From Octopus vulgaris (lineage: Eukaryota), in contig OX597820.1 of NCBI GenBank assembly GCA_951406725.2, positions 73,284,001-73,348,000 on the forward strand: DNA of 64,000 nt, given 5' to 3'. Under the pieces are notes generated by a model. The model was not told the origin of the DNA. It saw only the letters and a list, made by a program, of their open reading frames with translations, and searched no databases. This document shows positions 1-64,000 of this stretch, in pieces; position 1 is the stretch's first letter; every line of letters starts with the position of its first letter. A program made the translations under genes and the position numbers.

Positions 1-224
1 TCTTAGCCAACTAACCAATAATCAAAAGCATTTAATCTATCATAGTTCCGTCTCATTTTCAGATTTGGTGTGGCTTGAACTATCTTACCCAATGAATAAC
101 TGCATTGTTTATCAATCTGTAGATGGTAGTATGTGCGACTTGAAGGTGTTTTTACTGCTATTTCCAGCATGCCAAACATCCTGTGTTAGAGGTCTCCTTG
201 TTCGATTGTTTATGCAATTTTTCT

Positions 225-530
225 AGGCTGTGAGATTAAGAAATTCGCTTTGCAGCCGTTTGGTTTCTGGTTCAATCCCATTATATAGCATCTTGGGCAA
301 ATATCTTATAATAGTCCCGACTGATTATTGCTGTGTGAGTGAAATTATTAGACGGAAAGTGTTCGGAAGCCTCAATATGTGTGTGGTTGACCCCCACCAC
401 CACTTGTCAACTGGTGTTAATTTGTTTACACCTCCATAACATAGCTGTACCACAAAAGAGACCGATAGAATAAGTACCAGACTTTGAAAATAAGTATTGA
501 GGTCGATTTGACCGACTAAATCCTTCAAGT
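225..530 (+). mobile_element. Degenerate SINE family B (tRNA-like head, CORE-like CTTGGGCAA block)
   Basis: Matches better copies such as 6780-7167 (ggttcaatccca...catcttgggcaaatatc...gagaccgatagaataagtacc). Confidence 0.7.
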
Positions 531-763
531 TAAAAGGGCAGTCTGTGACCCTGTACCACCAGTATTTGCTTTCTAAATCCTGGATATCCATAGGAATTAG
601 AACTTCACTATGTTTTTTTTTTTTTTGCTTTTTTTTGTATCTTTTAAAAATCTGGTATTTATTCTATGTCATTTTGCTGAACTACTAAGTTACAGAGAGG
701 TAAATAGACCAACACCGGTTGACATGCAGCATGTGAGAGTGGGGGTAGACAGTCACAGATATT

Positions 764-794
<31 letters not shown>

Positions 795-1664
795 GGAGGA
801 CTTCCACACAGTTTCCATCTGCCACCAAATTCACTCTAGAGGCTGACATGAATGGGGCTTGCTTTGGACCTGTGACTCTGGATGTGTATCAGGTGGGTGC
901 CACTGTGACATTCGGCGTTTTGTTTTTGGTGGGGGGGCACTTTTATTTTAGACCAGCGGTACCCATCCCTCTTTATCTCTGTCATATGGAAATAGGCTGA
1001 CTGATAGATAGAAAATAAAAGAAGAATCGATCCATGGTACTTTATTTAATGACCTCGAAAGAATGCAAAGCCAAGTTGACCATATAGGGATCTGAACTCT
1101 AAGAGTAGCAAGCATGAACATTTGCTGTAAAAAGCAATCGATTCGACTATGTAACGACTCTGCCAATTGGCGGCCTATCTAATGCTATTTATTGGGAAAG
1201 CCATAAACGTCACAATTCTCCACCCTTTAGAAAAAACAATTTTATAAAAAGAAATACAGCCGACTATTCTAGAGTCAATCTATGAAAAGTAGTTATAACT
1301 TCCTAACATCGTTAATTCTCTCCCGAGAGAAAAAAAATATATGAATGCCAACCATACAATAAATATCTTCGCCCCTCTTCCCTATAAATATAAAAATCTT
1401 GTGATTATGTAAGAAATCAATAAATTTGCAGCAGATATTATTTATTTTATAGCTCCAATGAAACTTTTGTGCACGAAAATATATATCTCCTCTGCTTTCG
1501 AAAAAAATATGATGAATATAATTATATAACATGAAGCTGTTGATAGAGCGAACTTGATAATATTACGTGATGTTAATCACAATCACAGCCAAGTGGTCCA
1601 TTCTGCAATTATGGGATCGCAGGTTCGATCTACTTGCGAGACATTCTAGGTTAATCTGAAGTCT

Positions 1665-1870
1665 TTCATGAGCCCTAGCACCTATAAGGTTAGAGTACAA
1701 CCTGGTTTCCAGGGCATATAAGTGACAGAGGGACGCAAGTCCATCGCAGGTTTAACTTCGCAGCTATTGTTGGAATTCGTTTGTAGCTAAGCGGATTGGA
1801 GTAACGTCAAATGATGTATTTTGCTCATGAACACAATGCACTGCAATCCTCTGGTAGAAACCGCGTGTCA
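1665..1870 (-). mobile_element. Degenerate SINE family C
   Basis: ggagtaacgtcaaatgatgtattttgctcatgaacacaa resembles the copy at 56358-56695. Confidence 0.5.
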
Positions 1871-2512
1871 CAGTTTCACAATACGCGCTCCACAGTGTCA
1901 CAATATGTGTGCCACAATGTATAACATAACTGACCGTTTTGGATTACAGTACAACACATGCGATGGTTGCCTCCCTTTCCGCCTGCTCAATTTCTCTCAC
2001 AAATCTTCGGTTATCTCACAGGTCTGCTAAAAAAAAAGACAAAAACGATGAAACCCCTTACCTAAGATGAAAGGTCCTAGTCTAATAATTAGGGTGTCGC
2101 CCTCATCGTCGTGTGATTGTGGTTTCGATTCTTGAACAGGGAGGCAAGACCTACCTTAGTGAAAAATGTCGCACGCAACATAGACTAGTGATCAGTGACC
2201 TCAGAAAAGCAAGACAATTTGGAATGTATGGAAGCCGGAATATCCCCCGACCAGGCGTGGCTCAAAGCGACATCATTTAATTCATATGAGAAGTTGGAGG
2301 AGGATATAGGGACCGATAATTTACAGTGCATTATTGGACTGTGTGGCTATTCCACCCAGTCCAATAAGCAAACAGAATGCATACAGCATTTAATACAGCA
2401 TTTAATACATGTTCGCTGTATGCATAAATTAGTATTAACATGAAAGAAACAATACAAATGGATGTTAAGATTATAAACTGAGTGAGTACATTTTCAGTGA
2501 TTAAAATTTCGC

Positions 2513-3000
2513 TCATTATCATCATCATCATCATTATCATTATCATCTGTTCTCAGCTGGTTGATCATCACGGACTTCCATTCAGGTCTTTTCTCTGCCA
2601 TTTTCACACATTCACCATATGATAGTCCTTGATGTTATCAAACAAGTTTGTTCTAGGTTTTCTTTATATATCTTTATAATCTTTATATATCTTGCTGCTC
2701 TTACTTTGAGACCAAAGTACTTAATTTTCCTTTTTTTTATCGTTATGTATAATAATATTTTCGTATTTGTAAGTTCTGGCACTTTTTCACTAATTTCGTT
2801 TTGTCCAAGATATTCTTAACATTCTTCTCTATGCCCACATTTCAGACATTTTTCATCAATGTCCACGTTTCTACACAGCCTTTTTCTTGTTTCTTTGAGT
2901 ATATTCTTTGGTGTTAAAGCTCTAGACATATTTTCAAATGTTTTCCTTGCAATTTCTATTCTTCGTCAGTTAAAACCAGAAGGGACAACATCGGAATTAA
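2513..3000 (-). pseudogene. 3' fragment of RTE-clade (BovB-like) LINE
   Basis: Interrupted minus-strand peptides RRIEIARKTFENMSRAL, EMWA*RRMLRISWT and IKKRKIKYFG; ends in a (GAT)n tail at about 2513-2547. Confidence 0.75.
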
Positions 3001-3357
3001 AATTATTTACAATTAGCTTTTCTAAAAAAATGGCTTTCCAGTGAGAGTGTCTCTGGTCTTTAGATGAACAGAAGCGGAAACTTCGCTTCGGTGTCGGACA
3101 ACTTTCTTTTCTAAATTTATTTAATATTAGAATATATTTTGAAACTATAACATGTCGAATTGTACCCAAATTGTCAGTTCAAAATCAAACAATCCTTATT
3201 TCCCATTTTGATTAGGTGGTACAGTAGTCTTCACTAATTACACAACTGCATCAACTCATCTCAAAAACATTTTCTATATAATTTTTAGTTGTGGATCTTG
3301 GCTGTCGCTTAAACAAAAACACCGAAAGCTCTTCACAATATGGATATAGTTAGGATA

Positions 3358-3750
3358 AGGCGGCGAGCTAGCGGAATCATTAACGTACCGAACAAAATGA
3401 TCAACTTTGCCTTTCATCTTTTCAGGGTCGATAAAATAAAGTACCAGTCAAGTACTGGGATAGTGGGTATCAACTTACTCCCAGCCTTAAATTTGCAGGG
3501 CTTGTGTCAAGATTTGAAACCAGTATTTCAGATTCTGCTAGAACCAGCTGGCAGAATCTTTAACATGTGGGACAATGTTTAACAGCATTTCCTCCGGCTC
3601 TTGACGTTCTAAGTTCAAATCCCACCATGGTCAACTTAGTCGTTCATCCTTTCGGAATCGATAAAATAAAGTACCATCCAAGTACTGGAGTCGATGTAAT
3701 CGACCAACCACCTCCCCTCAAATTCCTGGCCTTGTGCCAACGTTCGAAAC
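3358..3750 (+). mobile_element. Two tandem SINE family A copies (Meta-domain-like core)
   Basis: ggcggcgagctagcggaatc head; tcaactttgcctttcatcttttcagggtcgataaaataaagtacc core present twice. Confidence 0.8.
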
Positions 3751-4474
3751 AATATGGATATCACTTTAATTAATTAAAATTATAGTGATCACTGCATTTA
3801 ATTATGTTACCATTTATCTCAATATAAGAATTGTAATTAACTCACTAATTTAATTTGTCGGCATTTCATTGTTTATTTAACATAAAGCCTTTGTTATATT
3901 TCATAATAGAGAATGTTCTTTTGTTTTTTTAAAAAATAGTTTGTAATTAGCGCTGTATTTGAAGAACAGTTTTGATTATAATGAATATAAATTCTATGCA
4001 AATGATGTTTGTTTTCCGATGTAAGCCACAGAAAAATATTTTCTTTCAGCAATTTTCTAATAAAATGATCGTGATGTTTTGTTGATATGGTATGTCAAGT
4101 GTTTTCTTTAATTAATTCAATAAGCAACATAAATGGCCTGCTCGATCTAACCAACTGTAACAAAAAGAATTCCACTCACTTAAAGCGTCCAAAGAATAAC
4201 CAAAAATATTGTGGAATAACAGGATGCGCACTCAAAACAATTGTATTCAATGTATTCAATGTGATAGAACGACGATGCCTCTACACCGTCGCTAAGCCTG
4301 CTAGATATAACAGCTAAATCTTCCACAAAGCACACTCTACCGACCTAAATTAAAAGGAAATGAAGGAATTGTAGAGCTGGATATTAGGATGATTACAGCT
4401 GGTGTGTTTATAATCACGGTTTATCAATATGAGACAGCAAAAATTAATTAATAATGATAATAATAATAATTTAA

Positions 4475-5300
4475 ATTTTGGTACAAGATCACTAATTTTA
4501 GAAAGAAGGTGTTTGTCAATTATATCGGCGCAAGTACTCAACTAGTATTTATTTTATCGGCTCCGAAATGATAAAAGACAAAGTTGGCCGCGGCGGAAAT
4601 TGAACTGAGAGCGTGATGAGGCGGAACAAATACCACAGCCTTTTCTCCGACGCTCCAACGACTTTGTCAAGTCGCCATCTTAATAATAATGGTTCCAAAT
4701 TTTTGCCACATGGGTAACTTGAGGGAGGTGGGGATGAGTCGATAACATCAACCCCAGTGTTCAACTGGTACTTATTTAATCGACTCCGAAAGGATGAAAG
4801 GCAAAGTCGACTTCGGCGGAATTTGAACTCAGAGCGTAGCGACGGGCGAAATACGCTAACGGTTCTGCCAACCCACCACTTTATTATTAATTTTAATTCT
4901 TTCTAATTTTGGTACAAGGCCAGCAATTTTGTGGAGAGTGGGCAAGTCGATGACATCTTGACTGTTACTTTATTTTATCGATCCCAAAAGGATGAAAAAT
5001 GATGTTGGTTTCGGCGGGATTTGAATTCGGAAGGTAAAGAGTTGGAAGAAATACTGCAAGGCATTTTGTCCGACGCTCAAAGGATTCTGCCAGCTCTTAA
5101 TATTGGTTTCACATTTTGGTACAAGGCCAGCAATTTTGAGAGGACGGGGTAAATCGATCCATCTTACCGAGTACTTAACTGGTACTTTACTTTATCGATC
5201 CAGAAGAGATGAAAGGCCTCGAGAGGATATGAACTCAGAAACGTAAAGAAAACTAAAGAGCCGTAACTAAACATCACATAGCATTTTGTTCGACGCACTA
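4475..5300 (-). mobile_element. Four tandem SINE family A copies
   Basis: Repeated ttttggtacaag...ggtacttattt...ggatgaaaggcaaagtcgac...tttgaactcaga units at about 4475, 4690, 4905 and 5105. Confidence 0.8.
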
Positions 5301-5399
5301 ACTATTCGTTTCCATATGAGTCAGCTAATATTTTCTTAAACTTTCTCAGATGTTTATTCTGTAACTTGCTAGACGTTGGTGCTATGATATCGATACCGT

Positions 5400-5920
5400 G
5401 CGGTAATCGAAGTCGATAGTTGATTTTCTCTTCCCATTTCTCGGTTGATGCTAATGTTTCAATTTTTCAACTATTTCTTGCCGATTCTTTTACAAACTGC
5501 AGACTTTCCTTTTCCTTAACCCAACAACAAACCATCCTTAATTACTTTACTTTCATTACAAACATTGATATATCTGCATTACTATCAGACCTTCCATGTT
5601 TAAGAAGTAGGCGATTGGTGTGTATTACAGATTTTTCTTTCTATCTTTTCTATGATCCTTCAAAGCAAAATTATTTTAATTTGGTAGAAATACTTCGCTG
5701 TATCCTAAGAGAATTCAGCCGTTTGATCGATTTGCTTTGAACATATAGTTTAAGATTACCAATTATTTCGGTATTGCAGAAAACAGCAATATCAAAATCA
5801 TTTCTTATTGGTAATCTATAACCTCTGCTTTGCTTAAATGATTTGGATTTTATTGATCAAAAAGTATTGTCTGTTTGAGATATCGCCTTTCAAATATATT
5901 TCGATTTGCCTTTAGAGTCT
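5400..5920 (-). pseudogene. Highly decayed RT fragment of an R4/Dong-like non-LTR retrotransposon
   Basis: Frameshifted remnants (LGYSEVF, LLKHG, SLQFVKES, EKWEEK) resembling the post-RT region of this group; weak. Confidence 0.4.
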
Positions 5921-6203
5921 AGTGTTCATGCGGATGGTGAAATTCAAGTATTTCACGAATCAAGAGAATAGAACTTCTATATACTCCAAGCTTCAATTAT
6001 ACTCCGTCGTGTTTTTTTTTGTATTGTTTCTAAGGAAACAGCTTATCACAAACTTACATAACAGGCCTTTCAAAAACTTCGCTTCTACCGACTTTTACTC
6101 TTTGGTAGTGATGGCTGTGTGGTTAAGAAACACGCTTCGCAGCTTCGTGGTTTTGGCTTGAGTCCGAGCTGATCAAGGGGACTTAATTTGTTTGATGGAA
6201 TCT

Positions 6204-6251
<48 letters not shown>

Positions 6252-6339
6252 TATGGAGGTGTATAATAATATAAATAATATATATATGTATGCATATATA
6301 CATACGTATATGTACATACTTACATCTATACGTATGTAT

Positions 6340-6722
6340 ATATGCATATGTGGGCACAGGACGTCATGAGGCGTGTACAACAAAAATTACGAAGTACGAG
6401 TACATGGAATATGAACTATTTTTTCGAACAGCGAAAGACACAAATAGAAAACAAGACAAACAGCACAAAAAGCTAACCTTCATCAGGTGTCGGCTGTTTT
6501 TCTACTCTCGTATTTCGAGCATTTAACAATGATAAGACAGTTGCTCCTGCAAAGCAAATTAAATAAAAATTTGGGATTTTGCGGAGGGTAAAAATAAGTA
6601 ACACAAGCAGGACAGTGGAAACAAACATCACGGGCTACTAAGCCTAAACAAGATTGTGGTGGCGAACGCGTAAATCAAGCTTGGACAGGAGACAGACAAG
6701 AACACGTCTTCCTTGATCCAGC
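6340..6722. repeat. Unclassified interspersed repeat between microsatellites, possibly Penelope-related
   Basis: Complex-sequence island between (TA)n and (CA)n; shares ccttcatcaggtgtc with family E. Confidence 0.35.
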
Positions 6723-6779
6723 TACACACACACACATACACACACACACACACACACATATATATACTCTTACTCTTTC

Positions 6780-7167
6780 CTCTTTTACTTGTTTCAGTCA
6801 TTTGACTGCGGCCATGCTGGAGCACTGCCTTTAATCGAGCAACTTGACCCCGGTTCTTATTCTTTGTAAGCCCAGTACTTATTCTATCAGTCTCTTTTGC
6901 CGAACCGCTAAGTGACGGGGACATAAACACACCAGCATCGATTGTCAAGCAATGATAGAGGGACAAATACAGACACACAAACATACACGCACACACATAT
7001 ATATACATATATACGACGGGCTTCTTTCAATTTCCATCTACTCACAAGGCTTTGGTCGGCCCGAGGCTATAGTAGAAGACATTTGCCCAAGGTGCCACGC
7101 AGTGGGACTGAACCCAGAACCATGTGGTTGGTAAGCAAGCTACTTACCACACAGCCACTCCTGCGCC
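6780..7167 (-). mobile_element. SINE family B, near full length
   Basis: Head ggcgcaggagtggctgtgtggtaag...gggttcagtccc (A/B-box-like), ccttgggcaa core, internal microsatellite, tail tgactgaaacaagtaaaaga. Confidence 0.92.
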
Positions 7168-7225
7168 TATATATATATATATAAATATATATATTTATAT
7201 ACATATATATATATGTATATATGTA

Positions 7226-7256
<31 letters not shown>

Positions 7257-7261
7257 GCATA

Positions 7262-7520
7262 TAGTGGTTGTCTACTCCTAATGCAGAGTCTGGCCACCTC
7301 CTGTACCTACACCTTAGAACCATCATGAAGTCTGATATGGCTTTTTAAACCCGACAATGTTTTGAAAAGACACCCACATAGATTGCATATCCAATTTGGA
7401 CTACCAAGAGCTGCAGTTAAGTTCTGATCTTTGTGGATCGCAAAATGTCTTTTGAGGCCTCTGTTAGATTTGGAGACTTTATGGCATACATTGCGTTGAA
7501 AGGTGTGCACAGACATAAAG
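7262..7520 (-). pseudogene. 3' end of RTE-like LINE ORF with two C2H2 zinc fingers and short 3' UTR
   Basis: ORF 7307-7516 has CNLCGCLFKTLSGLKSHIRLH plus a degenerate RNVCHKVSKSNRGLKRHFAIH; runs into a microsatellite tail; no TGEKP linkers. Confidence 0.65.
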
Positions 7521-8054
7521 GCAGAATAGTTGGTATATTTGATTAATGAGAGAGGTGGAAGATGGATAATGGAAGATACAAGAATGTTTATTAATTACTA
7601 CAATTGTTTCGACCCATCCAGTTTCGATCACTTACGGATGGTATACTTAACAACTGGTTTAAGAGAATCTGTCGGTGTAGATGTGTCTCTTTAGGTGATT
7701 ACAAGATGTATCTCCGAATATATATATATATATGTATGTTTATGTGTTTGTATGTATGTCTATGTGATGTGTGCGTGATGTTTGTACGCATGTGTTTTTG
7801 CCTTTGTTTGCACAACTGGTGTTGGTTTTCATCTCTGTGACTTAGTAGTCCGGAAAAAGAGACCGATCAAGATAGAATACGTACCGAACATTTTTTAAAT
7901 AAAAAACAATAATGCTGGGATTGATTTGTAGAATACATTCGGGGGTGGGGGAATCGTAAAAGTCATTTACTAAAGAACCCACCAAAGCGTCTAAAGGCGT
8001 ATAAAAACGTAATCAGTTCCCCAGTTTAACGCCGAAGCCCAAGGTGAAGGACTG

Positions 8055-8300
8055 TTGTCTAGTGGTTATGGTGCTGCACTGACAATCGCAAGATCGTGGT
8101 TTCTAATCCCGGACCGGATGAGTGTTGTGTTCTTGAGCAAAAACACTTCATTTCATCTGGCTGCAATCCACTCAGCTGTAAATGAGTTACCTTGCAAGGG
8201 ACTGGCGTCCCGTCCAGGAGTAGTGTTATGATCTCGGTCACTTAAACACCATGGAATCTGGGTAACAGGCCGTATAAGTCGTAGGACTCGAGACAATACT
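8055..8300 (+). mobile_element. SINE family C
   Basis: ctagtggtta A-box-like, gtttctaatcccgg B-box-like, tgtgttcttgagcaaaaacactt core. Confidence 0.75.
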
Positions 8301-8905
8301 CATTTCTATTACAAAAATTGGTACAAGGTCTCTGGCCTGAGCTTTAATTGCAGCTCTTACACTCAATAATTGCGGAGGGCCTCCTTGCTCCTCTGGTTAA
8401 TAAAAACTAAAATGGAATTTAATGCAAGGTCGACTTTGCCTTTAATCCTTTCGAGGTCGATAAAGCAAGTACCTTTTGAGCAAGGGTATCAATGTAATCG
8501 GCTTACCTCTGCCCCGAAATTGCTGACCTTTAGCTAAAACCTAAAACTAATAGTATATTGGGCCATTTAAGTAAATAATAAAAGCCGCCACATCATCGGT
8601 CTAAAATTATATGTAATATGAGAAAACATAGATGACTTGAATTCAGGCGTGACTACGTTTTGGGTGAAGAAATGAAGATAAAAATTGTAACAATATCTAG
8701 TGAAATTGTAAAAGAAGGTATAGCTAATGGTTTCTTTGATCATACATAACATTAATTGAAACAAACTTTAGATATCAATTCAGTTAATTTTGGGACATAA
8801 TTGAATTTGTAATGGCTTTTCATTGCAGCTTTGCCATGGAGAAAAATTCTCATTATTTACATTATTTACATTTGATGGATATTTGTCCTTATCGTGTTTG
8901 TTATT

Positions 8906-8951
8906 AACACAACGTTTCGTTTGATATGCCTTCCAGCCTTCATCAGGTGTC
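8906..8951 (-). ncRNA. Minimal type I hammerhead motif (family E), stem II partly mutated
   Basis: gacac CTGATGA A GGCTG..CAAAC GAAA CGTT gtgtt. Confidence 0.65.
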
Positions 8952-8998
8952 TTGGAAATATTTCGAAACTGGGTTCTCATTCCTAAGGTATTTTTCGA

Positions 8999-9041
<43 letters not shown>

Positions 9042-9045
9042 GTTA

Positions 9046-9089
<44 letters not shown>

Positions 9090-9147
9090 ATCACTGCCTG
9101 GAATCGAACTCGGAATCTTGGGGTTAACCACTCCGCCATATGCCCGT

Positions 9148-9220
9148 GGCATATGGTGTAGTAGTTAAGAGCGCGGGTTACTAACCCCAAGATTCCGAGT
9201 TCGATTCGAGGCAGTAACCT
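9148..9220 (+). promoter_or_regulatory. tRNA-derived Pol III head (A and B boxes) of family E
   Basis: TGGTGTAGTAGTT A box, ggg-ttactaa-ccc anticodon-like arm, GAGTTCGATTC B box; no complete acceptor stem. Confidence 0.75.
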
Positions 9221-9221
9221 A

Positions 9222-9271
<50 letters not shown>

Positions 9272-9318
9272 TAATAATAATAACATCAAAAAATACCTTA
9301 GGTTTGAAATTTCCCCAA

Positions 9319-9364
9319 GACACCTGATGAAGGTTGGAGGATGTATCAGCGGAAACGTTGTGTT
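9319..9364 (+). ncRNA. Minimal type I hammerhead motif (family E), stem II partly mutated
   Basis: gacac CTGATGA A GGTTG..CAGCG GAAA CGTT gtgtt. Confidence 0.65.
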
Positions 9365-9580
9365 AACAGCAAACAAGATGAGGACAAATATCCATCTAAT
9401 GTAAATAATGTACATAATTTCTCGTCTCTCAAATAATGAACTGAGAAAAATTCTCTCTTTAAACAAAATAGCATTAAAGTTTGTTTATTTTCCGTCACTG
9501 CTTCGCACACCAGTGTACATATTTGCTCAGGCCAGGCGGCCTGCTCCCACAATCAGTCAATAATATTTAGTGATTTCCAA

Positions 9581-9790
9581 AGGCGGTGAGCTGGCACAAT
9601 CGTTAGCACGCCGGGGAAAAAAATGCTTAGCGGTATTTCGTCTGTCTTTACGTCCTGAGTTCACATTCCGTCGAGGTCAATTTGGCTTTTCATCCTTTCG
9701 GAGCTCATAAAATAAGTACCGGTTGAGTTCTGGAATCGATATAATCGACTTACACGCTCCGCGATATTGTTAACCTTGAATTTGAAATCA
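9581..9790 (+). mobile_element. SINE family A
   Basis: ggcggtgagctggcacaatcgttagcacgccggg head plus core. Confidence 0.85.
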
Positions 9791-10084
9791 ATATTTACTG
9801 ATTTCTTGAGAGTTGTGCTTCTAGTCAGTTTAAAGGTGCCTTTTTGGGTATCTGGTACTGGAGTTTGAAATGCATGTATTAAAGGGCGCTCCGAAATGAC
9901 TACATCACATTGTCTTAAGCGACAATGTTTTTTTTACGCCAAAACTGTAGTGAAAAGCCTTTACAAGTTCAAATGCATCCCAAACATGTGAACTGATTTC
10001 AAGTTGGTTTATTTTCTGTCATTGCTTCGAGCTCTTAAACACATACGGTAATTGTTTATTCTTTTTATTATTTTTATTATTTTT

Positions 10085-10468
10085 GCTTTTTACTTGTTTC
10101 GGGGATTTGAGTGCGGACATGCTGGAGTGCCACCTTTAGTCGAACAAATCGACCCCAGGACATATTCTTTGTAAGCCTAGTACTTATTCTTTGGCCGAAC
10201 TGCTAGGTTACGGTGATGTAAACACACCAACACTAGTTGTCAAGCGATGGTGGTGGAGACAAACAGATACAAATAACAAACACACATATATACATATATA
10301 CATACAACGGGCTTCTTCAGCTTCCGTCTACCAAATCCACTGTACAAGGGTTTGTTCGGCCCGAGGCTATAATAGAAGACACTTGCTCAATGTACCACAC
10401 AATGGGACTGAACCCAGAACCAGGTGGCTAGTAAACAAGCTTCTTACCACACAGCCACTTCTACGCTT
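10085..10468 (-). mobile_element. SINE family B
   Basis: Colinear with 6780-7167. Confidence 0.88.
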
Positions 10469-11399
10469 ATTGAACACGATTACTTAACAGCAGCACAAGT
10501 CAAACACTAAAGATACTACCAGCCATCGAGAATGTCTTTACGCGGATATCTAAACTGCTAGAAACAGCAACCGAATTCTCTTCATGCCGTCGTAATAAAT
10601 AATTAAAAACTGGTCACAGTTGGAAGGTTTTTTTACTTCAGATTTGCTCTGTCAGGGCTGACCTGGAGTTAAATAACACCAACCGATAACGCAAAAAGCA
10701 TTTCTATAGGACAAGATGTAGTCATTGTATATTAATTTTAGTTATTATTATAAAGCATTGTGAATGAAGTATGATAAGTGTTATTATGTCTATAGCTGCT
10801 GTCTACTTCATATGTAGTATACCGAATTCATACTGATATAACATTGTTTGCCTTCGAAATGGATGAGATTATATTAAGACTTTTTCCTATTATCTGGGCA
10901 AAAAAATAAGTAAATAATAATAAATAAAAGCCACTCATCTATTGAATTTTTGCTTTCTTTGCTATATAAAAACAGAATTTTACTCGAAGAAAATATCTGA
11001 ATGGAAATTAAATTACATTCTTTTCGACACTCAAAGAATTAAATTATATTTTCATGTAATCGATAATATTTCACAAAAAAAGACAAACTTCAAGACAAAG
11101 AATAAAGTTTGTGTTTAAAAACAAGTGATTTAGAAATGGTTAGTGGTAGCGTTCGAGTAGACGGTTTCGGGCGTCATGTGTAGCTTACCGCCTCCGAAGC
11201 AGTCTCTTGCTTCAGAAAGTTGCCTTCAGTGAAAGGAATAAAACGAGTGGGCGCGGCTCTTTAGGCGCTGAAGATTTCGCATGGCTGAATGGACTCTGAA
11301 CATATTTTAGTGACGTTACATTTTGGCAAGAGTACTCTTTAGCAAATACGCCCGCGCGCATAGAAATATACAAAGAATTAAGAGGATTGAGAGAGAGGG

Positions 11400-11706
11400 A
11401 GAGGAAGAGGTAGACAATACAATTTATTAATTGAACACGATTGAGACAAGCACAGAGAAATAAGTTCATAGAGAGAAGGAGAGAGGGAGGAGAGCAAAGA
11501 AGGAGGAGAGAAGAGAGGGAGGTGAGAAGAGAAGGCAGAGAGAGGAGAGAGGGAGGAGAGAAGAAAGAAAGAGAGAGAACGAAAAAATATTAAAACGTCT
11601 GATGTCAAATAAAACAGCGTCAAATCAGCGACGCCAGATAACCAGCGCCAAAACGGCTGTGCCAAAACGGCTGTGCCAAAACGGCTGTGCCAAAACGTCT
11701 CATATC
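11400..11706. mobile_element. Non-autonomous DNA-transposon-like element with subterminal 15-bp repeats (GCCAAAACGGCTGT(G))
   Basis: Reverse-complement matches at 41609-41720 and 42590-42680; partial match at 58400-58500; left boundary uncertain. Confidence 0.55.
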
Positions 11707-11709
11707 TCG

Positions 11710-12040
11710 CAATGAAACCATCATAGTTTTGGATACAGCTGATTTTTTGTCGTTCCTGGATGCAAGGACAGTGTCACAGTTTTTCCATTCCGAAGTGGAA
11801 GCGGCAGGTATTTTATCTAGGCTGCGATTGGCAGTGATATTTACCCCCAGTGCGAACCTGGTGAAACTAGTAATCACCCGTTTAGAGGAGGATTATAAAC
11901 TGACAAAGTTTCGAGTACTTTCCAATATCGTTGTTTTTGGATCTATAGCTGTGGAAACGTCCCATATCCAGAACTTCCTCCTTATTTAGTTTCATCGGGA
12001 TAAAAATTTATTAATATCCGCAGGCATGAGCTCCGCAAGG
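11710..12040 (-). pseudogene. Decayed LINE RT fragment (CR1/L2/Jockey-like)
   Basis: WDVSTAIDP resembles LDVSKATGPD; KIPAASTSEWKN..DKKSAVS resembles GKIPSEWK..KGDKS. Confidence 0.45.
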
Positions 12041-12261
12041 ATGAAAGACTATTCCTTATATTAGCCATTTTGTCAGCTAAAATTACGAAAGACTCACTAT
12101 AATATACTTTTCAATAAATATCTGTTAAAATTCAAACATTAAAAGTAACAAAAAATGGGGTGGGAGGAGAAAAATGGAGTTAATTCTTTCATGTATATGG
12201 AATGTAAATACAGTTCAGAAAGAGAAGAATTATCGGTTTGTAATTTATTTCTATAGGGGTG

Positions 12262-13578
<1,317 letters not shown>

Positions 13579-13603
13579 TATATATAAAGAGTATATATAA
13601 AAG

Positions 13604-13745
13604 AGCAAATCGACCGCGGGACTTATTCTTTGTAAGCCCAGTACTTATTCTATCGGTCTCTTTTTGCCGAACCGCTAAGTGACGGGGACGTAAACACACC
13701 AGCATCGGTTGTCAAGCAATGCTAGGGGGACAAACACAGACACAC
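13604..13745 (-). mobile_element. SINE B 3' part, tail-to-tail with 13222-13578
   Basis: Reverse complement of about 13380-13520. Confidence 0.85.
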
Positions 13746-13772
13746 ATATATACATATATATACATACATGTA

Positions 13773-13819
<47 letters not shown>

Positions 13820-13988
13820 TTACATTTAAATAATAAGGGTAAAAAATTGGTATTAATTAGATTAATATCAATCAAAACCAGTGGCTCAGCATATTGAAAA
13901 AATCTGAAGATTCTGAAAAATATATTACATACATAGATACATACATACATACATACATACATACATACATACATACACACATACATAT

Positions 13989-14020
<32 letters not shown>

Positions 14021-14895
14021 GTATATGTATATATATATATATGGGTGTTAAAACAACATCCTTCCTAAATGCCTGAGAGACCTGCATGTCCGTAAATGCT
14101 AATAACACATGTATACCAGTAATATTCAACGATTGATTTTTATCAACTAAATGCATTTTATCTAACTTGTGAATTGTCAAACTAAATCAATATTTATCAC
14201 TCAATAATCTCATGAATTTTCTTTTCATTTTGTTTCCTTTCTGCAGTAAGAAATGATCAATAGAAATTTGATGTTAAAAGAAATATCAAACTGTTCAACA
14301 GAGTGGCAATATTGAGTGAAAAATGCTGTTTACTTTACCGAGCACACTAACGCAAACACAATGCCAACCGAAGTTGTAAATTATTTAACCAAAAAATACT
14401 TTCAGTTAGAAAAAATACAAAAAACCTATTGATGTTTTAAGTAAAGTTTATCCTCGAAGTTGTTGAGTACATTTCATTTTTATTCCGTATAGTCTTTACA
14501 TTGATATAACATTGATCACATATTGATATTTAATGCTAGATGGATTAATAGAATTGAAGACGATTCTGTATAAGATTGTTTGTTGTTAAAAGCATTCATC
14601 TTTGTAGAATTAGAAACAACCAAAAACTTTGTAACTAGTGTCAGTATGCTGTATCAGTCTTTTCGGGGTGTAATCATGCGTTTTGGGAAAATTGTTTCGC
14701 CGGAATTCGATTTTCCTTTGAACGCCCATACAAACAGAATGTATATTTTAGCTTCACATATCGTTTATACTTTGTAAAACACGTCAAGTTCCTCTATTGT
14801 ATTCATAACGATACAGTTACTTTTAATCATCGCATACATCATCAATCAAGTTCTCTTTAGTCTTTGACATATTTATCAAAATCATTACGTCATTA

Positions 14896-15145
14896 TGGAG
14901 GTGTACTTGCATAGCAAGTGACCTGATCTGAGATCGTGTGCTGGAACGAAAACAATTGCAGCATGGAAGGTATTTATAAGCTATTTAAGAAACAGATGCA
15001 GCACGGAATTTTGTCAGTGAATAGGTCGCGGTCTCAAAGCGACGAAAATATTTTGAAAAATTAAATTTAAATGTTGAAGTGAATCTAACGGTTTTTGTGT
15101 GTTTCTTAAATTACTAATGGACACTCTCCACGCTGCAATTGTTTG
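14896..15145. mobile_element. Family H inverted-arm element with hammerhead-like motif and 12-bp TSD
   Basis: TSD ATTACGTCATTA at 14884-14895 and 15146-15157; aaacaattgcagc...aagaaaca inverted with tgtttctt...gctgcaattgttt. Confidence 0.8.
15009..15060 (+). ncRNA. Hammerhead-like motif with G3/U8 core variant
   Basis: tttgtca GTGAATA G GTCGC ggtctcaaa GCGAC GAAA ATATTT tgaaaaa. Confidence 0.55.
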
Positions 15146-15167
15146 ATTACGTCATTAATTGTTTAAT

Positions 15168-16731
15168 TAACTAGAAAAGCACTCGTAGAGCGCAGACCTC
15201 TGCCAGACCACCACCACCATTACCACCATATCACAATCATCACCACAACTATCCTACCACTATCACCACCACCACACCACCACCAGTCATTGCTTCTACT
15301 TCAACCACATACACCGCCATCAACGTTATCATGATGGTTACCTTGACAGTCACTTTCACCACCACAACCAGTATAACCACTACAATACCACCATCACACA
15401 ACTAACACTATCATCAACACCACTATTACCACCATCACCTCAGCATCACACATCACACCGCTCCTATCGCTATTATAACCACCGATACTATTTTATCCTC
15501 CTCCCATACTTATCGCGACCATCGTCATCATCAACACTGTCTCTGCTTTCACCACAATCACCGTCAAAACTACGATCACCTCAATCAGTTTCTTTACACT
15601 GTTGAAAATCCATTATCCGATACACATGGGACTGAGATTTGCAGATTTTTGATTTTTCTAATTTCGGAGTGCTTTATTAAAAAAAAATTGTATCCACAAA
15701 ACGGAACAGTTTGAGGATAGAAACCAGGTCTACAAACAATAGCTTATAGACATACTCTGAATGTAATTCTATATAAATCTTTAATAATTTGTTTTTATAC
15801 TTAAGACCATCAAAAATGCTATGATATCAGCCTCTACCCACGTTGTCATGCATTGATTAAAAGATTACAGCATAGATTAGATTACTTAGATAAGTTTCGG
15901 CCGAAGTTGACTCAGGCCATGTCTAATTTAATAGTGCCACCTGGAAGAGGTACACAATCAGATCTGAGGAACTGTAGCTCATTGAAGTAGAGGGTTAGAG
16001 TTTTCAGAGACATATCTGGGCATGGGTGGTTTATCTGGTATTTGTTGTGTGTAATCATCTATGGATCGTTTGAATGCCGTGAAGTCACTTTCCTCCTTTA
16101 TGTGTGTCTGGCACGATGTTGAAGAGAGCAGGGCCAATTGAGGTGAAATAGTTGTCATAGTGTTGTGATATGAACATTTCTGTAGTGGACGGATGGCACG
16201 GGGGCCAAGCCTCGGACGAATTTTAAAGATGGGCAATGTTGATGGAATATTCTCCACATCATACAGATGATATAGAGCTCACAGCAAAGGTGGACGGAGC
16301 AAAGCCTGAGCTTTTTGAGTCGATCCAACTAGTCAAGGCTTGTCATGTCATCCTCCGCTGACCTCCGCCAAGCAGCTCATTTTAAGATAGATACGTGAGT
16401 AAAATTACTAATAGAGAAACGAAAATAAACTTTTGAAACAGCAACGCCACCATAGGTTATGTGCAAACGATGAACGTGTTTTCAGAGGAGGTAATCAAAG
16501 AACGTAACATTAATACTTCATGTAAAGTAAATATAACAAATGAAAAATCCTTCAAGAATCCATAAAAATTCCCGGATCACTATCAAAATTTCATCATCTA
16601 TTCCTTGAGTCATTACCATCTTATTCTGCAAGTGTCATCAAATACCGTTCACAACTTCTTGAGTTATTTTGCATACAAACGGACATGCCAACGCCGATGA
16701 AAACATAACCTCCTTCCTTGGCGGAGGTAAT
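15168..16731 (+). mobile_element. Helentron/HINE-type non-autonomous element(s) interrupted by a LINE fragment
   Basis: 5' gcactcgtagagcgcagacctctgcc, second acctccgcc near 16361, 3' acctccttccttggcggaggt hairpin; same termini as 35259-35627. Confidence 0.55.
15870..16355 (-). pseudogene. 3' fragment of CR1-like LINE ORF2 with 3' UTR and (ATCTA)n-like tail
   Basis: LDRLKKLRLCS..YIICMMWRI, PRLGPRAIRP, FKRSIDDYTQQIPDKP. Confidence 0.8.
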
Positions 16732-16764
16732 TACTCACAGTTTGTATTCTCTTTCTCTTTTTCT

Positions 16765-17156
16765 CTTTTACTTGTTTCAGTCATTTGACTGCGGCCATGC
16801 TGGAGCACCACCTTTAATCGAGCAACTCGACACCAGGACTTATTCTTTTGTAAGCCCAGTACTTATTCTATCGGTCTCTTTTGCCGAACCGCTAAGTAAC
16901 GGGGACGTAACCACACCAGCATCGGTTGTCAAGCAATGCTAGGGGGACAAATACAGACACACAAACACACACACGCATATATATACATATATACGACGGG
17001 CTTCTTTCAGTTTCCGTCTACCAAATCCACTCACAAGGCTTTGATCGGCCCGAGGCTATAGTAGAAGACACTTGCCCAAGGTGCCACGCAGTGGGAATGA
17101 ACCCGGAACCATGTGGTTGGTAAACAAGCTACTTACCACACAGCCACTCCTGCGCC
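16765..17156 (-). mobile_element. SINE family B, full length
   Basis: Colinear with other B copies. Confidence 0.93.
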
Positions 17157-17759
17157 ACGATTTCTCAAAAGAATGAAAAAAATGCTATGCAGGGTTACCA
17201 ACGACGAGAAATTTTAAGAACTGCATATTAAGTAAACAAAAATAAATGAATAAATAAATGACAAAATAAATATATGAATTCTCAGCAACTTTTTATGATT
17301 GTTTAGTTTCCATTTCAAATTTATAATTCTGCTACATAATCCGATGAAATAATTATCTCCCTTGAAATAACTACGACCGTTGGGGTACCCCACGTATTTT
17401 ATCATTCATCTTTACAATTAATAATATATATGGTCCCCCAACTTTTGCAGCTGCTTAAAGAGAAGAATATAATATTTTTTGCGTCTGCAACTCAATTATG
17501 CCTGCTCTTTGAATCACATTTACAGGAAGTTATTTTCTTGGCAGGGATTTCTTAATCTTCATAGTATCCCAAGGAAGCATCAGAGAATTCCAGCGGGAAC
17601 ATGTTCTAAGATTGAAAAATTCTTTATCAATATTGTGATATTTCGGGACGGTCATTTTTTTTTTTTTTTGCCAGATAAACATACACACTATATTTTTTTC
17701 TTCACTTCTTTATTACTCTTCTTATTTAATTCATTTAACTCATGTCCATATATAGAGCA

Positions 17760-17950
17760 GCACGCCGGGCGAAATGCGTAGCCGTATTTCGTCTGCCGTT
17801 AGGTTCTGAGTTCAAATTCCGCCAAGGTCGACTTTGCCTTTCATCCTTTCGGGGTCGATAAATTAAGTACCAGTTACGCACTGGGGTCGATGTAATTGAC
17901 TTAATCCCTTTGTCTGTCCTTGTTTAGCCCCTTGTGGGTAGTGAAGAAAT
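17760..17950 (+). mobile_element. SINE family A, 5'-truncated
   Basis: cacgccgggcgaaatgcgtagccg...gtcgactttgcctttcatcctttcggggtcgataaattaagtacc. Confidence 0.9.
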
Positions 17951-18542
17951 AATATCTGTTTCAACACACGATTTCAAATCAGGAATATTGCAAAACGGAT
18001 TGACAAACGTAATTCTTTATCAATATTCGCTGTTTTTGATGGATATATTTTCCTTACGGTTGATTTGAAGACACTGATTAGCGTTCAATAAATATAAAGC
18101 CGTTAACAGTATGTAATAAGCTGCATAAGTTACGCAAATTTTATTTCTTACCCTTCGTGAGGAATAACCGAGTGGTGAACTGGGGACGCAGAAGAAAGTT
18201 ATCGTAACAATGTTCTACACAAAATATAACTTCCGATTCTTCCCTGTCACAGAAATCAATAGAATCGATCTACTTTTCATAGATATCTCTAATCGGGATG
18301 ATCAAGTGATTGACGTGATTATACTAAAGCATATTTAATGCATGCGCGCACCCATGGTAAGTATCTTGCTTACCAACCCACATGGTTCCGGGTTCAGTCC
18401 CACTGCGTGGCATCTTGGTAAAGTGTCGTCTACTATAGCCTTATAAGGATAAGATCATTATCTAAAATACCGATCATATCAAGTTGTCAGCATGGGAATA
18501 AAAACCTTACAGATAATAATTATTTAAAAAATTATAATTAAA

Positions 18543-18611
18543 GGTATCTAAAAGTTACCACCATGCTAGAGACACCAGCTGTCTCTAGCATGGTGGTATC
18601 TTTTAGATACC
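18543..18611. repeat. Near-perfect palindrome (about 32-bp stem, 5-nt loop)
   Basis: ggtatctaaaag(t)taccaccatgctagagaca ccagc tgtctctagcatggtggta(t)cttttagatacc. Confidence 0.9.
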
Positions 18612-18619
18612 CTTAAAAG

Positions 18620-18676
<57 letters not shown>

Positions 18677-18943
18677 CATATAAAGTCTCCAATATATTCT
18701 GTCTTCCGCATCCATTGTCTCTACTATACTCAACGTGCACTGAGGAATTCTTACCGTAGATCCAGAGACGACTGAGTACAGGTAGCCACAGCCAGAGAAC
18801 GTGCTTTATCAGCATACTATTAGGGACATACGCAACACAAAGTTTAAAATTTAAATTCTAATTTAATCTTTAATTTCAAGCTAGATGTGTGTTTGTGTGT
18901 ATATATATATATATATATATTAATCTCTCTCTCCCTCCCTCTT

Positions 18944-18994
<51 letters not shown>

Positions 18995-18996
18995 CC

Positions 18997-19058
<62 letters not shown>

Positions 19059-19526
19059 TTATCTATCTATCTATCTGTCTGTATATATATATATATATAA
19101 ATGTATGTATGTATGTATGTATATGATGGAATCCCCCATCAAAGATGACGTTTGAACGTTCAGCCAGAAGACAAAAAAAAGCAAAGTTAAAGAAAACCAA
19201 TACCAACACAATCAACAACATGATCATATTACTATTACTACTATTCACCAATGTTTCTGAATTCATTCACTTCACCTTGTGACTCCTCCTCTACGAGTCC
19301 TCAGGCCACCGATGAGTCACAAAGACGATCACAAACACAACACCAGCAATTTACATTATCTGAAGCAATATGGATGCGAGCATGACTCATCAAACCAGCA
19401 CGTGACCTACCCGACAAATCATAATGTGGACAAGATGGTTTGAGAAACGATTGGTGTTCAGTTGGTTTATTTTCCTATTTTCTCGTAACTGATCTTGATG
19501 AAGTACCCTTTGAGTTTCAAAATTTT

Positions 19527-19757
19527 GAATCTGGGAAAAGCACTCACTCCCTAAAATGATACAGCCGTGTATTCGGCACCTGGGTCGAGTGGCACACGCC
19601 CCTGAGCAAGGCACGTCATTTCACGTTGCCCCGGTTTACTGAAAGTGGGCAGCACTCTACTGTTACTGGTGCTGTTCTCTCTCCCTCCATCTGTTACATT
19701 GTGGATGCTCCACTGCTTTAAGGGTAGTATGGTTGAAAGGGATTCTATGCATATACA

Positions 19758-19793
<36 letters not shown>

Positions 19794-19809
19794 TAAATAT
19801 ATACATATC

Positions 19810-19870
<61 letters not shown>

Positions 19871-20079
19871 ATGTTTAACCGTCACTCGCAAGCTTGTTTG
19901 ATCTGGTAGCATATACCATAATTTCGCTAACTGTTTTAGGTGCCTATGTAATTTCGGGTACTTTAAGTGAACCGGAGCAACGTGAAATGACGTGACTTGC
20001 TGAGGGACATGTGCCACTCAATCCAGGAGCCGAATACACGGCCTTAATATTTTGAGGAGTGAGTACTTTTTCCAGATTC
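19527..20079. repeat. Inverted pair of about 120-bp SINE-C-related arms around a microsatellite
   Basis: 19527-19646 is a diverged reverse complement of 19959-20079. Confidence 0.75.
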
Positions 20080-20162
20080 GAGATACACATCTAGCTATGG
20101 ACATAGATATTAATATGCATATTCTTATAGATATATCTAAGTATATGTATTTTAGTATATGT

Positions 20163-20372
20163 ATAAGGGGTACTGGTTTGGGGTAAAAGAAAACACAGGA
20201 GGATCAATTAATTATGATTTTATTCAACATGCCCCGCCCACCTCTGAGATTCACACACTTACTGCAGCGGCCCTTCAGTTTTTCTAAGCTCTGTAAAAAA
20301 GAACCTGGCAGGTTAGGCCTCCAACCAGGCTTTTCATGATTCCCTTAATGCCAGGAACCCTTCAGCAGCTCA
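20163..20372. mobile_element. Mariner-derived MITE, degenerate
   Basis: ttttattcaacat...cacacacttactgcagcg (mariner 3'-end-like) and gccaggaacccttcagca terminus. Confidence 0.55.
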
Positions 20373-20466
20373 AAGTACCGGTTTCGCACTGGGTCGATGT
20401 AATCGACTTAATCCCTTTTTCTGTCCTTGTTTGTCCCCTCTGTGTTTAACCCCTTGTGGGTAGTAA

Positions 20467-20517
<51 letters not shown>

Positions 20518-20711
20518 CTCTTTTACTTGTTTCAGTCATTTGACAGTGGCCATGCTGGAGCACCGCCTTTAGTCGAGCAATTCGACCCCAGGACTTAATG
20601 GTCGGCCCGAGGCTATAGTAGAAGACACTTGCACAAGGTGCCACGCAATGGGACTGAACCCGGAACCATGTGGTTCGTAAGCAAGCTACTTACCACACAG
20701 CCACTCCTACA

Positions 20712-20712
<1 letters not shown>
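20518..20712 (-). mobile_element. SINE family B, internally deleted
   Basis: Head and tail joined at caggacttaatggtcggccc. Confidence 0.85.
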
Positions 20713-20766
<54 letters not shown>

Positions 20767-21046
20767 TGTCTATGCGCACGCGTGTGTATTACACGTATAT
20801 GTATACATACATGTACGATATATATGATTAATATTTATTAGTGTGGCTTCTTGATCACACAAGTATAACCAAATGTTTAAAGCTTTATAAGTCGTTCGGT
20901 TAAATTTGAAAAGATTTCCGTGTGTGGAGAAGATCCATTGTTGTGTCACGTTTCTGTGGTTCCATTCCGATATTTCAAACACAGAATACAAGCGCAAAAC
21001 AAATGTGGCGACAACTTCATACATTTTCAGTGAAAAACAATTTCTA

Positions 21047-21077
<31 letters not shown>

Positions 21078-21155
21078 CATGCAGATGCACACACACATGC
21101 ACATACACACATGCACACACGCACATATGCGTAAATATCATGCATATGTGTATGC

Positions 21156-21221
<66 letters not shown>

Positions 21222-21554
21222 GAGGGGTAGTGTACTTGTGTGCTTGACTATCGCTGTTGGTTTGTTTTCGTTTCCGTAAATTAACGGCTTCATTAAAGAA
21301 CTCAATGGGAAGGAAGGACTAACACAATAAGTGCCAGACTTAAAAACAAGTATTGGGATTTATTTGTCCGACTAAACCCTAGAACACGGTGCTCCAGCTT
21401 GGACACTGCTCAATGGCTGAAACAAGTAGAAACACAAAAAGTATCCATACATATGAGTGTGTTTGTGTGTGTGTGTAGTGTGTGTGTAGTGTGTGCGCTT
21501 GCGTTTGTGTGTGCATGTAGATGTGTGCGTGTGTGTGTATTGTATATGTATTTG

Positions 21555-21585
<31 letters not shown>

Positions 21586-22315
21586 TTGTATGCATATATA
21601 TGTATACTGAATGATACATACGTACATACATATTATATATATGTGTGTATACGCACACACACATAGATACACGCACACACACACACACACACAGAGTGTA
21701 AGATAAGTTAATTAAAGCCATAATTGTTCTGATATATAATGACAATACGTATTTACACATGCGCCACTTGCAACCTCCCTGACACTCGAGATATGCAATA
21801 TTCATACAAAAAAAACAAAAACGAAAAAAAAAAAAAATACTCATAGCATGTAACCGAAAATAAATATAAAATAAAAAAGATTTGTGAGACAGGGAAGCGT
21901 GAATCACCAAAGTTTACTGATTCTGGTACGCTTTTATGACGCTGTTGGCTATGTTGCAGTGTATTCCGAACAAATGTCAACAAATAGCAACATGTATAGA
22001 TAATTTTAAAACGCAACAGGAAGCCATGTTATGTTATGTTATGCTGATATCGTCTGCCGATATCTAAAAGATATTTGACCGAAAAGATTATTATACATTG
22101 CAAATATTTGTTTAAACATTAATATTTATGTTAATATTGATATCAATATTACTAATAATGAGGCTGAGGAGTAGATCTAATGGATACTTGAGAGGTGCTT
22201 ATTCAGCTTAGCGGATTGACTTGGGCACAACTTCAGCCGCATCGAAACAGCATTCATCAAAAATTTATGCATTCAACTTATGCATGGAATGCAACCTATT
22301 AAGTGCATATGAATG

Positions 22316-22363
<48 letters not shown>

Positions 22364-22538
22364 GTGTGTAAGTGTGTGTGTGTGAGTACGTGTGTGTACG
22401 TGTGTATACATATATGTTTATAAGTGTTTATGTCTATATATTCATCTTGTAAGTAGAAACACATAAATATAAGCAGAGTCACTGATAAATACACATATAT
22501 ACGCAAACATACTAAGTGTATAATTTTGTAACACACAT

Positions 22539-22588
<50 letters not shown>

Positions 22589-22753
22589 GCACACACATAT
22601 ATATATATACGCACACACATATATATATATATATACACATACATGCACACGCATATATATACAAACGCACAAATGCATATTATATAAAGTATACATATGT
22701 ATGTGTGTGCGTGTATATAGAGTATATATATATATGTGTGTGCGTGTATACAG

Positions 22754-22786
<33 letters not shown>

Positions 22787-23072
22787 ACACACGCGCACAC
22801 ACATACATGTGCATATATATATACATTGCAAGTAGACAGACAGAAAGAGTCACACATGAATGCACAGACACACTCACACACACACAGATGAGCACACAGA
22901 ACCCCGAGCGTGTGTTTCACGTCCATAAAGTGATGTAAATGCAATCAGCTTAACACTGCTCAACCCTCTTCAACAGCCTTTAGTCTCCAAAATGGCTCAA
23001 TTGGGGATATAAATTGTATCGAAGGCTCCGCCCATACAGAAGCTTACCAGCAATCTGAAGCGCGGGCTTTTA

Positions 23073-23243
23073 ATGTGCGTGTGCGTGCATGTGCGTGTGC
23101 GTGCATGTGCGTGTGCGTGCATGTGCGTGTGCGTGCATGTGCGTGTGCGTGCATGTGCGTGTGCGTGCATGTGCGTGTGCGTGCATGTGCGTGTGCGTGC
23201 ATGTGCGTGTGCGTGCATGTGCGTGTGCGTGCATGTGCGTGCA
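23073..23243. repeat. 16-bp minisatellite (GTGCGTGTGCGTGCAT), about 10 copies
   Basis: Seen directly; strict purine-pyrimidine alternation. Confidence 0.92.
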
Positions 23244-23537
23244 CGCGCGTGTGTGTATGTGTATGCAAGCGTGTGTATCTGTGCACTTGATTGTCTGTCT
23301 GTCTGTCTCTCTTGCCCTTTCTCTATCTCTCTCTCTTTTCTCTGTCTCTCTCCTCATCTCTCTCAACCCCCTCTGTCTGTGTATATATATGCGCGCGCGT
23401 GTGTATATATTGTGTATATATATATATAAATATATCTGTGTGTTTGTGCGTGTGTATATATATATATATATGTACACACACACATATACACACACAGATC
23501 CTTGTAAATGCATACATACACTATCACTACATATATA

Positions 23538-23702
<165 letters not shown>

Positions 23703-23808
23703 AAGATATATTTTTGTAGTTTTGTCTTTGAAAAGAGGTTGAAGTCCCCGCAGTCAATCATTCCCTTTGTGGTCTTGTACGATACTTCTCACATCGCAAT
23801 GCAGCCGG

Positions 23809-23854
<46 letters not shown>

Positions 23855-24215
23855 AACGAAGAGAAGGAATCCCACACCAGTACTTGACCTTACTCTTGCA
23901 GAAGGTCGATTTAGCGTGATCTGATCGACCTTCTGTAACTCAAATTAGTCTGAGTAGAAAGAGGTTAAACCTGAACTGCCGAGTGCAGACAGCAAGAACA
24001 AATACCGCTAGCTAATCCATTCGATACATATTGTATTACTTACACACACACACATAAACACATATATACATAGATACATACATACATATATATATATATG
24101 TATGTATCTATGTATATATGTGTTTATGTGTGTGTGTGTGTGTAAGTAATACAATATATATATATATATATGTATGTATGTATGTATGTATATATATATA
24201 TATATATATACATAC

Positions 24216-24251
<36 letters not shown>

Positions 24252-24280
24252 GTAAATATGCATGTATATATGTATGTGTG

Positions 24281-24329
<49 letters not shown>

Positions 24330-25676
24330 TGTATATGTATGCATGTATGTATATATTTTCATGCTCACTTTGCCTCCTCTTTCACTTCACTGTATCCCTT
24401 TCATTTTTTTCTCGCCCATCCTTAATTCTTCTATCCCTCTACCATCCATGCAACATCTATATTCCTCCCTGTGCCTATCAAATCTTATGTCCCTGCCGTA
24501 AGGCTTTACTTCCACACACGCTAGCTTAATTTAATTCGTCCTTAGTCGAAAGACACCTGTTGTTTTGTCCTGTTATTTGCATTTGTATTTGTGTACCATT
24601 TCTCCGTTTTTTTCCGTCCTTGTTTTCGTATACATTCGCTACTTTCTTCCAAGGAATCTAATGCTCTTAGCTTTTTTTTTCCTTGCTGCTGGCCAGATTG
24701 GAGCAATGCACATATGTCTGTGTATTCGTATGACGGGCTTCCATAGAGTTTCCGTTCATGAAATCCACCTATCTCGAATTTTCAAAATCAAGTTTTTTTT
24801 CTAAAATTTCTGAGACAAGTAACGAATGCGTTTATCCATAATTTTATCAAACTAGCTGAGAAATACATTGCGGAGATATAGACGAGTACGACCGCTGAGA
24901 CACCGTTGATAGCTCGGTATGTAACTTACATTGCTTTATAAATCGAAATATATTTTCTCAACATTTTATTAGACTTTTGAGGTTTATACACTACGCCTTA
25001 TACAATGTGTGTGTGAGTGTATGTGTGTGTATTTTACGAGAGTTACTTGCTAAGCTCTCGTACAACTTTCGCTGTTATGTGTAAACGTACTACGATCGAA
25101 CGAATTATACAATTAAGCGTCAAATGTGTTGTTAGGAATTTCTGTAACGACCTGAGGACCACAGCTGCACATCCTTCATCTTTTTCACCTTTCTTCTTCT
25201 TATAAATTCCTCGACTTTGTGTTTACATATTTGTTCCGGATTAGAGAAGCTTAGCAAAGCCAAAGGAATGAGGTCAGTTATATAAATGTATTTATAATGT
25301 ACCACCTAAAGACGAGGCTTTATCTAATGCAAACACGCCCTTCCTAATACAGGTAGTGAACTCTCTTCCCCACACAAACGCCTTTATTTACATATTACCC
25401 CTTTATCTGTCCGGTATATATCATATGTGGTACACAGAACTCTTTTCTCAGACGGCCATATATCATAAATCAAATATCATATATGAAACGCGTTCCCAGT
25501 TTCTTTCAACCACAACGACACTCTGGACTTGATGAAGGGAGAGTGTTATATTACACAAAACTTTTGAAACAAGGGATAACTAAAAATCTGAGAATAAGCA
25601 TAGACGTTCAGGACAAGCTTATGTAAACGCTTTTGGAGAGGCGAAGGGGTAACATCAGTCACTATTGAATTAAATA

Positions 25677-26540
25677 GGCGGTGAACAGGCAGAAGCTTTA
25701 TTACGCCGGGCAAAATGTTTAGCGGTATTTCGTCCGTCTTTCCGTTCTGAGTTAAAATTCCGCCGAGGTCGACTTTGCCTTTCATCCTTCCGGGGTCGAT
25801 AAAATAAGTACCAGTTACGCACTGGGGTCGAAAAATTCGACTTAATCCGTTTGTCTGTCCTTGTCTGTCCTTGTTTGTCCTCTCTGTGTTTAGCCCCTTA
25901 CGTTTTGAGTTCAAATTCCGCTGAGGTCGACTACGCTCTTCATCCTTTCGAGGGTCGACAAATTAAGTAAAAGATGAACACATGAGTCGATATAATCTAC
26001 ACAAATTCTCCCCCACCCACGATATTGCTGACATTGCGCCAAAATTGAAGCCAGAATTAAATTAAATATTATGGTCAACTGACACGTAACTGATGATTTG
26101 ATGTGACACTTGTTCACTTGGAAATGTCTTGAAACGTTCAGAATTTGTATAGTCAAAAGCGGCGAGCTGGCAGAAGCGTTAGCACGCCGGGCGAAATGCG
26201 TAGCCGTATTTTGTCTGCCGTTACGTTGTGAGTTCAAATTCCGCCGAGGTCGACTTTACCTTTCATCCTTTCGGGGTCGATAAATTAAGTACCAGTTACG
26301 CACTGGGGTCGATGTAATCGACTTAATACCTATGTCTGTCTTTGTTTGTCCCCTCTGTGTTTAGCCCCTTGTGGGTAATAAAGAAATAGGTATTTCGTCT
26401 GTCTTTACATTCTGAGTTCAAATTCCGACTAAGTCGACTTTGCCATTCACCCTTTCGGGGTCGATAAATTAAGTACCAGTTGGTACTGGAGTCGATCTAA
26501 TCGAGTGGCCTCCTTCCCCAAAATTTCTGACCTTGTGCCT
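25677..26540 (+). mobile_element. Cluster of SINE family A copies with tandem partial repeats
   Basis: Copies at about 25677-25900, 25900-26055, 26159-26390 and 26390-26540. Confidence 0.9.
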
Positions 26541-26594
26541 AGAGTGGGAAAGAATTAGAATAGTCAACATAATATGTCGTCCGGTTTAATAAGC

Positions 26595-26825
26595 TGGTGG
26601 TTAGTGTGTTGCACTCACAATAGTATGATCACAGTTTCGATTGCAGGAACGGGCGATGTGTTGTGTTCTTGAGCAAGACACTTCATTTTACGTTGCTCCT
26701 GTCCACTCAGCTATGAGTAACTCTGCAAGGGACTGGCAACCCGTTTAGATTGGATGTAGGGATCTCGGCTACTTATACGCCATGGAAACCTGGTAAACGG
26801 TCTCAGTCCTAAGACTCGAGACAGT
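26595..26825 (+). mobile_element. SINE family C
   Basis: Colinear with 8055-8300. Confidence 0.75.
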
Positions 26826-27142
26826 AATGTCCAGAGCTATCTTTAATTTTCCTCTTTTTTAAATACCTTTTAACATCATTACCTGGTCCATGGATGCATT
26901 TAGCAAAACTTTATGTTGCAAAAACTTGGACCAAATCTTAAGACTGAACAAAGCTAACTCACTTGACTCGCAACTTTCAGAGATCATAATAAAAGCTGTA
27001 GGGGCGGCCCTTTCTCGTTTGAATAAGTATTCAGAACATTACGCCGGACGGTTCTTCCCTTTGCCTAATGATTTGCACACCTGCTCTAAAAGCTCAAGGC
27101 GATTCCAAAGTTGAGATTATAACACACACACACGTATGTATG

Positions 27143-27205
<63 letters not shown>

Positions 27206-27810
27206 AGAGAGAGGAGGGAGAATGGTTTCAGATGCTTTTCTCTCTAAAGCTGGCGCATATATTGTTTTTGAAATGATTGAACATCAATACTGAAAAGTTA
27301 TGTTTTACAAAGATAGAGCAACATTGATTGATTGGCCCAATACAATTCCATTCTGTTAGCAGAACCATTAAATATACATACATACATACATACATACATA
27401 CATACATGTAAATGTATGTGCATACATAAACGTCTATATGTATATATATATTTGTGTGTGTGTATATATATGTGTGTGTGTGCGTGTGTGTGTGCAGATG
27501 TATATGTATGTGTGTGTGTGTGTGTGAATGAGCAAAACTTTCCCCAAACCCAACTTTTTATCAATCTAAATTATTGTTTCCTTCGCCAGAAAAAAATCCT
27601 TATCTTTTAATTAGTAAGTAGCTGTTGGCTTGTCAAACAAAAACATAAACACACGCGCACGCGCAGACACGTACCCCACATCACACGAACACATACACAT
27701 CCGGACATATACACATACATACACATATGCACATACATGCACATATACATACATATACGTGTGTGTGTATATATATATTATATATATCAATATGTATGCA
27801 TAAATTTATA

Positions 27811-27864
<54 letters not shown>

Positions 27865-27882
27865 TATGTATGCATAAATTTA

Positions 27883-27958
<76 letters not shown>

Positions 27959-28398
27959 TGTATATACACACGCATATAATTTTTCTGCGCATGATGTGAA
28001 GAAAAATATTACTTTACGAAAATATGATGGAAGAAGAATTTAAGGAAATTTAATTTTCACCAAAGAAGAATTGCTTGCTTGCTAAAATGTGTGATAAATC
28101 GTTAACACGTTGGAAGAAAACCAAATAAAATTATTTTTAAAAATCGTTGAGTACAAATACACACACATATACACACATAATACACACCCTACAAAATACA
28201 TACGCACATATATAGAAACACATCCATATATATACGCATACAAATACGTATACATGCACATATCTATGTATACATATATATATGTGTGTGTGTGTGTGCA
28301 TATATATTTATATGCCCATATATATACTATTGTGTGCTTCTAGCTATCTTTCACTATATATGTATATATGTGCGTATGTGTATATATGTACGTATATA

Positions 28399-28628
28399 CA
28401 TTCTGTTCAAAAAGTCTCTCCGCAGTGAATTATTTCCATACTGCGCATCACCATGGCGCTACTCCAAAAGTTTTTCGGGTAATGGATTATTTCGAAGGGA
28501 ATTTGGCTACTAGAATCCCCTGATTTAACACCACCAGACTTTTTATAAACCGGGGAGCAATTAAAGGATCAGTGTACAAGCATCGCCCGAAAACCATTAA
28601 TTACTTACTGCGTAGAGACTTTTTGAAC

Positions 28629-28634
<6 letters not shown>
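28399..28634 (+). mobile_element. Internally deleted Tc1/mariner element with TIRs
   Basis: TIRs tgttcaaaaagtctctccgcagt / actgcgtagagactttttgaaca, TA flanks; internal WLLESPDLTPPDF (WPPRSPDL motif) and VYKHRPKTI. Confidence 0.8.
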
Positions 28635-28690
<56 letters not shown>

Positions 28691-28839
28691 TGTGTGTGTG
28701 TGTGTGTATACTCATTGGATATTAATAAAATATTGCCATTTATTGGTATTGGGTCATTTGATTCGAAGCAATTTCAATTTACTTATTAATTCATCAAAAA
28801 ACCTTTTCAGTTAAATTATCATCAATGGTCACAAATCTA

Positions 28840-29152
28840 ATGCAATGTTACAACGCTGTATCATGTCACTGCATTACACCGTATTACGTCACTCTATAAC
28901 ATTGCATTACGTCACTCCATCACGCAGTATTAAGGCACCGTATCATATCGTATTACTGCTCTGTATCAGGTCGTGTTACGTTAGTGTATCACATTATATT
29001 ACGTCACCGTATCAGACTATATTAGACCACTGTATCACATCTGTTGTCTTTATATAAGACTATGTGACAAATCGTATAATACATCAGTGTATTACGCTGT
29101 ATTACGTCATTCTTCCACGTTGTATTACATTACAGTATCACTACGTATTACA
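28840..29152. repeat. Degenerate pentamer array (ATTAC/ATCAC-like)
   Basis: 5-bp periodicity seen by eye. Confidence 0.6.
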
Positions 29153-29338
29153 TGTTTCGGGTTTTGCTTCTGGTTCCAATCTAGTTTTGTCAAGGATCCA
29201 TTAATCAAAAGATTCTTTTAATCTTTCGTTTTTGGATTTGGTTTGCAAGATTCCTTATATGGGTTCGTGTGTTGAAGAATATTATGTTTGTCTGGGGAGA
29301 GTCATTTTCTTTTTCCACTTATTTCTTATTTTTATTTT

Positions 29339-29375
29339 CTAAAATTTTCGTTGCGTCTTGCAACCTTTTCAATAG
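29339..29375 (-). ncRNA. Hammerhead-like motif with U3-A8 core, inside a repeat at about 29150-29405
   Basis: cta TTGAAAA G GTTGC aagac GCAAC GAAA ATTT tag. Confidence 0.55.
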
Positions 29376-29914
29376 TCTTGACTTCTTTTAATCTATTATA
29401 CACTTTTATATTCCATCGACTATTTTCTTCCCCCCGCTTCATACCTCCTGACAATTGGTATTCGTTTGTGGTTCGGCACAAGAAACCGAAAGAATAAGTA
29501 CCAGATTTGAAAAAGTCAATAAGCACTGGAATCGATTTGTTCGACTAAAACCTCCAAGACAAAGATCTTGTACTAAATTCTCCATTATGTAGATATCGAA
29601 GCAAAGGCGGCGTAATTCAACAGAAATAATAATTCGACAAAAAGGCTACTTTTTTCATCTTTTACTTGTTTCATATTAATGACCTGCCGGAACGCCGTAT
29701 TTTGTTATGCAGTAACAAAATATGTTAACCGCTTTTACAAGTCAACACTGCGTTCTACTGTGTTAGCAGTGCTCTTAAACCATTTGTTTAAGTTATTCCC
29801 ACATATCTTCTATAGCAATTTTGTTGCGACGTTTCGTACCCAAGTACATCTAATGTAAACAACGCTGAGAGGTTAGATGAAAACGGGTATTGGGTGGATA
29901 TCTCTTTCTCTTTT

Positions 29915-30310
29915 TCTCTCTTACTTGTTTCAGGCATTTGACTGTGGCCATACTGGAGCACCGCCTTTTAGTCGAGCAAATCGACTCCAGGACTTATTCT
30001 TTGGAAGCGTAGTACTTATTCTATCGGTCTCTTTTGCCGAACTGCTAGGTTACCGGGACGTAAACACATTAGCATCGGTTGTGAAGCGATGTTGGGGGGG
30101 ACAAACACAGGCACACAAATATATACACAGACATACATAAATATATACATATATACGACGGGCTTCTTTCAGTTTCCGTCTAACAAATCCACTCACAAGG
30201 CTTTGGTCGGCCCGAGGCTATAGTAGAAGACACATGCCCAAGGTGCCACGCAGTGGGAATGAACTCGGAACCATGTAGTTGGTAAGCAAGCTACTTACCA
30301 CACAGCCACA
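29915..30310 (-). mobile_element. SINE family B
   Basis: Colinear with other B copies. Confidence 0.9.
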
Positions 30311-30439
30311 AAAAAATCTGTAGAGATAACCTTACTTGTTTCAGTTACTCGACTGCAGCCATGGTGGGGCACCGCTTTGAAACGATTTAGTCAAACAATT
30401 CGACCCACGTGCTTATTTCTTTGAAGTCTGGTACCTCTA

Positions 30440-30476
<37 letters not shown>

Positions 30477-30586
30477 ATGTGTGTGTGCGTGTATGTTTTT
30501 CACCACCGCTTGACAATAGTTGTTTATTTAACTTTATTTACATTGTTTAGATTCGACGGATATTTGTCTTCATTTTGTTTGTTGTT

Positions 30587-30632
30587 AACACAACGTTTCG
30601 GCTGATATACCCTCCAGCCTTCATCAGGTGTC
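30587..30632 (-). ncRNA. Minimal type I hammerhead, intact core
   Basis: gacac CTGATGA A GGCTG gagggtatat CAGCC GAAA CGTT gtgtt. Confidence 0.8.
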
Positions 30633-30748
30633 TTAGGGAAAATTCGAACCTAGGTTCTCATTCCTAAGGTATGAGGGTTCATTCCTTAAGGTTCTCATTC
30701 CAAAGGTATTACCTTAGGAATGAGAACCCAGGTTCGAAATTTCCCTAA

Positions 30749-30794
30749 GACACCTGAAGAAGGCTGGAGGGTATATCAGCCGAAACGTTGTGTT
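30749..30794 (+). ncRNA. Minimal type I hammerhead, intact core
   Basis: gacac CTGAAGA A GGCTG gagggtatat CAGCC GAAA CGTT gtgtt. Confidence 0.8.
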
Positions 30795-31048
30795 AACAAC
30801 AAACAAAAGGAGGACAAATATCCGTCGAATGTAAATAATGTAAATAATGTACATAATTCCTCATCTCTTAAATATAGAACTGTTTACTTAACTGTTAGAA
30901 AGAAACCGATAGAATAAGTGTCTGACTTTAAGGAGAAAGTCCTGGGATCGATTTGTTCCACTAAACCCTGCAAGGTGTCCCAGTATGGTCGCAATCCAAT
31001 GACTGAAACAAGTAAAGGATAAAAACTTGAAAAATGATTTACAGAATA

Positions 31049-31444
31049 TCTTTATATATAAAAATCAAGTTGTGTGTCTGTCTCCTACGATTTAGATTCC
31101 TAACTACTCCCACATTTTGCGGTGCAGTTTAACCAAAACCGGGTATCTTATAGTCGTGATTCATATCGAGCCCTTCTGAGTATTAGCGCGCGTCTACGAT
31201 GAGTCTACGATTTAAAAAAAAATTACCATAATTTTTTTCCATTTTAATGCATTTTTTCGCTATTATATAAGGGAAGTAACTCTCTAAAAATGTCTACGAT
31301 GAGTTAACGACTTTTAAAAAAATTTACCATCATTTGTTTTCATTTTTAATGCATTTTTTTGCTATTTTTTGGCTATAACTCTCTAAAAATGCTTATATAG
31401 TTATTTCCCTTACAAACCCGAGCAACGCCGGGCGATACTGCTAG
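31049..31444 (+). mobile_element. Non-autonomous Helitron
   Basis: A|TC 5' end, subterminal hairpin cccgagcaacgccggg, CTAG|T 3' end, no TSD. Confidence 0.88.
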
Positions 31445-32024
31445 TAATATATAAGAGAATTCATCTAAATATTTGTCATTTCTAAAGAGAAAGTTTAAGA
31501 TTCAGATAAACTTTCCGCTGATAATTCCAGTAAGTTGATGAAGAAAAACCAGCTTGAGGTTTGAATAATATGACAGAATTGTGCAAGACGAACATTTTGG
31601 ATTTCTTATTAACGATAGAAATCTTCATTCTGCGAACGCTCCTGTAGGCTAGGTGAGAATTTATAAATTCGAAGTGACATTAATCAAGGTGACTAATTAA
31701 TAGGCTGAAAGATACTTTTCTGAAAATGACACGTACCTGATATTTTTGATTGCTTTGGTGTTGTATTTAACTTCTCGTGACGTAGACATCTGGCGGGCTT
31801 GCCAAGTTTCCTAATGATACTACGGCAGCCAATCAACTTATTGATAATGTTAATGAAATACTGATAAATGCTGATAAAAACTGTAAGAAGAGTGGAAGAT
31901 TTTTAAAAATAGAGAAACTACAGTCGATGTCCAATGACTGGGCCTTATTTTCTCAAACTCCTCTACCTTATTAAATATTTTCATGAAGGGAATAATCATT
32001 TTTTTTTTCTTTTATCCTTTTGTT

Positions 32025-32243
32025 CTTTTATTTCTTTCAATCATTTGACTGCGGCCATGCTGGAGCACCCTCTTTAGTCGAACAAATCGACCCCGGGACT
32101 TATCCTTTGTAAGCCTAGTACTTATTCTATCGGTGTCTTTTGCCGAACCGCTAAGTTACGGGGACGTAAAGACACCAGCATCGGTTGTCAAACGATGGTG
32201 GGAGGGACAAACACAGACACGCAAACACAAACACACACACACA

Positions 32244-32289
<46 letters not shown>

Positions 32290-32309
32290 ACACACATACA
32301 CACACACAT

Positions 32310-32350
<41 letters not shown>

Positions 32351-32665
32351 CGATGGGCTTCCGTGGTTAAGAGGCTCGTTTTCTAACTCAGTACTTTCGG
32401 GTTCAGACCCACTGTGCGTACCTGGAGCAAGTATCCTCTGCTATTTACCGGACCGACCAATACATTGAGAGTGCATCTAGCATGCGGAAACTCTGTTGAA
32501 ACCTGTCGTATGTATATTGGTGTTGGTTTGTTTACGCCATCTAACTTAGTGGTTCGGCAAAAAGAAACTGAGGGAATATGTACCAGACTTAGAAATCAGT
32601 ACCGGAGTCGATTAGTTCAATCAAACCAATGCGTTGCATGGTCACAATTCAGTGACTGAAACAAT
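32025..32665. mobile_element. Two SINE B copies: minus (32025-32360) and degenerate plus (32362-32665)
   Basis: Family B motifs in both orientations. Confidence 0.75.
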
Positions 32666-33196
32666 TAAAAATACAACAGATGTTCCTTAGCTAGAACGAT
32701 TCTTTCGGAAAAGTGAAAACATTGGCAGCAGAAGCTTATCACAATAATGGCGTCAGTATTAATTAAAAAAAAGTCCATTGCCGAGGGCAGCGAATTGGTG
32801 GACTCGTTAAAGCGTCGGTTTGAGTACTTGAATGTGTTGTAAGCGTTTATTCTGGGCTTCTGCGTTACGAGTTCAAATGTCACCGAAATCAAATTTACTT
32901 TTCGCAGTTCGATAAATAATGCATTTTTATTTCAAAATTTATGAACTTTTTTTGTTATATTTCCTCAATCAACGTAATTAAATTTTTCCTTAGTCCCTAC
33001 TCATTCAGGGTGTAAACTGTTTCGTGTGTGGTGCTTTTGTGATTTAATGTTTTCTTTTTTTTTTTTACTAATCCATCCGAAAGAGGTTACTTTGCTATAA
33101 TGGCGGTCTTGGCTCTCTGGATTGCTAAATTGCTGAACGAGATGTCAATTGCGATATCTATTTCGGCTTTTTGTAATCGGAGGACGACGTCCTTGA

Positions 33197-33610
33197 AGGT
33201 GATGAGCTGGCAGAAACGTTAGCACGCCGAACAAAAGGCTTAGCAGTGTTTCGTCTGCCGCTACGTTCTGAGTTCAAATTCCGCCGAGCTCGACTTTGCC
33301 TTTCATCCTTTCGGGGTTGATTAAATAAGTACCAGTTACGCACTGGGGTCGATCTAATCGACTTAATCCGTTTGTCTGTCTTTGTTTGTTCCCTCAGAAT
33401 GCAGCCCCTTGTGGGTAGTAAAGAAATAAGAATCGTTAGCACGCCAAACAAAATGTTCACATTCTGAATTCAAATTGCGCCGAGGCCAAAGCTGCATTTC
33501 ATTCTTTCGGGATCGATAAAAGAAGTACCAGTTCTGCACTGGGGTCGATATAATCGACTCATTTCCTCCCCCGAACTTGCTGGCCAGGTACCAAAATTTT
33601 GGAATCAATA
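33197..33610 (+). mobile_element. SINE family A with tandem partial second unit
   Basis: Head and two cores. Confidence 0.88.
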
Positions 33611-33796
33611 TTTCTCATCCCTGTCATTTTTATTATTATTTTTTTTTTTTTGTCAAACATCGCTGACAAGGAGACGAGATGATTGCATGCATGAGTAACA
33701 GTAAACCTTCCTCAGAAATTCTTTGCTAAGTTCTACATATCGGAGAGGATTTTCCTGGGTATCTATCTTGCAGAATTTATTCCAGCCCGTGTTCTA

Positions 33797-34369
33797 TTAG
33801 GTTGTCCGGAAAGTTCGTGCCGATTTTTAAAGGAAAGGAAAAGGTCAGTAAATACTTACCATTACCCAAGCTTTACCAGGTGTTCATGAACGACGGATTT
33901 TTATAGGTTGAGGCTTTCTGCCAATTCTCGCTTGTGCATTGTGGGTTATTCTCAATTAATGATTTGATTCTGTCATCATCTTTAGTGGATGATTTGCCTG
34001 ATCACTGTTTATCAATAAGGCTACAATCTCCAGCTCGGAACCTTGCGAACCACTTCCGTACATTTCTTTCGGATAAAGAAACATCACCGTAAACTGCGTA
34101 TATTTCTTTGGTTGCTTGTGAAGCATTTTTCCCTTTACGGAAAAAGAAAAGCATCAAGTGCCGAAAATGAACTTTCTTATCTTCCATTTTAAAGGGTTAC
34201 AGAATTAACACAGATTATAGGAACATAAACCTTCTTCCACGAAAAGATAGCTCAAACTGTGCTCTAAATGGAGGTGTGGTCAAATCCTATTTTATGGACT
34301 CGAACATGTTCTAAAATAAGTCGAAGGATAAGCTACTATAAATAGGCACGAACTTTCCGGACAACCCAA
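33797..34369 (-). mobile_element. Internally deleted mariner transposon
   Basis: TIRs ttaggttgtccggaaagttcgtgcc / ggcacgaactttccggacaacccaa, TA TSD; ORF 34002-34187 is a mariner N-terminal HTH ending in a stop. Confidence 0.93.
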
Positions 34370-34484
34370 TATATTCAAAACCCAGCCTAGTGAAGTGACT
34401 TCTTTCGGATGGATCAACAAAGAAATATTAACCGTTGAGGATTCCGATTGATCTGTTGAACGTAATTCTTTTATTCTTTTATTC

Positions 34485-34682
34485 CTTTATTTGTTTCAGT
34501 CGTTTGACTGCTGCCATGCTGGAGCACCGCATTTAGTCGAACAAATCGCTTCCAGGACTTATTTTTTGTAAGCCTAGTGCTTATTCTTATCGGTGTTTTT
34601 TGCCAAACCGCTAAGTTACGGGGACGTAAAGACACCAACATCGGTTGTCAAGCGATGTTGGGGGACAAACACAGACACACAA

Positions 34683-34690
<8 letters not shown>
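34485..34690 (-). mobile_element. SINE family B, 3' half
   Basis: Tail motifs. Confidence 0.85.
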
Positions 34691-34730
<40 letters not shown>

Positions 34731-34873
34731 AAGCATTCATATACCTCCTTTTACATGCACACACATATACTCACACAGAGTTGAAACGCTGATTTTCATT
34801 TGTTCACCCCTTCCTTCGTTATTCATCTATCACCTCTTCACCTCGAGCCTTCGCAAATAAAGAAGATATAGAG

Positions 34874-35046
34874 CAGTGCTCTGCAACCTTCTTTTTTCCA
34901 CCTGCGATACACTTATATTCTTTTCAAAAATCGGCGGCACACCTGGACTAAAAACATAACTAAAAGTACAGGGGAAAATATACAGCACACCTAGCATCAT
35001 CTCGTGGCACGCCAGTGCGCCACGGCTTTGCGGTTACGGAGCACCG
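34874..35046. mobile_element. hAT (Charlie-like) MITE
   Basis: TIR cagtgctctgcaacc / ggttacggagcaccg; 8-bp TSD atatagag/atgtagag; second copy at 57833. Confidence 0.82.
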
Positions 35047-35092
35047 ATGTAGAGGCATATGTAACCTTAGAAATATACAGACGTACACACAT

Positions 35093-35143
<51 letters not shown>

Positions 35144-35258
35144 CGAGCACGCGCACACACCGCACACACCTACGCACATACGTATGACACGGGCAATCTC
35201 GAAAATGCCAGATATACTTTTGACAAAAACACTTCATTTACTGGCGAACATAAAAGTA

Positions 35259-35627
35259 ATAACAAGAGCACTCAGAGAGCGCAAACCTCCGCCAAACAAC
35301 ACCAACGTTCTCTCAATGATTAGCCAGAGAGGATTTTTAAGATGGGAATATCTGAAATAAACTCGACTGTTCTCGCAAACCAGAATACTAAAAATTAACC
35401 CGACCGCTCTCAACAATTAAGTTAAAAAAGCGGAAAAATAATCCAGATTCTTTGTCCGGTATAGGATCGATCCCAAAATCATATCAGTTTGTGCCAATAA
35501 CGAGGCCAAACATCCCTGAAAGTTTCATCTGAATCCATCCAGCGGTTCTTGAGATATCTTCTCCACGGACAAACAAACGAACACCACTGAAAAACAATAC
35601 TCCGCCTTAACGAAGGCGGAAGCAATT
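35259..35627 (+). mobile_element. Helentron/HINE-type non-autonomous element
   Basis: acaagagcactcagagagcgcaaacctccgcc 5' end; tccgccttaacgaaggcgga 3' hairpin. Confidence 0.7.
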
Positions 35628-36242
35628 AAAAGACCAACGACAGAAGAACTTAAAAGCGGAAGATATTGAAGACAACGGGAGGTTAAAACAAACAGTCGGG
35701 AGCGGGAAAGACGAGCAGAAGTGGATAAATATATATGGAGAGAAAGAAAAGAAATGATGATAGAAAACAAAGGCCATCGAGCAATCTATAAGTAGATTTA
35801 GTGGCCGTTAAAAATGGATATTTCCTTCAACAGCTTAATGGTTTCTGAGTGATATCAATAAAGAGACTTTATTTAGCCTTCTTTTAGGTTTTCTGGCTTC
35901 TGTCTATAACTCCATTCATTCAACGTATCTGTGTATTCAATGCGATTTTTAGCTTCGATTGAAGTGATTTTGATACCCGTTCTCGGACGTAAAGCTCTAG
36001 GCAAGAAAGAGGCTTTATTATATGTCTAGTACATCTAGTGAATAATAATAATATACACACACAAACAGGTTTGTATATACATACATACATACATACATAC
36101 ATACATACATGTGTCATAAGAATTGGGAAACTTTGGGAGATGTGAAATAATTCATTTTTAATTGTGGAAGTGTGTAGATATTGGGTTAATAACCTTTTGG
36201 ACGGGAAAAGTAGAAGGCTGCAAACACGCGCGCACACACACG

Positions 36243-36289
<47 letters not shown>

Positions 36290-36384
36290 TAGAATGTTTT
36301 TGCAAAGAATCCTTGTTATTGTTACAATATTTATATAAATATAATTTAATTAAAAATTATTAATTATATTAGAGAATTCTAACC

Positions 36385-36489
<105 letters not shown>

Positions 36490-36591
36490 AAGAAGAATCA
36501 TAGTAATAATTTTGATGATTTGTTATTACCTGCTTTCAAGTAAAGAATAACCAATAATTAAGAACTATAGACAAACTAATAATAATAATAG

Positions 36592-36666
<75 letters not shown>

Positions 36667-37425
36667 TAAAAGAGACCAAGAGCACTATACTGGAAACACA
36701 AGACCAGCTTTGGCCACGAACTGGACGGTCAACCTTACGAATGAGCAAGTGTCTCAGCTGTGCCGCATCTGCCATAGAGTGGACGAAACCATTGCCCATA
36801 TCATGAATGAATGCCCTAGACGTGCCCAAAACCACTACAAGTTCTAGCGACACGATCAGGTAGCGAAAGTGCTACAGTGGAAACTGTGCAAAAACTGGGG
36901 GCTAGAGAGAGGCAAGACGTGGTATGAGCACAAACCGAAGAGAGTAGCGGAGTCAGAAACTAGCAAAATCCTCTGGGATTTCCCAATCCAAACATATCAG
37001 GTGCTAGAGCATAACAGACCGAACCTAATGATGGTGGACAAGGTGCACCACATATGCTATATAGTTGATGCCGCATACCCCTTTGACCCACGAATAGTCA
37101 AGAAGAAAAGCAAAAAGATAGATAGATACATCCCTCTTAAGTACAAAATAGCTCGGCTATAGAAAATGGAGAAGGTGAAGATAGTGCCAATTACTATTGG
37201 GTCCTTGGGAACAATATCAGAAGGCATCAAGGGGAATATAAAGGAAATTGGAATAGAATGCCCAGTAGAATTGTTACAAATGGCTTGCCTCCTTGGCACA
37301 GTCAGAATAATCAGGAAAGTATTAGCTGAAAAGAATGGATAGTATGATACCGTAGGCTGAAGGTAGCAAGCCCGCTACGCATGCAAGACTCCAGAAGCTC
37401 CAAAAGAACCTGTGATAAAGAGAAA
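36667..37425 (+). pseudogene. 3' fragment of R4/Dong-like non-LTR retrotransposon (CCHC knuckle + restriction-like endonuclease)
   Basis: LCRICHRVDETIAHIMNEC, RHDQVAK, WYEHKP, ILWDFPIQT, HNRP, VPITIGSLG with in-frame stops; followed by (AAC)n(AAT)n. Confidence 0.92.
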
Positions 37426-37471
37426 TAACAACAACAACAACAACAACAACAATAATAATAATAATAATAAT

Positions 37472-37961
37472 CATGTACATTGTTTTGTCTTGGTATAAAA
37501 GATGGGCTACAGTAAATATTCTGCTCAATACCACAGATTTGCTTGTCAGTTGTTTGACCTTAACCAGTTGAGCATGTCCCTTAGTGGCTGATGATATGTG
37601 CATCTCTGATCACGAGCAGAAGTAGTGGGGGAGCATCATAGCCATGTGTTGAGAAGGGTTCTTTGGGGTTTGAATAATTCACCTCTGGAAACATGGGTGT
37701 TTCATTCAACATCCTTAAACAACCCTTATTCAGGGACCTTTTGAGCGGAATGGGTTACTTGACCAGAAGAAAATTCTAACTGGGCCCCACCTGCAAGGTC
37801 ATGTGCTGTTTATCTTGATATGAGATCGTCATGTCGCGCACATATGGTTGTGATGCATGTGCCTAGTGTACCCTTATCAGACGGGTAGTCATGATGGGTA
37901 TACTGGGCTTCGTATATTTTACCCCAGTGTCACTTTGATGGCATGCACTGCTCTCTCACTC
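37472..37961. mobile_element. Non-coding ~490-bp element embedded in (AAT)n
   Basis: Complex sequence with (AAT)n on both sides; no ORF. Confidence 0.55.
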
Positions 37962-37971
37962 AATAATAATA

Positions 37972-38187
37972 ATGGTTTCAAATTTTGCCACAACAACAGC
38001 AATTTTGGATGAGGAGATGAATCGATTACATTGACCCTAGTGCGTAACTGGTACTTATTTCATCGACCCCCAAAAGATGAAAGACGAAGTCGAACTCGGT
38101 AGTATTTGAGCTGAGAACGTAAGGACGGACGAAATGCCATCAAGCATATTGCCCGGCGTGCTAACGACTCTACCAGGTCGACGCCTT
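37972..38187 (-). mobile_element. SINE family A
   Basis: Core and head on the minus strand. Confidence 0.8.
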
Positions 38188-38279
38188 AATAATGATAATA
38201 ATGATGATAATTACAATAACAACTACAACAACAATGATAATAATAATAATGGTGATGATGATGATGATAATAATAATAC

Positions 38280-38540
38280 GAACAGTGAAAGTCGTGCTAA
38301 TAATAATTGGTGCGTTTGGAACACTAAGGCAAGATATAGACAAATGGCTGAAGGAAATTGAAATACAACGCCCGGTGGAGCTCCTACTGAAAGTTAGTCT
38401 CTTAGGATTATCCAGGAGGATTATAAGCACCTGAAAGACTGCTGAAAACTTGTGGATACCTAAGGTTACAGGTAGTAATCCGTTATCCACATAAATCCTA
38501 CCAGCAATAAGACCGAAACTGACCCAAACCAAAATAATAG
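38280..38540 (+). pseudogene. Short 3' fragment of a second R4/Dong-like element
   Basis: VKVVLIIIGAFGT..PVELLLKVSLLG parallels the C-terminus at 37170-37325. Confidence 0.8.
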
Positions 38541-39229
38541 TAACAGAATGAAACGAATCTTTTGGAAGGACTTTTCCGCGTTGTGTTAAGCGCTTTCGCT
38601 GTTTACAGCTTTTCAAGCACGTATATGTGTATGATACACCCACAAACATATGAAGAAACATATGTACTTATAAATAACATGTATATTACATACAAATATG
38701 TAATATGCATATTACATACTCATATGTAATAATTCTATGTGTAGTAAATTTAGTTGAAACAGAAGAATCATACCGTTGTTTCTCCTAGTTTCTCTCTAGT
38801 ATTTCATTTATTTGTGTCGTTGTTGTTGTTATTTAGTGGAAATTTTCCTTCTAAAAAAAGAAAACAAAAGTATTTTTAATGATGTGAGATCGAAGCAACA
38901 GTTTGTTTTGATGTTCCATAGTTGGCGGGTAACATTGATAATTGTCGAAGAAATAAAATAGACTTTCGTGAATAAAACTGATATTTGTCATTTTTTTTTA
39001 CAAATATTTATTTTATCATTATTATTATTTTTTATTAGTTTATCCTATCTATTTTCACGTACGTTCAGCTGAATATCACACAAAACAACAATTCATATTT
39101 ATCATTGATTTTTAAAAACTAAATCCATTCAAAAGAATAGAATGAACGATGAGAAGTTATTTTGTGCATTGAATATCGTGTGTTCAGGAGTTGCATATTG
39201 AAAGAAATTTAGAGATACTTAGATAGGTT

Positions 39230-39590
39230 TCAGTTAGAACTGGCCCAAGCCATTCCTAACTCAATGGTACCACTGGGAGAAGATATTTAATGGTGTTTCA
39301 TATTACAGTCGTAAATTGGAGGCTATAGCCCATTCCAATGATGAGTTATTAATTGCAGAGATGTATCCAGGTGTAGGTGATTTATCTGGAATTTACTGGT
39401 GGAACTTGTCCAGAAACCGTTTAAATGTTATAGGATCTTTTTCTTCACTTATGGGTTTTCAAGAGAACTTGACCAGTTTAGAGGAAATAGCTGTGTCTTA
39501 GTGTTGTGACGCGAGTTCGATTGCTGAAGAGGAAGGATGGCATGGGGACCAAGCGTTGGGACAAAAGTATTAAAGAAAACCTAATGAAAA
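39230..39590 (-). pseudogene. 3' fragment of CR1-like LINE, related to 15870-16355
   Basis: LGPHAILP and EEKDPITFKRFLDKFHQ*IPDKSPTPGYIS. Confidence 0.75.
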
Positions 39591-39799
39591 AAATAAAAAC
39601 AAGTAGATTGTTCATTATGAGATGAGTTTCATATTGAGCAATCTGATGAGGGAATCTGTGTGGTTGAGATGCTTCTACCATAAAACTAGACCGATCAGTG
39701 CCTTTTGAGTAGATTTGGCAGACGCAAATCGAAAGAAACCCATCATGTGTGAGTGTGTGTGTGCGCGCACAAAAATAGATAAATAATAGATATATACAT

Positions 39800-39955
39800 A
39801 TAGGAGTGGGTGTGTGGTAAGTAGTTTGCTTACCAATCACGTGGTTCTGGGTTCAGTCACACTGTGTGGTACCTTGGGCAAGTGTCTTTTACTATAGTCT
39901 TAGGCCGACCAAAGACTTGTGAGTGGATTTAGAAGACGTAAACTGAAAGAAGCAG
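39800..39955 (+). mobile_element. SINE family B, 5' half
   Basis: Head and ccttgggcaagtgtc core. Confidence 0.85.
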
Positions 39956-40227
39956 TGTCGGCGGAGGCGGTGGCGGAGTGGAGGGGAAGGGGAAGAGGAG
40001 GAACGGGAAGGAAGGGAGGAGGAGGAGGAGGAGGAGATATACTAAGTGAAGAATAAACCAGAAGAACGAGCTGGGAAAAAAGACGAAGAATGAATGAAGG
40101 GGAAATTAAAAAATTAAAGAAGAAAAAGAGTGAAGCAATAAGGTGAAAGAACAAGAAAACCACTGCTGCTGCTGCAGCCACTACTACTACTATTACTACT
40201 GTAGTACCAGCAACATCAGTAGAATTG

Positions 40228-40309
<82 letters not shown>

Positions 40310-40388
40310 TAGTAGTAGTAGCAGCAGCAGCAGTAGTAGTAGTAATAGTAGTAGTAGTAATAGTAGTAGTAGTAGTAGTAGTAGTAGT

Positions 40389-40423
<35 letters not shown>

Positions 40424-40433
40424 TAGTAGTAGT

Positions 40434-40471
<38 letters not shown>

Positions 40472-40472
40472 T

Positions 40473-40504
<32 letters not shown>

Positions 40505-40511
40505 TAGTAGT

Positions 40512-40610
<99 letters not shown>

Positions 40611-40625
40611 GGTGGTGGTGGTGGT
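40228..40625. repeat. Compound (TAG)n/(CAG)n/(TGG)n array, about 400 bp
   Basis: Seen directly. Confidence 0.97.
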
Positions 40626-41608
40626 TGAATATAAAGAAAGTAAACATCGTACGAGGTGTTGCAAAGCATACAGTGATTTCAAAAATTAAGATCATAGATA
40701 TATATAAAAGAAAAGACGTTTTGATCCTATTTATCTTATTTCTAAGAGCCCCTTTGCGTATGATACTAAATGCCGGATAAAGGGAAAAGGGGTACAATAT
40801 ACGGCCTTTAGTATATTAAGATCACGATGACCGAGTAGCGAGGAGCTGGTTGTTGTGTAACGCTCAATAAGCTTGGTGGAAAAGACCAGAAAGAGAACAA
40901 AAAAAAAGAGAAGAAAACACGAGGAAAAAGCAATTATATAAACAGTGAAAAATAAACCGATTAGAATAGCTTGTGAGTAAAGGCTTGCGAGTGAAGTTGA
41001 CCAGAAAGGAATATGAACTGCAATGCAGCTATAGAATTATATGCTGGTTTCGCTGATATTCTATTCAGCAGATATCTGTAGAAGAAGAATCGATAATCAT
41101 CGTAGCATCAATAAAAACATTAAATATTCAAGGAGATAATATTTCTTTTTACTTTTGTCATTCTTTAACGATGAGAAATAGTTTAGAAACATCAAAATAT
41201 TTATGAACTTTTCCTCTGTATTCAGCTCAACAAAGCAAGTCGTTGAATAGTATCGGAGCTAACAAAATATACAGCTGCGCTGAGGATTATTCAGATAAGC
41301 ATGCAAGAAAGCTTACATGTTTAACTATTTGCACATGCTGTATATGCACAGGAAAGTGAGCGGCTGTTATGCGATCCGATTTCCATTCCTACCTAGAGAC
41401 CGTTTAAGTTCACGCATATCAATAATACCTGGCGATGGATCAGCTGGCCGAAACTTCACAGTCACTCTCAGCAATGAGAATAATAAATTCGAATTCTACA
41501 AAAGTATGGAATAACCAATCAGATTAATGTAAAAGTGCTTTTATTATTTGAACATCAAAACAAATGTTAATACCCTTGATTACGATAAAACGTGAATATC
41601 TCTAATTT

Positions 41609-41793
41609 GGTTATGAGACGTTTTGTCGCAGCCTTTTTGGTAGCACTTATTTAGTATCGCTGATTCGACGCTGATTTGACATTAGACGTGTTAATGCTTC
41701 TATCGTTTGTTTCTCACGTCCTCTTATTCCCTATCTCCCTCTATCTATTTATCTATCTATCTAACTATCTATCTATTTATCTATCTATCTATC

Positions 41794-41826
<33 letters not shown>

Positions 41827-42928
41827 CCTATCTACACTACCGTCAGAAATTAATTAGCACCCTTGATTTGCTCTTCACTCAAGGTATGTGCTGTCACCTA
41901 GTGGCCATATCTCGAACTATTGCTTTGTTGCGAGTTCACTGTTGCGCAGAACGATGACGTAACTTTGTTTGCAGAGCAGTTTGAGAGTCTACAGCCTTAT
42001 GATGTTGACATAGCAGTGCAACAACAACTTGGAGTGCGGATGCAGACAAATCTTCCTTTGTTTAATAGATATAGGTAGCGCCTCGCAAGGACCAAAATCA
42101 CACCATACTAAGTTTTCTCATCGCGTAAGACGTTTTGAACAGCTCATAGGTTAATTGATTTAACCTATTTAATGTAGAAATTTGAGAAGTGCTAATTAAT
42201 TTCTGACGCAAGTGTATCTATAAATCTATATAGCTATCTTTCTAAATCTCTCTTCCTATATATCTATCAATGTATCTATCTATCTATTTATTTATCTTTC
42301 TATACCTCTCTCCCTCTCTCTCTTTATCTCTCTTCCTATCTATCTATCTTTCTATATTCTCTCCCACTCTCTCTCTTTCTCTCCCTTTCTATCTCTTCCT
42401 ATCTACTTATCTATCTATCTTTTTATATAAATATATATATATATATATATATCTTTCTCTTTCTCTTTCGTTCTCTGTCTCACTCTCTCACTCTCACTCT
42501 CCCTCCTCTCTCTCTCTCTCTCTTCCTATCTGTCTATCTTTCTATACATCTCTCCCTTTTCTCTCTCTCTCTTTCTCTTCCTCTCTATGTACGTGTGTGA
42601 ACATATTTTACTTAGTGTGTGAGAGGAGAGGGAAACTGCTTATGTCAATCGTGTTCAATTAACAAACTGCAATATCTTTCCCTCTCACACGTTCTCGCTC
42701 ACTCTCTCATTCTATATGTGTACATTCTGCGCATGCGTGCATGTATGTGCAGTCGTGCGTACGAGTGAGCGTGTGTGTGCGCGCGCGCGTGTACGTGTGT
42801 CTGTATGTATATGTGTGTGTATGTGTTTGTCTTCAGTGCCAAAAAGCACACCTTCCAAAAGAGGCCGAATGTCGTCAGCCGTGCCAAACCAGCGGTGCCA
42901 AAACAGCTGCGCCCAGTCGGTTCGTTCT
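41609..42928. mobile_element. DNA-transposon-like element of the 11400-11706 family, with nested MITE
   Basis: Termini ggttatgagacgttttg... and gtgccaaaacagctgcgccc...; imperfect flanks tctaattt/tttaattc. Confidence 0.5.
41835..42214. mobile_element. Tc1/mariner-type MITE
   Basis: TIRs cactaccgtcagaaattaattagcac / gtgctaattaatttctgacgcaagtg; TA TSD. Confidence 0.88.
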
Positions 42929-43127
42929 TTAATTCCACTGACTGTACATCTGGTGAGAAAGGCTGTGCAAGATCACACGAGCATACCTTTCAATAAAAAG
43001 ACAGGGGTGGCTAACGAGAGACATAAATTGAAAAGAAATGACTCGTAAGTCTTCATGTGTGACGCCATCAAAATAAAAGCACGTCTGATGCACATGCTTA
43101 CATCCATACACACATATGCATGTATGC

Positions 43128-43182
<55 letters not shown>

Positions 43183-43200
43183 CATACATACATACATACA

Positions 43201-43231
<31 letters not shown>

Positions 43232-43351
43232 GTTGTTGTATTTAGGTATAGTCATGTTGCCAGTTTAGCCAATAAAAACACACACGCTATATATTTGGTG
43301 TTAATTTGCTTCAGCTTTATTTATTTTTTACATTAATCTTAATCTTATTTC

Positions 43352-43396
43352 GGCCAGAGTTCTTTCGTCACATTTCTGTGACCTCATCAGTGATCC
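43352..43396 (-). ncRNA. Minimal type I hammerhead motif
   Basis: ggatca CTGATGA G GTCAC agaaat GTGAC GAAA GAA CTC tggcc. Confidence 0.65.
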
Positions 43397-43559
43397 TTTG
43401 CTTTCTTCTTTCTTATTAGTGTGTCTCTCCTTACTAACGGTCAGCCATTTTGTATTTTGTATTCCTATTTTATGTGTCTTTATTTGCGCATGCGTATATC
43501 CCTATGTGCAAAACAAATATATAAACGTATATATGCAAAACAAATCTATAAACGCATAT

Positions 43560-43616
<57 letters not shown>

Positions 43617-43639
43617 TACATATATATATACATATATAT

Positions 43640-43692
<53 letters not shown>

Positions 43693-43699
43693 CACACAC

Positions 43700-44612
43700 A
43701 CTTGCTGATGTACCCGGCCATTCCCGGAAAAGCGGGACTTAGCCCTTGGTTCCGTTCTCATAATTGTTGTGCTAGTCCAATAACAACAATACAAAGTATG
43801 TAGCCCTTAAAACAGTTTTTATGTATTTACAGAGAATACCGAACTGTCTTACACAGGCTCTTGTTTTAAGGAATTCCCAATAAGTTATGAATACCCAAAT
43901 TGTGAAGTCAGTTATGTTATAACGTGAAATTAGTTACCCGATAGTAAGAATTCAAATAAAGTAGCCCCGAAAAGGTCTTTAATGCGTTCTCAGAGTATAT
44001 AGAACATAAGAGGAGATACTAATAAGACATGTATACTAAAATCGTAAATCATGTTACGTAATAACATGGTAATCAGATATGAGATAATAACAATTGAAAG
44101 TAAATAACTCTGAAAAGGGCTTTTGTGCGTTCCCAGAGAATATTGGCTTCGGTGGCGCTAGTGTTGGTATATTCGTGATTAAGTGACTAACCGAAATAAG
44201 TGGATCTATTGTTTAGGAAAATAGTATTTACTTGTTTAAGGGTTCTACTGGATAAATTACGAAAATCTAACAGTTCAAATACTAAGAAATACGCATACTC
44301 AATTTTATTTTTATCAAATAGTTTAGGAAAATGAATGGGTTATTTCCCTTGGCTTTATATAAGGATCCCTTCAACAGGCAGATGCATTATTTCCCTTGGC
44401 TTTTAAAATAAAATATATCAGATATATATATATATATAAGGATCCTTTCCAGGGGTCCTATTATCGATATTTTTCAACATTCTGAGTATACCACGAGGTT
44501 TCTAAACATGAGTTTTACTTGTCAAGTTTCATCAAAATCGATAAAACGATGTAGGAGGAGTTAGCTAACAACTCCATAAACACACCCACCAACAGAATTT
44601 CCCACATATGTA

Positions 44613-44620
<8 letters not shown>
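43700..44620 (-). mobile_element. Helitron-like non-autonomous element
   Basis: Left end acttgctgatgtacccggccattcccgg (degenerate CTAG + hairpin); right end resembles the 5' architecture of 31049-31444. Confidence 0.55.
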
Positions 44621-44654
<34 letters not shown>

Positions 44655-44715
44655 GCCATGATTGATCGCTAAATCCATAAGATTTTTATTCTCTGTCTGA
44701 TTATTTTCTCTTATT

Positions 44716-44753
44716 TCTTTCTGTTGAAGAACGTAAGCTCGAAACATAAAAGA
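44716..44753 (+). ncRNA. Hammerhead-like motif (family F) in a repeat at about 44690-44842
   Basis: tcttt CTGTTGA A GAAC gtaa GCTC GAAA CATA aaaga. Confidence 0.45.
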
Positions 44754-46390
44754 CTTTCTCACTTCCCTGAGCGTCAAACTAATACACCTGCTTATTGTTA
44801 ATACACCTGTCTTCGTCCTTTGTCTTTCTGTAAATTTTAACTATATGTGTGTGTGTATACACATGCATGTGTATATACATACATGCATACAAGCATAAGT
44901 ACAATACACCCATGCATACAAACATACATACATACATACATACATACATACATACATACATACATACATACACGCATACATACACACAAATATACAAAAC
45001 ATATAAGTACTGACGCATATATACATTCATACATTCACACATTCATGCAAACATACATACATACTGTTGTATAATGAAACGGTACACCCCTCCCAGTAAA
45101 AAGTGGTAGTACACAGTCATTATAAATAGACCAGTAGCCAGAAGGTCGAGAGTACGTGTACACTCTGTTGATAGTCGTTTCTGTGTTGATATATTAATTA
45201 TACTTTGATACTGAGTGGACGTTATATCGATCAAACCTTTTGAGGATAATAACATTGTACGACTGGGGAGGGGTCATACAGTGCAAGATAGAACCATTCT
45301 ATCGACAACTTCGATCACTGGAACTGTAAAAGTCTGTTAAACTTTCCAGACCTTTATCATTAAAATATATATGTGAGAATGTCTAAATATGCAACTATAT
45401 GCATGAAATACATGCATAAGGCAAAACATATAAATCTGAAGATATACGTTCATACATGAATACATACATATAAATCTGCACATATACGTACATACATACA
45501 TACATACATACATACATACATACATACATACATACATACATACAAAAATACCCTGTTGTTGATGTTGAAATTCCAAAGGAGCCTCGGATCTAGGTTAGAA
45601 ACCGGCTCCTTATTTATTGGCAAGAAATCTTGAAATAACAATGAAAGAACAATGACATACATATATAGAATCTTGATAAGCTTTACAAATATAATCTGTA
45701 AGCTGAACAGTTAAAATATGCAAGACTTTTCTAAAAGTTTAAAATGTAACATTATTTTCGTTATCTACATTCCAATGATGGAGTTTTGTATCTTTGTTAG
45801 AAACCAGCTCCTTCCTCAAAGGAAGAGTTTATATAATTAAAAACTGCAGCGAATATACATACATACATACATACATACATACATACATACATACATACAT
45901 ACACAGATTTTGAACAGTGAAGAAGTAAATCAATACTACCAATAATCAAACACTACATTCCTACACGATTTTTTTTTCATACTCGCACGTTATATAATTT
46001 AAATGGTGTAAGCAGAACACATACATAAAGGCAGCCATAGATTTGTTTCTATGTATGGCAAAATGGCAGCTTGTGACACTCACGCATTTCCCAAGGATCC
46101 CAGGATATTAGTTAATGTGCAAAAATGATATAATCTAGTAATGTATGTTATTTATTTTTCGAATGCTGTAAGTGAGAAAACTGACAGAAAATTAAAATTA
46201 ACAACGATATCAGTTCGTTTAAGAAAGAAACTTGTGAGAATAAATAAGAAAACATCTGAATAAATTTAAAAGATAAATGATCACATGCTCAAACAGCATA
46301 TATATATATATATATTATATTATATTATATTATATTATATTATATTATATTATATTATATTATATCATATTATATCATATTATATTATAT

Positions 46391-46427
<37 letters not shown>

Positions 46428-46544
46428 ACATAGATATGTATTATACATCATATATATATATATATTATATATATTCTATTCTATTATATTATATCTCATA
46501 TATATATATACATAAATATGTATGTATGCATTATATATATATAC

Positions 46545-46617
<73 letters not shown>

Positions 46618-46680
46618 TATATGTGTGTGTGTTTGCATATATATGTATAGATATATAAATATAAGAGTGTGTATGTGTGT

Positions 46681-46736
<56 letters not shown>

Positions 46737-46809
46737 TGATTATCCATACATAGACATATATACATTGTTTATATATATATTGTTTTTATACATACACATA
46801 TATATTCTT

Positions 46810-46859
<50 letters not shown>

Positions 46860-47899
46860 AAATTGAAATATCTAATCTAATTTCCAATTCATCTTATTGA
46901 GATCGCTTTTTAATGGAGTCGTGAAAATGTCGCTGTAGTCAGAAACCAAATTTACTTTGCCAATATGATAAAGCTTATAAGCATGTAACTTGATACGAAA
47001 ATTTTAATTAAATATGACCGTCTGATAGTTAATCAATTATATCTTTCTTGCTCGCCTTATTCACTTACACATCAGACCAGTTCCCCGATGAATATGTATG
47101 TATGATGAATATGGTACGTATATGTACATATACATAATTATATGTCATATATATGCGTGTGTGTATGTACGTGTTATATACATATATACACGCTCACACA
47201 TAAATACACGCAAACGCGCGCGTAAGTGTCTCTGATATCTGACGAAATATACCATCGAAGTTTATTACTCAGAGATGACATCACCATGAAAAATAACAGT
47301 TAAGGTAGTGATAAGAAACTTAGGGCAACGAATATAACAAACTAATGATAAGTACTTATGGAGTAAAGAAAATACATTAACTCAATAATAATTTCTTATA
47401 TTTCAATCATTTCGGCAAATACGGGAGACAACTGCGAGCATATTTCGATTATATTAGACCTCTTCAGCTCAGCGAAGCATACATTAAACCTTACCTTGAC
47501 GTGTTATACTATAGACGAGTATGTGTGAAAATTTTAGAAATTAATAACTGTAAATAAGTCCTAACGTCAGCATGAAAATCGATAGTTAAGTTGATGTTAG
47601 CTTCCTTACATAAAAAATCGAATAAGGCCACAGAGTATGATATCTTGTAAAATGTCTGAGAGACAGCGACCACGAAAAAAGGATTTTCCGGAATTCCACG
47701 AGTGTCTCCTTGTTGAACAACAAAGGCATCAAACGGGATTCTGGGAGTAATTAGGGCTTCATCTTAATTCAGATGATTAGCCCCAAATCGACCTTGATCG
47801 AGATGGTTGACGGTCAAAGCATTCAAGTTAAAATCATGTTTTTTTTTTATTTATTCATTTTTTGTTTTTCTTTCTCTTTAAATTTTGTTGTAATATTCA

Positions 47900-48490
47900 T
47901 TTCAAATTTTGGTACAAGGCTAGCAAGATCGACTCCAATACGCAACTGGTACTTATTTTATTGACCCCTGAAAGGATGAAAAGTCGACTTCGGAGGAATT
48001 TGAACTCAGAACGCAGACTCGGGCGAAATACCTATTTCTTTACTACCCACAAGGAGCTAAACACAGAGAGGACAAACAAAGGCAGACAAACGGATTAAGT
48101 CGATTATATCGACCCCAGTGCGTAACTGGTACTTATTAAATCGATTCCGAATGGATGAAAGGCAAAGTCGACCTCGGCGGAATTTGAACTCAGAACGTAG
48201 CGGCAGACGAAATACCGCTAAGCGTTTTGTCCGGTGGCGGTAACGTTTTGTCGTAATATTATATTCCGGACTAAGGCGGCGAGCTGACAGAATCGTTAGC
48301 ACGCCGGGCAAAATGTCTTGCGGTATTTCTCCCTTCTTCACGTTCAGACTTCAGTTACCATCGAGGTCGACTTTGCCTTCCATCCTTTCAGGGTCGATAA
48401 AATAAGTACCAGTTGAGCACTGGGGTCAAGATAATCGATTTATACCCTCCGCCGAACTTGCAGGACTTGTGCCAAAATCCGAAACCAATA
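47900..48490. mobile_element. SINE A copies head to head: minus (47900-48245) and plus (48275-48490)
   Basis: Family A motifs in both orientations. Confidence 0.88.
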
Positions 48491-48960
48491 CCATATCACG
48501 TACTATAATATTTTGAGGGTGTTTCGGCTGCTATTTTATGCAGATCGCATGAATACTTAGTTTCCCCGCTAGTATCAACCATTTAATGAAGAACTTACTC
48601 GAATCATCAAATCCATTATTATTTTATATAGATGAAAAATCGTGGTAAAGGCCTTGGTCTCGGGACTACTTATGTCTAGAAACTGAGTTTAGGGCTAAGC
48701 AAGGACATGCTCCCCGTAAAAAATCCAGCTCCAAAAATGCCTCAATATAGCAATGGAAAATGGGTACCTGCTAACCCAAAGGTTGGGGTGGGCTGCACCT
48801 GCCTACCCCGGTTGCTATGGCATTGAGGTAGATCCGGCCAACCCCGTTAACGGGGAGCAAATCCGGATGGTGGTGGTAGTGGTGGTGGTGGTGGCGGCGG
48901 CGATGGGGATGTTGGTGATGATGAGGATGATGATGATGGTGGTGGTGGTGGTGGTGGTGG

Positions 48961-48997
<37 letters not shown>

Positions 48998-49177
48998 AAA
49001 GACATGAAAACAGGGTGTACTAGAATGTTAACCATTCGCCGTTGAGCCTCAGTCAGAAGTATTCGAAATGAAATGACATCTAATTAAAAAATTGTTACGG
49101 CACTCAAATTTATGTCGAATTTTATATATTTCATTGCTTCGAGTAGAACTTGGAAACCACTTTCAAGAAGCATATTA

Positions 49178-49339
49178 TAGGCACAGACGTGACTGTGTCG
49201 TAAGAAGTGTGCTTCCCACACGCGTAGCTCTGGGTTCATCCCAACTGTGTGGTACATTGGGACAGTGTCTTCTACTATAGCTGCGTGTCGACCAAAGCCT
49301 TATGAGTGGATTTGGTTGACAGAAACTGAAAGAAAAGCG

Positions 49340-49437
<98 letters not shown>

Positions 49438-49546
49438 TGCACTGTTTGGTTGGTGGGGTGCCTAAACATACCAACACCACTTGTCAAGTGCTGGTCGGGG
49501 ATAAACACACACACACACACACACAAACACACACACTCACACACAC

Positions 49547-49594
<48 letters not shown>

Positions 49595-49623
49595 ATATAT
49601 ATCTATATATATCTATATATATT

Positions 49624-49661
<38 letters not shown>

Positions 49662-49697
49662 TGTGTGTGTGTGTGTGTGTGTGTTGGTGTGTTTGTG

Positions 49698-49732
<35 letters not shown>

Positions 49733-49935
49733 GTGTTTATCCCCCACCAGCACTTGACAAGTGGTGTTGGTATGTTTAGGCACCCCACCAACCAAACAGT
49801 TCGGCAAAAGAGACCAAGAGAACAAGTAGTAAGCTTTAAAAAATAAGCACTGCGGCCATTCGTTCAACTAAAATGCTTCAAGGCATTGCCCCAGCATGAC
49901 CGCAGTCTAATGACTGAAACAAGTACAAGTTAAAA
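49178..49935 (+). mobile_element. SINE family B with internal inverted duplication
   Basis: Head at 49178, tail at about 49935; 49441-49510 mirrors 49731-49800. Confidence 0.85.
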
Positions 49936-50590
49936 GATATCTTGCTGGGATAAACGTAAGATAAAGTGGTCATGAGTTAAGCTGAATGGCTGCTTTTAAC
50001 TTTTACGCGAATACTCTGGAATACATCATCGGTGCTGTGATGTTTCCCGGGTCTCCAGCGGTTTCGATACATTCAACATCATTTTAACCACACATCACTC
50101 AGTTGACCCAGCCAAAGTTGATCAATTCCCAGCGTGCAACTCAATAAAACCACCGGTCTGCCAAAAGTCTATTGAAAACCAAAATAAATTGTTGTCAGTC
50201 TGGTGTGAATGCTAACTTTTTACCACAAAGCTGTAAAAACAGGACTTCTCTTTCCGTCTCTGCTAAACAGTGAATGTTAGCGATGGAACGCTAAAGTAAC
50301 AGATTGGCTGGTGCCTGCATGCAACAGTTTGGTTCGAATATTTTAACATTAGACTCTACATCGTCAGACAGCGTTATGTAGCTCATTTTTATTTTTTAAG
50401 ATTTGACTTATATTTATTCCACTATATAACACGGAAAAGAAATCTTAAAATCGAAATATTATTATTATAAAAATATATATGCATAATAATAACGTTTTTA
50501 CTTCACTTAAAACCGCTTTATTATGGACATTCAGATTTCTGTTTGAAAATCATATATCACTTTGCTTCAGGTAAAGCCCAAAAGCCAATT

Positions 50591-50627
<37 letters not shown>

Positions 50628-50776
50628 TGTATGTATGTATGTATGTATGTATGTATGTTTGTATGTATGTATGTATGCATGTATGTATGTATGTATGTGT
50701 GTGTGTGTCTATGTGTGTGTGAACGTATGTATGCATAGCAAACTAGGAGGGAGTAGTTAATCCAGGCGTTAATATA

Positions 50777-50826
<50 letters not shown>

Positions 50827-50937
50827 TATTCATACATATGTATTCTAATATACATACATTCAGCGCGTGCACACTTACACACGCGCCGCGATCATGCACA
50901 CACACAGATACACGCACATACACACACATATATATAT

Positions 50938-50990
<53 letters not shown>

Positions 50991-50994
<4 letters not shown>

Positions 50995-53330
50995 TAATCC
51001 AAACGGGAAACAAAAAAACAACAACAAGGGAACAATTACAGTATTATTATTAATAGGCGCTCAGGAAATGGAAGCAGGGAGGTATGACGTTTCGAGCGGA
51101 GCTCTTCGTCGGAAACATAAAGAAGGAAGAGAGAGGAAAGAAAGATCCCGGAGCGGGCAACGGAGATAGAGAAAAAAACGGCTGGTGTTAGCAGTAGCAC
51201 ATGGTGAAAGGCGGATGTTTACGATAACAAGAGCAAAGTGGGTTTTTAAAGGCAAAAGAGTGGAGACAAGGTTGGTAACGCAACAGATGTGTGTGTATGT
51301 GTGAGTGTGTGCGTGTGCGTATGTGTGTGTGTGAGGCGAGGTAAAAAAACAAAAAATATATGTATGTGTTAGTGTGTGCGTCTGTGTGTAGGCGTGTGAG
51401 GTAGGGCGAGACGGTGGTCAGCATAGCAGCAGCATAGCAGACAAAGGTCAGTAGTGAGAAAAGGGAGGAAGGAGGAAGGGAGGGAGGGGAAGGGGTGGGG
51501 GCGTATGTAGCGTGCCAGCGTGTGTTGAGTAGTAGTGTGTGTGTGTGTCCAGTGTCGTGGTAGTATTAGTGGCGAGTAGATTGAATGTGTGTAAGAGTGA
51601 TGTATATGTTTAAGCAATGTGTGTATATGTGTGCGCGTGTGTGTAACGAAAAAAAGGGGGGGGGGGGGTAGGAAAAGGACTCCAGCGGAGGGGAAGATGG
51701 AAGAGTGGTCCCGCGGAGACGGGCGTGGGAAAACCCAACGACAAGCGACATCCCAGGAACGGGCGGGAGGTCTCGTCGGGTCCAAGGGCGAGGTGCATGC
51801 GGGCGCATGCGTGCGCGAACCGGCGCAAACGCGTGTGTGCGCGAGCCTGCGAGTGTGCGCGTACGTATGTGTGCGTGTGGATGTGTGAGTGTGTCTGTGT
51901 GTATGTCTGGGTGGCAGTGTGTCCGATGAATGTATGTGAGTATGTGTGTATATATGTGTGTGCATAGATGTATGTCCGTGTGTGTGTGTGTGTGTATGTG
52001 TGTATGAGTGTGTATGTATGTACGTGTGGGTGTGGGGAAGTGTGTGTATGTGCATGTGTGTGCGCGAACATACAGGTGTGTGAGTGAGTGCGTGTGTGTG
52101 TATGTATGTGTGAGTGTGTATGTATGTGTGTGTAGGATGCATGTATGTGTATGGGTGTATGTATGCGTGTGTGTATGTATGTATGTGTACGTGCGTGTGT
52201 GTGTGTGTATGCGTGTAGGTGTGCGCGTGTGCATGCGTGCATGTATGTGCGTATGTGTGTGTGTGTGCATGTGTGTGGGTATATATGTGTGTGCGTATAT
52301 GTGTGTGTATGTGCGTACATGTGTGTGTGTGTGCATGTGTGTGTGTAGGTGTGTAGGCGTGTGTGTATAGGTGTATGTATGTAAGTATGTATGGGTGTGT
52401 CCGTGTATGTGTGTATGTATGTGTGTGTATGTAGCTGTGTGGGCGTGTGTATATGTGTGTGTATGTAGGTGTGTAGGCGTGTGTATATAGGTGTATGTAT
52501 GTATGTCTGGGTGTGTCCGTGCATGTTTGTGTGTGTGTGTGTGTGCATGTGTATGTAGGTGTGTGTGTACGTGTGTAATGTATGTGTGTATGCGTGTGTA
52601 TGCGTGTGTATGCGTGCGTGTGTGTATGTAGGTGCGTGTGTATGTGTGTGGGAGTGTAGGTGTGTGTGTGCGTGTTTATGTTGGTGTGTGCGTATGTGAG
52701 TGTGAGTGTATGAGTGTTTGTCATGCATGTGTGTGCGCGTGCAGGCGAGTGTGTGTGTAAGTATGTGTGTGTGTATGTTTGTGTGAGTGTGTATGTGTGT
52801 ATGTCTGTGTGTATGTATGTGCGTATAGGAGTATGTAGGTATGTGTGTGTGTATGTATATGGGTGTATGTATGTGTGTGTGTGTGCATGTGTATAAGTAT
52901 ATGCGTGTGTGCGTATGTGTGTGTATGTGTATGTGTGTGTGTTTATGTATGTGTGTATGTATGTGTGTAGGCGTGAGTGTGTAGATGTATCTATGTATGG
53001 GTGTGTGTCAGTGTGTGTTTGTGTGTGTGTAGGTAGATGTGTGTGTCTGAGTGAGGGTATGGCTGTGTAGGTGTGTGTGTGTATGAATGTAAGTGTGTGC
53101 GTATACAAGTGTAATGTATGTATGTGGGTGTATGTGTGTGTGTATGTGTACGTGTGCGTGTGTATCTGTGTGTATGCGTGTGAGTGTGGGTGTATGGGTG
53201 TATGTCTGTGTGTGTGTATGTCTGAAGTGGGTATGTGTGTGTATGTATGTATGTGTGTGTGTGTGGGTATGTGTGTGTGTGTATGTGTGTGTGTGAGTAG
53301 GTGTGCGTGTATGTATGTGGGTAGGGATGC
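50991..53330 (-). mobile_element. Family G: long degenerate (CA)n-bodied element with GC-rich core and hammerhead-like 3' part, copy 1
   Basis: Reverse complement of 62319-63931; HHR-like motif at 51083-51119; 3' end abuts (TA)n. Confidence 0.85.
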
Positions 53331-53347
53331 ATATATATATATATATG

Positions 53348-53399
<52 letters not shown>

Positions 53400-53407
53400 T
53401 ATATACT

Positions 53408-53443
<36 letters not shown>

Positions 53444-53444
53444 A

Positions 53445-53519
<75 letters not shown>

Positions 53520-53528
53520 TCCCTACCC

Positions 53529-53582
<54 letters not shown>

Positions 53583-53656
53583 ACACACACACACATACAT
53601 ACATACACACACATACCCACTTCAGACATACACACACACAGACATACACCCATATA

Positions 53657-53733
<77 letters not shown>

Positions 53734-54042
53734 GGGGCAGCAACTTGTGGTACTTAAGCCAGCGCATGCAATGTTAAATATGAAGTCATATAATTTCCAG
53801 CTGTGCCTCATAAAAATGAAAGATTTATATTAAATTCTGATTCTTTATTCGCATTCATTTTATATCTATATCTTAGGGAAGCGTTGCATGTCTTGCATTC
53901 ATGCAGGAAACAACGTCACTTATATGTATATATATATAAATATATATGCGTGTGTGTGCGTGCGTGTGTGTGTGCGTGCGTGTGTGTGTGCGTGCGTGTG
54001 TGTGTGCGTGCGTGTGTGTGTGTGCGTGATATCCATACATAT

Positions 54043-54090
<48 letters not shown>

Positions 54091-54336
54091 TATGCATGTA
54101 TTTATAGTGTGTGTATGTGTGTAAGAGTATGCGTGTATATAATAGTGAATAAATTTACGTGCTTATGTGTGTGTGCTTGTATATTATGTCTACATAGTTA
54201 TATGTATATATGTGTGTGTGTATGTATGTATATAAACACACATATACATATATATATGTGTGTGTATATATAAATATATACTTATATATGTATATATATA
54301 TATATACATATATATATATTTAATATATGTATATAT

Positions 54337-54432
<96 letters not shown>

Positions 54433-54596
54433 CATATATATATATTCACACACATATATATATAAGACATGCTTATTAAGTGTTTGTATGGAAATAAGTT
54501 AATACAAAGACTCATATACATTGATGTGTGCATGAGTACGTGTATGTGTGTGTGTGTGTGTTTGTGTGTGTATGTGTGTGAGTGTGTGTGTGTGTG

Positions 54597-54641
<45 letters not shown>

Positions 54642-54950
54642 GGAGGCTTGAACATACCTATAAAGAGAGACACTTAGAGGCATAAATAAAAGATGAAAGG
54701 GGTGGGTGGGCCTATTAAAGTAATTGCTCCGGATCGTGTTACTATATGGAAAATGTAAATCTTGCAAACCGCACATAAAACCTTGACATTGAAATTTATA
54801 ATACATGTAAGGGGGACGGGCGTGAGCACAAGTTATCTGTGCACGGGTCTGTGCGCGTTTAAGTGTGTGTGTGTGTTCTGGTCCATTATGCAAGGGGACG
54901 TGCATCTGAATTGGAGCTATAAACAATGTATTTCTGCGAATATATATATG

Positions 54951-55027
<77 letters not shown>

Positions 55028-55106
55028 AGTTAGGTAGTTTGATATATTGTATATATAAAGGCGAAACTTGAAGTCCCGGTCAATTCAATATAATTATTGA
55101 ATATAG

Positions 55107-55141
<35 letters not shown>

Positions 55142-55220
55142 TGTGTGTGTGCGCGCGTGCGTGTGTGTGTGTGTTGGTATGCATGTCTATATAATATATA
55201 CATATACACAAACATATATG

Positions 55221-55256
<36 letters not shown>

Positions 55257-55260
55257 AGTG

Positions 55261-55345
<85 letters not shown>

Positions 55346-55434
55346 CAACATATATGTATAAACATGCGTAGATATATATGTATATATATCCATGAGTGCG
55401 TACGTGTATGTACATATATATGTATATGTGTGCG

Positions 55435-55466
<32 letters not shown>

Positions 55467-55929
55467 TACATATATATATATAATGCACACACAGAGAAAA
55501 AGGTCACACACACACACACACATACGGAGAGACAGACAGAGCAAGAAAGCGGGAGGTGTCGGATAGTGCTTGTGAGCCGCTCATACATACACAAACGCAT
55601 ACATAATGAAACTTCCGTACACACGCACCACCGTTATAGTGGCGTTTCGTAAGTCTACCGAACCTGTATAGCTTATACAGCAATCCCTAGCATCAAACAG
55701 ACATCAGCCCATAACCACAAATAGGATGGTAAAGCGTTCATGAAACACTAGATATGCTGGCGCCGCGTGTAGATAAATCTTCAAAATAACATGGATTAGT
55801 TGATACAGACGCACCCGCTCCCTCGCCGCCATAGATCGAGTGATGTTCAACGTCATATGTTTTGTCTGTAAACCAACATAATGCAATGACAGCCGTGAAT
55901 ATGGCTAAAAACATTGTATTCAGATATAC

Positions 55930-56084
55930 AGGCATAGATGGGTGTATTGTAAGAAGATTGCTTCCCAACCTCATGGTTCCGGGTTCAGTCCCACTGCATG
56001 ACCCTTTGGTCGAGCATTTATAGCCTCGGGCCGAGTAAAGCTTTGTGAGTGGGTTTGGTAAACGGAAACTAAAAGAAGCTTGTA

Positions 56085-56085
<1 letters not shown>
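55930..56085 (+). mobile_element. SINE family B, 5' half
   Basis: ggttccgggttcagtcccactgc. Confidence 0.8.
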
Positions 56086-56129
<44 letters not shown>

Positions 56130-56298
56130 AGTAGACAAATGAATTATCTTATTACGGATAATTCGAAAGATAACCGATACCTGGGTAGCAAACTCACAAC
56201 AGAAAAAGCACGGTTGAAGTTACGACCATAGGGCATAAAATCCGTGCCTTAGTGCGGAAATTTGAAGTTTAATTTAATAGCTCCATTCTTTCCTATAC

Positions 56299-56833
<535 letters not shown>

Positions 56834-56871
56834 GCATTCTTTAGTTTCTCTCCTTGTTTCTTTCTATTTTC

Positions 56872-56907
56872 CTTTCTGTGGAAGAGCGTAGGCTCGAAAC
56901 GTTAAAG
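56872..56907 (+). ncRNA. Hammerhead-like motif (family F) in a repeat at about 56835-57003
   Basis: cttt CTGTGGA A GAGC gtag GCTC GAAA CGTT aaag. Confidence 0.5.
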
Positions 56908-57002
56908 ACTTTTTCATTTCCCGAGCGTTAAACTAATACATCTGTTTGTTTTGTACACCACCTGTCTTCGTCCTTTGTTTTTGTTTTTTTTGTGAATTCT
57001 CC

Positions 57003-57094
<92 letters not shown>

Positions 57095-57159
57095 ATGTAT
57101 GTATGTATGTATGCACGTATGTATGTATGTATGTATGTATGTATGTATGTATGTATGTA

Positions 57160-58050
57160 TAAGAGTGGCTGTGTGGTAAGTGGAGGCACAAGAGTAGCTA
57201 TGTGGTAAGTAGCTTGCTTACCAACTACATGGTTCTGGGTTCAGTCCCCCCGCGTGGCACCGTGGGCAAGTGTCTTCTACTAGAGCCTCAGACCGACCGT
57301 GAGTGGACTTGGTAGACGGAAACTGAAAGAAGCTCGTCGTATATATATATATATATGTGTGTGTGTATGTATGTATATATATATATATGTTTGTGTGTCT
57401 GTGTTTATCCCCCAACAAACGCTTGACAACCGATATTGGTATGTTTACGTCCCCGTACTAAGCTTGGGTCGATTTCTTCGACTGAATGCGGTGCTCCAGC
57501 ACGGCCGCAGTCAAATGACAGAAACTAATAAAAGAATATATATATACACATATATCGTTCTTTTTCGCCGAACCGCTAAATTACGCAGATGTAAACAAAC
57601 CAACAACATATATTTGTGTGTGTGTGCGTGTGTGTGTCTGTGTGTGTTTGTTTTTGTCCTTCACCACTGCTTGACAACCAGTGTTGGTTTGTTTATGTCT
57701 CCGTAACTTAGCGGTTCGGCAAGGGAGAACGGTAGAATAAGTATCAGGCTTTAAGATTAAAAATAAAAAGTACTGTGGTTGATTCATTCATCTAAAACTT
57801 CTTGTAGGCGGTGCCCCAGTATGGCTGTGGTCCAGTGCTCCGCAACCGATATGCCGCAGCATACCGGTGTGCCTCGAGACGATGCTACGTGTGCCGCAGA
57901 GCAACCTGAATGTAATATTTTCCCCTATGCTTTTAGTTATATTTTCAGTCCAGGTGTGTCGCCGAATTTTTGAAAAGAATATAAGAGCACCGCAAGGAGA
58001 AAAAGAGTGCGGAGCATTTCTGTGTCGAATGACTGAAACAAGTAAAATAT
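57160..58050 (+). mobile_element. Cluster of SINE B copies
   Basis: 57160-57535(+), short inverted piece 57560-57605, 57645-58050(+). Confidence 0.8.
57833..58019. mobile_element. hAT MITE nested in a SINE B tail
   Basis: cagtgctccgca / tgcggagcatt termini; reverse complement of 34874-35046. Confidence 0.78.
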
Positions 58051-58137
58051 AAAAACCCAGTTGGGAAGTATTTATTCTCCGAATTTCAATTTGCTTTCCC
58101 CAAGTATTTTAATAAGAGATAAGCAAAACAGTAGACC

Positions 58138-58322
58138 GTGGAGGTGGTTACTGGTTAGAGCAGCGGACTCGCGGTCGAGGGATAGCGGATTCGATTTGTG
58201 TGTTTATGAGCGAAACACCTAAGCTCCACGCGGTTCCGTCAGGAGGTAATGCCGAACTTCTGCTGACTCTTTCGCCACAGCTTTCCCTCACTCTTTCCTC
58301 CTGCATCTTGCAGCTCACCTGT
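58138..58322 (+). mobile_element. SINE family D, partial
   Basis: Matches 60388-60688. Confidence 0.8.
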
Positions 58323-58349
58323 CTTAGCGCTTCTCTTTCTCTCTCTCAA

Positions 58350-58394
<45 letters not shown>

Positions 58395-58597
58395 CTATCT
58401 ATATGTATGTGAGCATATTTCTTTTTGTGTAAGAGGAAAAAGAAAGTGTTTATGTCAACTATGTTCAATTAATATATTGTAATTTCACTTTCACATAATC
58501 TCACTTTCGCTCTCACTTTCTCTCTTTCCCTCCCTCAGTCTCTCCCTCTCCTCCTCTCTCTCTCACTCACACACACACACAGATGCATAGATGCGAC

Positions 58598-58748
58598 TGG
58601 CTTCTTTCAGTTCCCGTCTGTGAAATCCACTGACAAGACTTTGACCGACCTGAGGTTATAGTAGAAGACACTTGCTCAAGGTGCCACGCAGTGGGACTGA
58701 ACCATGCAGCTGTGACGCAAACTTCTTACCACGCTGTTACGCCTGCGC
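58598..58748 (-). mobile_element. SINE family B, 5' half
   Basis: Head and core. Confidence 0.8.
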
Positions 58749-58905
58749 GTATATTAATTTTATTTCCTAAAGAAAGAAAACCCACAGTCAGGACACGCAA
58801 ATTATTCCATATAAAATGTCTACATTATAGTTTATATAATTTCTGTATCGCAATTGTTACAACCAAGCATCTAGGCAAAATTAATGTTATATATACATAT
58901 ACATA

Positions 58906-58975
<70 letters not shown>

Positions 58976-59329
58976 GGCTAACAGCGACAAGTAATAACAT
59001 CTTTCATACGATAATTGTCTCTAATTAACACCAGTTAGATTTTAATTATTGGTTTCTTTTGGCTGCTGTTGGTGAAATTCCATTTAACTTTAGAGGTTAA
59101 TAGCGTTTTCTTAATATATCTTACCAAATATTTTGTTGTGTTTTCAGCTTAAGTAATCAATGGTATTATAGATTATATATTAATTGAAGAAGTCTGGTAC
59201 ATACAGATTGATAAATAGTAACATCTGTGTTTTCTAACAAACTTAGGGTTAGAAAGTCTATTCCCTGAATTGGGGGATTATCATTAATGTGTGTACGATA
59301 ATTGCCACCTTCATTCATGGTCTACTGTT

Positions 59330-59624
59330 TTATTGTTGCTTGTTCCTTCTCGAGCCACGCCTGGCTCACAAGGGCCGGTTTGCCGGTTTCCTTGGCGTAT
59401 ACGTTCCCCACCTGGATGGGAAGCCGGTCTGTCGTAGGTGAGCTGCAAGATGCTGGAGGAAAGAGTGAGAGAAAGTTGTGGCGAAAGAGTCAGCAGAAGT
59501 TCGCCATTACCTTCTGCCGGAGCCGCGTGGAGCTTAGGTGTTTCGCTCATAAACATACACATCGCCCGGTCTGAGATTCGAACCCGCGATCCCTCGACCG
59601 TTGCTCTAACCACTAGGCCATGTG

Positions 59625-59627
<3 letters not shown>
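59330..59627 (-). mobile_element. SINE family D (tRNA-derived)
   Basis: ggcacatggcctagtggttagagc A box, gggttcgaatctc B box. Confidence 0.9.
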
Positions 59628-59688
<61 letters not shown>

Positions 59689-60165
59689 CACACACACATA
59701 TATATATATTGTTTGTTCCTTCTATTATTACGAGTGTAACGTAACTAATTGTTTAAAAAAAAATATGAATTGAACTGCAAATGAACTGAGAATTGAACTT
59801 GTGTTATTTGTCTGTGAAATTTAATATGTAAAAAAAAAAGGAAAAAGTAACGACTGAAAAAAAAGATAAAATAGAAAAAGAAAATACAAAGTCTAATGTG
59901 AACAATTAATGATAAATTTTACGATATTGAAAAGAAGACCATCGCGGTTTCGCCTCACAGTGAGACCCGAAGGTATTGAGAATTAATGTGAAAAAATTCA
60001 CTGTTCGTCTCACAGCGGGAGTGAGTCGAACAGCTTCATTCTCATCAATAATTAATCACTCCATCAATCATACATCATTTGTTTTATGTTTCTGTTTTGT
60101 CTTGTTTTGTCCCCTCTATGTAATCAGGCCATTGTGCCTATAATAAAGAGAAAATGACACGCTAC

Positions 60166-60211
60166 CCTGAACTGATGATTGGCAATACCCAGAAACATGC
60201 ATGTATTCAGG
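60166..60211 (+). ncRNA. Type I hammerhead in a ~200-bp retrozyme-like unit (60155-60362)
   Basis: cctgaa CTGATGA T TGG caatacc CA GAAA CATGCAT GTA ttcagg; 6-bp stem I, palindromic stem III, GUA site. Confidence 0.75.
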
Positions 60212-60387
60212 TTGCTGTTCCTAGCTGGTAGGGGTGCTTGCCTCCCCTTTGCGAATATAAGGCCGCAGAAAATGTGTCAAAGCCGACAGGAAGCGTCGAT
60301 GCTTCCTAGGGCTATATAGCAGTGGTGTAATTCCCTCTACGGGACTGTCACGCTTTGTTGACTTTATACAACCACTCTGTATATATA

Positions 60388-60685
60388 TTGTTTGTTGTTT
60401 GTTCCTTCTCGGGCCATGCCTGGCTCATAAGGGCCGGTTTCCCGGTTTCCTTGGCGTATAGATTCCCCACCTGGACGGGATGCGCGTCCGTCGCAGGTGA
60501 GCTGTCGGAGGAAAGAGTGAGAGAAAATTGTGACGAAAGAGTCAGCAGAAGTTTGCCATTACCTTCTGCCGGAGCCACGTGGAGCTTGGCTGTTTCGCTC
60601 ATAAAAACACACATCGCCCGGTCTGAGATTCGAACCCGCGATCCCTCGACCGCGAGTCCGCTGCTCTAACCACTAGGCCATGTGC

Positions 60686-60688
<3 letters not shown>
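60388..60688 (-). mobile_element. SINE family D, full length
   Basis: Complete tRNA-like head and (AAAC)n tail. Confidence 0.92.
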
Positions 60689-60735
<47 letters not shown>

Positions 60736-60908
60736 TTATATATATATTAATATATATTATCAATAAGTCTCAAGTCTCAAATGTATTAAATGCTTTATTT
60801 TGCTGAACCAATCAACGAAACATTAATTTGCATAAATCCGAGTCAAATTGTTATTCAATAATATTTGTGTGTGTGTGTCTGTGTGTATGTGCCTGCGTGT
60901 GTATGTGC

Positions 60909-60939
<31 letters not shown>

Positions 60940-61804
60940 CTTCCGCATGCGTGTCTAGAAACATTCATAGTAGACAGATAAAAAAACGTCAAATTTACTT
61001 ACATCTCCATCGACTGAAAAAATGACGAATAGCTCGCTTAAATCGATTTTCGACCCTCAACGGGGTCTCATCTGAGGTGTCTGCATCAATTTACATCACG
61101 TGGTCAATCCCAGAAGTCAATCCATTTATACACACATCAAATCTACAATCTTCAGAGAAATGGAATTGTTAATTTGTATTCCACCAAAGAGATGCCAAGT
61201 TAACAGATTTTAAACGGTTTCGTTCACTCTCCCTCTTTCTCCAGCCACTCAGTTCTTTTTCTATTATGTTTTTTTTCTCTTTGATAAAGAGAAATCACCC
61301 GATATATCAGATTCTTTATTGTTTGTTTGTTTTTTCCTTTAGCGCGTTAAACTTCGTTGTATACTTCTATAATTGTAGGTTTTTGTACGTGCATGAACGT
61401 AGCTATCCACATCTATGTACAGTAATGCCTATTAAGGAATTAATTTGTTCTAGGAAATCGCTCGTAAAGCGAAAACTCGTAAAGCAGAACAATAATTTCC
61501 CGTGGTAGCACTGAAACTATATGCTGTCATTTTACTGCGTCGCTGTGTAGACACGTAAGAACCAGTGTTGCCACATGTTGCGAAGTTTCCACATGATGCG
61601 TAGTTGCCACACACAAAATGACGGTTCGACCCTTTTAAATTTACTATAAAACTATCTGAAGTTTATGTGTTCATTAGGTGCGGGACTGCTTCAGAGGAAA
61701 AGTCCTTTTCTGACGCCGAGTGTTAAAAAATTCTGAATACATTAAACCAGGCAAAATTTATACATATATTTGTGTGAGAGTGAGTGTGTGTTTGTACATT
61801 CATT

Positions 61805-61883
<79 letters not shown>

Positions 61884-62318
61884 AATTCAAAGAAAACGGA
61901 GAATATATATATATAGGGTAATCAATTTATTACCATAGTCTAGTCAAATTAATAAGTTCATTCATATTGCCTACGCTGCGTTTCGGCTGATTGCTGCTTT
62001 TCAATCTTTGCACTTTTAAAGTGCATTATGAAGTTGAAAAGGCAAAAAGCCGCCTCGGGGCATAACTGACTGATATTTTTCACATCCTAACTGATGGAGG
62101 GTTTATTCCGATTCCGATCTTTTTCTCCTATATCGAAAATGATGGAAATATCCATAGCGACAACTGGAATTTCAGAAGTGTAAAATAAAAATATTGAAGA
62201 AGAACCAACGATAAACACATATACACATGAAAACTTTCCAATATCGTTAATCCATATAAGTGCAAAACTGGTGTGCGCTTGAATAATATATCCACAAGAG
62301 AGAACAACTTCTTTTATA

Positions 62319-63926
62319 CAGACTCACGCACGCATACACACGCACACACACGCATACACACATACATTACACACGTACACACACACCTACATACACATGC
62401 ATACACACACACAAACATGCACGGACACACCCAGACATACATACATACACGTATACACACACGCCCACACACCTACATACACACACATACATACACACAC
62501 ATACACGGACACACCCATACATACTTACATACATACACCTATACACACACGCCTACACACCTACATACACATGCATACACACACACACACATGTACGCAC
62601 ATACACACACATATACGCACATACATATATACCCCACACACATGCACACACACACACACATACGCACATGCATGCATGCATGCACACGCGCACACCTACA
62701 CGCATACATGCATACATGCATACACAAACACACACGCACGTACACATACATACATACACACACACATACATACACCCATACACATACATGCATCCTACAC
62801 ACACATACATACACACTCACACATACATACACACACACACACTCACTCACACACCTGTATGTACGCGCACACACATGCACATACACACACTTCCACACAC
62901 CCACACGTACATACATACACACTCATACACATACACACACACACGGACATACATCTATGCACACACATATATACACACATACTTACATACATTCATCGGA
63001 CACACTGACACCCAGACATACACACAGACACACTCACACATCCACACACATACATACTTACGCACGCACTCGCAGGCGTGCGCACACACGCGCTTGCGCC
63101 GGTTCGCGCACGCATACGCGCATGCATGCACCTCGCTCTTGGACCCGACGAGACCTCCCGCTCGTTCCTGGGGCCGTCGCTTGTCGTTGGGTTCTCCCAC
63201 GCCCGTCTCCGCGGGACCACTCTTCCATCTTCCCCTCAGCTGGAGTCCTTTTTCCTTATAACCCCCCCTTTTTTGTTACACACACGCGCACACATACATA
63301 CACCCACTCACACACACACATTGCTTAAATACATACATTACTCTTACACACACTTCAAATCTACTCGCCATTAATACAACTACGACACTGGACACACACA
63401 CACTACTACTGGCACGTTACATACGCCCCCACCCCTTCCCCTCCCTCCCTTCCTCCTTCCTTCATTTTCTTACTACTGACCACTGTCTGCTGCCTACTAC
63501 TGTTCGCCCTACCTCACACGCCTACACACAGACGCACACACTAACATATACATATATTTTTTGTTTTTTTTTCTCGCCTCACACACACATACACACACGC
63601 ACACACTCACACATACACACACACATCTGTTGCGTTACCAACCCTGTCTCCACTCTTTTGGCTTTAAAAACCTACTTTGCTCTTGTTATCGTAAACTTCC
63701 GCCTTTCACCATGTGTACTTCGTAAACACCAGTCGTTTTTTTTTTCTCCCTCTTGTTGCCCACTTTGGGATCTTTCTTTCCTCTCTCTTCCTTCTTTATG
63801 TTTCCGACGAAGAGCTCCGCTCGAAACGTCATACCTTCCTGCTTTCATCTTTTCCTGAGCGCCTATTAATAATAATACTGTAATTGTTCCACGTGTTGTT
63901 GTTTTTTCTGTTTTCCCGTTTGGATT

Positions 63927-63931
<5 letters not shown>
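62319..63931 (+). mobile_element. Family G element, copy 2 (5'-truncated)
   Basis: Colinear with the reverse complement of 50991-52630; HHR-like gttt CCGACGA A GAGC tcc GCTC GAAA C GTC atac at 63800-63834; followed by (TA)n. Confidence 0.85.
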
Positions 63932-63998
<67 letters not shown>

Positions 63999-64000
63999 CA

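What the first reader, a model, noticed from the sequence alone, without database searches (positions are those of the whole stretch)
30521..30893. Independent inverted dimer of the same family with two intact hammerheads and a stuttered junction
Seen: the family E tail is again inserted with both 3' ends outward, with a 13-bp TSD (one mismatch), inside a SINE B. One arm is complete at the 3' end (...tagaact) and the other is shorter, as at 8.8 kb. Both ribozymes are intact but differ at N7 (CUGAUGA vs CUGAAGA). The junction (about 30650-30712) has roughly three imperfect tandem copies of ggttctcattcctaaggtat. Inference: both target strands prime on separate RNA copies, possibly held together through the ACGU stem III palindrome, and the cDNAs are joined after template jumps. 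This differs from L1 twin priming, where the two arms do not overlap.
Basis: partly seen in the sequence, partly recalled or inferred. Interest (0 to 1): 0.75.

Follow-up and report, generated by a model that had tools for sequence, protein, structure and literature searches.

The report
Back-to-back Penelope retrotransposon ends
This hairpin is two truncated ends of a common Penelope-type jumping gene inserted back to back, the usual shape for this family; across the genome the two halves share variants and only one carries the 35-base tail, so both were likely copied from one parent RNA.

Summary
Arms 30534-30672(-) and 30710-30881(+) differ at 7 of 138 nt. There is a 13-bp TSD, two minimal hammerheads and a 37-nt re-copied junction, inside an old SINE. 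The arms are the pseudo-LTR of a protein-coding Penelope-like element (about 14,000 tailed ends), and the right arm holds its first 54 codons. Head-to-head arms, a one-sided tail and a TSD are the published PLE architecture, and 76 of 100 consecutive tailed copies have an inverted arm. Mixed-haplotype dimers number 0 of 56 (12.6 expected from random pairs), and this locus's arms share rare variants, so the N7 difference is likely a later mutation. What is added: 47 of 51 dimers have exactly one tail, neither arm nests in the other (39:38), and both outer ends show target microhomology. This best fits both target strands priming at two staggered sites on one source RNA, with end-joining and local re-copying at the centre. 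One RNA versus two RNAs from one locus is unresolved, and no empty allele was found. The scan noted this family and two-armed insertions before on other DNA.

The parts
30497..30520 (+). 5' part of the host SINE copy (tRNA-type octopus-like SINE body; family name not established)
   Evidence: Aligns with 9 paralogues L295-L303 when the insertion and one TSD copy are removed
30521..30533 (+). Left target-site duplication, 13 bp; carries the derived T (paralogues have C)
30534..30672 (-). Tail-less arm: PLE pseudo-LTR, family positions 10-148, 3' end facing out
   Evidence: stretch 30616-30671 identical in a contig of run X1
30587..30632 (-). Minimal type I hammerhead, N7 = U (30623); predicted cut after 30592
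   Evidence: cleavage not tested
30673..30709 (-). 37-nt junction insert: two extra imperfect copies of family positions ~10-30, in the orientation of the left arm
   Evidence: middle not covered by independent data
30710..30881 (+). Tailed arm: PLE pseudo-LTR, family positions 11-182, 3' end facing out
30720..30881 (+). First 54 codons of the PLE ORF (open, from ATG); N7 is the Asp/Glu wobble base
   Evidence: Translation, and read-through into the ORF in tandem copies L161, L163, L164, L171
30749..30794 (+). Minimal type I hammerhead, N7 = A (30758); predicted cut after 30789
   Evidence: cleavage not tested
30848..30881 (+). One-sided 34-nt PLE 'tail' (36 nt with the microhomology into the TSD)
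30881..30893 (+). Right target-site duplication; its first 3 nt also match the element RNA
30894..31020 (+). 3' part of the host SINE copy

Best explanation
This is a doubly 5'-truncated, head-to-head insertion of the pseudo-LTR of a protein-coding Penelope-like retrotransposon, likely made when both strands of a staggered target cut primed reverse transcription on one source RNA at two neighbouring internal sites. Shown: the arms are the pLTR of an RT-bearing element; exactly one arm has the tail; both arms come from the same source; each was truncated independently; a ~12-bp TSD frames them. Inferred: the endonuclease cuts both strands ~12-13 nt apart. One end primes at the sharp downstream site (positions 180-188) and the other at a looser upstream site (128-162, in the AATGTAAAT repeats), helped by 1-2 nt of microhomology. 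The downstream-primed cDNA runs over the same RNA by displacing the other cDNA, so the arms overlap and differ only by the tail. The two cDNA ends are then joined by microhomology-type end-joining. Here three rounds of slip-and-recopy over positions 10-30 left the 37-nt stutter. The hammerheads are passengers in the pLTR and ORF start, and the templates were uncut. Confidence: PLE identity about 0.97, two RNA-primed arms from the same source about 0.85, literally one RNA molecule about 0.55.
For: Family: 14 ORF-bearing loci plus L008 run EN-region to tRNA-like head to (AAT)n to this arm. RT is Pfam RVT_1, E 1e-9 and 3e-10, in 2 of 4 pieces. The tail reads on into the ORF in 4 tandem copies. 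Architecture: 76 of 100 consecutive tailed copies on C1 have an inverted hammerhead arm. Asymmetry: of 51 dimers picked by the hammerhead, not the tail, 47 are tailed+tail-less, 3 have no tail and 1 has two; p = 1.5e-9 against independent choice. Same source: concordance 58/60, 73/80, 59/61 at three markers; 11 of 201 discordant against 66 expected for random pairs and 8.4 from later mutation (P = 0.23); 0 of 56 mixed haplotypes; private variants shared 0.0036 against 0.0012 +/- 0.0004 per column, no trend with spacer length, subfamilies equally old at 3.9-4.3%. This locus's arms share variants of frequency 7%, 5% and 23%. Not fold-back alone: the tail-less arm reaches further 5' in 39 dimers and the tailed arm in 38, with 9 ties, and both end types also occur alone (19 and 18). 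Microhomology with the TSD is 1.9 against 0.73 +/- 0.13 (tail-less) and 1.4 against 0.48 +/- 0.14 (tailed, 44 of 59 scorable). Arms tend to share template class, long or short (5,0,1,13). In vitro precedent: Poseidon_Ac cuts and extends both strands and initiates at two internal sites that bound the tail. Overlap from one RNA is known in L1. Complex multi-copy junction inserts are an SD-MMEJ signature.
Against: Sequence cannot separate one RNA from two RNAs of the same locus. A leading/trailing pair on one RNA might be expected to leave the tail-less arm longer at the 5' side; it does not (39:38). Before CpG correction discordance was slightly above mutation (11 against 5.6, P = 0.03). Arm 5' ends correlate only weakly (rho 0.25). 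Gene conversion between arms could add to sharing, though no spacer effect was seen. Real fold-back pieces occur at the head palindrome (6 of 100 dimers), so self-priming does happen in this family, and such pieces inflate the stop/stop class (without them 5,0,1,8; p = 0.003 by hand). 41 of 100 dimers have no good TSD. The same 11-mer is also duplicated inside direct arms at 6 of 9 other loci, so the stutter may be RT slip-back, not end-joining. No empty allele was seen, and the stutter was not confirmed in independent data. In vitro, Poseidon_Ac showed no strand difference in start site.
Confidence: 0.55

Rival explanations
1. Two pLTR templates of the same source: two transcripts of one locus held by an asymmetric protein dimer, or two tandem units of one multimeric or circular transcript, each primed by one target end.
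For: It fits same-source sharing and the independent 5' truncation of the arms without strand displacement. The PLE protein is predicted to be a dimer. Tandem copies with an upstream pLTR exist here.
Against: It needs an extra rule to give exactly one tail in 47 of 51 dimers. Both arm types reach the EN region or body about equally (8 and 10 of 100), which a fixed 5'/3' pLTR assignment would not predict. 5' ends do not pile up at the hammerhead cut (4 of 63 within 5 nt).
Confidence: 0.28
2. Fold-back: one cDNA primed at the tail end self-primes, copies itself back to just short of the tail and joins the other target end by microhomology; later deletions at the palindrome centre scramble arm lengths.
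For: It explains same-source arms, the one-sided tail and the scattered, microhomology-rich tail-less end. Self-priming is the published proposal. Short fold-back pieces are real at the GCCC-AC-GGGC palindrome (80 exact sites). The third stutter copy is a perfect 19-bp hairpin with the right arm.
Against: The tail-less arm holds 5' sequence absent from the tailed arm in half the dimers, sometimes by hundreds of bases (L083, L200). Tail-less ends occur alone as often as tailed ends. The upstream site is an RT start on RNA in vitro.
Confidence: 0.12
3. One reading: two independently drawn RNA copies, tethered through the ACGU stem III palindrome, each primed by one target strand.
For: Both ends look RNA-primed. 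This locus differs at the N7 marker. Minimal hammerheads are built to dimerise. L1 makes rare two-RNA inverted insertions. Cofolding gives a dimer about 4 kcal/mol below two monomers, by other pairings.
Against: 0 of 56 mixed haplotypes against 12.6 expected, though the subfamilies are of the same age. The arms here share two rare variants. The ACGU duplex is -1.7 kcal/mol and absent from the cofold structure. The dimer is the cleaving form, yet 82 of 100 dimers cross the cut site on both arms. Hammerhead core mutants do not affect insertion in vitro. It predicts two-tail and no-tail dimers, which are nearly absent.
Confidence: 0.04
4. A TIR MITE or foldback DNA transposon.
For: Long inverted arms and a TSD.
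Against: The two ends are unequal and one is variable (128-162 against 180-188). TSD length varies from 9 to 22. The arms are the end of an RT ORF element.
Confidence: 0.01

Closest known systems
Endonuclease-bearing PLEs with inverted 5'-truncated pLTR and one-sided tail (Adineta Pen2a/Pen2, PMC3846280; general scheme, PMC8557442)
   Same: Head-to-head inverted pLTR, 30-40 nt tail on one arm, 8-13 bp TSD, pLTR overlapping the ORF start, palindrome near the pLTR 5' end.
   Different: Here both arms are pLTR-only fragments, copy number is about 14,000, and the tail asymmetry, arm origin and arm nesting are counted. The counts argue against self-priming as the whole story. The family pLTR carries a tRNA-Arg-like head.
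Poseidon_Ac of the green anole (PMC11167929)
   Same: Hammerhead at the ORF start, RT start sites inside the ORF's first ~160 nt, tail = interval between two sites, AT-rich targets (TSD GC 24%).
   Different: That work shows both strands cut and extended but does not treat inverted dimers or say which site each arm uses. Here the ATG lies upstream of the hammerhead, the upstream site is spread over about 35 nt, and kinship with Poseidon was not tested by tree.
Minimal hammerheads of metazoan PLE pLTRs (PMC4209133)
   Same: Helix I 5 bp, extra base between 9 and 10.1, G10.1-C11.1, palindromic 15.2-16.2; the paper already notes pairs 100-700 bp apart on opposite strands.
   Different: Helix II is 6 bp (paper 7-8). 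The cleavage triplet is GUU. Activity is untested.
L1 twin priming with internal duplication and template switching (bioRxiv 10.1101/2024.08.27.596794; PMC11702581)
   Same: Both target ends prime, TSD kept, microhomology at the second priming site and at the central junction; overlap and switches occur.
   Different: In L1 the second primer is far upstream, overlap is usually 1-10 bp, there is a poly(A), and inversion is a minority outcome. Here the two sites are about 35 nt apart, overlap is nearly total and it is the majority outcome.
SD-MMEJ complex templated insertions (PMC2943611)
   Same: Several overlapping imperfect copies of flanking sequence at a joint; loop-out and snap-back forms.
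   Different: The polymerase here is unknown. The same stretch is also re-copied inside arms, which suggests RT slip-back can do it.

Membership tests
Endonuclease-bearing Penelope-like element | RT ORF attached to the repeat | tested here: met
   RVT_1 above cut-off in L146 and L150; ORF region contiguous with head and arm
Endonuclease-bearing Penelope-like element | C-terminal GIY-YIG endonuclease | tested here: inconclusive
   No Pfam hit. Atlas neighbours score 0.96-0.97, with GIY-YIG on 13-14% of members. A VYSIPCSCG-x-YKGET motif is visible; reading it as GIY-YIG is recalled knowledge.
Endonuclease-bearing Penelope-like element | pLTR formed by partial tandem and overlapping the ORF start | tested here: met
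   Arm reads on into the ORF in L161, L163, L164, L171
Endonuclease-bearing Penelope-like element | 30-40 nt tail at one end | tested here: met
   34-36 nt here; 47 of 51 dimers one-sided
Endonuclease-bearing Penelope-like element | Inverted 5'-truncated copy and short TSD | tested here: met
   76 of 100; TSD 59 of 100, median 12
Penelope/Poseidon clade | RT phylogeny places it in the clade | not tested
   No reference set held. Domain order RT then EN-like region is compatible.
Penelope/Poseidon clade | Intact full-length ORF in the genome | tested here: inconclusive
   Longest stop-free ORF piece 301 aa in 14 loci examined; no exhaustive search
Minimal type I hammerhead (PLE type) | Core boxes, helices I and II, palindromic zero-loop helix III | tested here: met
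   against the description
Minimal type I hammerhead (PLE type) | Self-cleavage | not testable with these tools
   Only contigs for RNA runs; no pile-up of 5' ends at the cut
L1-type twin priming | Both target ends extended, TSD kept, microhomology at the second primer | tested here: met
L1-type twin priming | One RNA molecule is the template | tested here: inconclusive
   Same source shown; same molecule not separable
L1-type twin priming | Poly(A) priming and little or no overlap of arms | tested here: not met
   No poly(A); 138-nt overlap
TIR MITE | Fixed, identical termini and fixed TSD length | tested here: not met
Non-LTR retrozyme | Non-coding tandem monomers | tested here: not met
   The repeat is part of a coding element; the arm is the ORF start

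The most novel reading that the evidence does not exclude
A Penelope protein dimer copies one RNA twice at once. Its two RT sites sit about 35 nt apart on the ORF start, each takes one strand of the staggered cut, and the trailing one displaces the leader's cDNA. The PLE tail is then the footprint of that spacing, and palindromic two-armed insertion is the default PLE product, an overlapping form of twin priming unlike R2 or L1.
Probability: 0.45. Interest if true: 0.62.

Novelty: new member of a known kind. Interest (0 to 1): 0.36.

Why it matters
The locus itself is one of thousands and of a published shape. How PLEs make their inverted ends and one-sided tail is still called undefined in the papers read. 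The counts made here constrain that: one tail per dimer, same-source arms, no nesting, microhomology at both primed ends. They exclude random RNA pairs, weaken pure self-priming, and give a two-barcode test that the existing Poseidon_Ac in vitro system could run. Thousands of such palindromes would also be a source of long dsRNA where transcribed; this one folds at -236 kcal/mol, z = -31.

Tried and rejected
Rfam at gathering and E-value thresholds found no hammerhead or tRNA family, only hairpin artefacts. ARAGORN found no tRNA in the window or head. Pfam did not detect the endonuclease. Empty-site search: contigs of X2 (organism A) and X3 (organism B) carry the right junction, with 23 letters on the element side, under the tool's 31-letter bridging mark; X4 and X7 showed no informative piece; no joint skipping the insertion was among the listed rows, and 292 joints were not shown. 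Raw reads X22-X24 gave 0, 2 and 0 reads, so no test. Loop orientation at palindromic junctions (30 of 80 sites) was meant to separate fold-back from annealing; it split both ways and loops of perfect palindromes can flip later, so I draw nothing from it. The genome-wide stutter pattern gave 12 matches at 10 loci against 15 for the reversed control, so the count is not above chance; the loci are informative only because all lie in this element. A first reading as a separate tRNA-headed SINE was dropped once the head proved to lie in the coding element. Marker site 130 and the 9-nt repeat indel lie near an alignment-ambiguous repeat; the conclusion stands on sites 59 and 128 alone. Literature searches found no paper counting arm origin or tail asymmetry in PLE dimers. 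The library lacks most subscription papers, Repbase and Dfam were not searchable, and no supplements were read; the Frangieh and Craig supplements could bear on this.

Full report
Observation. The feature is present as described. A tail-less arm (30534-30672, minus strand) and a tailed arm (30710-30881) face 3' ends outward and differ at 7 of 138 shared bases. A 13-bp duplication with one mismatch frames them. Each arm has a minimal type I hammerhead with 5-bp helix I, 6-bp helix II and a GAAACGUU end; N7 is U on the left and A on the right. Between the arms lie 37 bases that re-copy family positions 10-30 twice. The flanks are one old SINE copy: with the insertion and one duplication removed they align with 9 paralogues, though this copy lacks about 30 bases near the site. 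The window holds one more copy of the family, at 8.8 kb, also inverted and with a 13-bp TSD. The host is inferred to be an octopus from recalled SINE types and from earlier scan notes; I did not test this.

What the arms are. The genome has 5,134 exact matches to the last 23 bases and 4,224 to a hammerhead 24-mer. 23 of 64 tailed arms carry the exact 23-mer, which gives roughly 14,000 tailed ends. In L008 and 14 further loci the arm is preceded by an (AAT/AAC)n tract, a 73-nt tRNA-like head and the end of a long ORF. That ORF has an RT domain (Pfam RVT_1 in 2 of 4 pieces) and a C-terminal region with Atlas neighbours that partly carry GIY-YIG; Pfam itself does not see the nuclease. In four tandem copies the tail reads straight into the ORF, and the window's right arm translates as its first 54 codons from the ATG at 30720. 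So the repeat is the pseudo-LTR of a coding Penelope-like element, priming is internal to the RNA, and N7 is an Asp/Glu wobble base.

How ordinary the shape is. Of 100 consecutive exact-tail copies on contig C1, 76 have an inverted hammerhead arm upstream, 5 another inverted piece and 19 none. The literature describes this shape: an inverted 5'-truncated copy, a 30-40 bp tail at one end and a short TSD (PMC8557442, passages; PMC3846280, passages and Discussion). Hammerhead pairs 100-700 bp apart on opposite strands are noted in PMC4209133 (parts 1-2 of 4). Poseidon_Ac cuts and extends both strands and starts RT at two internal sites that bound the tail (PMC11167929, parts 1-2 of 4).

Counts that bear on mechanism. 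I analysed 94 of the 100 listed hammerhead-selected anchors. They gave 51 distinct dimers: 47 with one tail, 3 with none, 1 with two, plus 19 lone tailed and 18 lone tail-less arms. Independent choice of start site predicts about 12:25:14 (p = 1.5e-9). I then pooled 100 one-tail dimers: those 47, plus 53 of the 76 tail-selected ones that passed end and distance filters and were not duplicates. A TSD of score 9 or more was found in 59, against 2 in flank-swapped controls; median length 12. The tailed end is sharp (positions 180-188) and the tail-less end spread (128-162, median 146). Both share more bases with the TSD than swapped controls. Neither arm nests in the other: 50 against 41 overall, and 39 against 38 when both arms start by position 100.

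One source or two. At three subfamily markers the arms agree in 58 of 60, 73 of 80 and 59 of 61 dimers. The 11 discordances compare with 66 for random pairing and 5.6 for later mutation (P = 0.03). The mutation figure rises to 8.4 (P = 0.23) once the CpG created by one marker is allowed for. No dimer mixes the two main haplotypes (0 of 56, 12.6 expected). Private variants are shared three times more than between arms of the same subfamily, with no trend by spacer length, and the subfamilies are equally old. The window's arms share three variants of frequency 7%, 5% and 23%, and their 5% divergence is below the 7-9% average for dimers. The N7 difference is therefore best read as a later substitution.

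The ACGU tether. The palindrome is real and typical of PLE hammerheads. But the 4-bp duplex is worth -1.7 kcal/mol, and the best cofold of the two motifs pairs other parts. The dimer is the cleaving form, yet both arms cross the cut site in 82 of 100 dimers and only 4 of 63 arm-internal 5' ends lie within 5 nt of it, about what an even spread gives. In place, any transcript has one sense and one antisense motif, locked in a long hairpin.

The junction. Among the 100 dimers, 48 junctions overlap by microhomology or a palindrome, 22 have a short insert, 15 lie in the microsatellite, 9 are blunt, 5 have a long insert and 1 is complex. Two inserts are clearly copied from nearby (L070, L098), and 6 dimers carry a short fold-back piece at the palindrome before the tRNA-like head. 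Exact tandem repeats of the window's stuttered 11-mer occur at 9 other loci: 3 at inverted junctions and 6 within or at the start of a direct arm, with up to four copies. So the stutter is rare but recurrent. It resembles complex SD-MMEJ inserts (PMC2943611, passages), and RT slip-back on the repeated ACCT/AGG words is as plausible. Its middle was not covered by independent data.

Mechanism. The most likely course: a staggered cut of about 12-13 nt; one target end primes at the tail end and the other about 35 nt upstream on the same source RNA; both copy 5'-ward over the same sequence, the downstream one by displacement; both stop early; the two cDNA ends are joined with microhomology or re-copying. 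Same source, one tail, independent truncation and the TSD are shown. One molecule, displacement and the joining enzyme are inferred. Two templates from one locus (0.28) and fold-back with later deletion (0.12) remain open. L1 twin priming also gives internal duplications and switches (10.1101/2024.08.27.596794, passages; PMC11702581, passages and section 7), so overlap does not by itself require two RNAs.

Novelty. The element is a new member of a known kind, and this locus is one of thousands. PLEs are annotated in octopus without such detail (PMC13282606, passages). The 2026 retrozyme preprint does not treat inverted arms (10.64898/2026.07.22.740005, passages). Nine searches found no count of arm origin or tail asymmetry, within a limited library and without supplements. 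Earlier scan notes on other DNA reached the same family reading and two-start-point idea; they are not independent support. Interest 0.36: ordinary as a locus, moderately useful as a constraint on an open mechanism.

Noticed in passing
window 9147-9220 and its inverted copy near 9090-9150; L032-L045; L197:1269-1346: The family pLTR begins with a 73-nt tRNA-like segment with A and B boxes, closest to tRNA-Arg(TCT) and Arg(TCG) among 25 distinct genomic tRNAs (z 8.3). Of 138 arms that enter it, 58 end within -10..+4 of tRNA +1 and only 15 run on to the ORF end. This could be a Pol III start or a hairpin stall. No TTTT lies in the next ~690 nt of the 4 tandem copies checked. Noted before by the scan.
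   Followed up: partly
window 8839-9455: Second inverted dimer of the family, with a 13-bp TSD, joined at the palindrome before the tRNA-like head; the right arm has a 14-nt deletion removing the ATG region.
   Followed up: yes
L264-L293 (80 exact sites genome-wide): The native quasi-palindrome before the head is often extended into a perfect 26-40 nt hairpin by 10-25 nt of fold-back, then a jump to the other arm.
   Followed up: partly
L343:1390-1560, L341:1500-1580, L011:1050-1500: Short tandem re-copies inside arms: four 30-38 nt units, three 38-nt units, and three 146-nt units with inverted bits. Suggests reiterative copying by this telomerase-related RT.
   Followed up: partly
L204: Rare tail-to-tail pair in which both arms run 12 nt past the tail into the ORF.
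   Followed up: no
window 30332-30373 / 30974-31015: A 42-nt, 79% inverted repeat around the locus; it is the 3' ends of two SINE copies in opposite orientation, not part of the insertion.
   Followed up: yes
family positions 128-150: A 9-nt unit (Asn-Val-Asn codons) varies between two and three copies among arms, keeps the frame, and covers the loose upstream priming zone.
   Followed up: partly
whole window: No convincing protein-coding ORF of 150 aa or more; nearly all listed frames are microsatellite-derived. 51.4-53.5 kb and 62.2-63.9 kb appear to be inverted copies of one ~1.5-kb CA-rich stretch.
   Followed up: no
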